DNA of 39,041 nucleotides, from positions 1-39,041 of the IMG/VR virus record IMGVR_UViG_3300024581_002769. The stretch is one strand, 5' to 3'. A model generated the notes under the pieces. The model did no database searches and had not been told where the DNA came from. It saw only the letters and a list, made by a program, of their open reading frames with translations. The DNA comes from a virus. The position numbers and the translations under genes were made by a program. Below are positions 1 through 39,041 of this stretch, piece by piece; position 1 is the first letter of the stretch, and the number at the start of each line of letters is the position of its first letter.

Positions 1-94
1 CACTTACATTTGCGTTGTATATGCATGGTTCGTAGTTACATATATTCCATCCAGAAGTTACATTTGCGTTGTATATGCATGGTTCGAAGTTAAA
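1..94. repeat. Terminal redundancy / circular-closure overlap (identical to 38948-39041)
   Basis: Direct read: the first 94 nt (cacttacatttgcg...ggttcgaagttaaa) recur exactly as the last 94 nt of the window. Confidence 0.95.
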
Positions 95-190
95 TATACG
101 CATTTCAGCAGTTACATTTGCGTTATATATGCAGGGTTCTAAGTTCCATATAGACACACCAGTAGTTACATCCTCGTTAATTATTTTCAT
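1..190 (-). CDS. 18-residue-repeat protein, copy E, 5' part (ATG at 190; continues across the junction into 38947-38868)
   Basis: Hand translation: MKIINEDVTTGVSIWNLEPCIYNANVTAEMRIFNFEPCIYNANVTSGWNICNYEPCIYNANVS... Joined length is 270 nt (89 aa plus stop), in frame across the overlap. Confidence 0.75.
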   Translation of the reverse strand, partial: MKIINEDVTTGVSIWNLEPCIYNANVTAEMRIFNFEPCIYNANVTSGWNICNYEPCIYNANVS

Positions 191-313
191 AATAATAAGC
201 AGTTTTAAATCTTGCTCAGGATTATTTCATTTATTAAAAACATTATTTAACTGTATTCATTTATTTTATTTTTAAAACCCCTAAATAGTTAAAAATAGGA
301 TTTCTTTTTGTTT

Positions 314-547
314 TTATAAATTTATAATTTTAATTATTGAGTCGATTATTCTATTATATATTTTTGTTTTAATTATCAACGTAAATATAAAATAAAGTAT
401 TAATAATGGAATTGTAATTACCCAAAACAAAGAAAATATGAATATATAAAATGTAAATTCTTCTTCTGTAAATTCATCTGTTTTCTTAATTGTAATTCCG
501 TATGATATTAAAAATATTATAAAAGATATTATAAAATATGTAATCAT
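314..547 (-). CDS. Small membrane protein (two hydrophobic segments), unknown function
   Basis: ORF track, ATG start. Two long Ile/Phe/Leu-rich stretches. Confidence 0.55.
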   Translation of the reverse strand: MITYFIISFIIFLISYGITIKKTDEFTEEEFTFYIFIFSLFWVITIPLLILYFIFTLIIKTKIYNRIIDSIIKIINL

Positions 548-559
548 TTTTTATTATTT

Positions 560-1687
560 TTAAGTTTCGCAAATAAGCATATTAAAATACTCTTCTTTTG
601 TAAGTGAAATCAAATCATCTTCTTTTGAGTTGTAAAGAGGTAATTCATCATTTTCAATATATAATGTATCTCCTTGTCTTTTAAATAATACTTCTTTGCC
701 TTTTGAAATTAAGTTCTTAACTTCATTATAAACTTTTCTATCTATTTTATGAACGCTTGCTATTGCATCTAAAGGTTCTCTGTACTTGTCTATCCAAATC
801 CATGCTTCCTCATTAGTAGAAGTACACCAACATCTTACCGCGTAAGCTAGTTCCCCGCTTTCTACTTCATCAGATAATTCACTAACATCTATACTATAAA
901 CTTCATATATATTATGTTTTACAAATGAATATCTATCGTATTTTTTAGTAAAAGTATAACCTTCCTTTTCTGATTCTGAGAAATCACCATCTTTGCTGTA
1001 CCATCCATCTTTTTCAGCAAATCTATAGTAGTTCATTTCTTTTCCATCTACTGAAATTCTTTTTTTTGTTTTTGAATATTTAAAAAATTCAACTGGGTTT
1101 ATACAGTCAAAAGCTAACACTTGAGTAGATTTGCAATTTATTAAAAAAGCCTCTTCCATTGTGATAGGATCTATAGTTTCATAAATACCTTCTAAGTAAT
1201 TTAATAATTTATTAGTATACCTATCATCCGTTACTTTTGTTCCATTCAATAAAACGGATTCATTTATCATTTTATGAACAAACTCAATTATTTCTTCTGA
1301 ATCTTTAATATCATTATTAAATACTATTTTTGTTTTAAGATCATCTAAAGTATAGTTGTATATAGATAAAACTTTTTCAAATGCAGTTTTTGTATCAAAA
1401 TCTCCTTCAATTGAATTTATTATTTTTACAACTTTACTTTTATCCAAATTTCTTTCTACTAAATTTGGATAAAATTCTCTTTCTTTAAAAATTTCAAATG
1501 TCTTATATTTTGCTCTCATTAATTTACAAAAGAACTCTATATTATAATTCTCTTTATTTTTATTAGAATTTAATATACCTAAGGCATTTATACTATAATT
1601 AATTGACCCTTTTGATATAAAAAGACATTTTTTTAAAAAGTCTTTTTGTTCTTCTGTTAATTTGTTTCTTAAATCTTTTGTTTCCAT
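560..1687 (-). CDS. Hypothetical protein, 375 aa
   Basis: Long ORF with ATG start, directly downstream of promoter cassette A1. No motif recognised. Confidence 0.7.
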   Translation of the reverse strand: METKDLRNKLTEEQKDFLKKCLFISKGSINYSINALGILNSNKNKENYNIEFFCKLMRAKYKTFEIFKEREFYPNLVERNLDKSKVVKIINSIEGDFDTKTAFEKVLSIYNYTLDDLKTKIVFNNDIKDSEEIIEFVHKMINESVLLNGTKVTDDRYTNKLLNYLEGIYETIDPITMEEAFLINCKSTQVLAFDCINPVEFFKYSKTKKRISVDGKEMNYYRFAEKDGWYSKDGDFSESEKEGYTFTKKYDRYSFVKHNIYEVYSIDVSELSDEVESGELAYAVRCWCTSTNEEAWIWIDKYREPLDAIASVHKIDRKVYNEVKNLISKGKEVLFKRQGDTLYIENDELPLYNSKEDDLISLTKEEYFNMLICET

Positions 1688-1719
1688 TTTTTTATTTTTT
1701 GTTATTATTAATTACAGTA

Positions 1720-1770
1720 CAAATGTAATTTTTTTTATAGTGCGATTTTAAACTTTAACACTATTTAACA
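1720..1770 (-). promoter_or_regulatory. Class-A promoter cassette A1: TGTTAAA-N3-TGTTAAA-N26-TACATTTG (minus strand)
   Basis: -7 box TAnnTTTG at 1720-1727, TGTTAAA repeats at 1754-1760 and 1764-1770. Same 51-bp geometry as five other loci. The ATG of the 560-1687 gene lies 32 nt downstream. Confidence 0.6.
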
Positions 1771-2086
1771 ATTCAGCATTAAATATTAAATGATCGTACT
1801 GTTTGTAATAGGATGGTTCTAAGTTCCATATACCCCGTCCAGCAGTTACATCGCCGTTGTATATACATGGTTCGAAGTTATCTATATCCCATTCAGTACT
1901 TACATTGCCGTTGTATATGCTTGGTTCGTAGTTACTTATATTCCATTCAGCAGTTAGATTGCCATGGTATATGCTTGGTTCGTCGTTCCATATAGACCGT
2001 TCAGCAGTTACATTGCCGTTGTATATGCATGGATCGTAGTTCCATATAGCCTGTTCAGCGCTTACATCCTTGTTAATTATTTTCAT
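1748..2086 (-). CDS. 18-residue-repeat protein, copy A (5 units)
   Basis: MKIIN start, units NVTAExxIxNxEPCIYNG, C-terminus YDHLIFNAELL plus NSVKV tail encoded by the promoter cassette. Confidence 0.75.
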   Translation of the reverse strand: MKIINKDVSAEQAIWNYDPCIYNGNVTAERSIWNDEPSIYHGNLTAEWNISNYEPSIYNGNVSTEWDIDNFEPCIYNGDVTAGRGIWNLEPSYYKQYDHLIFNAELLNSVKV

Positions 2087-2110
2087 AGTAATTTTAATTA
2101 TTTTTTTTGT

Positions 2111-2467
2111 TTAGAAGGGCAAATCTTCAAAATCTTCTCCTTTTGAATCTGAACTCATATCAACTGGAGGTATGTTATTAATTTCAGGTGCATTTTCTTG
2201 TTTTTCAACCCTCCATCCTACAATTGAATTAAAATATCGTGTCACTCCTTCAGGATTTGTCCATTCACGTCCACGTAGATTTATTGATACTTTTACATTA
2301 TCCCCTTCTTTATATTGATTTAATACTTCTGTTTTATCTTTTAAAAACTCAATACTAATATCTTGGGGGAATTGTTCTAAAGTTGTAACTATTAATTCTC
2401 TTTTTTTAAACCCACTATCAAATGTTTGCGTTTTGAATACTTTTTTAATTTTTCCTATTACTTCCAT
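2111..2467 (-). CDS. Single-stranded DNA-binding protein, DUF3127-type OB fold with acidic C-terminal tip
   Basis: Pattern KIKKVFKTQTF...KKRELIVTT...VSINLRGREW...NSIVGWRVEK resembles Bacteroidetes DUF3127 proteins. C-terminus GEDFEDLPF resembles the SSB tip DDDIPF. Confidence 0.65.
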   Translation of the reverse strand: MEVIGKIKKVFKTQTFDSGFKKRELIVTTLEQFPQDISIEFLKDKTEVLNQYKEGDNVKVSINLRGREWTNPEGVTRYFNSIVGWRVEKQENAPEINNIPPVDMSSDSKGEDFEDLPF

Positions 2468-2468
2468 T

Positions 2469-3185
2469 TTATTTTTTGTTTAATTTTTCGTTATTAACAA
2501 TTGAATTTATTTTATCTTTAACTATTTCCATAATATCTTTAATCGAATTTATAATGTCTTCGTTACGATCTACTCTTATAATATTGATTTGCAATCCCTC
2601 TATCAAATCAGGATCATAGGTTATAAAATCACACCATTTACGCCCTGTAATCCATAAATAACCTTGTATCTGATATATATAATCATTGTTATATATTTCG
2701 CCTGTCATAAGACTTTTTAAATGATTACCACCATTATAAGGACATTTAACCTCTATTATACCTTCACTCCCTACAAAACCGTCTGGTGTTCCTCCTATGA
2801 AATCATCGTATTTAATAAATGATTGTTCTGATATAACTTTATTACCTGTATACTCTTGATATTTTAAAATCGCCTCTCCTTCATAGTCATTACCATGTTG
2901 CATCTCTTTACTTGACACATTTAGCCTTCCTAATCCATTTGACACGTTCCCGCTTTTCAAAAGTCTTTCCCAGGCTATTTTGTAAATCAACTTTTCAGAT
3001 GTCATAGATTTTGAAACCGTATAGGTTTTTTTGTCTTTAGATTTCACGATCAATTTTCCAAAATTAGACCCCGTAATCATTCCTAAACGATCTCTATACC
3101 ATTTATCTGTAGAATCTTCTACATTAATTGTTTCGATATAATCATCATTTGTTATATCCTTTCCTATTTCTTTTAACCAATTCAT
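2469..3185 (-). CDS. YqaJ-like (lambda Exo-type, PD-(D/E)XK) recombination exonuclease
   Basis: RLGMITGSNFGKL near the N-terminus and TPDGF...GIIEVKCP catalytic motif. The track start at 3191 is TTG; the first ATG is at 3185. Confidence 0.8.
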   Translation of the reverse strand: MNWLKEIGKDITNDDYIETINVEDSTDKWYRDRLGMITGSNFGKLIVKSKDKKTYTVSKSMTSEKLIYKIAWERLLKSGNVSNGLGRLNVSSKEMQHGNDYEGEAILKYQEYTGNKVISEQSFIKYDDFIGGTPDGFVGSEGIIEVKCPYNGGNHLKSLMTGEIYNNDYIYQIQGYLWITGRKWCDFITYDPDLIEGLQINIIRVDRNEDIINSIKDIMEIVKDKINSIVNNEKLNKK

Positions 3186-3187
3186 AA

Positions 3188-3679
3188 TCAATATATTGTT
3201 TCTGTTGAATTTAAATGCGATCCAAATAATCTACCTATTTTTTTTGCAGCATTACTTATTGCAAAACTTAATGCTGCAGGAACATTTTTATGTAATGCCT
3301 TAGGGTTCAATTTTGTAAAATCTGTTGGATGAGCATTTTTTGTAACCTCTATTGGAACAGCACCTACTCCAGCATATGTAAGCCAATCACCTAAAATAGG
3401 ATGGTAAACTTTAAGCTGTACATGTATAACAACTGAATTTCCTAGTACCCTTGGGTCTCCTTGTTCTACTTGCCAAAAAGGATATATTTCATTCAACAAT
3501 TCCTCAACAATTCTAATAGGCAAATAATTCGCATTTTGTGAATATTTATTTTGTTTAATCCAATTCTTTGAAGGGCTTTTATTAACTAATGATTTAAATT
3601 CTTGTAAGTTCTCATATTTTTTAACCCCATCTTTATCTACTGGTATTAATTCGTAATTTGAATGTTTTTCTATTGACAT
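3188..3679 (-). CDS. Single-strand annealing protein, Rad52/Sak-like
   Basis: NANYLPIRIVEELLNEIYPFWQVE resembles the Rad52-fold core. Adjacent to the exonuclease and SSB genes. Confidence 0.55.
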   Translation of the reverse strand: MSIEKHSNYELIPVDKDGVKKYENLQEFKSLVNKSPSKNWIKQNKYSQNANYLPIRIVEELLNEIYPFWQVEQGDPRVLGNSVVIHVQLKVYHPILGDWLTYAGVGAVPIEVTKNAHPTDFTKLNPKALHKNVPAALSFAISNAAKKIGRLFGSHLNSTETIY

Positions 3680-3703
3680 AATTTTTATTTTTAATATTAT
3701 TTT

Positions 3704-3808
3704 TTATAAATCTATACTTTTTTCTTTTACAAATTCTTTACATGTTTGTACAAATGAAATTACTAAATAATTTAATAATGTACATAATTTATTAATTTTT
3801 CTTTTCAT
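3704..3808 (-). CDS. Possible small ORF (34 aa)
   Basis: Hand translation MKRKINKLCTLLNYLVISFVQTCKEFVKEKSIDL*, starting 6 nt after the upstream gene. Fills an otherwise empty gap. Confidence 0.25.
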   Translation of the reverse strand: MKRKINKLCTLLNYLVISFVQTCKEFVKEKSIDL

Positions 3809-3814
3809 GATATT

Positions 3815-4114
3815 TTAAAATGTTTCGGGTATATAATTATCTTTTATTTCTTTCTCCAATATCTTTAAATCGGATATATGTAGTTCTTGTAAATCTCCAT
3901 TTTTATCGAAATAATTAATATTAGAACAATACAGTTTTCTATCGTATACTGTTATACAATTAACGTCTGTATCCTCGTCTACTTTATATTCTATTAAGTA
4001 ATCAAATTGAATTGAACAGGCATCATATGTTTCAATTTCTATAAAGCCATTTTGTGAATTTTCATTATGATCTTCAATTTCAATGTCGAACGGTTTTATT
4101 CTGTAAATTTCCAT
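3815..4114 (-). CDS. Hypothetical protein (99 aa from ATG 4114)
   Basis: The track start at 4132 is a TTG lying inside the TATATTTG -7 box. The first ATG (MEIYRIKPF...) is at 4114. Confidence 0.65.
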   Translation of the reverse strand: MEIYRIKPFDIEIEDHNENSQNGFIEIETYDACSIQFDYLIEYKVDEDTDVNCITVYDRKLYCSNINYFDKNGDLQELHISDLKILEKEIKDNYIPETF

Positions 4115-4129
4115 AAATTTATTTTTATA

Positions 4130-4180
4130 CAAATATACAAAATAACAACGTTAATTTTATAAGTTTAACATATTTTAACA
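4130..4180 (-). promoter_or_regulatory. Class-A promoter cassette A2
   Basis: TATATTTG at 4130-4137, TGTTAAA repeats at 4164-4170 and 4174-4180. Exact N26 and N3 spacing. Confidence 0.6.
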
Positions 4181-4183
4181 TAA

Positions 4184-4210
4184 TAAAAAAACCAGCCAAA
4201 TAAGGCTGGT
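4184..4210 (-). terminator. Rho-independent terminator
   Basis: Minus strand ACCAGCC-TTATTT-GGCTGGT followed by a T7-8 run. Lies downstream of the 4299-4745 gene. Confidence 0.7.
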
Positions 4211-4272
4211 TAAAAAAATAATTAATTTTAAATTATGAAAATGAAAAACCTAAAACAAAGATTTGTTACATG

Positions 4273-4280
4273 CAAATATA
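4273..4280 (-). promoter_or_regulatory. Isolated TATATTTG -7-like box upstream of terminator 4184-4210
   Basis: Exact TATATTTG on the minus strand in intergenic DNA. No gene lies between it and the terminator. Confidence 0.3.
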
Positions 4281-4298
4281 ATGATTTATTTTTATTAT

Positions 4299-4745
4299 TT
4301 ATAAATCGTCATTAAAATATTTATCAATTATTTCTTTTGTTTTTTCAAACCCAATTGAAAAACAAGCATAATAACCGTTTTTTAAATGACTTTTAATCAC
4401 TTCATGCTGTGCTTTTATATGTTCTCCTTTTTTTCCTGCAAAATAATCACCGTTTTTTTTGAATAATCTAGTAGGCTCTTTATGACTCTTGTCTTCAAAT
4501 TCCTTTTTTAATTCAATAAATAATCCTGAATATTTTTTATTCGGCTTAGGTATAAATAAATCACTTGTGCCTTTTAAGTTTCCTAAATACTTAAATTTAT
4601 AACGTTCAAAAGGTGTTTTTTTACTTTCAGTATTGCAAGCTATAGGATTGATATTGTACTGGTCCTTTACATAATTAACTATATTATGCTGTAAATGATC
4701 CTCTTCTCCTAAAAACTTATAAAATGGATTTCTTTTTATACTCAT
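4299..4745 (-). CDS. VRR-NUC domain nuclease (PD-(D/E)XK)
   Basis: GTSDLFIP...YSGLFIELKK matches the VRR-NUC G-x-PD...E-x-K pattern. Confidence 0.65.
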   Translation of the reverse strand: MSIKRNPFYKFLGEEDHLQHNIVNYVKDQYNINPIACNTESKKTPFERYKFKYLGNLKGTSDLFIPKPNKKYSGLFIELKKEFEDKSHKEPTRLFKKNGDYFAGKKGEHIKAQHEVIKSHLKNGYYACFSIGFEKTKEIIDKYFNDDL

Positions 4746-4747
4746 AT

Positions 4748-5143
4748 TTATTTTTTTAAAAATTCTGATTTTAAACCGCTTAAATGTGTTCTCATTGCGT
4801 CCATAACATTATTAGATGATTTAGTAGTTAACCTTAATAAATTTAATTCAGGTACTTCATTATCAACTTGTATTTTTGCTTTTGCCACAGACATTCCTTT
4901 TTTAGTTAGCTCAAACATTCTAGCATTCCATTTTTTATAAAAAAGTCCTCTTTCACTTTCTAAATAATAAGTTATAGAGCTTATTTTACGTAATAAATAC
5001 ATTATGTTATCTCCGTTTAAATTATCATTTGTTTGATAAGTGTCAATATGATCGTGTAACTCTAATAAAGAACTTTCAAATTTATTTTTATTTTCTTTCT
5101 CTTCCATAATATCAATTTCTCCAAATATATTAATTTGTTTCAT
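4748..5143 (-). CDS. Hypothetical protein, 131 aa
   Basis: ORF with ATG start; ATGA overlap with the next gene. Confidence 0.6.
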   Translation of the reverse strand: MKQINIFGEIDIMEEKENKNKFESSLLELHDHIDTYQTNDNLNGDNIMYLLRKISSITYYLESERGLFYKKWNARMFELTKKGMSVAKAKIQVDNEVPELNLLRLTTKSSNNVMDAMRTHLSGLKSEFLKK

Positions 5144-5436
5144 AAGTTATTTATTAAGTCACGACAAATAAAAGGAGGTACACCCATGTATTTACTCATT
5201 AAAAATACATTTGGATTTTTATTACCTTTTAAATAGAATTTTGCTTTTTTATTAATTTCTTCTAATTCATTTTTACAATAATTAAACTCATTATTACTAA
5301 TTTGTTTTCCGTCAATATTAATTCCAGTGTAATTATATTTATAAATTTTTCCATTTTTATTTTTAGAAGTCATATTTACATTATATAATTCATTTATTAA
5401 TTTTGATAGTATTAAATTTTTACGCCTTTTTTCCAT
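5140..5436 (-). CDS. Hypothetical protein, 98 aa
   Basis: ORF with ATG start, in operon context. Confidence 0.55.
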   Translation of the reverse strand: MEKRRKNLILSKLINELYNVNMTSKNKNGKIYKYNYTGINIDGKQISNNEFNYCKNELEEINKKAKFYLKGNKNPNVFLMSKYMGVPPFICRDLINNL

Positions 5437-5629
5437 TCCAAAATACTAATTTACTATTAATTCCTTTTTTAACAACTATTTTTTCATCCTTATGTAATTG
5501 ATTAAGAATTTTTTTTAAATCTATTATATCAATATTTAGTACATTCTTTAAAACAGCTAATGATGTTCCATTATGACCTCCTGTTGCATTATGTTTGTCT
5601 TGTAAAAATTTAATTAAATCTTTTTTCAT
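5420..5629 (-). CDS. Hypothetical small protein, possibly winged-helix
   Basis: ORF with TAATG overlap to the methyltransferase stop. Helix-rich basic sequence; weak call. Confidence 0.5.
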   Translation of the reverse strand: MKKDLIKFLQDKHNATGGHNGTSLAVLKNVLNIDIIDLKKILNQLHKDEKIVVKKGINSKLVFWNGKKA

Positions 5630-6567
5630 TAGAATAATGTTTTTTGATATTCAATTTTTTCATAAGTATTACAAAATAATTTTTCGTAAACTTTATTTTT
5701 AGTATTTGCACTTAATAATGACCGATGTTCAAATGAATCCACTTCATTAAATGGTAACTCATAACTACTCATATAAATTTTATAGGGACTTTTTTTAACA
5801 TAATTTAAAAAATCTTCTTGAGAAACATCCTTTTGATACTTAGCGGTGTTAAAATAAGGAGGGTCTAAATAAATGATAGTTTCGTCAATAGGTGTATTTA
5901 TTTTTACTTTGTCATAAGATAAGTTTGATATATTAAGTCGTTCCAGTCCTTCCAGTCCTTCCAGTCCTTCCAGTCGTTCCAGTTGTTGCAGTCGTTGCAG
6001 TTGTTCCAGTCGTTGCAAATCTAAACGACCTTTAATTTCTTTTTTTAAAAAAGACATTATTTTCAAACGCTTTTCTTTACTGTATTGTTTTTCTAATTTT
6101 GAAGTATCAATTTTAATTCCGTAATCTTTATCAAATAAATCTATATGATAATCCGAGTCATTGACTATTATTTCATGCAAAATGTGTTTTATTTTCTCGT
6201 TTTCTTCTGAAAATAAATATCCCTTATTAGCATTATTTCCAAAACTCCAGCAAGTTTTGATTAAACCAGCACGCCAATCATCATCATTAACGTGTTTTTT
6301 AAAATCCTCTCTTGAAACCCATTTTAAAAAATCATCTGTAAATCCATCTTTTTGTATTTTCTTTAAAAGATTAACAACTCCTGTATTAAGTTCATTATAA
6401 TAAACTTTTTGAATTTGTTTACGTTGTAAAGCTTCAAAAGATATTGCCCCACCTCCTCCAAATAAATCGTAAAAATATTTACAATTTGGATTATGAATTA
6501 ATATATAATCAATTATTTTTTTGGATAGTTTTCTTTTACTACCCATGTATGGTATTCCTAAACTCAT
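5629..6567 (-). CDS. N6-adenine DNA methyltransferase, Dam-like (alpha class), with internal tripeptide-repeat insert
   Basis: PYMGSKRKL, FGGGGAISFE (motif I FxGxG) and IIYLDPPYF (motif IV DPPY). Confidence 0.9.
   Translation of the reverse strand: MSLGIPYMGSKRKLSKKIIDYILIHNPNCKYFYDLFGGGGAISFEALQRKQIQKVYYNELNTGVVNLLKKIQKDGFTDDFLKWVSREDFKKHVNDDDWRAGLIKTCWSFGNNANKGYLFSEENEKIKHILHEIIVNDSDYHIDLFDKDYGIKIDTSKLEKQYSKEKRLKIMSFLKKEIKGRLDLQRLEQLQRLQQLERLEGLEGLEGLERLNISNLSYDKVKINTPIDETIIYLDPPYFNTAKYQKDVSQEDFLNYVKKSPYKIYMSSYELPFNEVDSFEHRSLLSANTKNKVYEKLFCNTYEKIEYQKTLF
5932..6021 (-). repeat. Ten tandem 9-bp units (ttccagtcc and variants) inside the methyltransferase gene
   Basis: Direct read. Encodes DLQRLEQLQRLQQLERLEGLEGLEGLERL between motif I and DPPY. 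Confidence 0.9.
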
Positions 6568-6842
6568 AATAATTTATTTACTATATATCTTAAATATTGT
6601 ACTTGTTGTTGATATAACTCGCAATTTTCTTTATGCTTAGCGTATAAATTTGTCCTTTTACCACCTCTATTTTGTTTTGTATAACCATTATAATTTAATA
6701 ATGATTCACTTGATTTATCAACTTTCTTTTGAAGTTTAAAAAGTTCATTTGAAGCGTTTTTTATTTCTTTCAACCTTTGTAAATGATTTAATCCATTCCA
6801 GTATTTATTTATTCTTTCCTTTGATATTTTTGAAATTTCCAT
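6564..6842 (-). CDS. Hypothetical protein, 92 aa
   Basis: ORF with ATG start; overlaps the methyltransferase start by 4 nt. Confidence 0.55.
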   Translation of the reverse strand: MEISKISKERINKYWNGLNHLQRLKEIKNASNELFKLQKKVDKSSESLLNYNGYTKQNRGGKRTNLYAKHKENCELYQQQVQYLRYIVNKLL

Positions 6843-6850
6843 ACATTTAA

Positions 6851-7009
6851 TTAAATACTTTTAAATCCTACACAATCATTTTCATCTCCATTAATTCTTT
6901 TTTCAAAATATTGCCTACTCAATAAATCACTATTAAAATCGCATCTTTCTATTGTTAAGTCTTGACTTTGATAAAAATTACAACAAGTATCACATATACA
7001 TTTTTCCAT
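6851..7009 (-). CDS. Small Cys-rich protein (52 aa), below the ORF-track threshold
   Basis: Hand translation MEKCICDTCCNFYQSQDLTIERCDFNSDLLSRQYFEKRINGDENDCVGFKSI*. The ATG lies 28 nt downstream of cassette A3. Confidence 0.5.
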   Translation of the reverse strand: MEKCICDTCCNFYQSQDLTIERCDFNSDLLSRQYFEKRINGDENDCVGFKSI

Positions 7010-7037
7010 AAATTTAATTTTATTATTAATTACATTA

Positions 7038-7088
7038 CAAAATTAGTTTTTTTTATATTGCGATTTTAAACTTTAACACTATTTAACA
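7038..7088 (-). promoter_or_regulatory. Class-A promoter cassette A3
   Basis: TAATTTTG at 7038-7045, TGTTAAA repeats at 7072-7078 and 7082-7088. Exact N26 and N3 spacing. Confidence 0.6.
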
Positions 7089-7296
7089 GTTCAGTATTAA
7101 ATATTAAATGATCGTAATTTTTGTAATATGATGGCTTGTGGTTATATATAAATCTTTCATCACTTACATTACCATTGTATATGCAGGGTTCGAAGTTAAA
7201 TATATCAAATCCAGCACTTACATTACCGTTGTATATGTATGATTCGAAGTTCCATATAGACCATTCAGCACTTATATATTCGTTAATTATTTTCAT
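7066..7296 (-). CDS. 18-residue-repeat protein, copy B (3 units)
   Basis: MKIINEY start, family units, C-terminus YDHLIFNTELLNSVKV. Confidence 0.7.
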   Translation of the reverse strand: MKIINEYISAEWSIWNFESYIYNGNVSAGFDIFNFEPCIYNGNVSDERFIYNHKPSYYKNYDHLIFNTELLNSVKV

Positions 7297-7667
7297 TTTA
7301 ATTGTTTTTTTGTTAGTTCATTTCTTAAAAATATATTTTCTTTTGCCCTTCTTTGTTTAAGAGTATATAGTTTCTTGTAATCGCTCTGCAATCTCATTGC
7401 ATAGTTATTTATGTTCATGAATTTCTTATATGTATTTGAGTTTTCAAATTTATATAATTCTTGATACATCTTATTTTGATCATTACTATGTAATTTAATA
7501 ATTTGATCTTTTTTTAAAGATATAAATTCAAGTTGAATATTTATTATGTAATTAAACATTTCAATATTTTCATTGTATCTATCTTTACTATCTATATTCT
7601 CTACTTCTAAATCCCATAGATTAAAGAACTCAAAAAGTATTTTTTTTATTTCTTTATTATCTTTCAT
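7293..7667 (-). CDS. Hypothetical protein, 124 aa
   Basis: ORF with ATG start; ATGA overlap with copy B. Confidence 0.55.
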   Translation of the reverse strand: MKDNKEIKKILFEFFNLWDLEVENIDSKDRYNENIEMFNYIINIQLEFISLKKDQIIKLHSNDQNKMYQELYKFENSNTYKKFMNINNYAMRLQSDYKKLYTLKQRRAKENIFLRNELTKKQLK

Positions 7668-7670
7668 ATC

Positions 7671-8696
7671 TTAAAATGGAAAATCATTATCACTTTCTCC
7701 AAACGCTTCGTTTAAACTAGGTTTAACATCAATTATATTTGTTTTTATTATAGGCTTTATTCGTTCTTTAAAGTGAATAGAGCAGTCGGGATACTCATCT
7801 CCCTTTTCAGTTTTTTCATAATACCTTTTTTTCTTCCAGTCAAAATAAATCTTATACTTTCCTACTTTACCAATACCATTAGGCTTGGCTTTCTGTATGT
7901 ATATATGCGTTTCATTCTCTTCTATTAAATCTTCGTTTTCATCAGGATTCAAGTTAGGCAAAGGTCTATAAACTAATAACTGTAAAAATGCTCTTCTTTG
8001 CCAAACTTTACCGCCGTACCATTCATCAGCTAATGCTGGCATCTTTTTTCTTGTTCCTTTATCTTTATCAAAAAATTTAAATGTTTCTGAAACGTGATTT
8101 ACAACAAAATCAATTCTATTATTTTTAAAACACTCTTTATTTATTTTTTTTAGCATTCTGTTAATTACCTTTTCTTTGGCTTCAAAATCTTCTAAATCAT
8201 ATACTGGATCAATAACAGCGCAATCAAATTTTATATTATTTTCTTCCTCATATTTATTTAAAGATTCATAAAAACCTTTTAAAGTCATTTCCTCTTTTAT
8301 TTCTTCTATTACAAAATGATTCTCTATAAAAATGTCTGCGGCGTTTACATCTGCTTCGTTCATGGCATAATTGTTTTCACCTCCTCCATTTCTAACTTTT
8401 GAATATGGTTTACCTATATAAATTTCTCGTAATTCAGAAAATATATGTTCTGGATTACCAGCTTCTCCGAAATAACAAAAATGCTTAAATCCGTATTTCT
8501 CTGAAAGCTGTACCAACATTTCGTAAGTGAATGTACTCTTACCATGATGCGGTTCTCCTGCAACATACACAGGGTATCTTCTTGACAACATGAAATTTGT
8601 ACCCCAAGTTTGAAAACCTAAATGAACAGCCCTTAGCATTCCGTTTTCTCTTATGTCTTTTGATGCTCCCTCTACATCTTTTAAAGTAACTGCCAT
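7671..8696 (-). CDS. DnaB-like / RecA-fold replicative helicase (ATPase domain) with acidic C-terminal tail
   Basis: Walker A GEPHHGKST and Walker B-like FDCAVIDPVYD. C-terminus ESDNDFPF. Confidence 0.6.
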   Translation of the reverse strand: MAVTLKDVEGASKDIRENGMLRAVHLGFQTWGTNFMLSRRYPVYVAGEPHHGKSTFTYEMLVQLSEKYGFKHFCYFGEAGNPEHIFSELREIYIGKPYSKVRNGGGENNYAMNEADVNAADIFIENHFVIEEIKEEMTLKGFYESLNKYEEENNIKFDCAVIDPVYDLEDFEAKEKVINRMLKKINKECFKNNRIDFVVNHVSETFKFFDKDKGTRKKMPALADEWYGGKVWQRRAFLQLLVYRPLPNLNPDENEDLIEENETHIYIQKAKPNGIGKVGKYKIYFDWKKKRYYEKTEKGDEYPDCSIHFKERIKPIIKTNIIDVKPSLNEAFGESDNDFPF

Positions 8697-8698
8697 TT

Positions 8699-9076
8699 TT
8701 ATTTTATTATTAATTGTTCATTAAAAATTAAATCATCATACTTTTTGTAATAGCATGGTTCGAAGTTCTCTATATACCGTTCAGAAGTTACATTACCATT
8801 GTATATGCACGGTGAGGAGTTATATATATCCATTTCAGTAGTTACATTAGCGTTGTATATACATGGTGCGGAGTTAAATATATACCGTTCAGAAGTTACA
8901 TTACCATTGTATATGCAGGGTGCTTCGTTAACTATATACAATTCAGCAGTTACATTTACGTTGTATGTGCAGGGTGCGTAGTTCCATATATGTTCAGCAG
9001 TTACATTACCATTGTATATGCAGGGTTCGGAGTTCCATATATGTTTAGCAGTTACATCTTCGTTAATTATTTTCAT
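8699..9076 (-). CDS. 18-residue-repeat protein, copy C (6 units of 17-18 aa)
   Basis: MKIINEDVTAK start, units NVTAExxIxNxxPCIYNG, C-terminus EPCYYKKYDDLIFNEQLI. Confidence 0.75.
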   Translation of the reverse strand: MKIINEDVTAKHIWNSEPCIYNGNVTAEHIWNYAPCTYNVNVTAELYIVNEAPCIYNGNVTSERYIFNSAPCIYNANVTTEMDIYNSSPCIYNGNVTSERYIENFEPCYYKKYDDLIFNEQLIIK

Positions 9077-9189
9077 AGTAATTCATTTTAAGTTAATAAA
9101 ATTAATTTTAAGCATCAAAATATCGCTTTATATTGATTATTTATTTTTTTTAGATAAGTATATCCAATTATTATTTTAAGTGTCTTAAA

Positions 9190-9981
9190 TCACATGTATG
9201 TAATTCTATCATCGTATTTATGATTATTTTTATTTGGTTTTAAATCTTTAATCTTTAATTCCCAATCCTCATTTTCCCAATTAATCATCCAATTGCTGAA
9301 TTTTTGTTTGAATTTAGGATCAGTTTTAGAAATTCTAATATATTCAAAATAATCCGTTGTTTGCTTTCCAAATTGTTGTATTTTATTTTCTCTTATTAAA
9401 CTACTCAAAAAAGACCTTATTGTATTTTCGTTTTTAAAAGCAAAATTATCTTTTATAAATTCAATGCTTTTTATCAATTTTTTTTCTAAATCCGTATCAA
9501 TAGGTTTAGAAAGTTCTTTAAAAAAATCATCTTCTTTTTTTTCATTATTTTCATTATTATTATTATTATCATTATTATAGTGTGTTCGCTTGTTGTTCAC
9601 TTGTTGTTCACTTGTTGTTCGCTTGTTGTTCACTTGTTGTTCAATTTGATGTTCATTTTTTTGGTATTCATCCCATCTAACTATTGTTATTAGTCGGTTT
9701 TTGTTACTTGTTTGCTGTTCAATTTGCTGTTCGATTTTTTCAAAATATTTTAAAATTCTTTGAATTTTGCTTTCAGAAATTCCAGTTTCCGATGAAAGTT
9801 GTTTTCTCCCTGTTGTAAATTGACCTGGGTTACAATGTATTATTTTTCCATCGAAAAACTCCTCTTTTCCTTTGTGATTTGCTTTTAAAAGTAAATGAAT
9901 CCATAAATGCACCTTTTCACTATCTTTTGAGTAAAAAGACTTTTCAGCTAATTTCCTATGTAAGCTTATCCATCCAATCAT
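9190..9981 (-). CDS. Replication initiator / replisome-organiser-like protein (N-terminal wHTH), contains putative origin
   Basis: N-terminus MIGWISLHRKL...WIHLLLKANHKG...GQFTTGRKQLSSETGISESKIQRILKYFEK resembles phage replication-protein N-termini. Internal iterons and an AT-rich tract. Confidence 0.6.
   Translation of the reverse strand: MIGWISLHRKLAEKSFYSKDSEKVHLWIHLLLKANHKGKEEFFDGKIIHCNPGQFTTGRKQLSSETGISESKIQRILKYFEKIEQQIEQQTSNKNRLITIVRWDEYQKNEHQIEQQVNNKRTTSEQQVNNKRTHYNNDNNNNNENNEKKEDDFFKELSKPIDTDLEKKLIKSIEFIKDNFAFKNENTIRSFLSSLIRENKIQQFGKQTTDYFEYIRISKTDPKFKQKFSNWMINWENEDWELKIKDLKPNKNNHKYDDRITYM
9588..9642. repeat. Five tandem 11-bp iterons ((a/g)cttgttgttc); putative replication origin core
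   Basis: Direct read. The 11-bp period is not a multiple of 3, so it is read in all three frames (EQQ-VNN-KRT). An AT-rich run lies at 9551-9580, with two further 11-bp repeats near 9711-9732. Confidence 0.6.
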
Positions 9982-10015
9982 AGTTATAATATTATTACAT
10001 TTTTAGCAAAAAAAA

Positions 10016-10171
10016 TCACTTTAGTAATTCTTTTAACTTTTTTTCTTTTAAATAATCTAAATTTCTCTCTCCATTTAGACACATTGATAAATAAGGCTGT
10101 GAAACTCCTAGCTTATCAGCTAACCAGCTTATTTTTAAACCTTTTTCTTTTATTCTTATCTTAAAATTCAT
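10016..10171 (-). CDS. Small HTH DNA-binding protein (51 aa, Cro/XRE-like), below the ORF-track threshold
   Basis: Hand translation MNFKIRIKEKGLKISWLADKLGVSQPYLSMCLNGERNLDYLKEKKLKELLK*, with HTH core SWLADKLGVSQPYLS. Confidence 0.6.
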   Translation of the reverse strand: MNFKIRIKEKGLKISWLADKLGVSQPYLSMCLNGERNLDYLKEKKLKELLK

Positions 10172-10175
10172 AAAA

Positions 10176-10183
10176 CAAATATA
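10176..10183 (-). promoter_or_regulatory. TATATTTG -7 box immediately upstream of the HTH gene
   Basis: Exact TATATTTG, only 4 nt before the ATG at 10171, implying a leaderless or very short leader. Confidence 0.45.
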
Positions 10184-10210
10184 GTTATTTTTTTATAACT
10201 AAAATATTAA

Positions 10211-10290
10211 AAATAAAAAAAAGCCAGTTTTGAATGGAAAATCAAATAATTAACGTTTGTTTAATTAATTTTGATACTGGCTTTTTTAAT
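10211..10290 (-). terminator. Large compound hairpin flanked by A and T runs (bidirectional terminator-like)
   Basis: aagccagt (10221-10228) pairs with actggctt (10276-10283). The loop contains further palindromes (ttaattaa x2). T runs follow on both strands. Confidence 0.45.
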
Positions 10291-10318
10291 TATTTATATT
10301 TTAAAAGTTTTAATTTTT

Positions 10319-10876
10319 TTAATCGTCCAAAAGCTGTTTTTTTAACTCATTAAATGACTCTAAAGATATTTCAATTTCTTTACTATCAATCGTTATTTTC
10401 TTTTTATCATATATATAAACAAAACCTTTTCTTCCATAATCATTTAGTTTTATTTTTTTGTTAGACTCTAATTTTATAACCTCAAAAATATCTCTTCTAA
10501 TTACTACACAATCTTCACCTGTATCAAACGTGCAATTAAAACCTGTAGTAAACGTGCAATTAAAACCTGTTTTAAACGTGCAAATTTCACCTGTATTAAA
10601 CGTACAATTAGACCATGTATAAAACGTACAATCAGAACCTGTATTAAACGTACAATTAGACCATGTATAAAACGTACAATTAGACCCTGTTTTAAACGTG
10701 CAATGATGCCCCGTAGTAAACGTGCAAATAGAACCTGTTTTAAAAGTCACTCCGTTTATATTTGAAAAATCTAAAACTAAATTTCTTTCTGTTGTAGAAA
10801 ACGTTTTAGTTTTTTCACACCAAGTGTATTTACTTTTGTCTAACTGTACTCCGAATTGTGTTACTGAAAAATTCAT
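10319..10876 (-). CDS. Octapeptide-repeat, Cys-ladder protein (185 aa)
   Basis: Ten consecutive units C-T-F-x-T-(G/W)-x-x, with Cys at residues 51, 59 ... 123. Confidence 0.75.
   Translation of the reverse strand: MNFSVTQFGVQLDKSKYTWCEKTKTFSTTERNLVLDFSNINGVTFKTGSICTFTTGHHCTFKTGSNCTFYTWSNCTFNTGSDCTFYTWSNCTFNTGEICTFKTGFNCTFTTGFNCTFDTGEDCVVIRRDIFEVIKLESNKKIKLNDYGRKGFVYIYDKKKITIDSKEIEISLESFNELKKQLLDD
10508..10750 (-). repeat. Tandem 24-bp coding repeats (about 10 units)
   Basis: Direct read of aaacgt(g/a)caat...cctgt periodicity. Confidence 0.85.
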
Positions 10877-10884
10877 TTTTTTTA

Positions 10885-11010
10885 TTTTTTTAATTATTAA
10901 TTACACTGCTAAATTAAGCATTAAATCCATATAAGAAATAATTTTAACATACTTTAACATTATAGGTTGTTTGTGGTTGTTTGAACAACTTGAAACAACT
11001 AAACAACCAT
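10885..11010. repeat. About 126-bp intergenic block, near-identical to 14002-14127
   Basis: By-eye alignment shows only a handful of mismatches. Contains cassette A4 and a GTTGTT/AACAAC inverted-repeat cluster at 10965-11008. Confidence 0.85.
10909..10959 (-). promoter_or_regulatory. Class-A promoter cassette A4 (variant -7 box TAATTTAG)
   Basis: -7 box at 10909-10916, TGTTAAA repeats at 10943-10949 and 10953-10959. Exact N26 and N3 spacing. Confidence 0.55.
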
Positions 11011-11019
11011 TTATAAATA

Positions 11020-11049
11020 ATAAAACCGCACTAAATAAATAATGCGGTT
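11020..11049 (-). terminator. Rho-independent terminator
   Basis: Minus strand AACCGCA-loop-TGCGGTT followed by TTTTATTATTT. Just downstream of the 11078-11800 gene. Confidence 0.6.
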
Positions 11050-11077
11050 AATGGTTAGTTAATTAAAGATTTCTCCG

Positions 11078-11800
11078 TTATAATTGCTGTAATCTAATTT
11101 GTAGTTTTAATTCTTGAATAGTAATAGGCTTGTCATTTAAACCGCTAGAAATTAAAGGATTTACTGAAACCGTTACTTTATCTCCTTGCTTTAAATCTAA
11201 TGCTAAGGTTGATGATTTACTCTGCAAATCAACATCAGCAATAGCAATTACATTTCCAACCTCTATACCGTTAACGTTAATAGATATAAGGCAATGCGAT
11301 AACGCCAACAAACTAGCAGAATAGTTGATTTCATAAATATAATCTTTTGGAGCAGTAAAAACACCGCTTAATTCATCAAAAGAACCTCCTTCAATATTAT
11401 CAATAGTTTCAGTATAATTTGTTATAAATAAAGGATAACTTCCATTTGGATCTTCTAACCTTATATTTTTAACATATGCTTCGCTTAATTCATCCTTTTT
11501 TGAAAAGCTTATACTTTGCCATTCTATACCGTCATGAAAAAATAAACCTTGACCGTAAACAACTCCATCTTGTTCCAAATTTTCATTAGTATTGTATACT
11601 AAAAATCCTTTTTGAGGGTCTTTAATTGGGTTAACAGAATTGTCAATAATTGAATTTAACGAAACAATAGGCAAGCCTATAGCCTTATCGTTAGTTTCTG
11701 TTTTAATGTCTAATAATGTTTCTTGATGTGGCTCGTTTGTGCCGATACCTACTTGAGCTACAGATATACATGGAAGTAATGATAATAATACTTTTTTCAT
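11078..11800 (-). CDS. Secreted protein with N-terminal signal peptide (240 aa), unknown function
   Basis: MKKVLLSLLPCISVAQ/VGIGTNEP signal-peptide-like N-terminus. Followed by its own terminator. Confidence 0.7.
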   Translation of the reverse strand: MKKVLLSLLPCISVAQVGIGTNEPHQETLLDIKTETNDKAIGLPIVSLNSIIDNSVNPIKDPQKGFLVYNTNENLEQDGVVYGQGLFFHDGIEWQSISFSKKDELSEAYVKNIRLEDPNGSYPLFITNYTETIDNIEGGSFDELSGVFTAPKDYIYEINYSASLLALSHCLISINVNGIEVGNVIAIADVDLQSKSSTLALDLKQGDKVTVSVNPLISSGLNDKPITIQELKLQIRLQQL

Positions 11801-11801
11801 G

Positions 11802-12293
11802 TTATTTGTTTTTTATAAATGTTCCATTAATTGTTTTACCTTTTCTGTCTTTAATCTCATTCCATGCAATATTTAAACACTCTTTTATGGTTGTATCATT
11901 TTTTAAAGCAATAGAATGTAATATGTCAATAGCATCGTTATAATTATCAATGTAATCGAAATTTTTATAATCACTATATTCTTTAATAGAAAAACTTAAT
12001 AAATTGTTTAATTCAATAAATAATTCTTTAGAATCAAGATTTTTTATTTTAATTAAATTTTCCTCTTCTATATCTAATGATTCATAAATTTGATTGTCAA
12101 AAATAATAATAGTTACTAATATATCCCCTATACTATCCTTAATCAAATCAATATCATTTTTTAAAATACCTCTTGCCAATTCTCCTGTTTCCTCTATTAT
12201 TTTAAGGTATTGAGATTTTGAATCTTTTAAATTTTTCTCTTTTCCCCAATCAATTATCAATGATTGTAATTCTTTTAATTGTAATTCTTCCAT
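11802..12293 (-). CDS. mazG: MazG-like nucleoside triphosphate pyrophosphohydrolase
   Basis: IIEETGELARG (EExxE metal-binding helix) and DSIGDILVTIII second helix. Confidence 0.7.
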   Translation of the reverse strand: MEELQLKELQSLIIDWGKEKNLKDSKSQYLKIIEETGELARGILKNDIDLIKDSIGDILVTIIIFDNQIYESLDIEEENLIKIKNLDSKELFIELNNLLSFSIKEYSDYKNFDYIDNYNDAIDILHSIALKNDTTIKECLNIAWNEIKDRKGKTINGTFIKNK

Positions 12294-12296
12294 TTT

Positions 12297-12617
12297 TTAT
12301 ATTTCTTTATATTCAACAACTTGTTTGTAAACTTTATATCCGTGTTTTTTTAAAAAATTAGCACATTCTTTTATTTTTAATTCTAAAGATGTTTCATCTG
12401 TATTATATTTGATTTCACATTTTTGTTTTTTTACCCATGTTTTTGACCCTTTAAATTGATTGTCGCAATATCTCTTTAAGAAATTGTAGTTTTTTGCATT
12501 TAAAATTATTTGTTTTTGTACTCCTTTTTGTTTTAATATATTATTAAAATAATTAGAAGAAAACACTTTTGGACATTCTTGTAAAGCTTCAAGCCTTAAT
12601 TCATTAAAAGTTTTCAT
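12297..12617 (-). CDS. Hypothetical protein, 106 aa
   Basis: ORF with ATG start, in an operon. Confidence 0.55.
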   Translation of the reverse strand: MKTFNELRLEALQECPKVFSSNYFNNILKQKGVQKQIILNAKNYNFLKRYCDNQFKGSKTWVKKQKCEIKYNTDETSLELKIKECANFLKKHGYKVYKQVVEYKEI

Positions 12618-12856
12618 TTTTTATACTTGTTTTTAAATTCTTCTTCTTTTGTTTTTTGTAGCAAATTCATAACTGAAACCCTTTGTAAAACGTTCATTTT
12701 TTTATAATCAACCCATTCATTAAGTGGCTTCATTACTCTCTCTTGTGTCTTATAATCTACTCCGTAGTCTATTGTTACTAATTGAGTAGTGTTGTTCTTT
12801 CTGTTGAATATATTAATACCTCCAGAACAATAACTGCTTTTATACGTTTTTATCAT
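12614..12856 (-). CDS. Hypothetical protein, 80 aa
   Basis: ORF with 4-nt overlaps to both neighbours. Confidence 0.5.
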   Translation of the reverse strand: MIKTYKSSYCSGGINIFNRKNNTTQLVTIDYGVDYKTQERVMKPLNEWVDYKKMNVLQRVSVMNLLQKTKEEEFKNKYKK

Positions 12857-13230
12857 GATAAAATTAATTTTCTATTAAAAATTTTTTGTAATTTGTGTCC
12901 TTTATTTTTATACCATTCTATGCATTTATGTACTGATCTTCTTGACCCACTATATGGATAATAATCATTATCAAATAAACATTTATAACTATAATTGTTA
13001 AATTCTTTTATATACTCTTTTTTAAAATCCTTTTGCTTTTTTTCTACAAAAATAGCTTCATTTAAAGGTATGGCATCCGTTCCAAAATGCATTTTAACAA
13101 CTAAAAAATTCTCTCCCTTTTCCATTGTTTTGGCTAAAACAACTTTTTCGTACTCTTCCATTGCTAATATACCTAAACTTGGTACATCAATCTCATAAAT
13201 GAATTTTATTTTATCTCCTATTTTAATCAT
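12853..13230 (-). CDS. Hypothetical protein, 125 aa
   Basis: ORF with ATG start. Confidence 0.55.
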   Translation of the reverse strand: MIKIGDKIKFIYEIDVPSLGILAMEEYEKVVLAKTMEKGENFLVVKMHFGTDAIPLNEAIFVEKKQKDFKKEYIKEFNNYSYKCLFDNDYYPYSGSRRSVHKCIEWYKNKGHKLQKIFNRKLILS

Positions 13231-13681
13231 TTTTTATTTTTTTTAATTCTTTATTAATTCTTTTGCTTTTAGACTCTAAGTATTTTAAATCTTTATTAAT
13301 TAAATAAATTAATCTTTCAGGTGTCTGTGAATTTGGTAGTAAATAAAAACTCAATAAAAAAATATCATTATCTATTTTATCTAATGATTTTTCAAGTAAT
13401 TCTTTTCTTTGAATATTATCAAATATACACTCGTAAACTGTTACTTTATTGTTTGATCTAGTGCTTATTTTACTTTCTTCACATTCTTTTATATAACAAG
13501 TTTCTTTTAATTCAGTAATTCGACCGCTTATTTCATTCTTATTAACTCCAATCTCATTAATTATATCATCTAAAGAACATTTAACAAGTCTTTTTATTAC
13601 TTTATAAACTTCTTTTCTTTTTGATGGTAGATTGTCTATTAATGAGTTGAAAGTGTTGTTTCTGTTTTGTATTGATTTCAT
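13223..13681 (-). CDS. Putative winged-helix DNA-binding protein, 152 aa
   Basis: KEVYKVIKRL..CSLDDIINEIGVNKNEISGRITELKETCYIKE looks like a MarR-type wHTH. Weak call. Confidence 0.45.
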   Translation of the reverse strand: MKSIQNRNNTFNSLIDNLPSKRKEVYKVIKRLVKCSLDDIINEIGVNKNEISGRITELKETCYIKECEESKISTRSNNKVTVYECIFDNIQRKELLEKSLDKIDNDIFLLSFYLLPNSQTPERLIYLINKDLKYLESKSKRINKELKKIKND

Positions 13682-14001
13682 AGTAATTCAGCATTAAAAA
13701 TTAAATCATCATACTTTTTGTAATAGCAGGGTTCGGAGTTAAATATATCCCATCCAGCAGTTACATTACCGTTGTATGTGCATGGTGCGGAGTTAAATAT
13801 ACACCTTTTAGCAATTACATTTGCTTTGTATATGCACGGTGCGGAGTTATATATAGACCTTCCAGCAGTTACATTATCATTGTATATGCAGGGTGCGTAG
13901 TTAGCTATATACCTTTCAGTAGTTACATTACCGTTGTATATGCAGGGTGCTTTGTTTTGTATAGACAATTCAGAATTTACATTTGCATTAATTATTTTCA
14001 T
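13678..14001 (-). CDS. 18-residue-repeat protein, copy D (5 units)
   Basis: MKIINANV start, family units, C-terminus EPCYYKKYDDLIFNAELL. Confidence 0.75.
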   Translation of the reverse strand: MKIINANVNSELSIQNKAPCIYNGNVTTERYIANYAPCIYNDNVTAGRSIYNSAPCIYKANVIAKRCIFNSAPCTYNGNVTAGWDIFNSEPCYYKKYDDLIFNAELL

Positions 14002-14127
14002 TTTTTTAATTATTAATTACACTGCTAAATTAAGCATTAAATCCATATAAGAAATAATTTTAACATACTTTAACATTATAGGTTGTTTTTGGTTGTCTAA
14101 ACAACTTGAAACAACTAAACAACCATA
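14002..14127. repeat. About 126-bp intergenic block, near-identical to 10885-11010
   Basis: By-eye alignment. Contains cassette A5 and a GTTGTT/AACAAC cluster at 14081-14124. Confidence 0.85.
14025..14075 (-). promoter_or_regulatory. Class-A promoter cassette A5 (variant -7 box TAATTTAG)
   Basis: -7 box at 14025-14032, TGTTAAA repeats at 14059-14065 and 14069-14075. Exact spacing. Confidence 0.55.
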
Positions 14128-14160
14128 AAAAACCCCAATTTAACCGAAGTCAAAAAGGGG
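14127..14160 (-). terminator. Rho-independent terminator with UUCG loop
   Basis: Minus strand CCCCUUUUUGAC-UUCG-GUUAAAUUGGGG followed by U6. Confidence 0.6.
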
Positions 14161-14188
14161 AAAGAAATGAAATATAAAAGGTTTTTAC

Positions 14189-14425
14189 TTAAATTTCACT
14201 TGTAAAATCTTTTCCATCCTCTACCATTTTATAAGAATTACAACAATCATCTTTATAAACTTTGTAAAAAGGAATATTATTTAACCCTAAATATATATAA
14301 TTATCATCTTCTAAAATGGTGTCTAAATATGATTTTAAATTATTTACATATAAAGTTAACTCAGCTTTGTATTAATTACTTACAGAACGTAGCCAAACTC
14401 CATTACATATATCGTTTTTTATCAT
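14189..14425 (-). pseudogene. 78-codon reading frame interrupted by one in-frame TAA (codon 18)
   Basis: Hand translation MIKNDICNGVWLRSVSN*YKAELTLYVNNLKSYLDTILEDDNYIYLGLNNIPFYKVYKDDCCNSYKMVEDGKDFTSEI*. No start codon follows the stop until near the end. Confidence 0.45.
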
Positions 14426-14436
14426 TACTTATATTT

Positions 14437-14823
14437 TTATTTTAAATCTTTTTCTATTAGTCGTTTAGTTCTCTTACTCAATTTTTCAATAGGCAAACAC
14501 CACATGTCATCATTTGTAAATACAGTATCGAAAATACTATTTAATTCTGCTTTACTATCGTTTTTATTCTCTAATATATTAGATATTACACCATCTTTTT
14601 TTGCCTTGATCTTTTTAATATTAGTAGTGTTGTCCGTATTATTTACTACCTCTGTCGTAGGCTTGTTTATTTCTTCTTTAATGGTTTCATTACTTAACGT
14701 ATCTAAAACACTCTGAGATCCTTTATTTACTCCAATATTAAAACCTAAGAACAAGCCAATGAAAAATATAGTACATGCCAATAATGAAACTATAATTACT
14801 CTTAATAAATTTTTTACTAACAT
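14437..14823 (-). CDS. N-terminally membrane-anchored protein (128 aa), lysis-cluster associated
   Basis: TM segment LRVIIVSLLACTIFFIGLFLGFNIGV. Adjacent to the M15 peptidase. Confidence 0.55.
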   Translation of the reverse strand: MLVKNLLRVIIVSLLACTIFFIGLFLGFNIGVNKGSQSVLDTLSNETIKEEINKPTTEVVNNTDNTTNIKKIKAKKDGVISNILENKNDSKAELNSIFDTVFTNDDMWCLPIEKLSKRTKRLIEKDLK

Positions 14824-14826
14824 ATC

Positions 14827-15222
14827 TTAAAAATTAAATAAACTTGAATTATCCCACCTTGATTTTGTTCCTCTAATATCATAATGAACAAAAGAGTTGT
14901 ATAAACCTATACCGCCCTGTTTCATTTTACCTTGCTTTATTAGTTTTTCAATTACTCTAACTAATTTTTTAGGCGTGTAATCTCTAATAACTATATCTGA
15001 TGCCATCCCTCTAGTATGATATGAATGACTTACACCCCCAACACGTTTATTATGTTCTGGACTTCTATAACCACTAGTTATATGTACTGGCTTTCCTGTG
15101 TAATCCCTTAACACTTGTAAATTTCTTGAAAGTTCTTTTATGTTTTCCAAAACATAATCAGGCATTTTTGAGCCGTCCTTACTTTCAAATTCTATTTTAT
15201 TAAAATTTTCTGTTAAATTCAT
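14827..15222 (-). CDS. Peptidase M15-family peptidoglycan hydrolase (endolysin 2)
   Basis: HITSGYRSPEHNKRVGGVSHSYHTRGMASDI ... FVHYD, a zinc-ligand H/D/H pattern of M15 peptidases. Confidence 0.8.
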   Translation of the reverse strand: MNLTENFNKIEFESKDGSKMPDYVLENIKELSRNLQVLRDYTGKPVHITSGYRSPEHNKRVGGVSHSYHTRGMASDIVIRDYTPKKLVRVIEKLIKQGKMKQGGIGLYNSFVHYDIRGTKSRWDNSSLFNF

Positions 15223-15449
15223 TTCTTATGATTTTTACTAAACATTCTCTTAAAAAAACCCCCTCTTTTGTTATCAATATTTAAGTTTTCATTTTTATTA
15301 TACATAATCTGTAATTTTTCACTTAATTCTTTATTTTCATTCTTTAATTTATCTATTTCAACTCTATGACAATAATTAGTTCTTAAAATACATACAGTTA
15401 ATAAAACTAATAAAATGTAAATGTATAATTTTTTCTTAGTTATTTTCAT
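15219..15449 (-). CDS. Type-II membrane, coiled-coil protein (76 aa), spanin-like candidate
   Basis: Internal ATG (MKITKKKLYIYILLVLLTVCIL...) begins right after the amidase stop. The 106-aa track version overlaps the amidase by 89 nt. Confidence 0.5.
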   Translation of the reverse strand: MKITKKKLYIYILLVLLTVCILRTNYCHRVEIDKLKNENKELSEKLQIMYNKNENLNIDNKRGGFFKRMFSKNHKK

Positions 15450-15450
15450 G

Positions 15451-15861
15451 TTAAATATCTTTATATTCATTCGAAGCATCAAAACTAGGACATGCTTTTT
15501 TAACGCCCTCAAAATCCCTGTGTCCCAATATTTCGGCAATTGGAAACTTACGCTTTAATTCTTCCAGCAGTTCTTTAATGGCTACTTTCTGCTTCCATGT
15601 CCTGTTGTCTAAAGGCTTATTGCTATCATCTACACCGCCTATATAAGAAAGGTGTACACTATCCGAATTATGACCCTTTACGCCATTGGAAACATACGCC
15701 TCGTGTAATAGTTGCTTTACCTTTCCATCAGGTAAAATCACATAATGATACCCAGGCATTTTCCAACCCGACTTATCTTTCCAATACCTTATAATAGATT
15801 CAATACTTGTGTTTTGTGACGTTGCTGTGCAATGCACCACAATATTATTTATTTTTCTCAT
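15451..15861 (-). CDS. N-acetylmuramoyl-L-alanine amidase (Amidase_2 / PGRP, T7-lysozyme-like; endolysin 1)
   Basis: IVVHCTAT, GYHYVI..DG, GHNSDSVHLSYIGG, GHRDF...KACPSFD. Confidence 0.85.
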   Translation of the reverse strand: MRKINNIVVHCTATSQNTSIESIIRYWKDKSGWKMPGYHYVILPDGKVKQLLHEAYVSNGVKGHNSDSVHLSYIGGVDDSNKPLDNRTWKQKVAIKELLEELKRKFPIAEILGHRDFEGVKKACPSFDASNEYKDI

Positions 15862-16397
15862 ATATCTTTTGTTTTATCGTTACATAAATCACTTTCTTCT
15901 AATTTTTTAAATATTTTATCCTCTACTATATCGAATATCCTACTAAAAACTATAAATATGGCTGGTTTCTTACCGAATCTTTCTTTTATGCGTTCTCCTA
16001 TCTCTTCAAATTTATGCAATATCGCAAAAACAATAGGTGTAAATAACACAATTAAAGCATAATAACTATTAAAATGACTTATTATCATTAAAGTAGGTAT
16101 AAACAAATATAATAAAGAACAAAAAGATTCAACTAAAAACAAATAAAATCTGTTACTTACTTTTTTATTATTTTTTATATTAACTGATCTAAACAATAAA
16201 AATTCAGAAAAACTAAATACTATAAAGATAGTTAAACAAGTAAATAAAAAAGAAAACGAATTTAAGATAGTTTCGTCATTATAAAAATTATCTATAAACT
16301 TTTTTAATATAACACTTATTCCAGCTGAAACCAACACACTTATAAAAACTAATGGTTTTTTTACAGTTAAAATTTTTGTTATTATACTTAAAATCAT
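15858..16397 (-). CDS. Multi-pass membrane protein (179 aa), holin candidate
   Basis: Four or more hydrophobic segments. Directly upstream of the amidase, with a 4-nt overlap. Confidence 0.5.
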   Translation of the reverse strand: MILSIITKILTVKKPLVFISVLVSAGISVILKKFIDNFYNDETILNSFSFLFTCLTIFIVFSFSEFLLFRSVNIKNNKKVSNRFYLFLVESFCSLLYLFIPTLMIISHFNSYYALIVLFTPIVFAILHKFEEIGERIKERFGKKPAIFIVFSRIFDIVEDKIFKKLEESDLCNDKTKDI

Positions 16398-16798
16398 GTT
16401 TTTAATAATTTAATCAATTTATAACAAAACCAATAACCAAATATTATAATAAAAGAAAACGTATAAATACATTTATCAACCACTAATTTTTCATCAAAAA
16501 AAGTGTTTATATTAAAATAATAATCTCTATGTAAATGTCCTAAAAAATTTACAGTAAGTGATATTAAATAAACATACCAAGATACCTTAATTATATTACA
16601 TAGTCGTCTTGTATTTATTGTTAAAATATATATTATAATTAATAAATACTCGAAATACCCATAAATAAAAAATATACTACTACTTATTTTATTACCAGTT
16701 ATAATGGTATATAAAACAGTCATAAAACTATCTACCAATAATAACAAAAAAGGTAAAGTAGAATAGCATATTTTATATTTACGAATAAAATTTTTCAT
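16394..16798 (-). CDS. Multi-pass membrane protein (134 aa), holin/antiholin candidate
   Basis: Four hydrophobic segments; 4-nt overlap with the next gene. Confidence 0.5.
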   Translation of the reverse strand: MKNFIRKYKICYSTLPFLLLLVDSFMTVLYTIITGNKISSSIFFIYGYFEYLLIIIYILTINTRRLCNIIKVSWYVYLISLTVNFLGHLHRDYYFNINTFFDEKLVVDKCIYTFSFIIIFGYWFCYKLIKLLKT

Positions 16799-16805
16799 TT
16801 AATGA

Positions 16806-17603
16806 TTAATGGTTTCCTCCACCACCTTGTTTTATTGAAAAATTACTAACTCCTAAAGAAGTTAACCAATCATTTAATTCTTGTGATGTTACTAATTCAA
16901 ACTGATTCAAATCTAATAATTGTTCGTATTCATGTTGAAATTTTTGAAATATCATATCACCAAACGTAGTACTAGGTAACTCAGGAGTTAAATTAACGTT
17001 ATAAGGTAAAATAATATCTCTTATGTTTAGATCTATATAAGTTGTTTTATCTTCATAAGGAATTAAAGGAACTAAAAATATTGACAAATAATCCCATTTA
17101 TTAGTAATTATATGTGAATCATTAATAACACCTTGATCTATTGCTAATGAATATCTTTGTGGCATCACTAATTCATTTTTAGATGATAATCTTTTAATAA
17201 CTTCAATATTAACTTCTTCATCTAATTTTTTTTTATCAGCTAAATGTACATACCCATGTAATTCATTAATTTCATTAGTTAATGTTTCAAATTCATCATC
17301 TTTTATTTCATATAATCCAGTTACTTGATTAAGTTCTATTGTTGGTAAAGTAATAGATATATTTACGTTAAACAATAAATCTTGACCATTATCTCTTATT
17401 ATTTGAACTTTTTGTAAATTAAAATTACTTTCTTTTATTGAGTTATCATTTAATGATAAACTCATTAGTGAATGTTTTAATGAAATAATTTTAGAATTTT
17501 TTTCTAAATTGTTATAATCATCGATTAAATTAGGATATAAAAAAGCATTTTTATAAACTACTCCTCCTATCTCTGTATATTCGTTTTTTGATTTAAAATA
17601 CAT
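16806..17603 (-). CDS. Tail-fibre-module protein, 265 aa (function unknown)
   Basis: Position at the end of the tail module. C-terminus GGGGNH. Confidence 0.5.
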   Translation of the reverse strand: MYFKSKNEYTEIGGVVYKNAFLYPNLIDDYNNLEKNSKIISLKHSLMSLSLNDNSIKESNFNLQKVQIIRDNGQDLLFNVNISITLPTIELNQVTGLYEIKDDEFETLTNEINELHGYVHLADKKKLDEEVNIEVIKRLSSKNELVMPQRYSLAIDQGVINDSHIITNKWDYLSIFLVPLIPYEDKTTYIDLNIRDIILPYNVNLTPELPSTTFGDMIFQKFQHEYEQLLDLNQFELVTSQELNDWLTSLGVSNFSIKQGGGGNH

Positions 17604-18887
17604 TTATCTTATGTTTTTTATTAAACTTGTTCTTTTTATACTTTTTATTGTAACTATACCATTACCATCGCTTGACGATGTAACGACCCTTAGTTGATAA
17701 CCATTACCTATTGAGTTACTATCAGCCACTGTATTAATCAAAGCTTCTACACCTTGTTTAGACGTTGATCCACTAGGTTTTGTGTGTGGAAATACTGCTT
17801 TGAATCCATTTAATGGATTAAACAACTCTAAGTCTATGCTTAAATTATTATTAGTGCCGAAATTAGAATAATCATAAATAATTCTCCATATATGTTCTTG
17901 TCCTTCTATTGGGTTTTCTAATAATTGCCCATTTGATTGATCTACAAAATCACTATCAATTGGTGATGTTATGTTCTGTGGAAATTGTGTCGTAGGCGAA
18001 GGACTAAAATCTATTAAACCTGTTAAATCAAAAACTCTTTCTGTGTTTTCAACGAAACCCTGTAATGTAGGTTCTGAACCTCCAAAACTATTTGCTTTTA
18101 CTTGACCTTCATTATTTATTTTCTCTATTATTTCTCCATCCGTGTTTACTCCTAAATTATTTACAGATGTTTCAATAAATGTAGATAATCCATAATTATC
18201 TATTTTAAACTTACCTGATCCTAAAACACTACCAAGTTTATTTGTACCATTCCAAAAACCTATTATTTCGTTTGTATTTGGCAAAGGATTACCACTTAAT
18301 GTAGCACCTATTAAAGATAATTGTTGTACTCCATCGTTATTCCCATAACCCCAAATAGTACATCCTAAATCTAATCCAAAACCACTGAAAGGAGCGCCAT
18401 ATTTATATAGTTCTACTTGTCCATGAGGATTAGATGCTCCAGCTTCTCCAACATCTAATTTCAAAAGTCTTGACGCTGGTTGATTAGCGTTTGTTACAGA
18501 TGTTATATAAGCATTATGTCTAATGTTTTCACTATAACTATCAGCTGGAGTAATTCCATCTGTTTTTCTTAAAACACCATAAACTACATTTCCAGTTTGA
18601 CCATTCCAAGAGTCAACTGCACCTCCACCGCTACCTCCCGATGGTGTCCTAAAACCCGCTAATGCAAGTTGATCTATTGCTATTCTAGGGTCTGTACTCA
18701 AAGGAGAACCTCCCAATGTGCAATTTTCTAAAGGTGTGTTCTTCCACGAACTACCATCGCTTAAAACTATACTTAATATATTGTTCTTTATGACAGCAGT
18801 AGACTCCGTTGAAGCAATAGGATTTAATCCGTCGCTTTCAGCATATCCTGCTCCGTTTGTTGTTATTACAAAATTTGTTATAGCCAT
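17604..18887 (-). CDS. Tail fibre / receptor-binding candidate, 427 aa
   Basis: Gly/Ser/Asn-rich sequence. Position downstream of the baseplate genes. Confidence 0.55.
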   Translation of the reverse strand: MAITNFVITTNGAGYAESDGLNPIASTESTAVIKNNILSIVLSDGSSWKNTPLENCTLGGSPLSTDPRIAIDQLALAGFRTPSGGSGGGAVDSWNGQTGNVVYGVLRKTDGITPADSYSENIRHNAYITSVTNANQPASRLLKLDVGEAGASNPHGQVELYKYGAPFSGFGLDLGCTIWGYGNNDGVQQLSLIGATLSGNPLPNTNEIIGFWNGTNKLGSVLGSGKFKIDNYGLSTFIETSVNNLGVNTDGEIIEKINNEGQVKANSFGGSEPTLQGFVENTERVFDLTGLIDFSPSPTTQFPQNITSPIDSDFVDQSNGQLLENPIEGQEHIWRIIYDYSNFGTNNNLSIDLELFNPLNGFKAVFPHTKPSGSTSKQGVEALINTVADSNSIGNGYQLRVVTSSSDGNGIVTIKSIKRTSLIKNIR

Positions 18888-18899
18888 TTATTTATTATT

Positions 18900-19409
18900 T
18901 TAAAATCCGTTAAATTGCTTCAATTGTATCAACATTGTTAAATCTTGAGTTGTTCCACTACCTTCCTCTATAGTAAATGATAAACTAGTTGAAATTTTAG
19001 TTCTTATTATAGGAGGGTAAGTATCCATATTAGAAGCAACAACGTTATTTAAATAATTGTAATTCATAATGTAATTTTGTGTTCCTATTGTTGGAAAATT
19101 TATTGTAACTAAAATAGAACCTCCTCCTAAGTCTGTTTTGCTTGCAGATGTAAACCCTCCAGTAACCGTTAAAGATCCTGTGCCACCTATATTTCCTATA
19201 TTTACAGTGCCTTCTATTAAAATTTTATTTGAAGGCTGGTTTTTAATATACCTCGCATCATTTGGGTCTGTAATATCAAAGTCACTTTGTAAGTTATTAA
19301 TTATCTCAGTTCTTAAATCTGCATCCTCTATATTGTCTATTCTATTCGAAGTGCTTTTATTCCTTATCGTGCTATCTACTAAATCTATTAAATCACTAAT
19401 TAAACTCAT
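18900..19409 (-). CDS. Tail structural protein, 169 aa
   Basis: Position. Gly/Thr-rich beta-type sequence. Confidence 0.5.
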   Translation of the reverse strand: MSLISDLIDLVDSTIRNKSTSNRIDNIEDADLRTEIINNLQSDFDITDPNDARYIKNQPSNKILIEGTVNIGNIGGTGSLTVTGGFTSASKTDLGGGSILVTINFPTIGTQNYIMNYNYLNNVVASNMDTYPPIIRTKISTSLSFTIEEGSGTTQDLTMLIQLKQFNGF

Positions 19410-19421
19410 ATATTTTTATTT

Positions 19422-21044
19422 TTATGAATAAACATCGCTATAATTGTCATTGTATATTCTTGGTTGATTTACTTTAAAATTCCAGTCATTTAATCCGTTT
19501 GCTCCATAAATTCCAAATGTGGTTTCTAAAACAAAATTATCATCTACTTCTATTCTGTATTCACCTACACTATAAATCTCACTAGCTTTAACATATAAAA
19601 TATTATCACTTACACCAATAACATCTAAGTATGTCAATGTTTCTAATAAAACGTTATCCTGGTATATTCTTATTTCTAAGCTTGGATCATTATTAAGTTG
19701 AATATCTATGTTGTAAAAAATAGTCAAAGGAAAATCATTATCTACTCCATTAGTAAATATACTTTCATCAGGCGGTTGTAATGTTGTAATAACAGGGCGT
19801 AAATCATCAAATATTGCTTCATCATCAATAAATACATTGCTACCATCATCATTTTTATGAAGTAAATATGTCATAGTTCCATTAATACTATCGTCCGATC
19901 TATCCATATCGCCCTCAGGAGTAAGTTTAATTAAATCTAAATAAAAACCTCCTTGAATATCAGAACCTTGTATATTACCGCTTAAACTTTCAATACTATC
20001 TAAAAATCTTGCGTGACCATCTACTAAAAATTCATATTTAATCGTTTCGTCATCACGACTTTCAATTGCTATCGGTGTATTTCTACTTCCTAAATATTGT
20101 ATTTCTCTTTCAGGATTTATATCTGTTAGCCCTAAATCTTTAGTAGGAACAGTTGTTCTTATCCAATTATATAATGGCTGATAACTCCATTTTATACCTT
20201 TACGATCAAAATAATTACGTGTATGCACAACACTCAAAGGTTCGTCAACGAATTTCACACAATCACTAATTTTACATAAATCAAATGTTTTTTCTATTAT
20301 AGAAAATTCATATAACCATATAAGAGAACCTGAAGACCTAACTGTAATTGCTACTTTTTCATAATTTTTTGTAGGTGTAAATTGAAAAGTTGTTGCAAAA
20401 TCATTAGGGGCTGTAACCGTTCCCGAATTAGATATATCCTCCTCTACTCCTCCACTAAAGAAATCTAAAGTAACCCTGTTTATATTCGTGAAAACCTCAA
20501 AAGAATAACTTATTTCATATGTCTTTCCTGCCTCTAAATTAACAAGTTGTGATGCTCTAGATTGCGTAGCCGTTTCTATATATCCAGTAAAAGAATTAAA
20601 AGCCCCGTATTCAATATTCCAATTATCTATTCCGTTTTCAAATGATGGATTTTTGATTAATTGAATATCATTTTCGCATCTTATTTCTAACCTACCTACT
20701 TTACTTATTCTTTCTAATAAAAAAGTAATATAATATATATTTTCAGCATCTGAATTTATAACACTTGGTATTTCGTAATCTTCATTTTCATTAGTAAAAT
20801 AAAGTCTATTAACTCCGTTGAAATCAATATTTTTATCAATATCATAATTTGTAACAACTAACCTATGTATTCCATCATAAAAACAAGTAGGATCATCATT
20901 TTTTATTTGCAATTTATAAGGGTTTTCAGGATGCCCAAAATATTGATTGTTTTGTGAATTAAAACGATCTTTAAAATGGCTTAAATCATTAACCCACCTT
21001 ATTAATGATAAATCTCTGAATTTATATTTAGATTTAAGACTCAT
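19422..21044 (-). CDS. Baseplate/tail protein with carbohydrate-binding-module-like segment, 540 aa
   Basis: IKNPSFENGIDNWNIEYGAF resembles the first strand of CBM4_9 / galactose-binding-like domains. Position after the Tal-like ORF. Confidence 0.5.
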   Translation of the reverse strand: MSLKSKYKFRDLSLIRWVNDLSHFKDRFNSQNNQYFGHPENPYKLQIKNDDPTCFYDGIHRLVVTNYDIDKNIDFNGVNRLYFTNENEDYEIPSVINSDAENIYYITFLLERISKVGRLEIRCENDIQLIKNPSFENGIDNWNIEYGAFNSFTGYIETATQSRASQLVNLEAGKTYEISYSFEVFTNINRVTLDFFSGGVEEDISNSGTVTAPNDFATTFQFTPTKNYEKVAITVRSSGSLIWLYEFSIIEKTFDLCKISDCVKFVDEPLSVVHTRNYFDRKGIKWSYQPLYNWIRTTVPTKDLGLTDINPEREIQYLGSRNTPIAIESRDDETIKYEFLVDGHARFLDSIESLSGNIQGSDIQGGFYLDLIKLTPEGDMDRSDDSINGTMTYLLHKNDDGSNVFIDDEAIFDDLRPVITTLQPPDESIFTNGVDNDFPLTIFYNIDIQLNNDPSLEIRIYQDNVLLETLTYLDVIGVSDNILYVKASEIYSVGEYRIEVDDNFVLETTFGIYGANGLNDWNFKVNQPRIYNDNYSDVYS

Positions 21045-23451
21045 ATTTTATTAATCCTTTTATAGTTAATGTATTTTCACTTCTTTTATGATTAAATGCT
21101 TCATCACCAAAAGGGAATATGTTTTTTCCTCCATAAGGCGTTGGTACTTTTAAATATCCAAAGCTTGTACTGTCATCGTTATTAAATCCATATCGCCAAT
21201 TGTTGAATATTTCAAAAAATTCAAAGAAATCTACATTATGCATTTTAATTTCTATATAATCACCATTGAACAAAGGAAACAAACCGGAATTTTGTAAATC
21301 TAATTGAGTGAAATTTTGATCTAATGTTATTTCGTTAGGATATTCATTTGGGAAAACCGAAGTATTAACTTTTACAGTTACATCTCCGTTATTCTTGTAA
21401 TCATTTACTATTATTTCAGTATTTAAATCCTTCTTTGTTAATCCAGACCCCCATAATGGATACCATCTAAAACATTGGTATTTTGGATTATGTATAACGT
21501 TCGAACTAGTATTTGAATCACTTACCCCAGTTAATATATCGAATCCCTCGTTAGTTCTATTCTTAATTATATTATTTCTAGTTATTTGTATTGTGTTATC
21601 AGAAACTCCTGTTTGTATCGACGGCTGTGGACCTAAATTAATAGAATTAAATGTTAATGAATTTATAGTGTATACTCCTGTATTTAACCCAGTTAATATA
21701 TTTATACTATCTCCTACTTTAAAATTATCTGTAAAAGATTTTTCATATTGATTTATAATTAGTTCTCCTGATTCATTAACATGTTCTGTATTTGGGAATA
21801 AAGCATTATCTGTATAAGTGTTTAAAAAAACAGTATTTAATAATACAATATCATCATCCTTATCATTGGTGCTATTTGAATTATCATTTATACCTTCATT
21901 TATAAGATATTCATCAGTAGAAGTTTCGCTTTCAATATCTAGTTTTTTCTTTAATGATTTTATAGGAGTTGTTAATTCTGCTTTTGTATTAAAATTAAAT
22001 AAATCTTCATTTTCCTCACTTGAAAACTTCTTGTATCCAGTTAGTAAATTATTGAAATGAATATCATTATATTGTTTTAGTACAAACTCATCCCTCGTGT
22101 AATCCCTATTAGTCAAATCAAAAATTTCAATATCTTTAAAAAAGAAATTTATATCTTCAATTTTTAAAGTTTCTGATCTCAAATCGTATCCTAATGCCAT
22201 TATTTTACTTAATCCTTTTTCAAATAATGATTCAAAATTAGTCTTTAAAGTTTGATTTGATATGTTAGGTCTCAAACCTATAAATGAGTTAATATAGTTT
22301 TCATAATAACGACCGTTTAACGATAAAATATTACTATCTAATAATGTTTTACCATCCGTATATTGTTCACATAATTTGCTTATAGAATTGAATAATAATA
22401 CTGATTTATTTTTCATCGCAAAATCAGGATTATTTAATAATAATTCATATTGAAAGTTACCTGAAACACTAAAGTTTGAATTGTTAGGTATAGCATTATC
22501 GTCCAATAAGCAAAATATTTGTAAAGAATCCCCTTGATTTAAGTTAGGTATAGAATAACTTTTATTTGTTATATCTATAACAGTTTGTTTAAATGTTCCT
22601 AAATCCTCTATTGTAGAAGATTCTAACTCAACCGGAACTCCTAATACTCCATTTATAAGGTATACTAATTTAAAATCATTAGTTAGTAAAGGATTATTTA
22701 CATCTTGCCTATATGATATATTTAAGTTTAGTATTTTTAAACTTAATCCTAAATAATTAGCAGAAGCTCTAAACAAAGGATTATTAAGGTTATCGTAAGC
22801 ATTATCAAACTCTACATTAAATGGAGTTGCTCTTGGTCTAAATCTATCTGATGGAGATACAAAAGTAGCATTTACAACATCTCTTACTGCGTTCCATTCA
22901 TTTTTTAAAGAATCATCTATTTTTTTGAAATAAATATCATCAGTTGATACTGGTGTAATAGAATTATTATCTAAATTAGTATCTGAAAATAAATCTACTG
23001 TAATATCTTTTCGAGTGTTAAATTTATTTTGCTCTTCTCTTTTCTTTATTTTAAACCTTGCGTAGTTATTTTCTATTCCGGATTTAAACTCAACATCATT
23101 TAAATTAAATTGATAATCATCTTCAAGTAATGAAGTTTCTAGTCCATCCTTACCTTTTACAAACCATCTAAATATAATTTGAGAATCACCGCCTAAATCA
23201 TCATAAGTATTTTTTAATAAATAAAATGTATTTGGATCATGATTTTCATATATAGATAATTCAGTTTCCTCTCCAAGTATAAAATTATCAACTCCGTAAA
23301 ATTCATCATTTCTATCTACAATAGTATCTACTTCATCAAATTCACTTGGTTTTTTTATATTGTAAACACCAACAAATGAACCCTCTAAAACTTCAATTTC
23401 AAAGCGTTCACTTGTATTGTCTTCATATGTTAAATTTACAATATTAATTAC
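21034..23451 (-). CDS. Distal-tail / tail-associated (Dit-Tal-like) protein. Open frame of 805 codons with no ATG/GTG/TTG before 22776
   Basis: Hand translation shows the frame stays open from the TGA at 23452-23454 down to the track ORF (TTG start at 22776). The upstream 225 codons read as protein (..NLTYEDNTSERFEIEVLEG..). First gene after TMP and the lipoprotein. Confidence 0.6.
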   Translation of the reverse strand, partial: VINIVNLTYEDNTSERFEIEVLEGSFVGVYNIKKPSEFDEVDTIVDRNDEFYGVDNFILGEETELSIYENHDPNTFYLLKNTYDDLGGDSQIIFRWFVKGKDGLETSLLEDDYQFNLNDVEFKSGIENNYARFKIKKREEQNKFNTRKDITVDLFSDTNLDNNSITPVSTDDIYFKKIDDSLKNEWNAVRDVVNATFVSPSDRFRPRATPFNVEFDNAYDNLNNPLFRASANYLGLSLKILNLNISYRQDVNNPLLTNDFKLVYLINGVLGVPVELESSTIEDLGTFKQTVIDITNKSYSIPNLNQGDSLQIFCLLDDNAIPNNSNFSVSGNFQYELLLNNPDFAMKNKSVLLFNSISKLCEQYTDGKTLLDSNILSLNGRYYENYINSFIGLRPNISNQTLKTNFESLFEKGLSKIMALGYDLRSETLKIEDINFFFKDIEIFDLTNRDYTRDEFVLKQYNDIHFNNLLTGYKKFSSEENEDLFNFNTKAELTTPIKSLKKKLDIESETSTDEYLINEGINDNSNSTNDKDDDIVLLNTVFLNTYTDNALFPNTEHVNESGELIINQYEKSFTDNFKVGDSINILTGLNTGVYTINSLTFNSINLGPQPSIQTGVSDNTIQITRNNIIKNRTNEGFDILTGVSDSNTSSNVIHNPKYQCFRWYPLWGSGLTKKDLNTEIIVNDYKNNGDVTVKVNTSVFPNEYPNEITLDQNFTQLDLQNSGLFPLFNGDYIEIKMHNVDFFEFFEIFNNWRYGFNNDDSTSFGYLKVPTPYGGKNIFPFGDEAFNHKRSENTLTIKGLIKYES

Positions 23452-23603
23452 TCATAATGTACGCTTTTTGCGTTATAATCTTGGCAGTCATAAATATCTA
23501 TTACACCATCTGCATTGTAATCATAGTCACATATAACATCATCATCACTACTATCACATGATGCAAACAAAACTAAACTTAATACTAAAAATATTCTTTT
23601 CAT
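23448..23603 (-). CDS. Small lipoprotein (51 aa) with dockerin/EF-hand-like Ca-binding loop, below the ORF-track threshold
   Basis: Hand translation MKRIFLVLSLVLFASCDSSDDDVICDYDYNADGVIDIYDCQDYNAKSVHYE*. Lipobox LFAS-C, loop DYNADGVIDIYD. Confidence 0.6.
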   Translation of the reverse strand: MKRIFLVLSLVLFASCDSSDDDVICDYDYNADGVIDIYDCQDYNAKSVHYE

Positions 23604-23633
23604 TTTCTTTTATTTTAAACAAAAATACAAAAA

Positions 23634-26600
23634 TTAATTATATTTAGTGCGAATAGAAAAACTATTTTTTTGATTATGCATTTTTTTAACAGTTTTTGGG
23701 TATTTTCCATTAGATTGAACATATAGATTTTTGCCATCATTGAAATACGTCGGCTGTGTGTTTTTTGACATTGCCCTATCTACAGCGTTATATATTTGTT
23801 CCTCTGTTATAGCATTATCAATATTTATAGTAGGAGCGATTAATCTGTTTAATATCATACTATTTAACAAATTATCGTCTAAAACATCATTATTAATATC
23901 ATTTAGTATACTATCATATTTTTGGCTTGACTTTCGATTTATAATCCATTCGCCCCCTTCCGCTTCTGCTATCTTTGTATTTGTGCCTTTAGCAACAATA
24001 GGAACACCTCCATCTTTATGCAAAGCTCCATTTAAACGACCCCCATCTCCAAACTCAGGTACTGCCTTACTTAATATCAAAGCACTTTGTAGTGCTCCAA
24101 ACGCCAATGCAATACCTGCTGGTGCTATTCCAAAAGGAACACCTAGGCGTGCTATAGTTTGAGTTGCACCTAAAGCACCGTTAATTAATGCTTGCTGTGC
24201 ATCGGCTTTTTGTTGTGCCTTGAATTGTCTTATTTTAGTTTGTTTTTCCTTTTGCTCTTTCTGTGCTTCAAAAACCTCTATTTGAGCCTCTAAAGCCTCC
24301 TTTTCTTCTGCACTTAGGTTTTCAGCTTGTAATTGTCTTTCTATGGCTTCTATTTTTAAATCGGTATCCTCTTGGAATGCCTCGTTTTCTCTTTCTAAAG
24401 ATTCTATGCGATCATCAGCTTGCTTTTCAAACATCTGACTAGCAAATGTACCCACTACTGCAAAGCCTGCTAACAGTTTGTCGGTAAAGCTAGCTTGCTC
24501 GTTTAAAATCGTATCAAATAGATTAGTAAACTGATTTGCTACTGCATCCAATCCTAAATCAGATAAACCCTCTGCGATAATATCTTTGTAGACGTTTAAA
24601 CGTTCAAGTTCTTTTTTCTGATTGTCGCCCTCTATATCTACATTGGGAGTACTTGTGTTTTCAATTCCTGTGTTTAGCGTATCATCTAATCGGTTTTCTA
24701 TCTCTTTTGCCGTTTCTTTGGACTTTTCCAAAACATCTTTTAGAAGCGCTACTCCGTAAAACTCGCTGGCTTCATTAAGTAGTTTATTGATCTTTTCAAG
24801 TTCCTTGCGCTCATCTTGTAAGAGTTTAATCTTTTCTTTTTGCGCATCGTTTGATGACCTGTTAGACGTTTTAGTTTGTTTTCCTGAACTTGTTTTGCTT
24901 GTTTCAGTATTACCGCCTGTTTTTCCACTTGGATTTGGTTTTTCTTCAACCTCTGGCGCTAAAGCAACTAATGCGCCTACAAAATCGCCTTTTGATATGG
25001 CTAGTCTTGAAGCTAGTAATCGGTTTCCAAATTCAATGGTATCATTAAACTGATTCATTGAATCAATAAGAGGGATGTTACCATTCGTTAAATCTCCGTT
25101 TAAATCAATTGTTTTTTTAATAAATCCATTTAATACCTCTATTTTACTCTTAGTATTTTCAATTTCTTTACTGACATCCTTTTGAGAGCGAACCCAACCC
25201 TCTGATGTATCAAAACCTGCTCTTAAAACGTTATCATACGCTTTTACAATAGTTGTAGCATCCTGATACGAAACACCTAATGCTGTAAGTGATCCAACGG
25301 CTTGTTTAAAAGTCTTGTCTCCATCTATAAATAAATCTATTATCTGTTTTTGTTCTTTATTTAGTGTATTTAAAAATTCGCTATTTTCAAACGTTACTTC
25401 TGCTATATTTTTAAGTCTTGTAGCCTGTTCAGAATAAAGCTCGTTTAATTCATCTTCAAATTTCAATAAAGCCAACTTTTGAGCATACTGCTCGTTTACC
25501 TTTTTTAAATTTTCATTTATAGCCTCATAAGACAAATTCTCTTTGTCTAGTCCGTTTAACAAATTAGGGTTTAAGGCGTTTATTTCCTTGATTAATTCAA
25601 TACGCTTATTGTTGTTGTCAAGATTATTTTTAAGTTCTAAGGCTAAATTGTTTAATGATTTTTGTTGTTTTTCTATTGGCTCAACTTTATTCATTTCGGT
25701 GAGCCAATTAAAAGTAAGCGTTTTTAAATCAAAGAAATCCTGTGCTAAAGAGGATAAGGTGACTTCTCCACTTTCAATAGATTTTACAAAATTAGTAAAG
25801 GCGTTTTCACTTCTAGATATTGAAGCATTAAGTGTTTCCACTCTATCTATCGTATCTAAATTATATGCTTTTTCAAGTGCAACAGCAAATTTAGGTAGGG
25901 TATCTTCTGCTAATACTTCTCCCTTTTCTAGCATTTTATTAAGTTCAGATGTGGTAACACCCAGTCCATCTGCAAATATACTAAAGGCACTTGGTATTCT
26001 CTCTCCTAACTGCCCTCTTAATTCTTCCGCCTGAACCGTACCCTTTGACATCATTTGTTCGAGCGCACGTAATGCGCCCTCTGTTTGTTCGGTAGTTAAA
26101 CCCATTACCGCACTCGCCTTAGTAACCGAATCAAATATCTTACGTGCCTTTTCGCCCTCTACCAATGTTCCTTTTACACTAGCTGAAAACGATTTATAAC
26201 TTTTAGTAAGGTTAATCACTTCCAGTCCGTAGTCCTCTGAAATCTTTGTTAAAAATTCTTGTTCTTTGGCTACTTGTTGTTCCGTTTCAAATACAGCCAA
26301 TAACGAATTATTTAAACTATCGAGTTCTCGTGTGGTATCAAATGCACTTTCTCCAATTCTTATAACAGTATCTACAAACCCAACAATTCCTGCCGCCGCT
26401 AAACCTGCACTTGCAACACCTTTTAAAGCACTGCCATAATTACCAACATTTCTTTGAAAATTTCCAATAGGTTTTTGTATTTTATCTACTTCTCCTCTTA
26501 ATCTTTTTACATCAGCTAACAATCTTTGCGTGTTTTTAGAAGCGAAACCCTCTTTTATTGCCATATCTTGGTACGCCTTTGTAACACGTAATAATTCAGC

Positions 26601-26990
26601 TTCTAACTTTTTAAATTCTCTGTTAGCTTCTTGAGTTCTCTTTTTTTGTGTAGCCGTTGATTTAGCTAATTTATTTTGCCTATCAATTGCCCTATCCCTT
26701 TCCCTGTTGTTTGTTGCTTGCGTTCTTGCTAAAACATTTAATGTACGTTGTTCTTGGGTTCTTAATTTCTCAACCTCAAAAAGCTTCTTAGCTAACTTAG
26801 TTTGCAGCTCTACACTTTCTTTTTGTGCTTTATTATAATCGGCTAAATTACCGCTCTTAAATGAACTATTAACATCCTTTGCTTGTTTTTCTACCATTTC
26901 CAAAGAATCCAATAAGCTAAGTACATTCTTTTCTAGTGTACTTATATTTTCAATAGCCTGTTGGGTTTTAATATCTAATTCATTTGCCAT
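23634..26990 (-). CDS. Tail tape measure protein (1118 aa)
   Basis: Size, coiled-coil-rich sequence, Gly/Ala-rich hydrophobic segments, position after the chaperone-like ORFs. Confidence 0.9.
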   Translation of the reverse strand: MANELDIKTQQAIENISTLEKNVLSLLDSLEMVEKQAKDVNSSFKSGNLADYNKAQKESVELQTKLAKKLFEVEKLRTQEQRTLNVLARTQATNNRERDRAIDRQNKLAKSTATQKKRTQEANREFKKLEAELLRVTKAYQDMAIKEGFASKNTQRLLADVKRLRGEVDKIQKPIGNFQRNVGNYGSALKGVASAGLAAAGIVGFVDTVIRIGESAFDTTRELDSLNNSLLAVFETEQQVAKEQEFLTKISEDYGLEVINLTKSYKSFSASVKGTLVEGEKARKIFDSVTKASAVMGLTTEQTEGALRALEQMMSKGTVQAEELRGQLGERIPSAFSIFADGLGVTTSELNKMLEKGEVLAEDTLPKFAVALEKAYNLDTIDRVETLNASISRSENAFTNFVKSIESGEVTLSSLAQDFFDLKTLTFNWLTEMNKVEPIEKQQKSLNNLALELKNNLDNNNKRIELIKEINALNPNLLNGLDKENLSYEAINENLKKVNEQYAQKLALLKFEDELNELYSEQATRLKNIAEVTFENSEFLNTLNKEQKQIIDLFIDGDKTFKQAVGSLTALGVSYQDATTIVKAYDNVLRAGFDTSEGWVRSQKDVSKEIENTKSKIEVLNGFIKKTIDLNGDLTNGNIPLIDSMNQFNDTIEFGNRLLASRLAISKGDFVGALVALAPEVEEKPNPSGKTGGNTETSKTSSGKQTKTSNRSSNDAQKEKIKLLQDERKELEKINKLLNEASEFYGVALLKDVLEKSKETAKEIENRLDDTLNTGIENTSTPNVDIEGDNQKKELERLNVYKDIIAEGLSDLGLDAVANQFTNLFDTILNEQASFTDKLLAGFAVVGTFASQMFEKQADDRIESLERENEAFQEDTDLKIEAIERQLQAENLSAEEKEALEAQIEVFEAQKEQKEKQTKIRQFKAQQKADAQQALINGALGATQTIARLGVPFGIAPAGIALAFGALQSALILSKAVPEFGDGGRLNGALHKDGGVPIVAKGTNTKIAEAEGGEWIINRKSSQKYDSILNDINNDVLDDNLLNSMILNRLIAPTINIDNAITEEQIYNAVDRAMSKNTQPTYFNDGKNLYVQSNGKYPKTVKKMHNQKNSFSIRTKYN

Positions 26991-27696
26991 TTTTACGCCT
27001 TTTTAATTGTTGTTCCTTTATAGCTTTAATCCTTTCAGTTGCTTTTTTTATGTATACTATATACTGAGATAATGTAGTGTTCATGTTAATTTGTATAGCT
27101 GGCTCAAATGCAAGCCCTGTACTAATTATATGTTCGTCTACACTTATACTTTTATTTTCTTTTTTACCGTCTTCTAATAATCCTATATTTTTATTTATTT
27201 TGTTGTCTAATGATTTTATTTTTTTTTCAATTTCTTTTATTTGATCTTCTTTTTTTGCTTTAATAGCTATTCGTTTCGATCTAAAAAAATTATTAAACCT
27301 ATCTTTTACCTCTTTAGATATAAACATTGTCATAGTGGATTGATAAAGTATTAAATATGAAGTTATTATTTTCTTTTCATTATCATACTGCATAACCTTA
27401 CCCATACGGCTTATATTAACCGTGTAATCATCAAATATTTGTTCTTGATAATCTTGTTTAATTTGCAAAAAAATAGCTTCCAAATCAGCATTTACTTTTA
27501 AAACACCTCCTTGATAGCCTTTAATTAAGAAATTATAATTGTTAGTACGTTCTATATTCGAGTATTGCTCTAAAGTAGTATCATGTATGCTCGTACTCCA
27601 GAATATTTGTCCAGTCGCTCCACTCATTGAGTTCTGCAACTTGGTTAGGTGTATAGCCCTGTTCAACTTTCCGTACTTGTAAATCGTTGTTCTCAT
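26980..27696 (-). CDS. Tail-module protein, 238 aa (start uncertain; overlaps the 27581-27799 ORF)
   Basis: ORF with ATG start; 11-nt overlap with the TMP start. Confidence 0.55.
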   Translation of the reverse strand: MRTTIYKYGKLNRAIHLTKLQNSMSGATGQIFWSTSIHDTTLEQYSNIERTNNYNFLIKGYQGGVLKVNADLEAIFLQIKQDYQEQIFDDYTVNISRMGKVMQYDNEKKIITSYLILYQSTMTMFISKEVKDRFNNFFRSKRIAIKAKKEDQIKEIEKKIKSLDNKINKNIGLLEDGKKENKSISVDEHIISTGLAFEPAIQINMNTTLSQYIVYIKKATERIKAIKEQQLKRRKNGK

Positions 27697-27799
27697 TTAC
27701 GTAAAATATTATAAATTCATTTGTTTTTTTTGACCTCTTTTTATAATCGTTTATTCTTGCCCTTATACTTTTTTTAAAACTTTTATTACATTGACACAT
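27581..27799 (-). CDS. Small basic protein, 72 aa
   Basis: ATG overlaps the upstream stop (TAATG). Confidence 0.45.
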   Translation of the reverse strand: MCQCNKSFKKSIRARINDYKKRSKKTNEFIIFYVNENNDLQVRKVEQGYTPNQVAELNEWSDWTNILEYEHT

Positions 27800-28251
27800 T
27801 ACACTTTTATTATTTTCTCAATTTCTTTAAATACTAATTTAGACAACTCTTTTTTATATGTATTCCATTGGTCCTCAGTCATACCTAAAGCCCAATATTC
27901 TGGAACTCTGTTAAATATAAACTTAGTTTTTTCATTGTTTAATCTTTGGAAAAAATCTACTTCATTTTCTGTTATTTTTAAATCAATATTATTAATAAAC
28001 TCCCTTGTAAGCGTTAAATCCCAATACCCTCTGTTTTTAGGGTTTATACTTGTTTTGAAATTAGCGTACTCAGGATCACGATACGAGGGCATATTAAATC
28101 CCTCGCTCGTTTCTCCTTTTGATAGATTATCAATATTTATTTGAATAATGTCTTTTTTATCCTTTTTTAATATCGTTACTACTATCTTTGGAAGCTCCTT
28201 TTTCGCTTTCCTTATGTTTTTTAACAGATTTTTTACTGAATCTACTGGCAT
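27799..28251 (-). CDS. Tail assembly chaperone T-like frame, 150 aa
   Basis: Overlaps the 79-aa ORF by 95 nt in the +1 frame. Position after the major tail gene. Confidence 0.5.
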   Translation of the reverse strand: MPVDSVKNLLKNIRKAKKELPKIVVTILKKDKKDIIQINIDNLSKGETSEGFNMPSYRDPEYANFKTSINPKNRGYWDLTLTREFINNIDLKITENEVDFFQRLNNEKTKFIFNRVPEYWALGMTEDQWNTYKKELSKLVFKEIEKIIKV

Positions 28252-28396
28252 TTATATTCTGTTTTTTTAACAATAGCTCTATACTATTTTTGTTTAACCT
28301 AGTTTTTGGGTCTAAAAAATTTACTAAATCTTCTAAACTATTGAAATTTTCTAGATTAAAACTATAATTAATGCCGTCTAACTTTATTTTTACCAT
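28157..28396 (-). CDS. Tail assembly chaperone G-like protein, 79 aa
   Basis: Small ORF directly after the major tail protein. An A6 run lies two codons before its stop. Confidence 0.5.
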   Translation of the reverse strand: MVKIKLDGINYSFNLENFNSLEDLVNFLDPKTRLNKNSIELLLKKQNINASRFSKKSVKKHKESEKGASKDSSNDIKKG

Positions 28397-28398
28397 AA

Positions 28399-29286
28399 TT
28401 AAGATATTGTAAATTCAACTTCTCCAGCATAAAATGACTCGTCAATACCTACAACTTTATCAGTTCCGTTATTTATTTCTAATACATAATCACCTGCTGT
28501 TAACGCCGGAACTGTTAATGTATAGGTTTTACTTGCTGGGTCTTCTGATACTGCTGTAATAGTTATTTCAGTTCCATTTTGGAATAATTTTAAAGTTGTT
28601 TCATCTAATAATGAAATAAAATTATCATTACATTGCCCCGTTACAACTACTTTTATTTCAGTATCTCCAACAATTGGAAGAGGATTAAATGTAAATCCTA
28701 CTCCTTCAATAGCATCAATATTTGAATAGTCGAAATCATCACCGTCAACTAAAACCTTGTCCGTTCTCCATGATGCATTTGAAGGTACTTCTAATTCAAT
28801 GTGAATAGTTGTACCATAACCCTCAGATGTCACTAAGTTTTGATATTGATCAGTGTAAACATAACAATCGAACCCAGTCCAGGTATCATCATTTCTTTTT
28901 GCCCATCCTGTTATTTGACCTTGTTTGTTTTCCCAAGCAACACCCCACTCACGAGAACCGTCTAACTTGCTCCACTCATTATCTCTGCATGGTGTTGTAT
29001 CAAATGATACTGACCATCCCTTAATACCATCCGATCTTTTTGTCGCTGTACCTTGCGAACTTCTTACAATAGATGCTTCTTGATCTTCGTGTGAAATTTC
29101 TTGCCATGTCAAACCACCTATGATATTGCCCGCTTTTATTTCGTCTTGTAAATCTGTTAATGTGGCATCAAAAGGAATGTATGTACCTCTTCTAATTAGC
29201 CAAAGTCTAACATCTTGTTCCGTAGGGCAAATTGCACCTCCTAATCTTGGATCGCTTTTACCGCAACCGCCTAAAACTTTACTCAT
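28399..29286 (-). CDS. Major tail (tube) protein with C-terminal Ig-like domain
   Basis: Position upstream of chaperones/TMP. C-terminal about 90 aa has a beta-sandwich-like pattern (TEIKVVVTG...TYTLTVPALTAGDYVLEI). Confidence 0.6.
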   Translation of the reverse strand: MSKVLGGCGKSDPRLGGAICPTEQDVRLWLIRRGTYIPFDATLTDLQDEIKAGNIIGGLTWQEISHEDQEASIVRSSQGTATKRSDGIKGWSVSFDTTPCRDNEWSKLDGSREWGVAWENKQGQITGWAKRNDDTWTGFDCYVYTDQYQNLVTSEGYGTTIHIELEVPSNASWRTDKVLVDGDDFDYSNIDAIEGVGFTFNPLPIVGDTEIKVVVTGQCNDNFISLLDETTLKLFQNGTEITITAVSEDPASKTYTLTVPALTAGDYVLEINNGTDKVVGIDESFYAGEVEFTIS

Positions 29287-29858
29287 TTTATTCTGTATTT
29301 TTTTTCGTTAATATTACACTTGTTAAATTCTTCAAAACAATCAGGATGGAATCTTAAACTAATTGGGAAAATAGTAGCATCCCAAACAGTATTAATTGTA
29401 CTTAATTCTTCTTTTGAAAGATCAAAGTTATTCGTGTCATTAAATGGATAGTCACTAGCTAATGAATAAGGGTTGTTTGATTCATAAATAATCTTAACCC
29501 CCTTATCTTTATTCATGACCTCCATAAACGCCTCTATAATAGGATATATTATGTTCTCATACTTGTCCTCAAATCTCTTATAATACAAATCAGTCTTTGA
29601 CCCATCTACCAATATTAAAAACTCTAAATTTACATCTATACGAGTAACACCCCTTTGTAAAGGTATTGGCGTTTGAAAATCGTGTTTTAACCATAGAAAA
29701 GGGTACTTACTTTGCTTCTTGCTAATTATCTTAACAAGTTCTTTTAAGTCACCTTCTCCATAGTTCACAATTTTATTGCTCAAGTGTTTATAATTGATTT
29801 CTATTCTATCTTTTAAAATAGACCTTAAAACCTTATGTACATTGAAAACTTTACTCAT
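29283..29858 (-). CDS. Head-tail joining / tail terminator candidate, 191 aa
   Basis: Position only. Confidence 0.4.
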   Translation of the reverse strand: MSKVFNVHKVLRSILKDRIEINYKHLSNKIVNYGEGDLKELVKIISKKQSKYPFLWLKHDFQTPIPLQRGVTRIDVNLEFLILVDGSKTDLYYKRFEDKYENIIYPIIEAFMEVMNKDKGVKIIYESNNPYSLASDYPFNDTNNFDLSKEELSTINTVWDATIFPISLRFHPDCFEEFNKCNINEKKYRIK

Positions 29859-30598
29859 TATAAACCAAATGAATTTTTATATTTTAATCCTGAATCAAAC
29901 AAATAGGTGTTTCTTAATAATGGATATGTATTTTCATCAATATTATTCATATCGTATAAAAAAGTAAGTAAGCTAACCTCACCGCTATAATTATTATACT
30001 CAATTGTATTATAATTTAAACCGTATCCGTTGTTTAACCTATTTCTAACTATACTAAATGGTAAAGAATAACCACAACTATGATAATGATATTTTTTTAA
30101 GTCATAACCACCTTGAAAACAGTCTAAAAATCTATTATAAGCTGAACTGGTTTTATGAGAAATACTATGTGCTGTAGATACCTTTCCAACATTTTTAACT
30201 TCTCCCATATCAGAAGTATGCGTTACGTTATTTTGCCAATAAATATAATATACATAGTCAGCTATTAAACTATCCTTACATAGTTCTTTATCAATTAACC
30301 CTTTCCAACTCCTAGAATATTCATCGCCTTTTGAATCAAGTACTGTATAATCTTTTCCATAAACAATATCTTTGTAATTGTCGGGAGCATTTGATAATAA
30401 GCCCCCGACACCTACATATTGTTTAAAGTCTTTATACATATCCAATCCAAATGCCCTCATTAATATTTCTCGCTCTCCTATTTGTATAAAGTGATTAATG
30501 TCGTCTTGAACACGATCTAACTCGGTTTCGTGTGAGTTAGGTATATATCTATCACTAAAATTAAAATAAGTAGTATCTATTAATGATTTTATAGGCAT
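29858..30598 (-). CDS. Head-tail connector/completion candidate, 246 aa
   Basis: Position only. Confidence 0.4.
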   Translation of the reverse strand: MPIKSLIDTTYFNFSDRYIPNSHETELDRVQDDINHFIQIGEREILMRAFGLDMYKDFKQYVGVGGLLSNAPDNYKDIVYGKDYTVLDSKGDEYSRSWKGLIDKELCKDSLIADYVYYIYWQNNVTHTSDMGEVKNVGKVSTAHSISHKTSSAYNRFLDCFQGGYDLKKYHYHSCGYSLPFSIVRNRLNNGYGLNYNTIEYNNYSGEVSLLTFLYDMNNIDENTYPLLRNTYLFDSGLKYKNSFGL

Positions 30599-30616
30599 TT
30601 TTTAATTGTTTTAAAT

Positions 30617-30880
30617 TTAAACTTCCTCGAACTTAAACCCTTTTTTAGTAAAAGACTCTATGTTTCTTTTCCTTGTATACAAAACTTTACCAACTTGTAT
30701 AAATTTTGAATCTTTAGGTGCTGAAACACATTTAACCTCTACTCTTGAATTTAATTTAGTTACTATTTCCTTTACTTTTTCAACCGTTTCATTTTCGTTT
30801 AACGGCTGAATATTAGAACTAATAACCTCGTCTTTGTCATAAGACTTTTTCCCTCCTTTTTTCTTTACTGTTTCTTTCAT
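30617..30880 (-). CDS. Small head-associated protein, 87 aa
   Basis: Position directly after the capsid gene. Confidence 0.4.
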   Translation of the reverse strand: MKETVKKKGGKKSYDKDEVISSNIQPLNENETVEKVKEIVTKLNSRVEVKCVSAPKDSKFIQVGKVLYTRKRNIESFTKKGFKFEEV

Positions 30881-30890
30881 ATCTTTTTTT

Positions 30891-32291
30891 TTAAGGTGTT
30901 ACTACTGGACCATCTGATAATGCTTGTTGAATAACCGCTATATCATCAAATACGATATTTTTACGATCTAAAACGCTCATTCCTTGCATATGTCTACCTT
31001 CGGCTACGATTGTGAATTGGTTGTAAATAAATTGATCGTTAACTAATCCAAATCGAACACTATACGGCTGATACTCCCAAACATTATATTTTTTAAGATC
31101 ACCAACTAAAATCTTTCCTTCTGGGATTGCCAGATCAGTTACAATTGAAATTCCCATACGTTGTAACATATCGAACATAGCTAATGTTTGCGAATTGTTT
31201 TCTCCGTCCTTCTTCATCATAAATAAGTATCCGTAATCCAATGGATTCATACCTACAAAATTTACATTCTTAGATGTGGCTCCAAAGTCGTAATTAGTAG
31301 CTGTTTCAATTTGAACTAGCATAGCGGTAATCACATCTAAAATACTTGGGTCTTGAACTGCAATTTTAACTGTGTTAACATCGAATGGTGTCGCTTGAAT
31401 GAAGATACCGTCCTCTAAATCATTAGCTGAATCATAGTTTAAAATCGCATCTTGACGTTTTAAAGCAAATTCCTGAACTAACAAATTAAATACAACGTTT
31501 TCTAAACGTGGTAAATCTTGCCAAATTTCCTCTGTAAACATCATGTGTTTAGCAATCTTTAACGAACCAATTTTGGAAGTCGATAAAGTAATATCTTGAG
31601 TAGGTTTTAGTTCTCCTTCTTTTACGATCTCAAATCCTAAAGGGGTAACTGGCAAGTATTCCGTCCATCTTAACGCAGGAATTGAAGTTCTTGATAGATT
31701 AATGTATGGAAAAATAAAAGTATCACGTAACTCAATACCTCTTATCATAGAGCTATCTAATACATTAAAGAACTGGTCAAATGCAAAATCATAACGCTCT
31801 TGTGGAGTTAAACCTGCTTGATCTCCGTTTGGATCAAAAATATTAGTATCTGTTAATCCGTTGGTTAAATTTGGATTATCCGTTGATACTGTTTCGTAAT
31901 ACAAGTTCAAACCTTTTGCAATTGAATTAAAATCGATATTAAATTCTAAATTGTTTCTACTTCCTGACTTAACTTGATCGCCAATCTGTTTTAATGACTT
32001 TAAAACCTCTTTAGATCGCATTACAGCAGAACTAAATGTTTTTAATGTAATTGTTTCACGTGGGAATTGTTTAGCAATAGATTTGTTTTCATCTGAAAGA
32101 TGTTTAAATCCATCATTAAGCATTTTTTCAACGTCATCCTTTTTTACTTGATCTTTGATAATATTTTGAACATTATCGTATACCTCTTTAATAGCTTCTT
32201 TATTATCAGCTATATTCTTTACTAATGGTTCGCTGTGTTGTTTTACTGTTTCTTTAACAACCTCCGCAACCTCTTTTGTTACATCACTCAT
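30891..32291 (-). CDS. Major capsid protein (HK97-type arrangement, N-terminal coiled-coil delta-like region)
   Basis: Portal-protease-capsid gene order. N-terminal about 90 aa is Lys/Glu-rich helical. Size 466 aa. Confidence 0.7.
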   Translation of the reverse strand: MSDVTKEVAEVVKETVKQHSEPLVKNIADNKEAIKEVYDNVQNIIKDQVKKDDVEKMLNDGFKHLSDENKSIAKQFPRETITLKTFSSAVMRSKEVLKSLKQIGDQVKSGSRNNLEFNIDFNSIAKGLNLYYETVSTDNPNLTNGLTDTNIFDPNGDQAGLTPQERYDFAFDQFFNVLDSSMIRGIELRDTFIFPYINLSRTSIPALRWTEYLPVTPLGFEIVKEGELKPTQDITLSTSKIGSLKIAKHMMFTEEIWQDLPRLENVVFNLLVQEFALKRQDAILNYDSANDLEDGIFIQATPFDVNTVKIAVQDPSILDVITAMLVQIETATNYDFGATSKNVNFVGMNPLDYGYLFMMKKDGENNSQTLAMFDMLQRMGISIVTDLAIPEGKILVGDLKKYNVWEYQPYSVRFGLVNDQFIYNQFTIVAEGRHMQGMSVLDRKNIVFDDIAVIQQALSDGPVVTP

Positions 32292-32293
32292 TT

Positions 32294-33136
32294 TTACTGT
32301 TTTAATAAATTTCTTAATAATTCTTTATCTATTGTTAGAGTGTCAATAGACGGCTCTATGGTTGTTTTACCAGTGATTTGCATCGGCTGGTTATTTTTCA
32401 TGTTTTCAAATTGCTCTTTTGAAAGTGCAGGAGTATATGAATTACTGCCGTTTAGAACGGTTGAGCCTTCTTGACTAATTGCTTGTTCGTAAATAGCGAA
32501 GTAATATCCTTGCTCCTCCACTTGTTCCTTGTTTAATATTTTATCTATATGCTTGTCGTATATCGCTTTCTCTTCTTTATCATCAACATGGTCGCTGTTT
32601 AAAGCTAATTTTACATTTATATACCTTAGTCTTATGCTGTGTTCTGTAATTCCTTCTTTGTAAGCTAATAAAGCCTTTTCGTTAGTCATTTGGCTTATTT
32701 TAGATTCAAACACTAATAATTCAGTATTTAAATCACTTTCATAACCTAATGATTTGAAATTAGAATTTAATAAATGTAGGTTAACGTCTTTAGCTGGTGC
32801 TACAGTTGTCATTATACCTAAACTATGATCTATAGCATGAGTAACTTTACCTTGTTGTTCTGATACTGTTTTTTTCCAAGAGCCATCTAAACTAACATCA
32901 TCGTGTGAATCCATTACATTAGTAGAGTTCATCACAGCATATATATAGCTTCCTATTGTATAATCTTGTTCAGCACTCTTTATAGCGCCTGATTTATTAA
33001 TTATTCTTAATTCAAATTTTTTATTTTTAGGCTGTTCTTTCTTTTCAGCTATTAAACGATCTTTATTAGCCTTAAGGTCTTTAAACATTTCTGCCTTATC
33101 TTTAAAATTCTTATTTAGTGCTTTACAATAAATCAT
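32294..33136 (-). CDS. Prohead protease (HK97 / S78-U35 type)
   Basis: STNVMDSHDDVSLDGSW....THAIDHS resembles the S78 D-x-H-G-D...G-W...H-D pattern. Position between portal and capsid. Confidence 0.65.
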   Translation of the reverse strand: MIYCKALNKNFKDKAEMFKDLKANKDRLIAEKKEQPKNKKFELRIINKSGAIKSAEQDYTIGSYIYAVMNSTNVMDSHDDVSLDGSWKKTVSEQQGKVTHAIDHSLGIMTTVAPAKDVNLHLLNSNFKSLGYESDLNTELLVFESKISQMTNEKALLAYKEGITEHSIRLRYINVKLALNSDHVDDKEEKAIYDKHIDKILNKEQVEEQGYYFAIYEQAISQEGSTVLNGSNSYTPALSKEQFENMKNNQPMQITGKTTIEPSIDTLTIDKELLRNLLKQ

Positions 33137-33255
33137 TTTAATACATCTTTATTAAACTTCTTTTTCTTAATAGAATTTGATAATTTTTCTTTATCAATAT
33201 TTTTACTATTAACTTTTTTTATTTTCTCCTCTATTTCACTTCTTAATGTTTTCAT
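33133..33255 (-). CDS. Small basic protein (40 aa), translationally coupled on both sides
   Basis: Hand translation MKTLRSEIEEKIKKVNSKNIDKEKLSNSIKKKKFNKDVLK*. ATGA overlaps with the portal stop and the protease start. Confidence 0.5.
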   Translation of the reverse strand: MKTLRSEIEEKIKKVNSKNIDKEKLSNSIKKKKFNKDVLK

Positions 33256-34592
33256 AATAAACTTTCTAAGCCGTTTTCTTTTAAATATCTATTTATATTT
33301 AAGTTAATGCCTTGCGATATTGCCTTCTCGTTTGCATCTAATATGTTTTTAAGTGCATCCGTTTCAAACTTTATACCTTCCTGCCTATCTTTCTCTTTTC
33401 CTTTTATAACTGACGGCAAATGATCAAAACTAGCTATTAATTTAGTGCCTCTAGTTTTGAAATACTCAGGACTTTTTAAAGTCAATGCTAAACATAAATT
33501 GTCTATAATAGGCTGACATATATTAGCTACAAATCTAGCTTCTGCAACACTTTGGTTTTCATAAGTACTACCTTGTGTTTTACCACTTCTAGCATCTAAT
33601 ATATCTGGGGGAATGCCATACGCTGTACGTGTGTTTTGTTTAGCGTTGTTTTGCATTTCTATTAAAGAAGTTATGATCTTTGGCGTATCCGTGTATATAG
33701 ATAAAAACTTTAAATCTTCATTTGTAGTGATTATATGACCTTTGGTCCCTAAGCTTGCTCCGTAATCATCTTTACCGTTGATTTTCTTTTCTTGCATCGC
33801 TTTTTGAACAGCGTCTAATTGTTCTCCTATATTAACTCCAGAAGGATTGTTTTTTGATAAAATCCCACCAACTGGACGTGTTGAAAAGTAAGCTAATGCA
33901 TCCTGTGTACTTTTGATTATTTGAAGATCGTATTTTAAAGCATCTACACGGCTAATTGGAGTTAAAAATGCATCCCTGTTGAAGTATGGGTACATTGTAT
34001 TGTTTTCATGATACAAACCTCTTTTTATAGTATCATACGTTATAATTAAATCTTTATAAGGTATATCTATTGTTTGATTATCTAAATGTAATTTAAATAT
34101 AAGGTTTTTTATACTAAAGTCTGGCTGTGAAAAGAAATTTGAATCAATTTTAGGGTAATAAAGATTGAAGTTATCTAACACGTATAATTCCCTATCTGTT
34201 TTTTTTAGGTTTCCATTTTTAAAGAAATTACCCCAAATTACTGCTGAACCATTTACTAACTCATTTATAGCAAACTCTTTTACAAATCCTTTTTTATCAG
34301 TCCATTTGTTAGGTTTTTCTAATAAATCTACATAATCCGAGTTTTCAATTTCGTTTCCTTCACTGTCTACTTCTTTAAATTCTACAGTAGAAAGCGTATC
34401 TACTATTGTATTTATTACAGATTGAAAAAAAACTATGTCTTGGTAGTATTTTTTATAATTTTTGTATGGCTTGTAATATTCAATTTCTGAGCCATGAAGT
34501 ACATTCATTAAATCAGAGAATGAGCCAGTGTGAAAAGTGTTATAGTGTTGCCCTATTTCATTAATATAATAAGGAACACTATTTTCTTGCAA
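33252..34592 (-). CDS. Portal protein (446 aa from TTG 34592; frame stays open to 34646, possible ATT start at 34640)
   Basis: Size and position before protease-capsid. No in-frame ATG at the 5' end. Upstream in-frame codons read ISFLNKLFGKKETEKH. Confidence 0.7.
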   Translation of the reverse strand: MQENSVPYYINEIGQHYNTFHTGSFSDLMNVLHGSEIEYYKPYKNYKKYYQDIVFFQSVINTIVDTLSTVEFKEVDSEGNEIENSDYVDLLEKPNKWTDKKGFVKEFAINELVNGSAVIWGNFFKNGNLKKTDRELYVLDNFNLYYPKIDSNFFSQPDFSIKNLIFKLHLDNQTIDIPYKDLIITYDTIKRGLYHENNTMYPYFNRDAFLTPISRVDALKYDLQIIKSTQDALAYFSTRPVGGILSKNNPSGVNIGEQLDAVQKAMQEKKINGKDDYGASLGTKGHIITTNEDLKFLSIYTDTPKIITSLIEMQNNAKQNTRTAYGIPPDILDARSGKTQGSTYENQSVAEARFVANICQPIIDNLCLALTLKSPEYFKTRGTKLIASFDHLPSVIKGKEKDRQEGIKFETDALKNILDANEKAISQGINLNINRYLKENGLESLL

Positions 34593-34677
34593 GTGCTTTT
34601 CGGTTTCTTTTTTACCGAATAATTTATTTAAAAAGCTAATCTCTACTCATGCGACCGTATATGTCTTAAGTATTTAT

Positions 34678-34721
34678 TTACAAATATACAAATAATTTTT
34701 GAAATTAAAATAAGTTCATAA
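34678..34721 (-). promoter_or_regulatory. Class-B promoter block B1 (TATATTTG -7 box at 34681-34688)
   Basis: 44-bp block about 90 percent identical to 35161-35204. Upstream of the portal. Confidence 0.55.
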
Positions 34722-34765
34722 AAAAAGAGAAAAGCTTTAAGATTGCCCTCCAAGAAAATCTTAAA
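34720..34765 (-). terminator. Rho-independent terminator
   Basis: 9-bp stem TTTAAGATT/AATCTTAAA with a 12-nt loop, followed by a T-rich run GCTTTTCTCTTTTTTT. Confidence 0.6.
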
Positions 34766-34846
34766 ACTTTATTTATTAATAGAAAACAATTTAAAATATG
34801 GCAAATGAAAGTATTATTTTATCAACCATAGTTTTAATTTCTTCTA

Positions 34847-34854
34847 CAAATATA
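34847..34854 (-). promoter_or_regulatory. TATATTTG -7 box upstream of terminator 34720-34765
   Basis: Exact motif in intergenic DNA. Confidence 0.35.
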
Positions 34855-34885
34855 TAACAAACATTTATACTGTACAAATTTATTT

Positions 34886-35068
34886 TTATCTTTTTTTACT
34901 AAATTTTAAAGCCATAGGAGTAACGCTTTTAAATTCTCCTTCTTTAATAGTGACACACTCTTTACATGATGGGCATTGTGTTTCAATATAGGCATCTTTT
35001 GAAACGTTTGCTATCCATCTACTTTTTTTGTTTGAAAACTCACTACAATTACAATATATTTCTTTCAT
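34886..35068 (-). CDS. Small zinc-ribbon protein (60 aa from ATG 35068)
   Basis: CNC...CPSCKEC cysteine pairs. The track start at 35086 is TTG. Confidence 0.55.
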   Translation of the reverse strand: MKEIYCNCSEFSNKKSRWIANVSKDAYIETQCPSCKECVTIKEGEFKSVTPMALKFSKKR

Positions 35069-35092
35069 ATCATTTCTTTTGAACAAAGGTAT

Positions 35093-35124
35093 AAAAAAAA
35101 GACTATATAAAAATATATATAGCC
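35093..35124 (-). terminator. Rho-independent terminator in the leader of the zinc-ribbon gene
   Basis: Minus strand GGCTATATA-loop-TATATAGTC followed by T8. Confidence 0.55.
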
Positions 35125-35160
35125 TTTTTTAAAAAATAGAATTACTTTTTATCAACTTCA

Positions 35161-35204
35161 TTACAAATATACAAATAATTTTATTAAATAAAATAAGTTT
35201 ATAA
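35161..35204 (-). promoter_or_regulatory. Class-B promoter block B2 (TATATTTG at 35164-35171)
   Basis: 44-bp block about 90 percent identical to 34678-34721. Confidence 0.5.
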
Positions 35205-35213
35205 TTTTATTTT

Positions 35214-35711
35214 TTATAAAATATCTTTAGCTAATATATACTTGCCTTCCTTGCTTAAATATTCTCTGTTATAATGCTTAACGACACCATCAATAATTCT
35301 AACCTCTTGTTTAACATCATATCTTTTTATGTCTTCTTTGTTTTTAAGTGAATTACTCATGTTATCTATTAACTTTTCACTTTCAACAAGTTGTTTTTCT
35401 GTTAATTGTAACTTTTCTCTTAGAAACTCGTTTTCAAGTTCTAATTTTTCTTTAATTGTTAATTTGTGCTGTACCTTAAAAAGTTTTTTAGTTTTCTTTT
35501 TACCGAATCTTTCGGAGTATATTTTTTTGGCTGATGAAAAATCTCTATTTTCTATACTAGACCAAAAATAATGCCCCTCTTCTGTGGATGACCAAGTGAA
35601 ACACTCCTGTATTGATTTATTTTTTATATTTTCTTCAGAAACATATTCTCGTGATCTTTTCAAAGCTAATTTATATAGCTTAGGCATATCTCTTAAATCT
35701 TCTATTTTCAT
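35214..35711 (-). CDS. Hypothetical protein with C-terminal coiled coil, 165 aa
   Basis: ORF with ATG start. Confidence 0.55.
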   Translation of the reverse strand: MKIEDLRDMPKLYKLALKRSREYVSEENIKNKSIQECFTWSSTEEGHYFWSSIENRDFSSAKKIYSERFGKKKTKKLFKVQHKLTIKEKLELENEFLREKLQLTEKQLVESEKLIDNMSNSLKNKEDIKRYDVKQEVRIIDGVVKHYNREYLSKEGKYILAKDIL

Positions 35712-35716
35712 TTATA

Positions 35717-36091
35717 TTATTTTAAAAGTTCTTTATTCTCGTGTATGTTGCCTATTATTTCAAACTCAAAAATCTTAAGTTCTTTATATAAGCTATCTGA
35801 CAATGATTTATCTTGATCGAAAGAGTAATCCAAAGCCCAAAATCCTTTTTTATTATTCCAAAAAACTTGTCTTTTTGATTTTTCAATCAATCCATCTACT
35901 TCTACTTCATCACTTAATATATCCCCTTCAAATATCTTCTTTCCGTTCTTATCTTTTAAGCCTGTGTATTGCATGACTTCAACATGATTTAACGTTAATA
36001 ATTTATTTAGATTTCTAACCCTCTTTATAAAATCCCAATTCGTCATTTTATCAATTGCTTTATTATAAGCTCTAAATTCTATTTCTCTCAT
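35717..36091 (-). CDS. YopX-family protein
   Basis: MREIEFRAY..., MQYTGLKDKNGKKIFEGDIL, EIIGNIHENKELLK match the YopX consensus. Confidence 0.85.
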   Translation of the reverse strand: MREIEFRAYNKAIDKMTNWDFIKRVRNLNKLLTLNHVEVMQYTGLKDKNGKKIFEGDILSDEVEVDGLIEKSKRQVFWNNKKGFWALDYSFDQDKSLSDSLYKELKIFEFEIIGNIHENKELLK

Positions 36092-36112
36092 AACGTGTTT
36101 TTATCTATTTTT

Positions 36113-36289
36113 TTATTCAATATCAATATCAAATAAATGATCTTCAATATCATTAAGTAAACAAGAACCATCGCATAACGTTCCGTCATAATATATCTCT
36201 TCACTTAAAATTCCTATTTCATCTTTATCTTTTAATTTATTTAAGTATTTTAAACTAGCTTTTAATAATTCTATTGATCTCTCATTCAT
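36113..36289 (-). CDS. Small acidic protein (58 aa), below the ORF-track threshold
   Basis: Hand translation MNERSIELLKASLKYLNKLKDKDEIGILSEEIYYDGTLCDGSCLLNDIEDHLFDIDIE*. Downstream of cassette A6. Confidence 0.5.
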   Translation of the reverse strand: MNERSIELLKASLKYLNKLKDKDEIGILSEEIYYDGTLCDGSCLLNDIEDHLFDIDIE

Positions 36290-36322
36290 TTTTAATTATT
36301 TTTTTTGTTATTAATTACATTA

Positions 36323-36373
36323 CAAATATATAGATTAAATACATGTAATAAATAATTTTAACATACTTTAACA
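36323..36373 (-). promoter_or_regulatory. Class-A promoter cassette A6
   Basis: TATATTTG at 36323-36330, TGTTAAA repeats at 36357-36363 and 36367-36373. Exact spacing. Immediately after the terL stop. Confidence 0.6.
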
Positions 36374-36379
36374 TTTTAA

Positions 36380-37903
36380 CTATCTTATATTGCCTAAATC
36401 GATATGCTTCATTAGTCCTTGCTCGTACATGTGCCATGCTCCATAACCCACTGCATCAAGACTATGCTCGGGACATGATGGATCGGGTTCTATGATTGTT
36501 TTACCTCTTGTTATTCGCTCTTGCAATGAATAAACCTCCAGTTCTTTATTCATATTACCTTCTTTATTGTCTACGTAAAAAACCTCTATTTCTTGAACTA
36601 ATTTGATACGCTCCATTATGTTCGGTTTATTTACTTTTACAGCGTTAATTCCTGCTTTAATTAACTGTATAACCTTGCCATCACTAGAGTTTTTATCATA
36701 GTCTTGACTTTCACATATAAGTTGCGTGTGAGTTCCTTGTTTTAAAGTTGAATTATTTAAAAAGTAAGTTGATAAAGGTATTTTAACGCCGTTATTATCT
36801 AACATTTCCGATTCAGGCTTATAAACGTGTAATTTAACGTATAATTTGCCATCATAATATTTTAGGCTAACTAATGTACAAGGGTCATACATACCGAAAT
36901 CAGTAGCGTATAATTCTAAATAAGGTAATGAATTGTAATAATCGTCATAAATGGGTTTCCAATTAGTGAATATTCTATTCGGTGATTCTGCTGATTTACC
37001 AAGTCCGTATACTTCCCAATGCCATGGCCTGGCTGTTTTTTGAATTTCATTACTCCATGTTCTTAAAACGTGTGATTTTTGATAATCTGTTAATTCTAAC
37101 TTATCAATAAATAATTCTGCACTTTCTCGATCTTTTATTTGTTTTAACCGATTGAATTGTTCGTTAAATTCAATATCTAAATGGTTTTCTATTTTGTATT
37201 TTTCATAAAATGATTTATTGTCTTTTGGAATGAATTTAGCTATTAATGGCTGATATGCTAGTATTTCATTCCTTACATTTGTGGAAAGGAAGTTGTTTTT
37301 TAAAAAGGTTGAATGTAAAGATATTGTGTCATTCCTATCTTTTAATTCCTCCAACCATTGAAGTTTTTGTTTTGGGTTTAAGTCGATTATTATAACACCT
37401 CTTGTACGTTGCTTTAATTGGTTAAATACTTCGGGATCGAATTTATAAGGCTCGTTAATCCATATAACGTCGTTACCCATACCAATAATATCCTCTACAC
37501 TATCAGCACCATCAAAAAGCAAAACAGAGCCTTTTGGCTCGTATGTGAATGTATGATTAGATTTATTATGTTTAAGTAATTTATAAACTCCTTCTTTCCT
37601 AAGATATTCATTGTATTGTTCTATTGATATAGTGCCTTCCTCAAATTCTTTCCTCCTACCCATAGGGTCTTTAAGAAATTCAATAAATTCTTTTTCTACA
37701 ATTTTACGGCAAGAAGTTTTTGTATCACGCATAACTGTTTGCGTATGACTTGGTTTCTCAAGTAAATTAAGAAATGCCATTTGCATCAAAGAATGCGTCT
37801 TACTAGATCGAGAAGCCCCCTCGTTAATAATTATTCTATAACCATCTTTTATGGCTTTCTCAATATCTGAATAAACATTTGTAAACGCTATGTTAATGTT
37901 CAT
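36380..37903 (-). CDS. terL: Terminase large subunit
   Basis: N-terminal ATPase with Walker A-like EGASRSSKTHS and Walker B-like DVIWINEP. C-terminal nuclease-like region. Size 507 aa. Confidence 0.85.
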   Translation of the reverse strand: MNINIAFTNVYSDIEKAIKDGYRIIINEGASRSSKTHSLMQMAFLNLLEKPSHTQTVMRDTKTSCRKIVEKEFIEFLKDPMGRRKEFEEGTISIEQYNEYLRKEGVYKLLKHNKSNHTFTYEPKGSVLLFDGADSVEDIIGMGNDVIWINEPYKFDPEVFNQLKQRTRGVIIIDLNPKQKLQWLEELKDRNDTISLHSTFLKNNFLSTNVRNEILAYQPLIAKFIPKDNKSFYEKYKIENHLDIEFNEQFNRLKQIKDRESAELFIDKLELTDYQKSHVLRTWSNEIQKTARPWHWEVYGLGKSAESPNRIFTNWKPIYDDYYNSLPYLELYATDFGMYDPCTLVSLKYYDGKLYVKLHVYKPESEMLDNNGVKIPLSTYFLNNSTLKQGTHTQLICESQDYDKNSSDGKVIQLIKAGINAVKVNKPNIMERIKLVQEIEVFYVDNKEGNMNKELEVYSLQERITRGKTIIEPDPSCPEHSLDAVGYGAWHMYEQGLMKHIDLGNIR

Positions 37904-38339
37904 TATTATCTCTAGAGTAGAATTTGTTTATAATTATGTTTTGATCATTGTTTTCTTTCTCTTTTCCTTTGGTTGCTTCGTAGTCAATAATAGTTTTATT
38001 TAAAGCCTTTTCTTTTCTCTCTAACTGCCAAGCGTAACGTTGCCAGCTATCTTCCTCTCTTAGTTTTTTAAGCAGAGTTTTCTTTTGAATAATGAAAGCT
38101 TTTTTGTAAACGGCCAAAAAGTCGGTTATATCTATGTTCTTACCTTTACCTATTTTATAGTTTTTAAAGGTGCTATAACATATTTTATCTTCGTCATTTA
38201 GCTTTTCATTTGTAAGTAAAACAAGTTCCTCCTCCGTCAAGTCTAGAGTGTTAAGGTCCTCGTTTACAACTTCTCTAAATGCATTTGTGAAAGCTTGTAT
38301 TTTATTTGGTCTACCAAAATCACTATTTTGTTCACTCAT
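37893..38339 (-). CDS. Terminase small subunit candidate
   Basis: 148-aa ORF overlapping the terL start by 11 nt. Position only. Confidence 0.5.
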   Translation of the reverse strand: MSEQNSDFGRPNKIQAFTNAFREVVNEDLNTLDLTEEELVLLTNEKLNDEDKICYSTFKNYKIGKGKNIDITDFLAVYKKAFIIQKKTLLKKLREEDSWQRYAWQLERKEKALNKTIIDYEATKGKEKENNDQNIIINKFYSRDNNEH

Positions 38340-38371
38340 TTCTTTTATTTTGTTTAATATAAGATTTTAAT

Positions 38372-38707
38372 TCATTTGTTTTTGGTTGTGAATATCTTAC
38401 CTACGTGTATTGATTTTATGTTTTCTTTTTTTATAAAACCAAATTCTTTATCTGTCTTTAAATTAATAAAATCACTTTTTTCTAATTGCATACTATTATA
38501 TATGTAATCAGCTGTTTGTTGACTTATTTTTTTTTGGTAAATGGTAGAATCATCAAAATTTATTGTTAATTCATATATTTTTTTATTATAATAATCATTA
38601 TCTTTATCTTCAATGATAATGTAATCACTTTCTTTTTTTAAAGATGGTATATTATTATTTTTATCAATTATATTATCTTTTAAATATTTTATAAATTTAT
38701 TAAACAT
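38372..38707 (-). CDS. Hypothetical protein, 111 aa
   Basis: ORF with ATG start. Confidence 0.55.
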   Translation of the reverse strand: MFNKFIKYLKDNIIDKNNNIPSLKKESDYIIIEDKDNDYYNKKIYELTINFDDSTIYQKKISQQTADYIYNSMQLEKSDFINLKTDKEFGFIKKENIKSIHVGKIFTTKNK

Positions 38708-38730
38708 AATTCATTTCTTTTTTATTCCCT

Positions 38731-38871
38731 TTATAACAGTCTTACTTTTTTCCATTGTTCTAAAACAATTTTAACTGCCTTTACATACAAAGATACAATA
38801 TTTTTATAAACCCTTTCATTTAACTGTAAAATAAGAAGGTGTAGAAATATTATAATAATTAATTCTTTCAT
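38731..38871 (-). CDS. Possible small hydrophobic protein (46 aa)
   Basis: Hand translation MKELIIIIFLHLLILQLNERVYKNIVSLYVKAVKIVLEQWKKVRLL*. Its ATG overlaps the TGA stop of repeat copy E (ATGA). Confidence 0.35.
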   Translation of the reverse strand: MKELIIIIFLHLLILQLNERVYKNIVSLYVKAVKIVLEQWKKVRLL

Positions 38872-39041
38872 AGTAAATTACTGTTAAAAATTAAATGATC
38901 GTATTGTTTGTATATGCAAGGTGCTTGGTTTAATATATAATCTCCAGCACTTACATTTGCGTTGTATATGCATGGTTCGTAGTTACATATATTCCATCCA
39001 GAAGTTACATTTGCGTTGTATATGCATGGTTCGAAGTTAAA
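38868..39041 (-). CDS. 18-residue-repeat protein, copy E, 3' part (stop TGA at 38868-38870)
   Basis: Hand translation ends ...AGDYILNQAPCIYKQYDHLIFNSNLL*, the C-terminus shared by the family. Confidence 0.75.
   Translation of the reverse strand, partial: FNFEPCIYNANVTSGWNICNYEPCIYNANVSAGDYILNQAPCIYKQYDHLIFNSNLL
38948..39041. repeat. Terminal redundancy / circular-closure overlap (identical to 1-94)
   Basis: Direct read, exact 94-nt match to the window start. Confidence 0.95.

Follow-up and report, generated by a model that had tools for sequence, protein, structure and literature searches.

How is translation begun in two essential genes of a phage when neither has a canonical start codon and both stand behind a mini-ORF that looks obligatory? 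The choice of start sites in Bacteroidota, which proceeds without Shine-Dalgarno pairing, is a question still being worked out, and the phage genome analysed here offers a natural and conserved case. The window, which is the whole 39,041-nt stretch of DNA under analysis (IMG/VR record IMGVR_UViG_3300024581_002769), carries both genes on its minus strand. One encodes a tail-tip protein and the other the portal protein.

Results

The tail gene occupies 21034..23448 on the minus strand and comprises 804 codons when it is read from an in-frame ATT at 23446..23448. The first-pass annotation had described its frame as open upstream of a 580-aa ORF as far as 23451, through 225 codons lacking ATG, GTG and TTG, and all of these sequence statements hold. 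The frame runs without a stop through 805 codons, beginning at 23451 and closed by the stop at 21034. Its first canonical codon is the TTG at 22776 (22774..22776, codon 225), where the automatic gene call places the start, and an ATG is first met at codon 345. The density of stops in the off-frames of this genome (27% GC) is 0.125 per codon; therefore, 225 open codons are expected by chance with P ~8e-14. With the codon usage of the genome, the probability that 225 codons are free of ATG, GTG and TTG is ~0.003.

The 225 upstream codons, earlier called plausible protein, proved to be translated protein according to full-length homologs covering them. Homologs of 806–830 aa span 100% of the 805-aa frame, and identity over the N-terminal 234 aa is 64% with P0002 and P0004 and 41–47% with P0005, P0006 and P0007. 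The upstream region is conserved at the protein level with synonymous changes, and the ATT aligns to the initiator methionine of the homologs L003, L011 and P0038. In the AF2 model of the protein (pLDDT 84), residues 12–190 are folded. The initiation context of TTG 22776 is poor in the position-weight score. This TTG is not the real tail start, as its use would delete 225 conserved and folded residues.

The best PDB match of the whole model is the lambda tail-tip complex 8xcg (E 1e-6, with a low TM-score). The N-terminal domain matches Hcp, the Douge baseplate and the T5 tail tip weakly (E 0.02–0.06). A Pfam profile search with the protein gave no match, and the PHROG match is 15220, described as 'virion structural protein'. 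Upstream of the gene, and separated from it only by a 51-aa lipoprotein ORF, is the tape measure gene (23634-26990). 'Tail-tip protein' is a safe name for the product; an assignment to Dit or to Tal, as in the former label 'Dit/Tal-like', is not established.

At the 5' edge of the frame, the minus strand from 23460 to 23441 reads ACATT ATG AGT AAT TAA TAT. It contains a mini-ORF of three sense codons, ATG AGT AAT TAA (23444..23455, minus strand), whose ATG overlaps the TGA bounding the long tail frame (ATGA). The proposed initiation codon ATT shares base 23446 with the TAA of the mini-ORF and base 23448 with the TAA (23450-23448) of the lipoprotein ORF (23448..23603, minus strand), so that both one-base overlaps noticed at first sight are real. 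The lipoprotein junction reads TAATT where other junctions of the genome read TAATG. However, this second overlap is a property of the window and not of the relatives, in which the lipoprotein ORF ends earlier or has decayed.

The portal gene (PF04860; 33252..34640, minus strand) comprises 462 codons from its own in-frame ATT at 34638..34640, and its product was recognised by the Pfam Phage_portal profile with E 2.9e-13 and 50.1 bits against a gathering cut-off of 39.1. The minus strand at 34650-34636 reads CGC ATG AGT AGA GAT TAG C, and the long frame is (TGA) GTA GAG ATT AGC TTT TTA AAT AAA. The arrangement of the tail gene is therefore repeated here, as had been claimed: a mini-ORF of four sense codons, ATG AGT AGA GAT TAG (34636..34650, minus strand), has an ATG that overlaps the bounding TGA, and the ATT overlaps its TAG by one base. 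The portal-like N-terminus expected from the ATT was also borne out, since ISFLNKL aligns to the homolog starts MGLLTKL and MSILTKL with the ATT in the methionine column.

The first canonical codon of the portal frame is the TTG at 34590..34592 (codon 18). It is not conserved, being CTA in the related genome uvMED and TTT in the related contig L005. The portal frame ahead of it encodes the peptide SFLNKLFGKKETEKH, and its residues KH.QEN.VPYY.NE.GQHY are conserved in both relatives even though neither has the TTG. A run of 18 open codons is not by itself significant (P ~0.09); the portal case rests on the comparison with homologs.

The comparison of both junctions with those of related phages, which the first-pass annotation had proposed, was carried out on seven junctions: the tail junctions of the window, uvMED (AP013358, a fosmid-derived genome), L002 and L007 (Logan/ENA metagenome contigs), and the portal junctions of the window, uvMED and L005 (an ENA contig). 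The ATG-initiated mini-ORF with an in-frame ATT or ATA recurred in all of these relatives. The tail mini-ORFs have three codons throughout (ATG ATA GAT TAA in uvMED; ATG ATT GAT TAA in L002 and L007), and the portal mini-ORFs have four (ATG ATT AAT AAG TAA in uvMED; ATG AAG TAT AGA TAA in L005). ATGA is invariant in 7/7 junctions, while the flanks and the internal codons of the mini-ORFs vary; in the alignment of the four tail contigs, ATTAA is invariant as well. The heptamer ATGAGTA, once taken for a shared feature, did not survive this comparison, for the relatives have ATGATAG, ATGATTG, ATGATTA or ATGAAGT. It is only the usual Met-Ser start context of the window phage, in which eight other genes begin with ATG AGT.

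The in-frame codon at the mini-ORF stop is ATT in 4/4 tail junctions, whereas among the portals it is ATT once and ATA twice. The one-base overlap with the stop (ATTAA or ATTAG) holds in five junctions, but not in the related portals of uvMED and L005, where ATA ends 2 nt before the TAA. Protein-level conservation begins at the ATT or ATA codon; the codons from the TGA to that point vary and include a stop. The uvMED tail ORF opens exactly at ATT, the first codon after TGA TAG. Canonical starts are missing over 23 codons in the uvMED tail gene, 30 in the uvMED portal gene and 172 in the L005 portal gene, and the downstream TTG and GTG codons of the portals are not conserved between relatives. 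In 5/7 junctions the restart codon can only be ATT or ATA. An in-frame TTG stands one codon ahead of the ATT in L002 and L007; therefore, AUU is not obligatory there. The region of the mini-ORF is non-coding in three of the four tail junctions and in all portal junctions, so no overlapping gene accounts for its conservation. With only five related contigs, the seven junctions amount to roughly two independent origins.

The search for further relatives added little. Tblastn of the tail and portal proteins against INPHARED found no relatives, and scans of IMG/VR and JGI with proteins, an alignment of the major capsid protein and DNA patterns gave nothing or only distant or chance matches. One extra close contig was found with the major capsid protein, and it was too short to contain the junctions.

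Conserved DNA precedes both mini-ORFs. The block TTATAACGCAAAAAGCGTA (23460..23478, minus strand), with the palindrome or hairpin ACGC-N5-GCGT, lies 5–7 nt upstream of the tail mini-ORF ATG. It is nearly invariant in four contigs with barely alignable flanks, and it persists in uvMED, a genome with a decayed lipoprotein ORF. ACGC-N5-GCGT occurs once in the window against 0.05 expected. Ahead of the portal, the G+C-rich leader block AGACATATACGGTC (34653..34666, minus strand) ends 2 nt upstream of the mini-ORF ATG and is conserved as AGACAWMWACGGTC in three contigs, which gives this ATG a context unlike that of any other gene start in the window. The consensus of the Bacteroidota -7 promoter element is TAnnTTTG, and the promoter-like TATATTTG (34681..34688, minus strand), located ~30 nt upstream of the portal mini-ORF, fits it. 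The same box precedes the portal in L005, in uvMED and in all outgroup portals, and its distance from the ATG indicates that the portal transcript is not leaderless. The outgroup tail genes of L003 and L011 look near-leaderless and have a plain ATG. RNA folding of the seven junctions revealed no common structure beyond small ACGC/GCGU and GAC/GUC stems, and no covariation was available.

The tail and portal genes are the only outliers in the start usage of the window. Almost all of the other genes have an ATG 0–11 codons after the upstream in-frame stop, and the five exceptions (TTG-called ORFs at 35086, 15539, 4132 and 3191, and an ORF whose ATG at 4745 is codon 21) reach an ATG or TTG in no more than 21 codons. 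Tight stop-start junctions are frequent, with nine ATGA and three TAATG overlaps and a gap of 3 nt or less in 30/55. Scoring of the initiation contexts with the position-weight matrix favoured no candidate start and marked both junctions as atypical; the AUG of the portal mini-ORF, in its G+C-rich context, has the lowest score of all starts in the window.

Among the outgroups, 10/12 portals start with TTG or GTG, compared with a single non-ATG start among the 51 other ORFs of the same loci, and most of these portals have no mini-ORF. An exception is L052, an independent case in which the stop of a mini-ORF ATG TAT AAT TAG overlaps the GTG start of the portal.

Discussion

The explanation that fits the junctions best is weak initiation at AUU or AUA, fed by termination and reinitiation from the mini-ORF, which would keep the low-copy tail and portal proteins scarce. 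On the sequence evidence, a probability of about 0.5 is assigned to it. The first-pass annotation had named AUU initiation or termination-reinitiation. The ATT, standing in the methionine column of the homologs, is the best start candidate, and reinitiation appears to be the best-fitting mechanism. The host is probably Bacteroidota-like (Flavobacteriia-type) and without Shine-Dalgarno sequences, and for this reason ribosomes would be recruited mainly by an accessible AUG. They may load on the conserved AUG of the mini-ORF, translate its three or four codons and terminate at the stop that overlaps the AUU/AUA or lies 2 nt past it. A small fraction of the terminating ribosomes would then reinitiate at the AUU or AUA. 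The presumable outcome is a deliberately low output that suits ~12 portal subunits and a few tail-tip subunits per particle. Selection acts against AUGs close to starts in Bacteroidetes (PMC6847099); therefore, neutrality is improbable for an upstream AUG that is conserved.

Several observations count against this explanation. AUU and AUA are poor start codons, against both of which IF3 discriminates, and AUA has replaced AUU in two portals. The distance between the restart codon and the stop is inconstant across the seven junctions, and the portal mini-ORF AUG stands in a low-scoring G+C-rich context. The small number of related contigs and the TTG of L002 and L007 weigh on the same side.

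A programmed +1 frameshift at the mini-ORF stop, in which the ribosome pauses at UAA or UAG with a short nascent chain and skips one base, is the strongest competitor, although we consider it unlikely. The N-termini would be MSN-NIVNLTYED for the tail protein and MSRD-SFLNKLF for the portal protein. The long frame is indeed +1 to an AUG-initiated mini-ORF ending in a stop at 7/7 junctions, so that one rule would cover ATT and ATA alike. ATG AGT resembles an ordinary gene start of this phage, and the tail gene of L012 starts ATG AGC GTA ATT, of which the ATG A GTA ATT of the window is a look-alike shorter by 2 nt. In Flavobacterium, prfB shifts +1 at a stop with ~7% efficiency, unaided by a Shine-Dalgarno sequence (PMC10798248).

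On the other side, the codon before the stop is AAT, GAT (four times), AAG or AGA, and none of them is slippery or can re-pair in the +1 frame. The sequences around the putative shift site are AAT TAA T, GAT TAA T, GAT TAA A, GAT TAG C, AAG TAA T and AGA TAA A, and the portal site is not conserved. There is no GGAGG-like stimulator upstream, and the conserved G+C-rich blocks present there are unrelated in sequence. A frameshift also leaves unexplained why an in-frame ATT or ATA is found at every junction and why protein conservation and the homolog N-termini start exactly there. Moreover, the mini-ORF of L052 is in another frame relation and ends on a canonical GTG, which fits coupling and not a frameshift. 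The variant suggested earlier, a +1 shift just after the AUG (AUG-A-GUA), fails in uvMED, since TAG is the +1 codon that follows there.

Related proposals were tried and rejected. An alternative genetic code with TGA as a sense codon is contradicted by a TAA seven codons upstream of the TGA in the tail frame and by the TAG after the TGA in uvMED. A tRNA hop from AAT to the next AAT at the window tail junction finds no matching landing codon in uvMED and L002. Transcriptional slippage has no homopolymer run to act on within the mini-ORFs, as the T-runs lie downstream of their stops.

It is also improbable that AUU and AUA are used directly and without coupling, the mini-ORF delivering no ribosomes and acting only as an upstream ORF that competes or inhibits, or as a regulatory sensor. 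The alignment of the ATT to methionine and the weak portal starts throughout the family fit this reading equally well, the outgroup portals that begin with TTG or GTG do so mostly with no mini-ORF in front, and AUU and AUA initiate in vitro when the context is good (PMC5499595). However, the contexts of the ATT codons have no higher scores than those of the AUGs, and without Shine-Dalgarno pairing an AUG 7–10 nt upstream, in the same ribosome footprint, would out-compete the AUU. The mini-ORF is found in precisely the clade in which a canonical start has been lost, with a stop that abuts the ATT or ATA at every junction.

Initiation at the downstream TTG 22776 and TTG 34592, with the upstream frames untranslated, has in its favour only that gene callers picked these or equivalent codons in the window, uvMED and L005; as the codons are not conserved, have poor contexts and would leave unexplained an upstream region that is improbably open, conserved as protein and confidently folded, this reading is very doubtful as a whole and is effectively refuted for the tail gene. 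A sequencing or assembly error, or a recent inactivating mutation displacing an ordinary ATG, could yield each junction through a single-base change of ATG to ATT or an indel of 1–2 nt after the ATG, but it is hardly credible since the architecture is common to five independently sequenced contigs with diverged flanks; paired sequencing errors, regarded earlier as less likely, are thereby excluded.

Reinitiation at AUU or AUA behind a mini-ORF has a close parallel in the thrS-infC junction of E. coli (UAA GGU AUU), where about half of infC initiation comes from reinitiation (PMC3592434). In E. coli and, as proposed here, in the phage, an essential gene starts at an AUU that is only a few nucleotides away from an upstream ORF's stop, and its low output arises partly by reinitiation. 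infC differs from the phage genes in being preceded by a Shine-Dalgarno sequence and a long upstream gene, and in the role of its AUU in the autoregulation of IF3. The phage genes are structural genes and have no Shine-Dalgarno sequence but a dedicated mini-ORF of 3–4 codons whose AUG overlaps the stop bounding the main frame, and AUA substitutes for AUU in relatives.

Termination-reinitiation where stop and start codons overlap (ATGA, TAATG) is known in bacteria and archaea (Huber et al. 2019, PMC6728339). The phage resembles this coupling in that its stop and restart codons overlap or abut and in that such junctions are found throughout its genome; TAATT between the lipoprotein and tail genes is TAATG with the last base changed. 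It differs in the non-canonical restart codon, in the overlap ATTAA or ATTAG instead of ATGA or TAATG, and in an upstream cistron that is a mini-ORF without a plausible protein function.

The +1 programmed frameshift of prfB (RF2), which has a form independent of Shine-Dalgarno pairing in Flavobacteriales (PMC10798248), shares with the phage the host lineage, a short 0-frame ORF ending at a stop and a product in the +1 frame. However, the phage junctions have no slippery codon of the CUU-U type, no conserved shift heptamer and no Shine-Dalgarno-like element.

Minimal ORFs and minigenes are a further group of comparable elements, among them lambda bar (AUG AUA UAA), start-stop elements and the TURBS-type reinitiation of viruses. 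They act in regulation, or cause toxicity by peptidyl-tRNA drop-off. To our knowledge, none serves as the entry to a main ORF devoid of any canonical start. The phage has in common with them a very short AUG-initiated leader ORF with a conserved cis-element just upstream, and the tail mini-ORF of uvMED begins with AUG AUA as lambda bar does.

More broadly, the weak portal starts throughout the family suggest that choosing the start codon serves generally to control the dosage of low-copy virion proteins. We tentatively propose, while holding it to be somewhat less probable than not, a dedicated translation module in phages of Bacteroidota that lack Shine-Dalgarno sequences: a cis-element and a mini-ORF would capture ribosomes, reinitiation at AUU or AUA would fix the stoichiometry of virion proteins that are needed in few copies, and the TTG and GTG starts of other portals would be a milder form. 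If true, this module would be the bacterial counterpart of the viral TURBS-type reinitiation.

The arrangement has a direct consequence for annotation. Gene callers reduced the tail protein of the window to 580 from 804 aa and the L005 portal to 278 aa, and the GenBank record of uvMED lists 787 and 434 aa. Because these genes are truncated in this manner, the structural annotation of marine Flavobacteriia-type phages is systematically wrong at both loci.

Results

The tail-tip gene and the portal gene both open without a canonical start codon. At 23460-23441 (-) the tail junction reads ACATT ATG AGT AAT TAA TAT, and the long frame, (TGA) GTA ATT AAT ATT GTA, lies +1 to this ATG-initiated mini-ORF and stays open for 805 codons, from 23451 to its stop at 21034 (-). 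Its first ATG, GTG or TTG is the TTG at 22776 (codon 225), and its first ATG is codon 345. Off-frame stops have a density of 0.125 per codon, at which a run of 225 open codons would arise by chance with P of about 8e-14, and the absence of ATG, GTG and TTG over the same codons has P of about 0.003. Chance does not explain the open frame. The ATT at 23448-23446 overlaps two TAA stops by one base each, that of a 51-aa lipoprotein ORF and that of the mini-ORF. The lipoprotein/tail junction, GAG TAATT AAT, differs from a TAATG junction in the final base. Tight stop-start junctions are found throughout the phage, with nine ATGA and three TAATG overlaps and a gap of at most 3 nt at 30 of 55 junctions. 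The portal mini-ORF (34650-34636, (-)) reads CGC ATG AGT AGA GAT TAG C, and the long frame is (TGA) GTA GAG ATT AGC TTT TTA AAT AAA, with the putative ATT start at 34640-34638. The first canonical codon of the portal is TTG 34592 (codon 18); its 18 open codons alone are not significant (P about 0.09). In a survey of all minus-strand frames of the window, only these two genes were outliers in start offset. Almost all the others start with ATG 0-11 codons from the upstream stop, with a few exceptions using ATG or TTG within 21 codons. Re-reading of the minus strand and its frames bore out the first-pass annotation's base-level description of both junctions.

The 51-aa lipoprotein gene (23448-23603, (-)) separates the tape measure gene from the tail-tip gene and encodes a lipobox, LFASC, followed by acidic DxNxDGxID-like motifs of the calcium-binding type. 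The ORF was found in the tail-gene contigs L002 and L007 and in the more distant L003, and is decayed in uvMED AP013358. A weak PHROG match to an Rz-like spanin was obtained (E 0.007); as a guess, the product may act in superinfection exclusion, as the T5 lipoprotein Llp does.

The codons upstream of TTG 22776 were proposed to be protein, and homology and structure prediction agree. In a search of a large protein collection, tail homologs of 806-830 aa spanned 100% of the 805-aa translation, with identities of 62-65% for P0002 and P0004 and 44-45% for P0005-7. The N-terminal 234 residues are 64% identical to P0002/P0004. An AlphaFold model built with 20 homologs has a mean pLDDT of 84, with a confident domain at residues 12-190 and disorder limited to residues 1-11. 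TTG 22776 was rejected as the tail start because it would cut away this conserved folded domain. In the PDB, the whole model matched the lambda tail-tip complex 8xcg best (E 1e-6, at a low TM-score), and the next matches were TNF-like jelly-roll domains, which are typical of phage receptor-binding proteins. The N-terminal domain alone gave weak matches to Hcp, the mycobacteriophage Douge baseplate and the T5 tail tip (E 0.02-0.06), and no Pfam match was found for the protein. On these grounds the product is best labelled a tail-tip protein at the Dit/Tal position. The earlier "Dit/Tal-like" label holds for position; neither a Dit nor a Tal identity is proven.

The same arrangement occurs in four other independently assembled contigs of the close clade, which together with the window gave seven aligned junctions. 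The uvMED AP013358 tail junction reads ATT ATG ATA GAT TAA TAT with the long frame TGA TAG ATT AAT ATT TTA AAT TTA ACA TAC. Here two stops immediately precede the ATT, and annotation places the start 23 codons downstream, at a TTG. Both L002 and L007 have ATG ATT GAT TAA AAA with TGA TTG ATT AAA. The uvMED portal reads CGGTCGT ATG ATT AAT AAG TAA with TGA TTA ATA AGT AAT TTT TTT AAA AAG, its first canonical codon being a GTG 30 codons downstream. The portal contig L005 reads CGGTCTT ATG AAG TAT AGA TAA with TGA AGT ATA GAT AAA, and its first canonical codon lies 172 codons downstream. In uvMED, a long start offset is confined to the tail gene and the portal, apart from an 81-codon ORF with ATG at codon 16. 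ATGA is invariant at 7/7 junctions and the four bases on each side vary. The mini-ORF has three sense codons at every tail junction and four at every portal junction, with most internal bases differing. At all seven junctions the mini-ORF stop coincides with or adjoins an in-frame ATT or ATA, and protein-level conservation starts at this codon. The codons from TGA to ATT/ATA vary (GTA, TAG or TTG in the tail gene; GTA GAG, TTA or AGT in the portal), and so do the downstream starts chosen by gene callers: TTG 34592 of the window is CTA in uvMED and TTT in L005, and the uvMED portal GTG is ATA in the window and L005. The junction region is non-coding for any other gene at 3/4 tail junctions and at all portal junctions. 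Therefore, overlapping-gene constraint cannot explain the conservation.

The ATT codons had been put forward as start candidates, and for both genes the alignments place them in the methionine column of homologs. The tail ATT of the window and uvMED falls in the initiator-Met column of L003, L011 and P0038. The portal sequence I-S-F-L-N-K-L aligns with M-G-L-L-T-K-L or M-S-I-L-T-K-L, with I (ATT) at the Met.

Two short conserved G+C-rich blocks stand just upstream of both mini-ORFs in this 27% GC genome, and both are conserved at the nucleotide level. The tail block, TTATAACGCAWAAAGCGTA (23478-23460, (-)), holds the sole ACGC-N5-GCGT of the window (0.05 expected) and is kept in uvMED despite the decayed lipoprotein ORF. 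The portal block, AGACAWMWACGGTC (34666-34653, (-)), contains GAC-N7-GTC. Folding gave stems of 3-4 bp only, with no covariation available; the blocks may act as small hairpins, as sites for protein binding or as elements that tether the ribosome.

Twelve more distant portals, from Chryseobacterium, Elizabethkingia and Flavobacteriaceae prophages and metagenome contigs (L012 at 8952; prophages/MAGs L041-L047 near 1815-2001; L049-L052 at 301), start at or next to a conserved G-[LIF]-L-T-K motif with TTG (5), GTG (5) or ATG (2), each 20-30 nt downstream of a TAnnTTTG box. The remaining ORFs of 100 codons or more in L012, L041-L047, L003 and L011 start with ATG in 51 cases and with another codon in one. 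This difference suggests that the choice of start codon may be a dosage device for the portal. In L052 (290-303; 38% identity) the mini-ORF ATG TAT AAT TAG overlaps the portal's GTG start by one base of its stop, so that a mini-ORF abuts a weak portal start here as well, as an independent case. The more distant tail genes of L003, L011 and L012 have a plain ATG start. In L003 (9990-10003) and L011 (1488-1503) this ATG lies merely 6-7 nt after a TAnnTTTG box, suggesting a near-leaderless transcript as another solution than that of the mini-ORF clade. A tiny ORF of 34-41 aa (33133-33255, (-), in the window) directly follows the portal, overlaps its stop and is kept in every relative examined (uvMED, L003, L005, L012, L049-L052).

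All window genes lie on the minus strand, and the late genes run terminase, portal, major capsid protein, tape measure and then tail genes. Gene starts are preceded by A-rich sequence, and no Shine-Dalgarno motif was seen upstream of them. Boxes fitting TAnnTTTG, the Bacteroidota promoter consensus, were found before the portal and other genes, and portal relatives are present in Chryseobacterium, Elizabethkingia and Flavobacteriaceae genomes. Therefore, the host is probably a marine member of the Flavobacteriia. Identical ATGAAAATAATTAA opens several small genes (2086, 7296, 9076 and 14001, (-)) and TGTAATTAATAA recurs upstream of several genes (near 36289, 14001, 10876, 7009 and 1687), suggesting that the small genes are paralogous and that a regulatory element is repeated.

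Discussion

The start-less arrangement is real, conserved and no artefact. The best-supported reading is that both genes are initiated at AUU (AUA in the related portals). What the analysis shows is that the upstream codons are coding, that canonical starts are missing, that ATT aligns with Met, and how the junctions are conserved. In this reading, the mini-ORF would be translated and deliver ribosomes to AUU/AUA by termination-reinitiation, and this coupling may hold output low for two low-copy virion proteins. In bacteria, reinitiation occurs at overlapping or abutting stop and start codons (PMC6728339), in agreement with this proposal. At the thrS-infC junction, UAA GGU AUU, it accounts for about half of initiation (PMC3592434), which is also consistent with an AUU start here. 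In vitro, both AUU and AUA can serve as start codons, subject to context (PMC5499595). In Flavobacteriia-type organisms, ribosomes ignore Shine-Dalgarno sequences, and selection acts against AUG triplets close to start sites (PMC6847099). An out-of-frame AUG that is strictly conserved 7-10 nt ahead of the main ORF start is therefore very unlikely to be a neutral feature.

Chief among the rival readings is a +1 frameshift at the mini-ORF stop. It would cover all seven junctions by one rule, and a parallel exists within the same order of bacteria, where prfB shifts at about 7% without Shine-Dalgarno help (PMC10798248). However, there is no re-pairing codon at the mini-ORF stop, the site varies among portals, and the conserved in-frame ATT/ATA would be left unexplained. 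A second rival is direct initiation at AUU, in which the mini-ORF would act only as an inhibitor. Scoring of initiation contexts by position weights favoured no candidate start: the tail mini-ORF AUG ranked at the 15th percentile of true starts, and every true start scored above the portal AUG. The first-pass annotation, which had offered AUU initiation or termination-reinitiation, keeps that part of its mechanism; its other option, a +1 shift directly after the AUG (AUG-A-GUA), fails on the TAG that is the next +1 codon in uvMED. The paired sequencing errors it had thought possible are excluded by the agreement of five independent assemblies, and TGA recoding by additional stops upstream. Nor is the shared ATGAGTA heptamer special, since ATG AGT opens eight other window genes (A follows ATG in 68% of window starts) and relatives differ after ATGA.

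Non-AUG starts, reinitiation and +1 frameshifting are already known. What is new is the combination proposed here, an AUG mini-ORF that looks obligatory and feeds an AUU/AUA start in essential structural genes of phages of hosts that do without Shine-Dalgarno sequences, with an immediate consequence for the annotation of these genes.

Elsewhere in the window, ORFs of 72 aa (27799-27581, (-)) and 238 aa (27696-26980, (-)) overlap by 116 nt just ahead of the tape measure gene. The 238-aa ORF lies +1 to the 72-aa ORF, and the same pair is found in uvMED (76 and 215 aa). The pair at 26980-27799 (-) may be a tail assembly chaperone frameshift pair.

Follow-up and report, generated by a model that had tools for sequence, protein, structure and literature searches.

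Gene layout and transcription units of the phage genome

The DNA analysed here, termed the window, spans 39,041 bp and constitutes a complete IMG/VR virus record (IMGVR_UViG_3300024581_002769), which has a 94-bp terminal repeat and a GC content of about 27%, and holds all of its genes on the minus strand. Six copies of a 51-bp promoter-like cassette (c1 to c6), each containing a double heptamer, are located directly upstream of the first gene of six transcription units, either in intergenic DNA or overlapping the end of the preceding gene. These units, together with promoters that lack the heptamers, are arranged as follows.

36380-37903, minus strand: terL, the stop of which lies 6 nt before the start of c6
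36113-36289, 35717-36091 (YopX gene) and 35214-35711, minus strand: c6 unit (YopX island)
34678-34721 and 35161-35204, minus strand: second promoter class, 44-nt heptamer-less promoter repeat, ATTATTTGTATATTTGTAA, present twice upstream of portal
13678-14001 through 11078-11800, minus strand: c5 unit, with a repeat protein, a 152-aa protein, MazG and a C1q-like protein; ends at terminator 11024-11049
10319-10876, minus strand: c4 unit, a single gene for a Cys-repeat protein, with a hairpin plus T-run after the gene
10176-10183, minus strand: second promoter class, TATATTTG box without heptamers, 4 nt upstream of the ATG of a 51-aa Cro/CI-like HTH gene (10016-10171)
Unit behind this heptamer-less TATATTTG box, minus strand: the 51-aa Cro/CI-like HTH protein (10016-10171), a DnaD-like loader and a helicase-like protein
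6851-7009 through 4299-4745, minus strand: c3 unit, with a Dam methylase and a weak VRR-NUC-like gene
3815-4114 and 3188-3679, minus strand: first two genes of the c2 unit
2469-3185 (YqaJ exonuclease), 2111-2467 (DUF3127, SSB-like) and 1748-2086 (repeat paralog), minus strand: further genes of the c2 unit
560-1687 (375-aa protein) and 314-547, minus strand: c1 unit, which may continue across the genome end towards terS/terL

Downstream of c6 there follow, in this order, heptamer-less promoters with terminators and the block of virion and lysis genes (from portal to lysis, 34.6 to 14.4 kb), in which not a single cassette was found; the heptamer-less second class of promoters serves this virion block. 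Since hairpin-plus-T-run terminators are located directly upstream of c2, c4 and c5, the cassettes head insulated non-structural transcription units, and the layout supports the view that they mark one promoter class, which covers the non-structural half of the genome and the terminase unit. The first-pass annotation had proposed that the repeated element defines one temporal class, which is reasonable in the sense of a promoter class, as the units are insulated and a second class exists beside them. Transcription from c1 may run over the genome end into the terminase genes, because no terminator was seen there. The predicted mRNA of the 51-aa HTH gene would be leaderless, or nearly so.

A comparison of the window with GenBank phages yielded one match only, a 70-bp repeat stretch (window 35914-35985, within the YopX gene 35717-36091) that is annotated as YopX in the matching records. 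When half of the phage was compared with 401 genomes of one Bacteroidota class, the matches were mainly of 66-74% identity and fell in chromosomal DUF3127 genes; short 30-bp matches without clear meaning were also seen in this comparison. The repeat-protein gene family has five copies in the phage, and c1 and c3 overlap the ends of two of its members.

Architecture of the six cassettes

The six cassettes and their component elements, as well as the downstream box that accompanies five of them, occupy the following positions.

36323-36373, minus strand: c6; heptamers at 36367-36373 (distal) and 36357-36363 (proximal), -7 box TATATTTG at 36323-36330
14025-14075, minus strand: c5; heptamers at 14069-14075 and 14059-14065, -7 box TAATTTAG at 14025-14032
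10909-10959, minus strand: c4; -7 box TAATTTAG at 10909-10916, terminator 11024-11049 upstream
7038-7088, minus strand: c3; -7 box TAATTTTG at 7038-7045, heptamers within the last codons of the repeat-protein paralog 7066-7296
4130-4180, minus strand: c2; -7 box TATATTTG at 4130-4137, terminator 4190-4211 upstream, without TGTAATTAATAA
1720-1770, minus strand: c1; -7 box TACATTTG at 1720-1727, heptamers within the last codons of the paralog 1748-2086
36308-36319, 1705-1716, 7023-7034, 10894-10905 and 14010-14021, minus strand: identical copies of the TGTAATTAATAA box

The arrangement TGTTAAA-N3-TGTTAAA is present exactly six times in the window, always on the minus strand, against an expectation of 0.02, and none of 100 shuffled sequences reached six. 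In all six copies, exactly 26 nt separate the double heptamer from a downstream TAnnTT(T/A)G, so the invariant geometry described in the first-pass annotation is exact at each of the six places named there. When up to two mismatches were allowed, 12 sites (the perfect six included) were found against about 5 expected; the six extra sites are thus only at chance level, and the perfect sites have no degenerate tail.

Four of the six -7 boxes (TACATTTG once, TATATTTG twice, TAATTTTG once) are exact matches to TAnnTTTG, and the other two read TAATTTAG. An ATG is found 15-33 nt downstream of the box in all six cases, a range slightly wider than the 18-32 nt given before. The two heptamers are direct, head-to-tail repeats with a period of 10 bp, that is, one helical turn. 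With the -7 box taken as about -12 to -5, the half-sites would lie at about -55 to -49 and -45 to -39 (centred at about -52 and -42), and no TTTG or TTG exists at spacer positions 3-8 in any of the six cassettes. The double heptamer (at about -40 to -55) was earlier stated to be distinct from the canonical -33 element, and this holds, as does the assignment of the cassettes to promoters with a Bacteroidota -7 box. Judging from these features, the six cassettes, which are real, would be host sigma-A promoters of the Bacteroidota type that lack a -33 element.

The box TGTAATTAATAA is present in exact form in five of the six cassettes, always 3 nt (not 3-4 nt, as first given) past the -7 box, and nowhere else in the window. 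From this position it would cover the predicted transcription start and the early leader, and it could either be part of the leader or serve as an operator to which a phage protein binds, for example the 51-aa HTH protein. The minus strand contains 11 copies of TATATTTG, of which seven are intergenic and four are inside genes; the copies are not all intergenic, as had been claimed, but their intergenic enrichment is real, since intergenic DNA makes up only about 6-9% of the phage genome.

Not all of the cassettes are independent of one another in sequence. c4 and c5 are 96% identical over 140 bp, which indicates a duplication, and c6 resembles them at 64% over these 140 bp, while c1 and c3 have 24 of 26 spacer bases in common and both overlap the 3' ends of paralogous repeat-protein genes. 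c2 has nothing but the motif and its geometry in common with the other five. Therefore, the six copies represent three sequence lineages and not six independent events. A TTTTG directly upstream of its -7 box makes c2 a hybrid with the heptamer-less class. Upstream of c5, a hairpin plus T-run and a cluster of GTTGTT/AACAAC were observed.

Distribution of the cassette in other viruses

The full 51-bp pattern with N26 was found at no fewer than 117 loci in IMG/VR, whereas the control with reversed order gave no locus and the spacing controls N24 and N28 gave three and 17 loci, respectively. In an unbiased sample of bare double heptamers (n = 123), the offset to TAnnTTTG peaked at 26 (three sites) and 27 (four sites). 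From these controls and the offset peak, both the motif and its spacing are under strong selection in many phages. After de-duplication at 75% identity, the matches listed contain 47 distinct viral cassettes, the spacers and flanks of which are not conserved outside the searched positions. Many of the listed viral cassettes are preceded by a terminator-like hairpin plus T-run, and the ATG of the downstream gene, where callable, lies mostly 16-45 nt past the box. The genes downstream of the listed cassettes encode small proteins of more than 40 unrelated families, and the proteins flanking them are unrelated to those of the window phage; in a tblastn search of all window proteins against the 117 listed loci, none was common to more than 10 loci.

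A trait of one phage lineage was considered as the source of the cassette and rejected, because the 45 TerL-related viral loci, including the closest one (63% TerL identity), are without the motif. No exact double heptamer was found in the 479 kb of TerL-related phage DNA (GC 27-39%), in which only one site with a single mismatch is present, and the closest TerL relative has no cassette after terL.

In ten other phage records with the cassette, one or two exact sites were counted per record; the six sites in the window are exceptional. Since the site is absent from Flavobacterium phage 11b, the device is common but not universal. A cassette from among those of the commonest viral family was unmatched in GenBank phages, and repeats of TTAACA at an 11-bp phase, which would suit a reading as Pho boxes, showed no excess over chance in the window. 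In the literature searched, nothing relevant was found for the motif string or for promoter motifs of Bacteroidota phages.

The cassette in Bacteroidota genomes and the rprX-rprY operon

The cassette with a TAnnTTTG box is not restricted to viruses; it exists at a minimum of 120 loci in the genome collection, nearly all of them in Bacteroidota, including Pedobacter, Sphingobacterium, Mucilaginibacter, Dyadobacter, Arcicella, Flavobacteriales and Bacteroidales. The matches listed comprise 102 distinct genomic cassette families without spacer conservation. A -33 TTTG or TTG (TTG at position 5) was recognized in only 11 of the 47 viral and 4 of the 102 genomic distinct cassettes among the listed matches.

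In 66 of the 109 callable cases among the matches listed, one orthologous membrane protein of about 500-620 aa is encoded downstream; this protein is a HisKA/HATPase sensor kinase (rprX-like), and the next gene encodes an OmpR-family regulator. The best NCBIfam model for this regulator was RprY (NF051850) at all six loci tested, with 391.8, 355.7, 351.8, 309, 301.5 and 220 bits for L199, L144, L129, L147, L130 and L148, respectively (one of the six lies above the model cut-off of 370 bits), and the PhoB-of-Bacteroidota model gave far lower scores for the same regulators. The scored loci belong to Sphingobacteriales, Flavobacteriales and Bacteroidales, with no order assigned for two of the six. 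RprXY is conserved across many Bacteroidota. As the motif is conserved before a two-component operon in dozens of species, which belong to several orders, and consists of direct repeats one helical turn apart, autoregulation by the OmpR-family regulator of this operon is indicated.

In the host promoters, extra (third and fourth) GTTAA units are often found upstream at a 10-11 bp phase. In the Flavobacteriaceae, a plausible host family of the phage, the rprX site is imperfect and has 11-bp spacing: most of the rprX promoters examined there (n = 20) carry repeats of the TGTTAAG-N4-GGTTAAA type, and their distance to the -7 box is the same, 33-34 nt. In 12 species the gene downstream of the cassette encodes a CarbopepD_reg_2 protein, and genes for a T9SS-sorted protein and for a TetR regulator also recur there. 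These other conserved downstream genes are thus of the envelope type or encode TetR, and make up a small regulon, as expected for a transcription factor. Five host genomes together (25.9 Mb) have 29 exact double heptamers (1-15 each), against one for the reversed control; of the 29, only five are followed by a -7 box at N26. The density of sites, 154 per Mb in the phage and about 1.1 per Mb in the hosts, differs about 140-fold.

RprY is known to bind its own promoter in Porphyromonas gingivalis (PMC3646045), and also binds the promoters of ahpC, groES, clpB, dnaK and nqrA in this species (PMC3646045, PMC5706477, PMC6032018). In Bacteroides fragilis, rprX/rprY is the only essential two-component system, and RprXY of this species perturbs OmpF/OmpC when expressed in E. 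coli (PMC4072883). We could not find a published RprY binding motif in the open literature searched. Among the RprY targets established by experiment, in both P. gingivalis and B. fragilis, is nqrA; in four Bacteroidales genomes, which are not of the species used in the RprY experiments, the region upstream of nqrA has no double heptamer, and isolated GTTAA was seen in one of them.

The phage itself was also searched for an RprY/OmpR-like protein, and this candidate was discarded, since Pfam, PHROGs, and tblastn and phmmer searches with RprY against the whole window were all negative. The Trans_reg_C domain was recognized in none of the approximately 36 phage proteins (Pfam, PHROGs).

A host regulator as the putative binding factor

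Because the same motif stands before rprX-rprY across the phylum, and also in unrelated phage contigs (more than 100), it is most likely that the non-structural genes of the window phage have been placed under a host response regulator. We regard it as rather probable that the tandem 10-bp half-sites bind a host regulator of the RprY type, which would probably activate sigma-A transcription of the non-structural operons. RprY as the binder, activation rather than repression, and the positions of the transcription starts are what we infer from the data above; the actual binder could instead be a different host factor, one by which rprXY is regulated. The first impression that the double heptamer resembles a site for a regulator is supported.

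In the proposed mechanism, two head-to-tail half-sites (TGTTAAAnnn, twice) would stand in for the -33 element and would be occupied by an RprY-type host regulator of the OmpR/PhoB family, with RprX as its sensor kinase. Since the -33 element is missing, as is typical of activator-dependent promoters, we propose that a dimer of this regulator would bind one face of the helix, at a fixed distance of 26 nt from the -7 box, and recruit the sigma-A RNA polymerase. The two half-sites, at about -55 to -49 and -45 to -39, would thus be placed like the promoter-proximal OmpR site in E. coli. The unmodified host machinery could then read the six non-structural units straight after injection, namely those with the replication-associated, recombination, methylase, MazG, YopX and terminase genes, and the output of the six units would follow the activity of the host RprXY. 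Expression of the phage could in this manner be tied to the envelope or stress state sensed by RprX. Such a dependence would be hard to escape by mutation, because the activator is indispensable in at least one host (B. fragilis).

A broader proposal, which we hold only tentatively and would put slightly below an even chance, is that TGTTAAA-N3-TGTTAAA is an unpublished RprY box on which Bacteroidota phages have repeatedly and independently built -33-less, activator-dependent promoters. Nearly the whole non-structural programme of the window phage would use six of these, and infection would both depend on and respond to an envelope or stress pathway of the host. Such promoters would be portable, with the box at a fixed distance of 26-27 nt from the -7 box.

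The sign of regulation could also be the opposite. If RprY acted as a brake, the host regulator would repress the six promoters in certain host states, as a switch for deferment or pseudolysogeny comparable to that of Spo0A in phi29 or of CtrA in phages of Alphaproteobacteria; six sites would allow tight control of the whole genome, in P. gingivalis RprY acts on stress genes as a repressor (PMC3646045), and the best-studied host-regulator boxes in phages include cases of repression and deferment (PMC2731898, PMC9437464). However, the sites do not reach into the core promoter but lie entirely upstream of it, with a fixed helical phase and mostly without a -33 element; this is the classic layout of activator-dependent promoters. 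A site used purely for repression would be expected to overlap the -7 box or the transcription start more often. The activator-type layout is also seen at the rprX promoter in at least 66 species, for which positive autoregulation would be one common reading. We therefore consider repression unlikely.

Also unlikely, and a little more so, is that a protein encoded by the phage binds the heptamers and defines a middle promoter class, the host sites being unrelated or mimicked. The first-pass annotation had supposed an activator or repressor specific to the phage, and had named the 51-aa HTH protein and the 152-aa winged-HTH candidate as possible binders. Three products may be considered: the 51-aa HTH protein (10016-10171), the 152-aa protein (13223-13681), which has a weak HTH_36 match (E = 0.004), and a 69-aa winged-helix-like protein (5420-5629). 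The Cro/CI-like 51-aa protein could be made first, since its gene has its own heptamer-less promoter, and the contrast between six cassettes in the window and one or two in ten other phage records also speaks for this reading. However, neither the two proteins named earlier nor any other window protein tracks the cassette across the 117 listed viral loci, where the downstream and flanking genes are unrelated; 13223-13681 has only one distant homologue in the homologue search; and Xre-type HTH proteins typically bind inverted and not direct repeats. Moreover, the phage has no OmpR-type winged-helix protein, its closest TerL relatives are without the motif, and the identical element, unchanged in geometry, exists before the chromosomal rprX-rprY as well as in unrelated viral loci. 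Since many species have kept the motif at a chromosomal operon, there must be a host factor that uses it, and the supposition of a phage-specific regulator is thus not supported here.

Direct reading of the double heptamer by RNA polymerase, either as an UP-like element (through the alpha C-terminal domain) or as an upstream contact of sigma-A, would make the motif a constitutive booster. Its A/T-richness, its position at about -39 to -55 with two subsites one helical turn apart, which matches the UP layout of E. coli, and its frequency in phages, which favour strong promoters, are all consistent with this. However, rRNA promoters of Pedobacter and Flagellimonas genomes have A/T tracts and no GTTAA repeats, the invariant G and the exact heptamer are unlike the degenerate UP elements, and exact copies number only 1-15 per host genome, with most of them at a single regulatory operon and a small number of envelope genes. 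The generic UP-like element suggested at first is thus disfavoured, and we regard this reading as very unlikely. That the heptamers have no function and are merely copies of one duplicated intergenic block is hardly credible, in spite of the clear duplication of c4/c5/c6 and c1/c3, because c2 has only the motif and geometry in common with the rest, both recur in the 47 viral and 102 genomic distinct families listed without spacer conservation, and the reversed-order control gave no locus, so that the data from other genomes contradict it.

Significance

If the binding of RprY to the double heptamer is true, a DNA motif would become available for this regulator, with which its regulon could be predicted in gut, oral, soil and marine species; it would be the first sequence definition of an RprY box, as far as we are aware. 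Infection by the window phage should then depend on RprY activity, and a new case of phages tapping host signalling would stand beside those of CtrA, Spo0A and PhoB. The particular features of this case would be a -33-less module of fixed geometry, which recurs in many unrelated phages and heads six units in the window phage. Strong phage promoters are already in use for expression in Bacteroidota, and the well-defined 51-bp cassette may be of practical interest for such expression tools. The results also advise caution, in that host genomes should be checked before a motif repeated in a phage is called phage-specific.

Comparison with known systems

In E. coli, the OmpR sites F3 and C3 (at ompF and ompC) and the pho boxes of PhoB consist of tandem head-to-tail half-sites with a period of 10-11 bp, and these sites adjoin the -35 region upstream or replace it, as class I and class II activator sites. 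The E. coli systems have a -35/-10 core, whereas the window has the Bacteroidota -7 core and a half-site of GTTAAA. In comparison with the canonical sigma-A promoter of Bacteroidota (-33 TTTG, -7 TAnnTTTG), the window cassettes match in the -7 box and in a short A-rich leader. They differ in that none of the six has the -33 element and two carry TAATTTAG in place of TAnnTTTG.

Sites of host response regulators have been recognized in several groups of phages. The CtrA site is TTAA-N7-TTAA, which is different from the direct TGTTAAA repeat with a 10-bp period in the window. As is proposed for the window, the CtrA boxes in phages of Alphaproteobacteria are sites of a host regulator of the OmpR family concentrated in phage promoters (Mascolo et al. 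2022, PMC9437464). They are found at unusual density among phage genomes, with independent origins in unrelated lineages, and both binding and regulation were demonstrated experimentally (PMC9437464), whereas the window cassettes are known from sequence alone. In the index phage of that study the sites are clustered in one large intergenic region (PMC9437464); this situation is different from that of the window phage, in which they are dispersed over six promoters with a fixed 26 nt.

Spo0A boxes in the Bacillus phages phi29 and Nf are likewise sites of a host response regulator in a phage genome, and affect both transcription and replication of the phage; Spo0A represses the lytic cycle, so that the phage genome can be trapped in the spore (PMC2731898). 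However, Spo0A belongs to a different regulator family and is a repressor, whereas the geometry in the window suggests activation.

Earlier work by Zeng and Chisholm in 2012 reportedly dealt with phosphate genes that cyanophages carry and that the PhoR-PhoB system of the host controls. These phosphate genes likewise depend on a host regulator of the OmpR/PhoB family (PMC10976474). In the cyanophages, a few auxiliary metabolic genes are controlled in this manner (PMC10976474), whereas the six promoters in the window head most of the non-structural units. In short, boxes of host response regulators in phages are of an established kind, and the cassettes of the window would represent their counterpart in Bacteroidota.

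Variation in the cassettes of the phage

Of the six minus-strand promoter cassettes (c1 to c6), c2 shares features of both promoter classes of the window and is thus a hybrid: it combines the double TGTTAAA heptamer with the TTTTG-TATATTTG arrangement (4130-4145) found in two heptamer-less promoters. Only c4 and c5 have, directly upstream, a repeat cluster, which may serve as another operator or have a structural role.

34681-34695, heptamer-less promoter with the TTTTG-TATATTTG arrangement
35164-35178, heptamer-less promoter with the same arrangement
10965-11015, GTTGTT/AACAAC repeat and inverted-repeat cluster, upstream of c4
14081-14131, the same type of cluster, upstream of c5

In one viral contig (L379:2565-2611), TGTTAAA is repeated four times in tandem at an exact 10-bp period, and one more GTTAAA unit is present; this is a possible high-occupancy site.

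Host loci and a possible host clue

In many of 20 Flavobacteriaceae loci of rprX, the sensor kinase gene (L312 to L331), the -7 box is overlapped by two further heptamers, 8 bp apart (TAAATTTG), the ATG follows just 2-5 nt beyond them, and an inverted TTTAACA is present farther upstream. There, TGTTAAAaTGTTAAATTTG or a near variant lies immediately 5' of the kinase start codon. This arrangement suggests that one factor has both activating and repressing sites at these promoters, and that the kinase mRNA is leaderless.

Immediately upstream of the rprX cassette of Pedobacter sp. PAMC26386 is a DUF3127 gene (L147:6991-7359), and the phage also has one:

2111-2467, minus strand, DUF3127 (SSB-like) gene

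The phage gene shares 66-74% DNA identity with DUF3127 genes on the chromosomes of many genomes within one Bacteroidota class; the presence of such a gene both beside the Pedobacter cassette and in the phage may be a coincidence. Window 1610-1639 has a 30-bp match at 97% identity in a single genome among those searched from this class (G167:C1:190894-190923); the match could be a CRISPR spacer, in which case it would point to the host. The estimate of the intergenic fraction left out window 22417-23447, a 1-kb stretch that seems non-coding when only ATG starts are called.

Promoter of the HTH gene

10172-10183, minus strand, TATATTTG box of the 51-aa Cro/CI-like HTH gene, including the gap to the ATG

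This box is preceded by a strong terminator and followed, after 4 nt, by the ATG. The mRNA would have little or no leader, like that of lambda cI transcribed from PRM.
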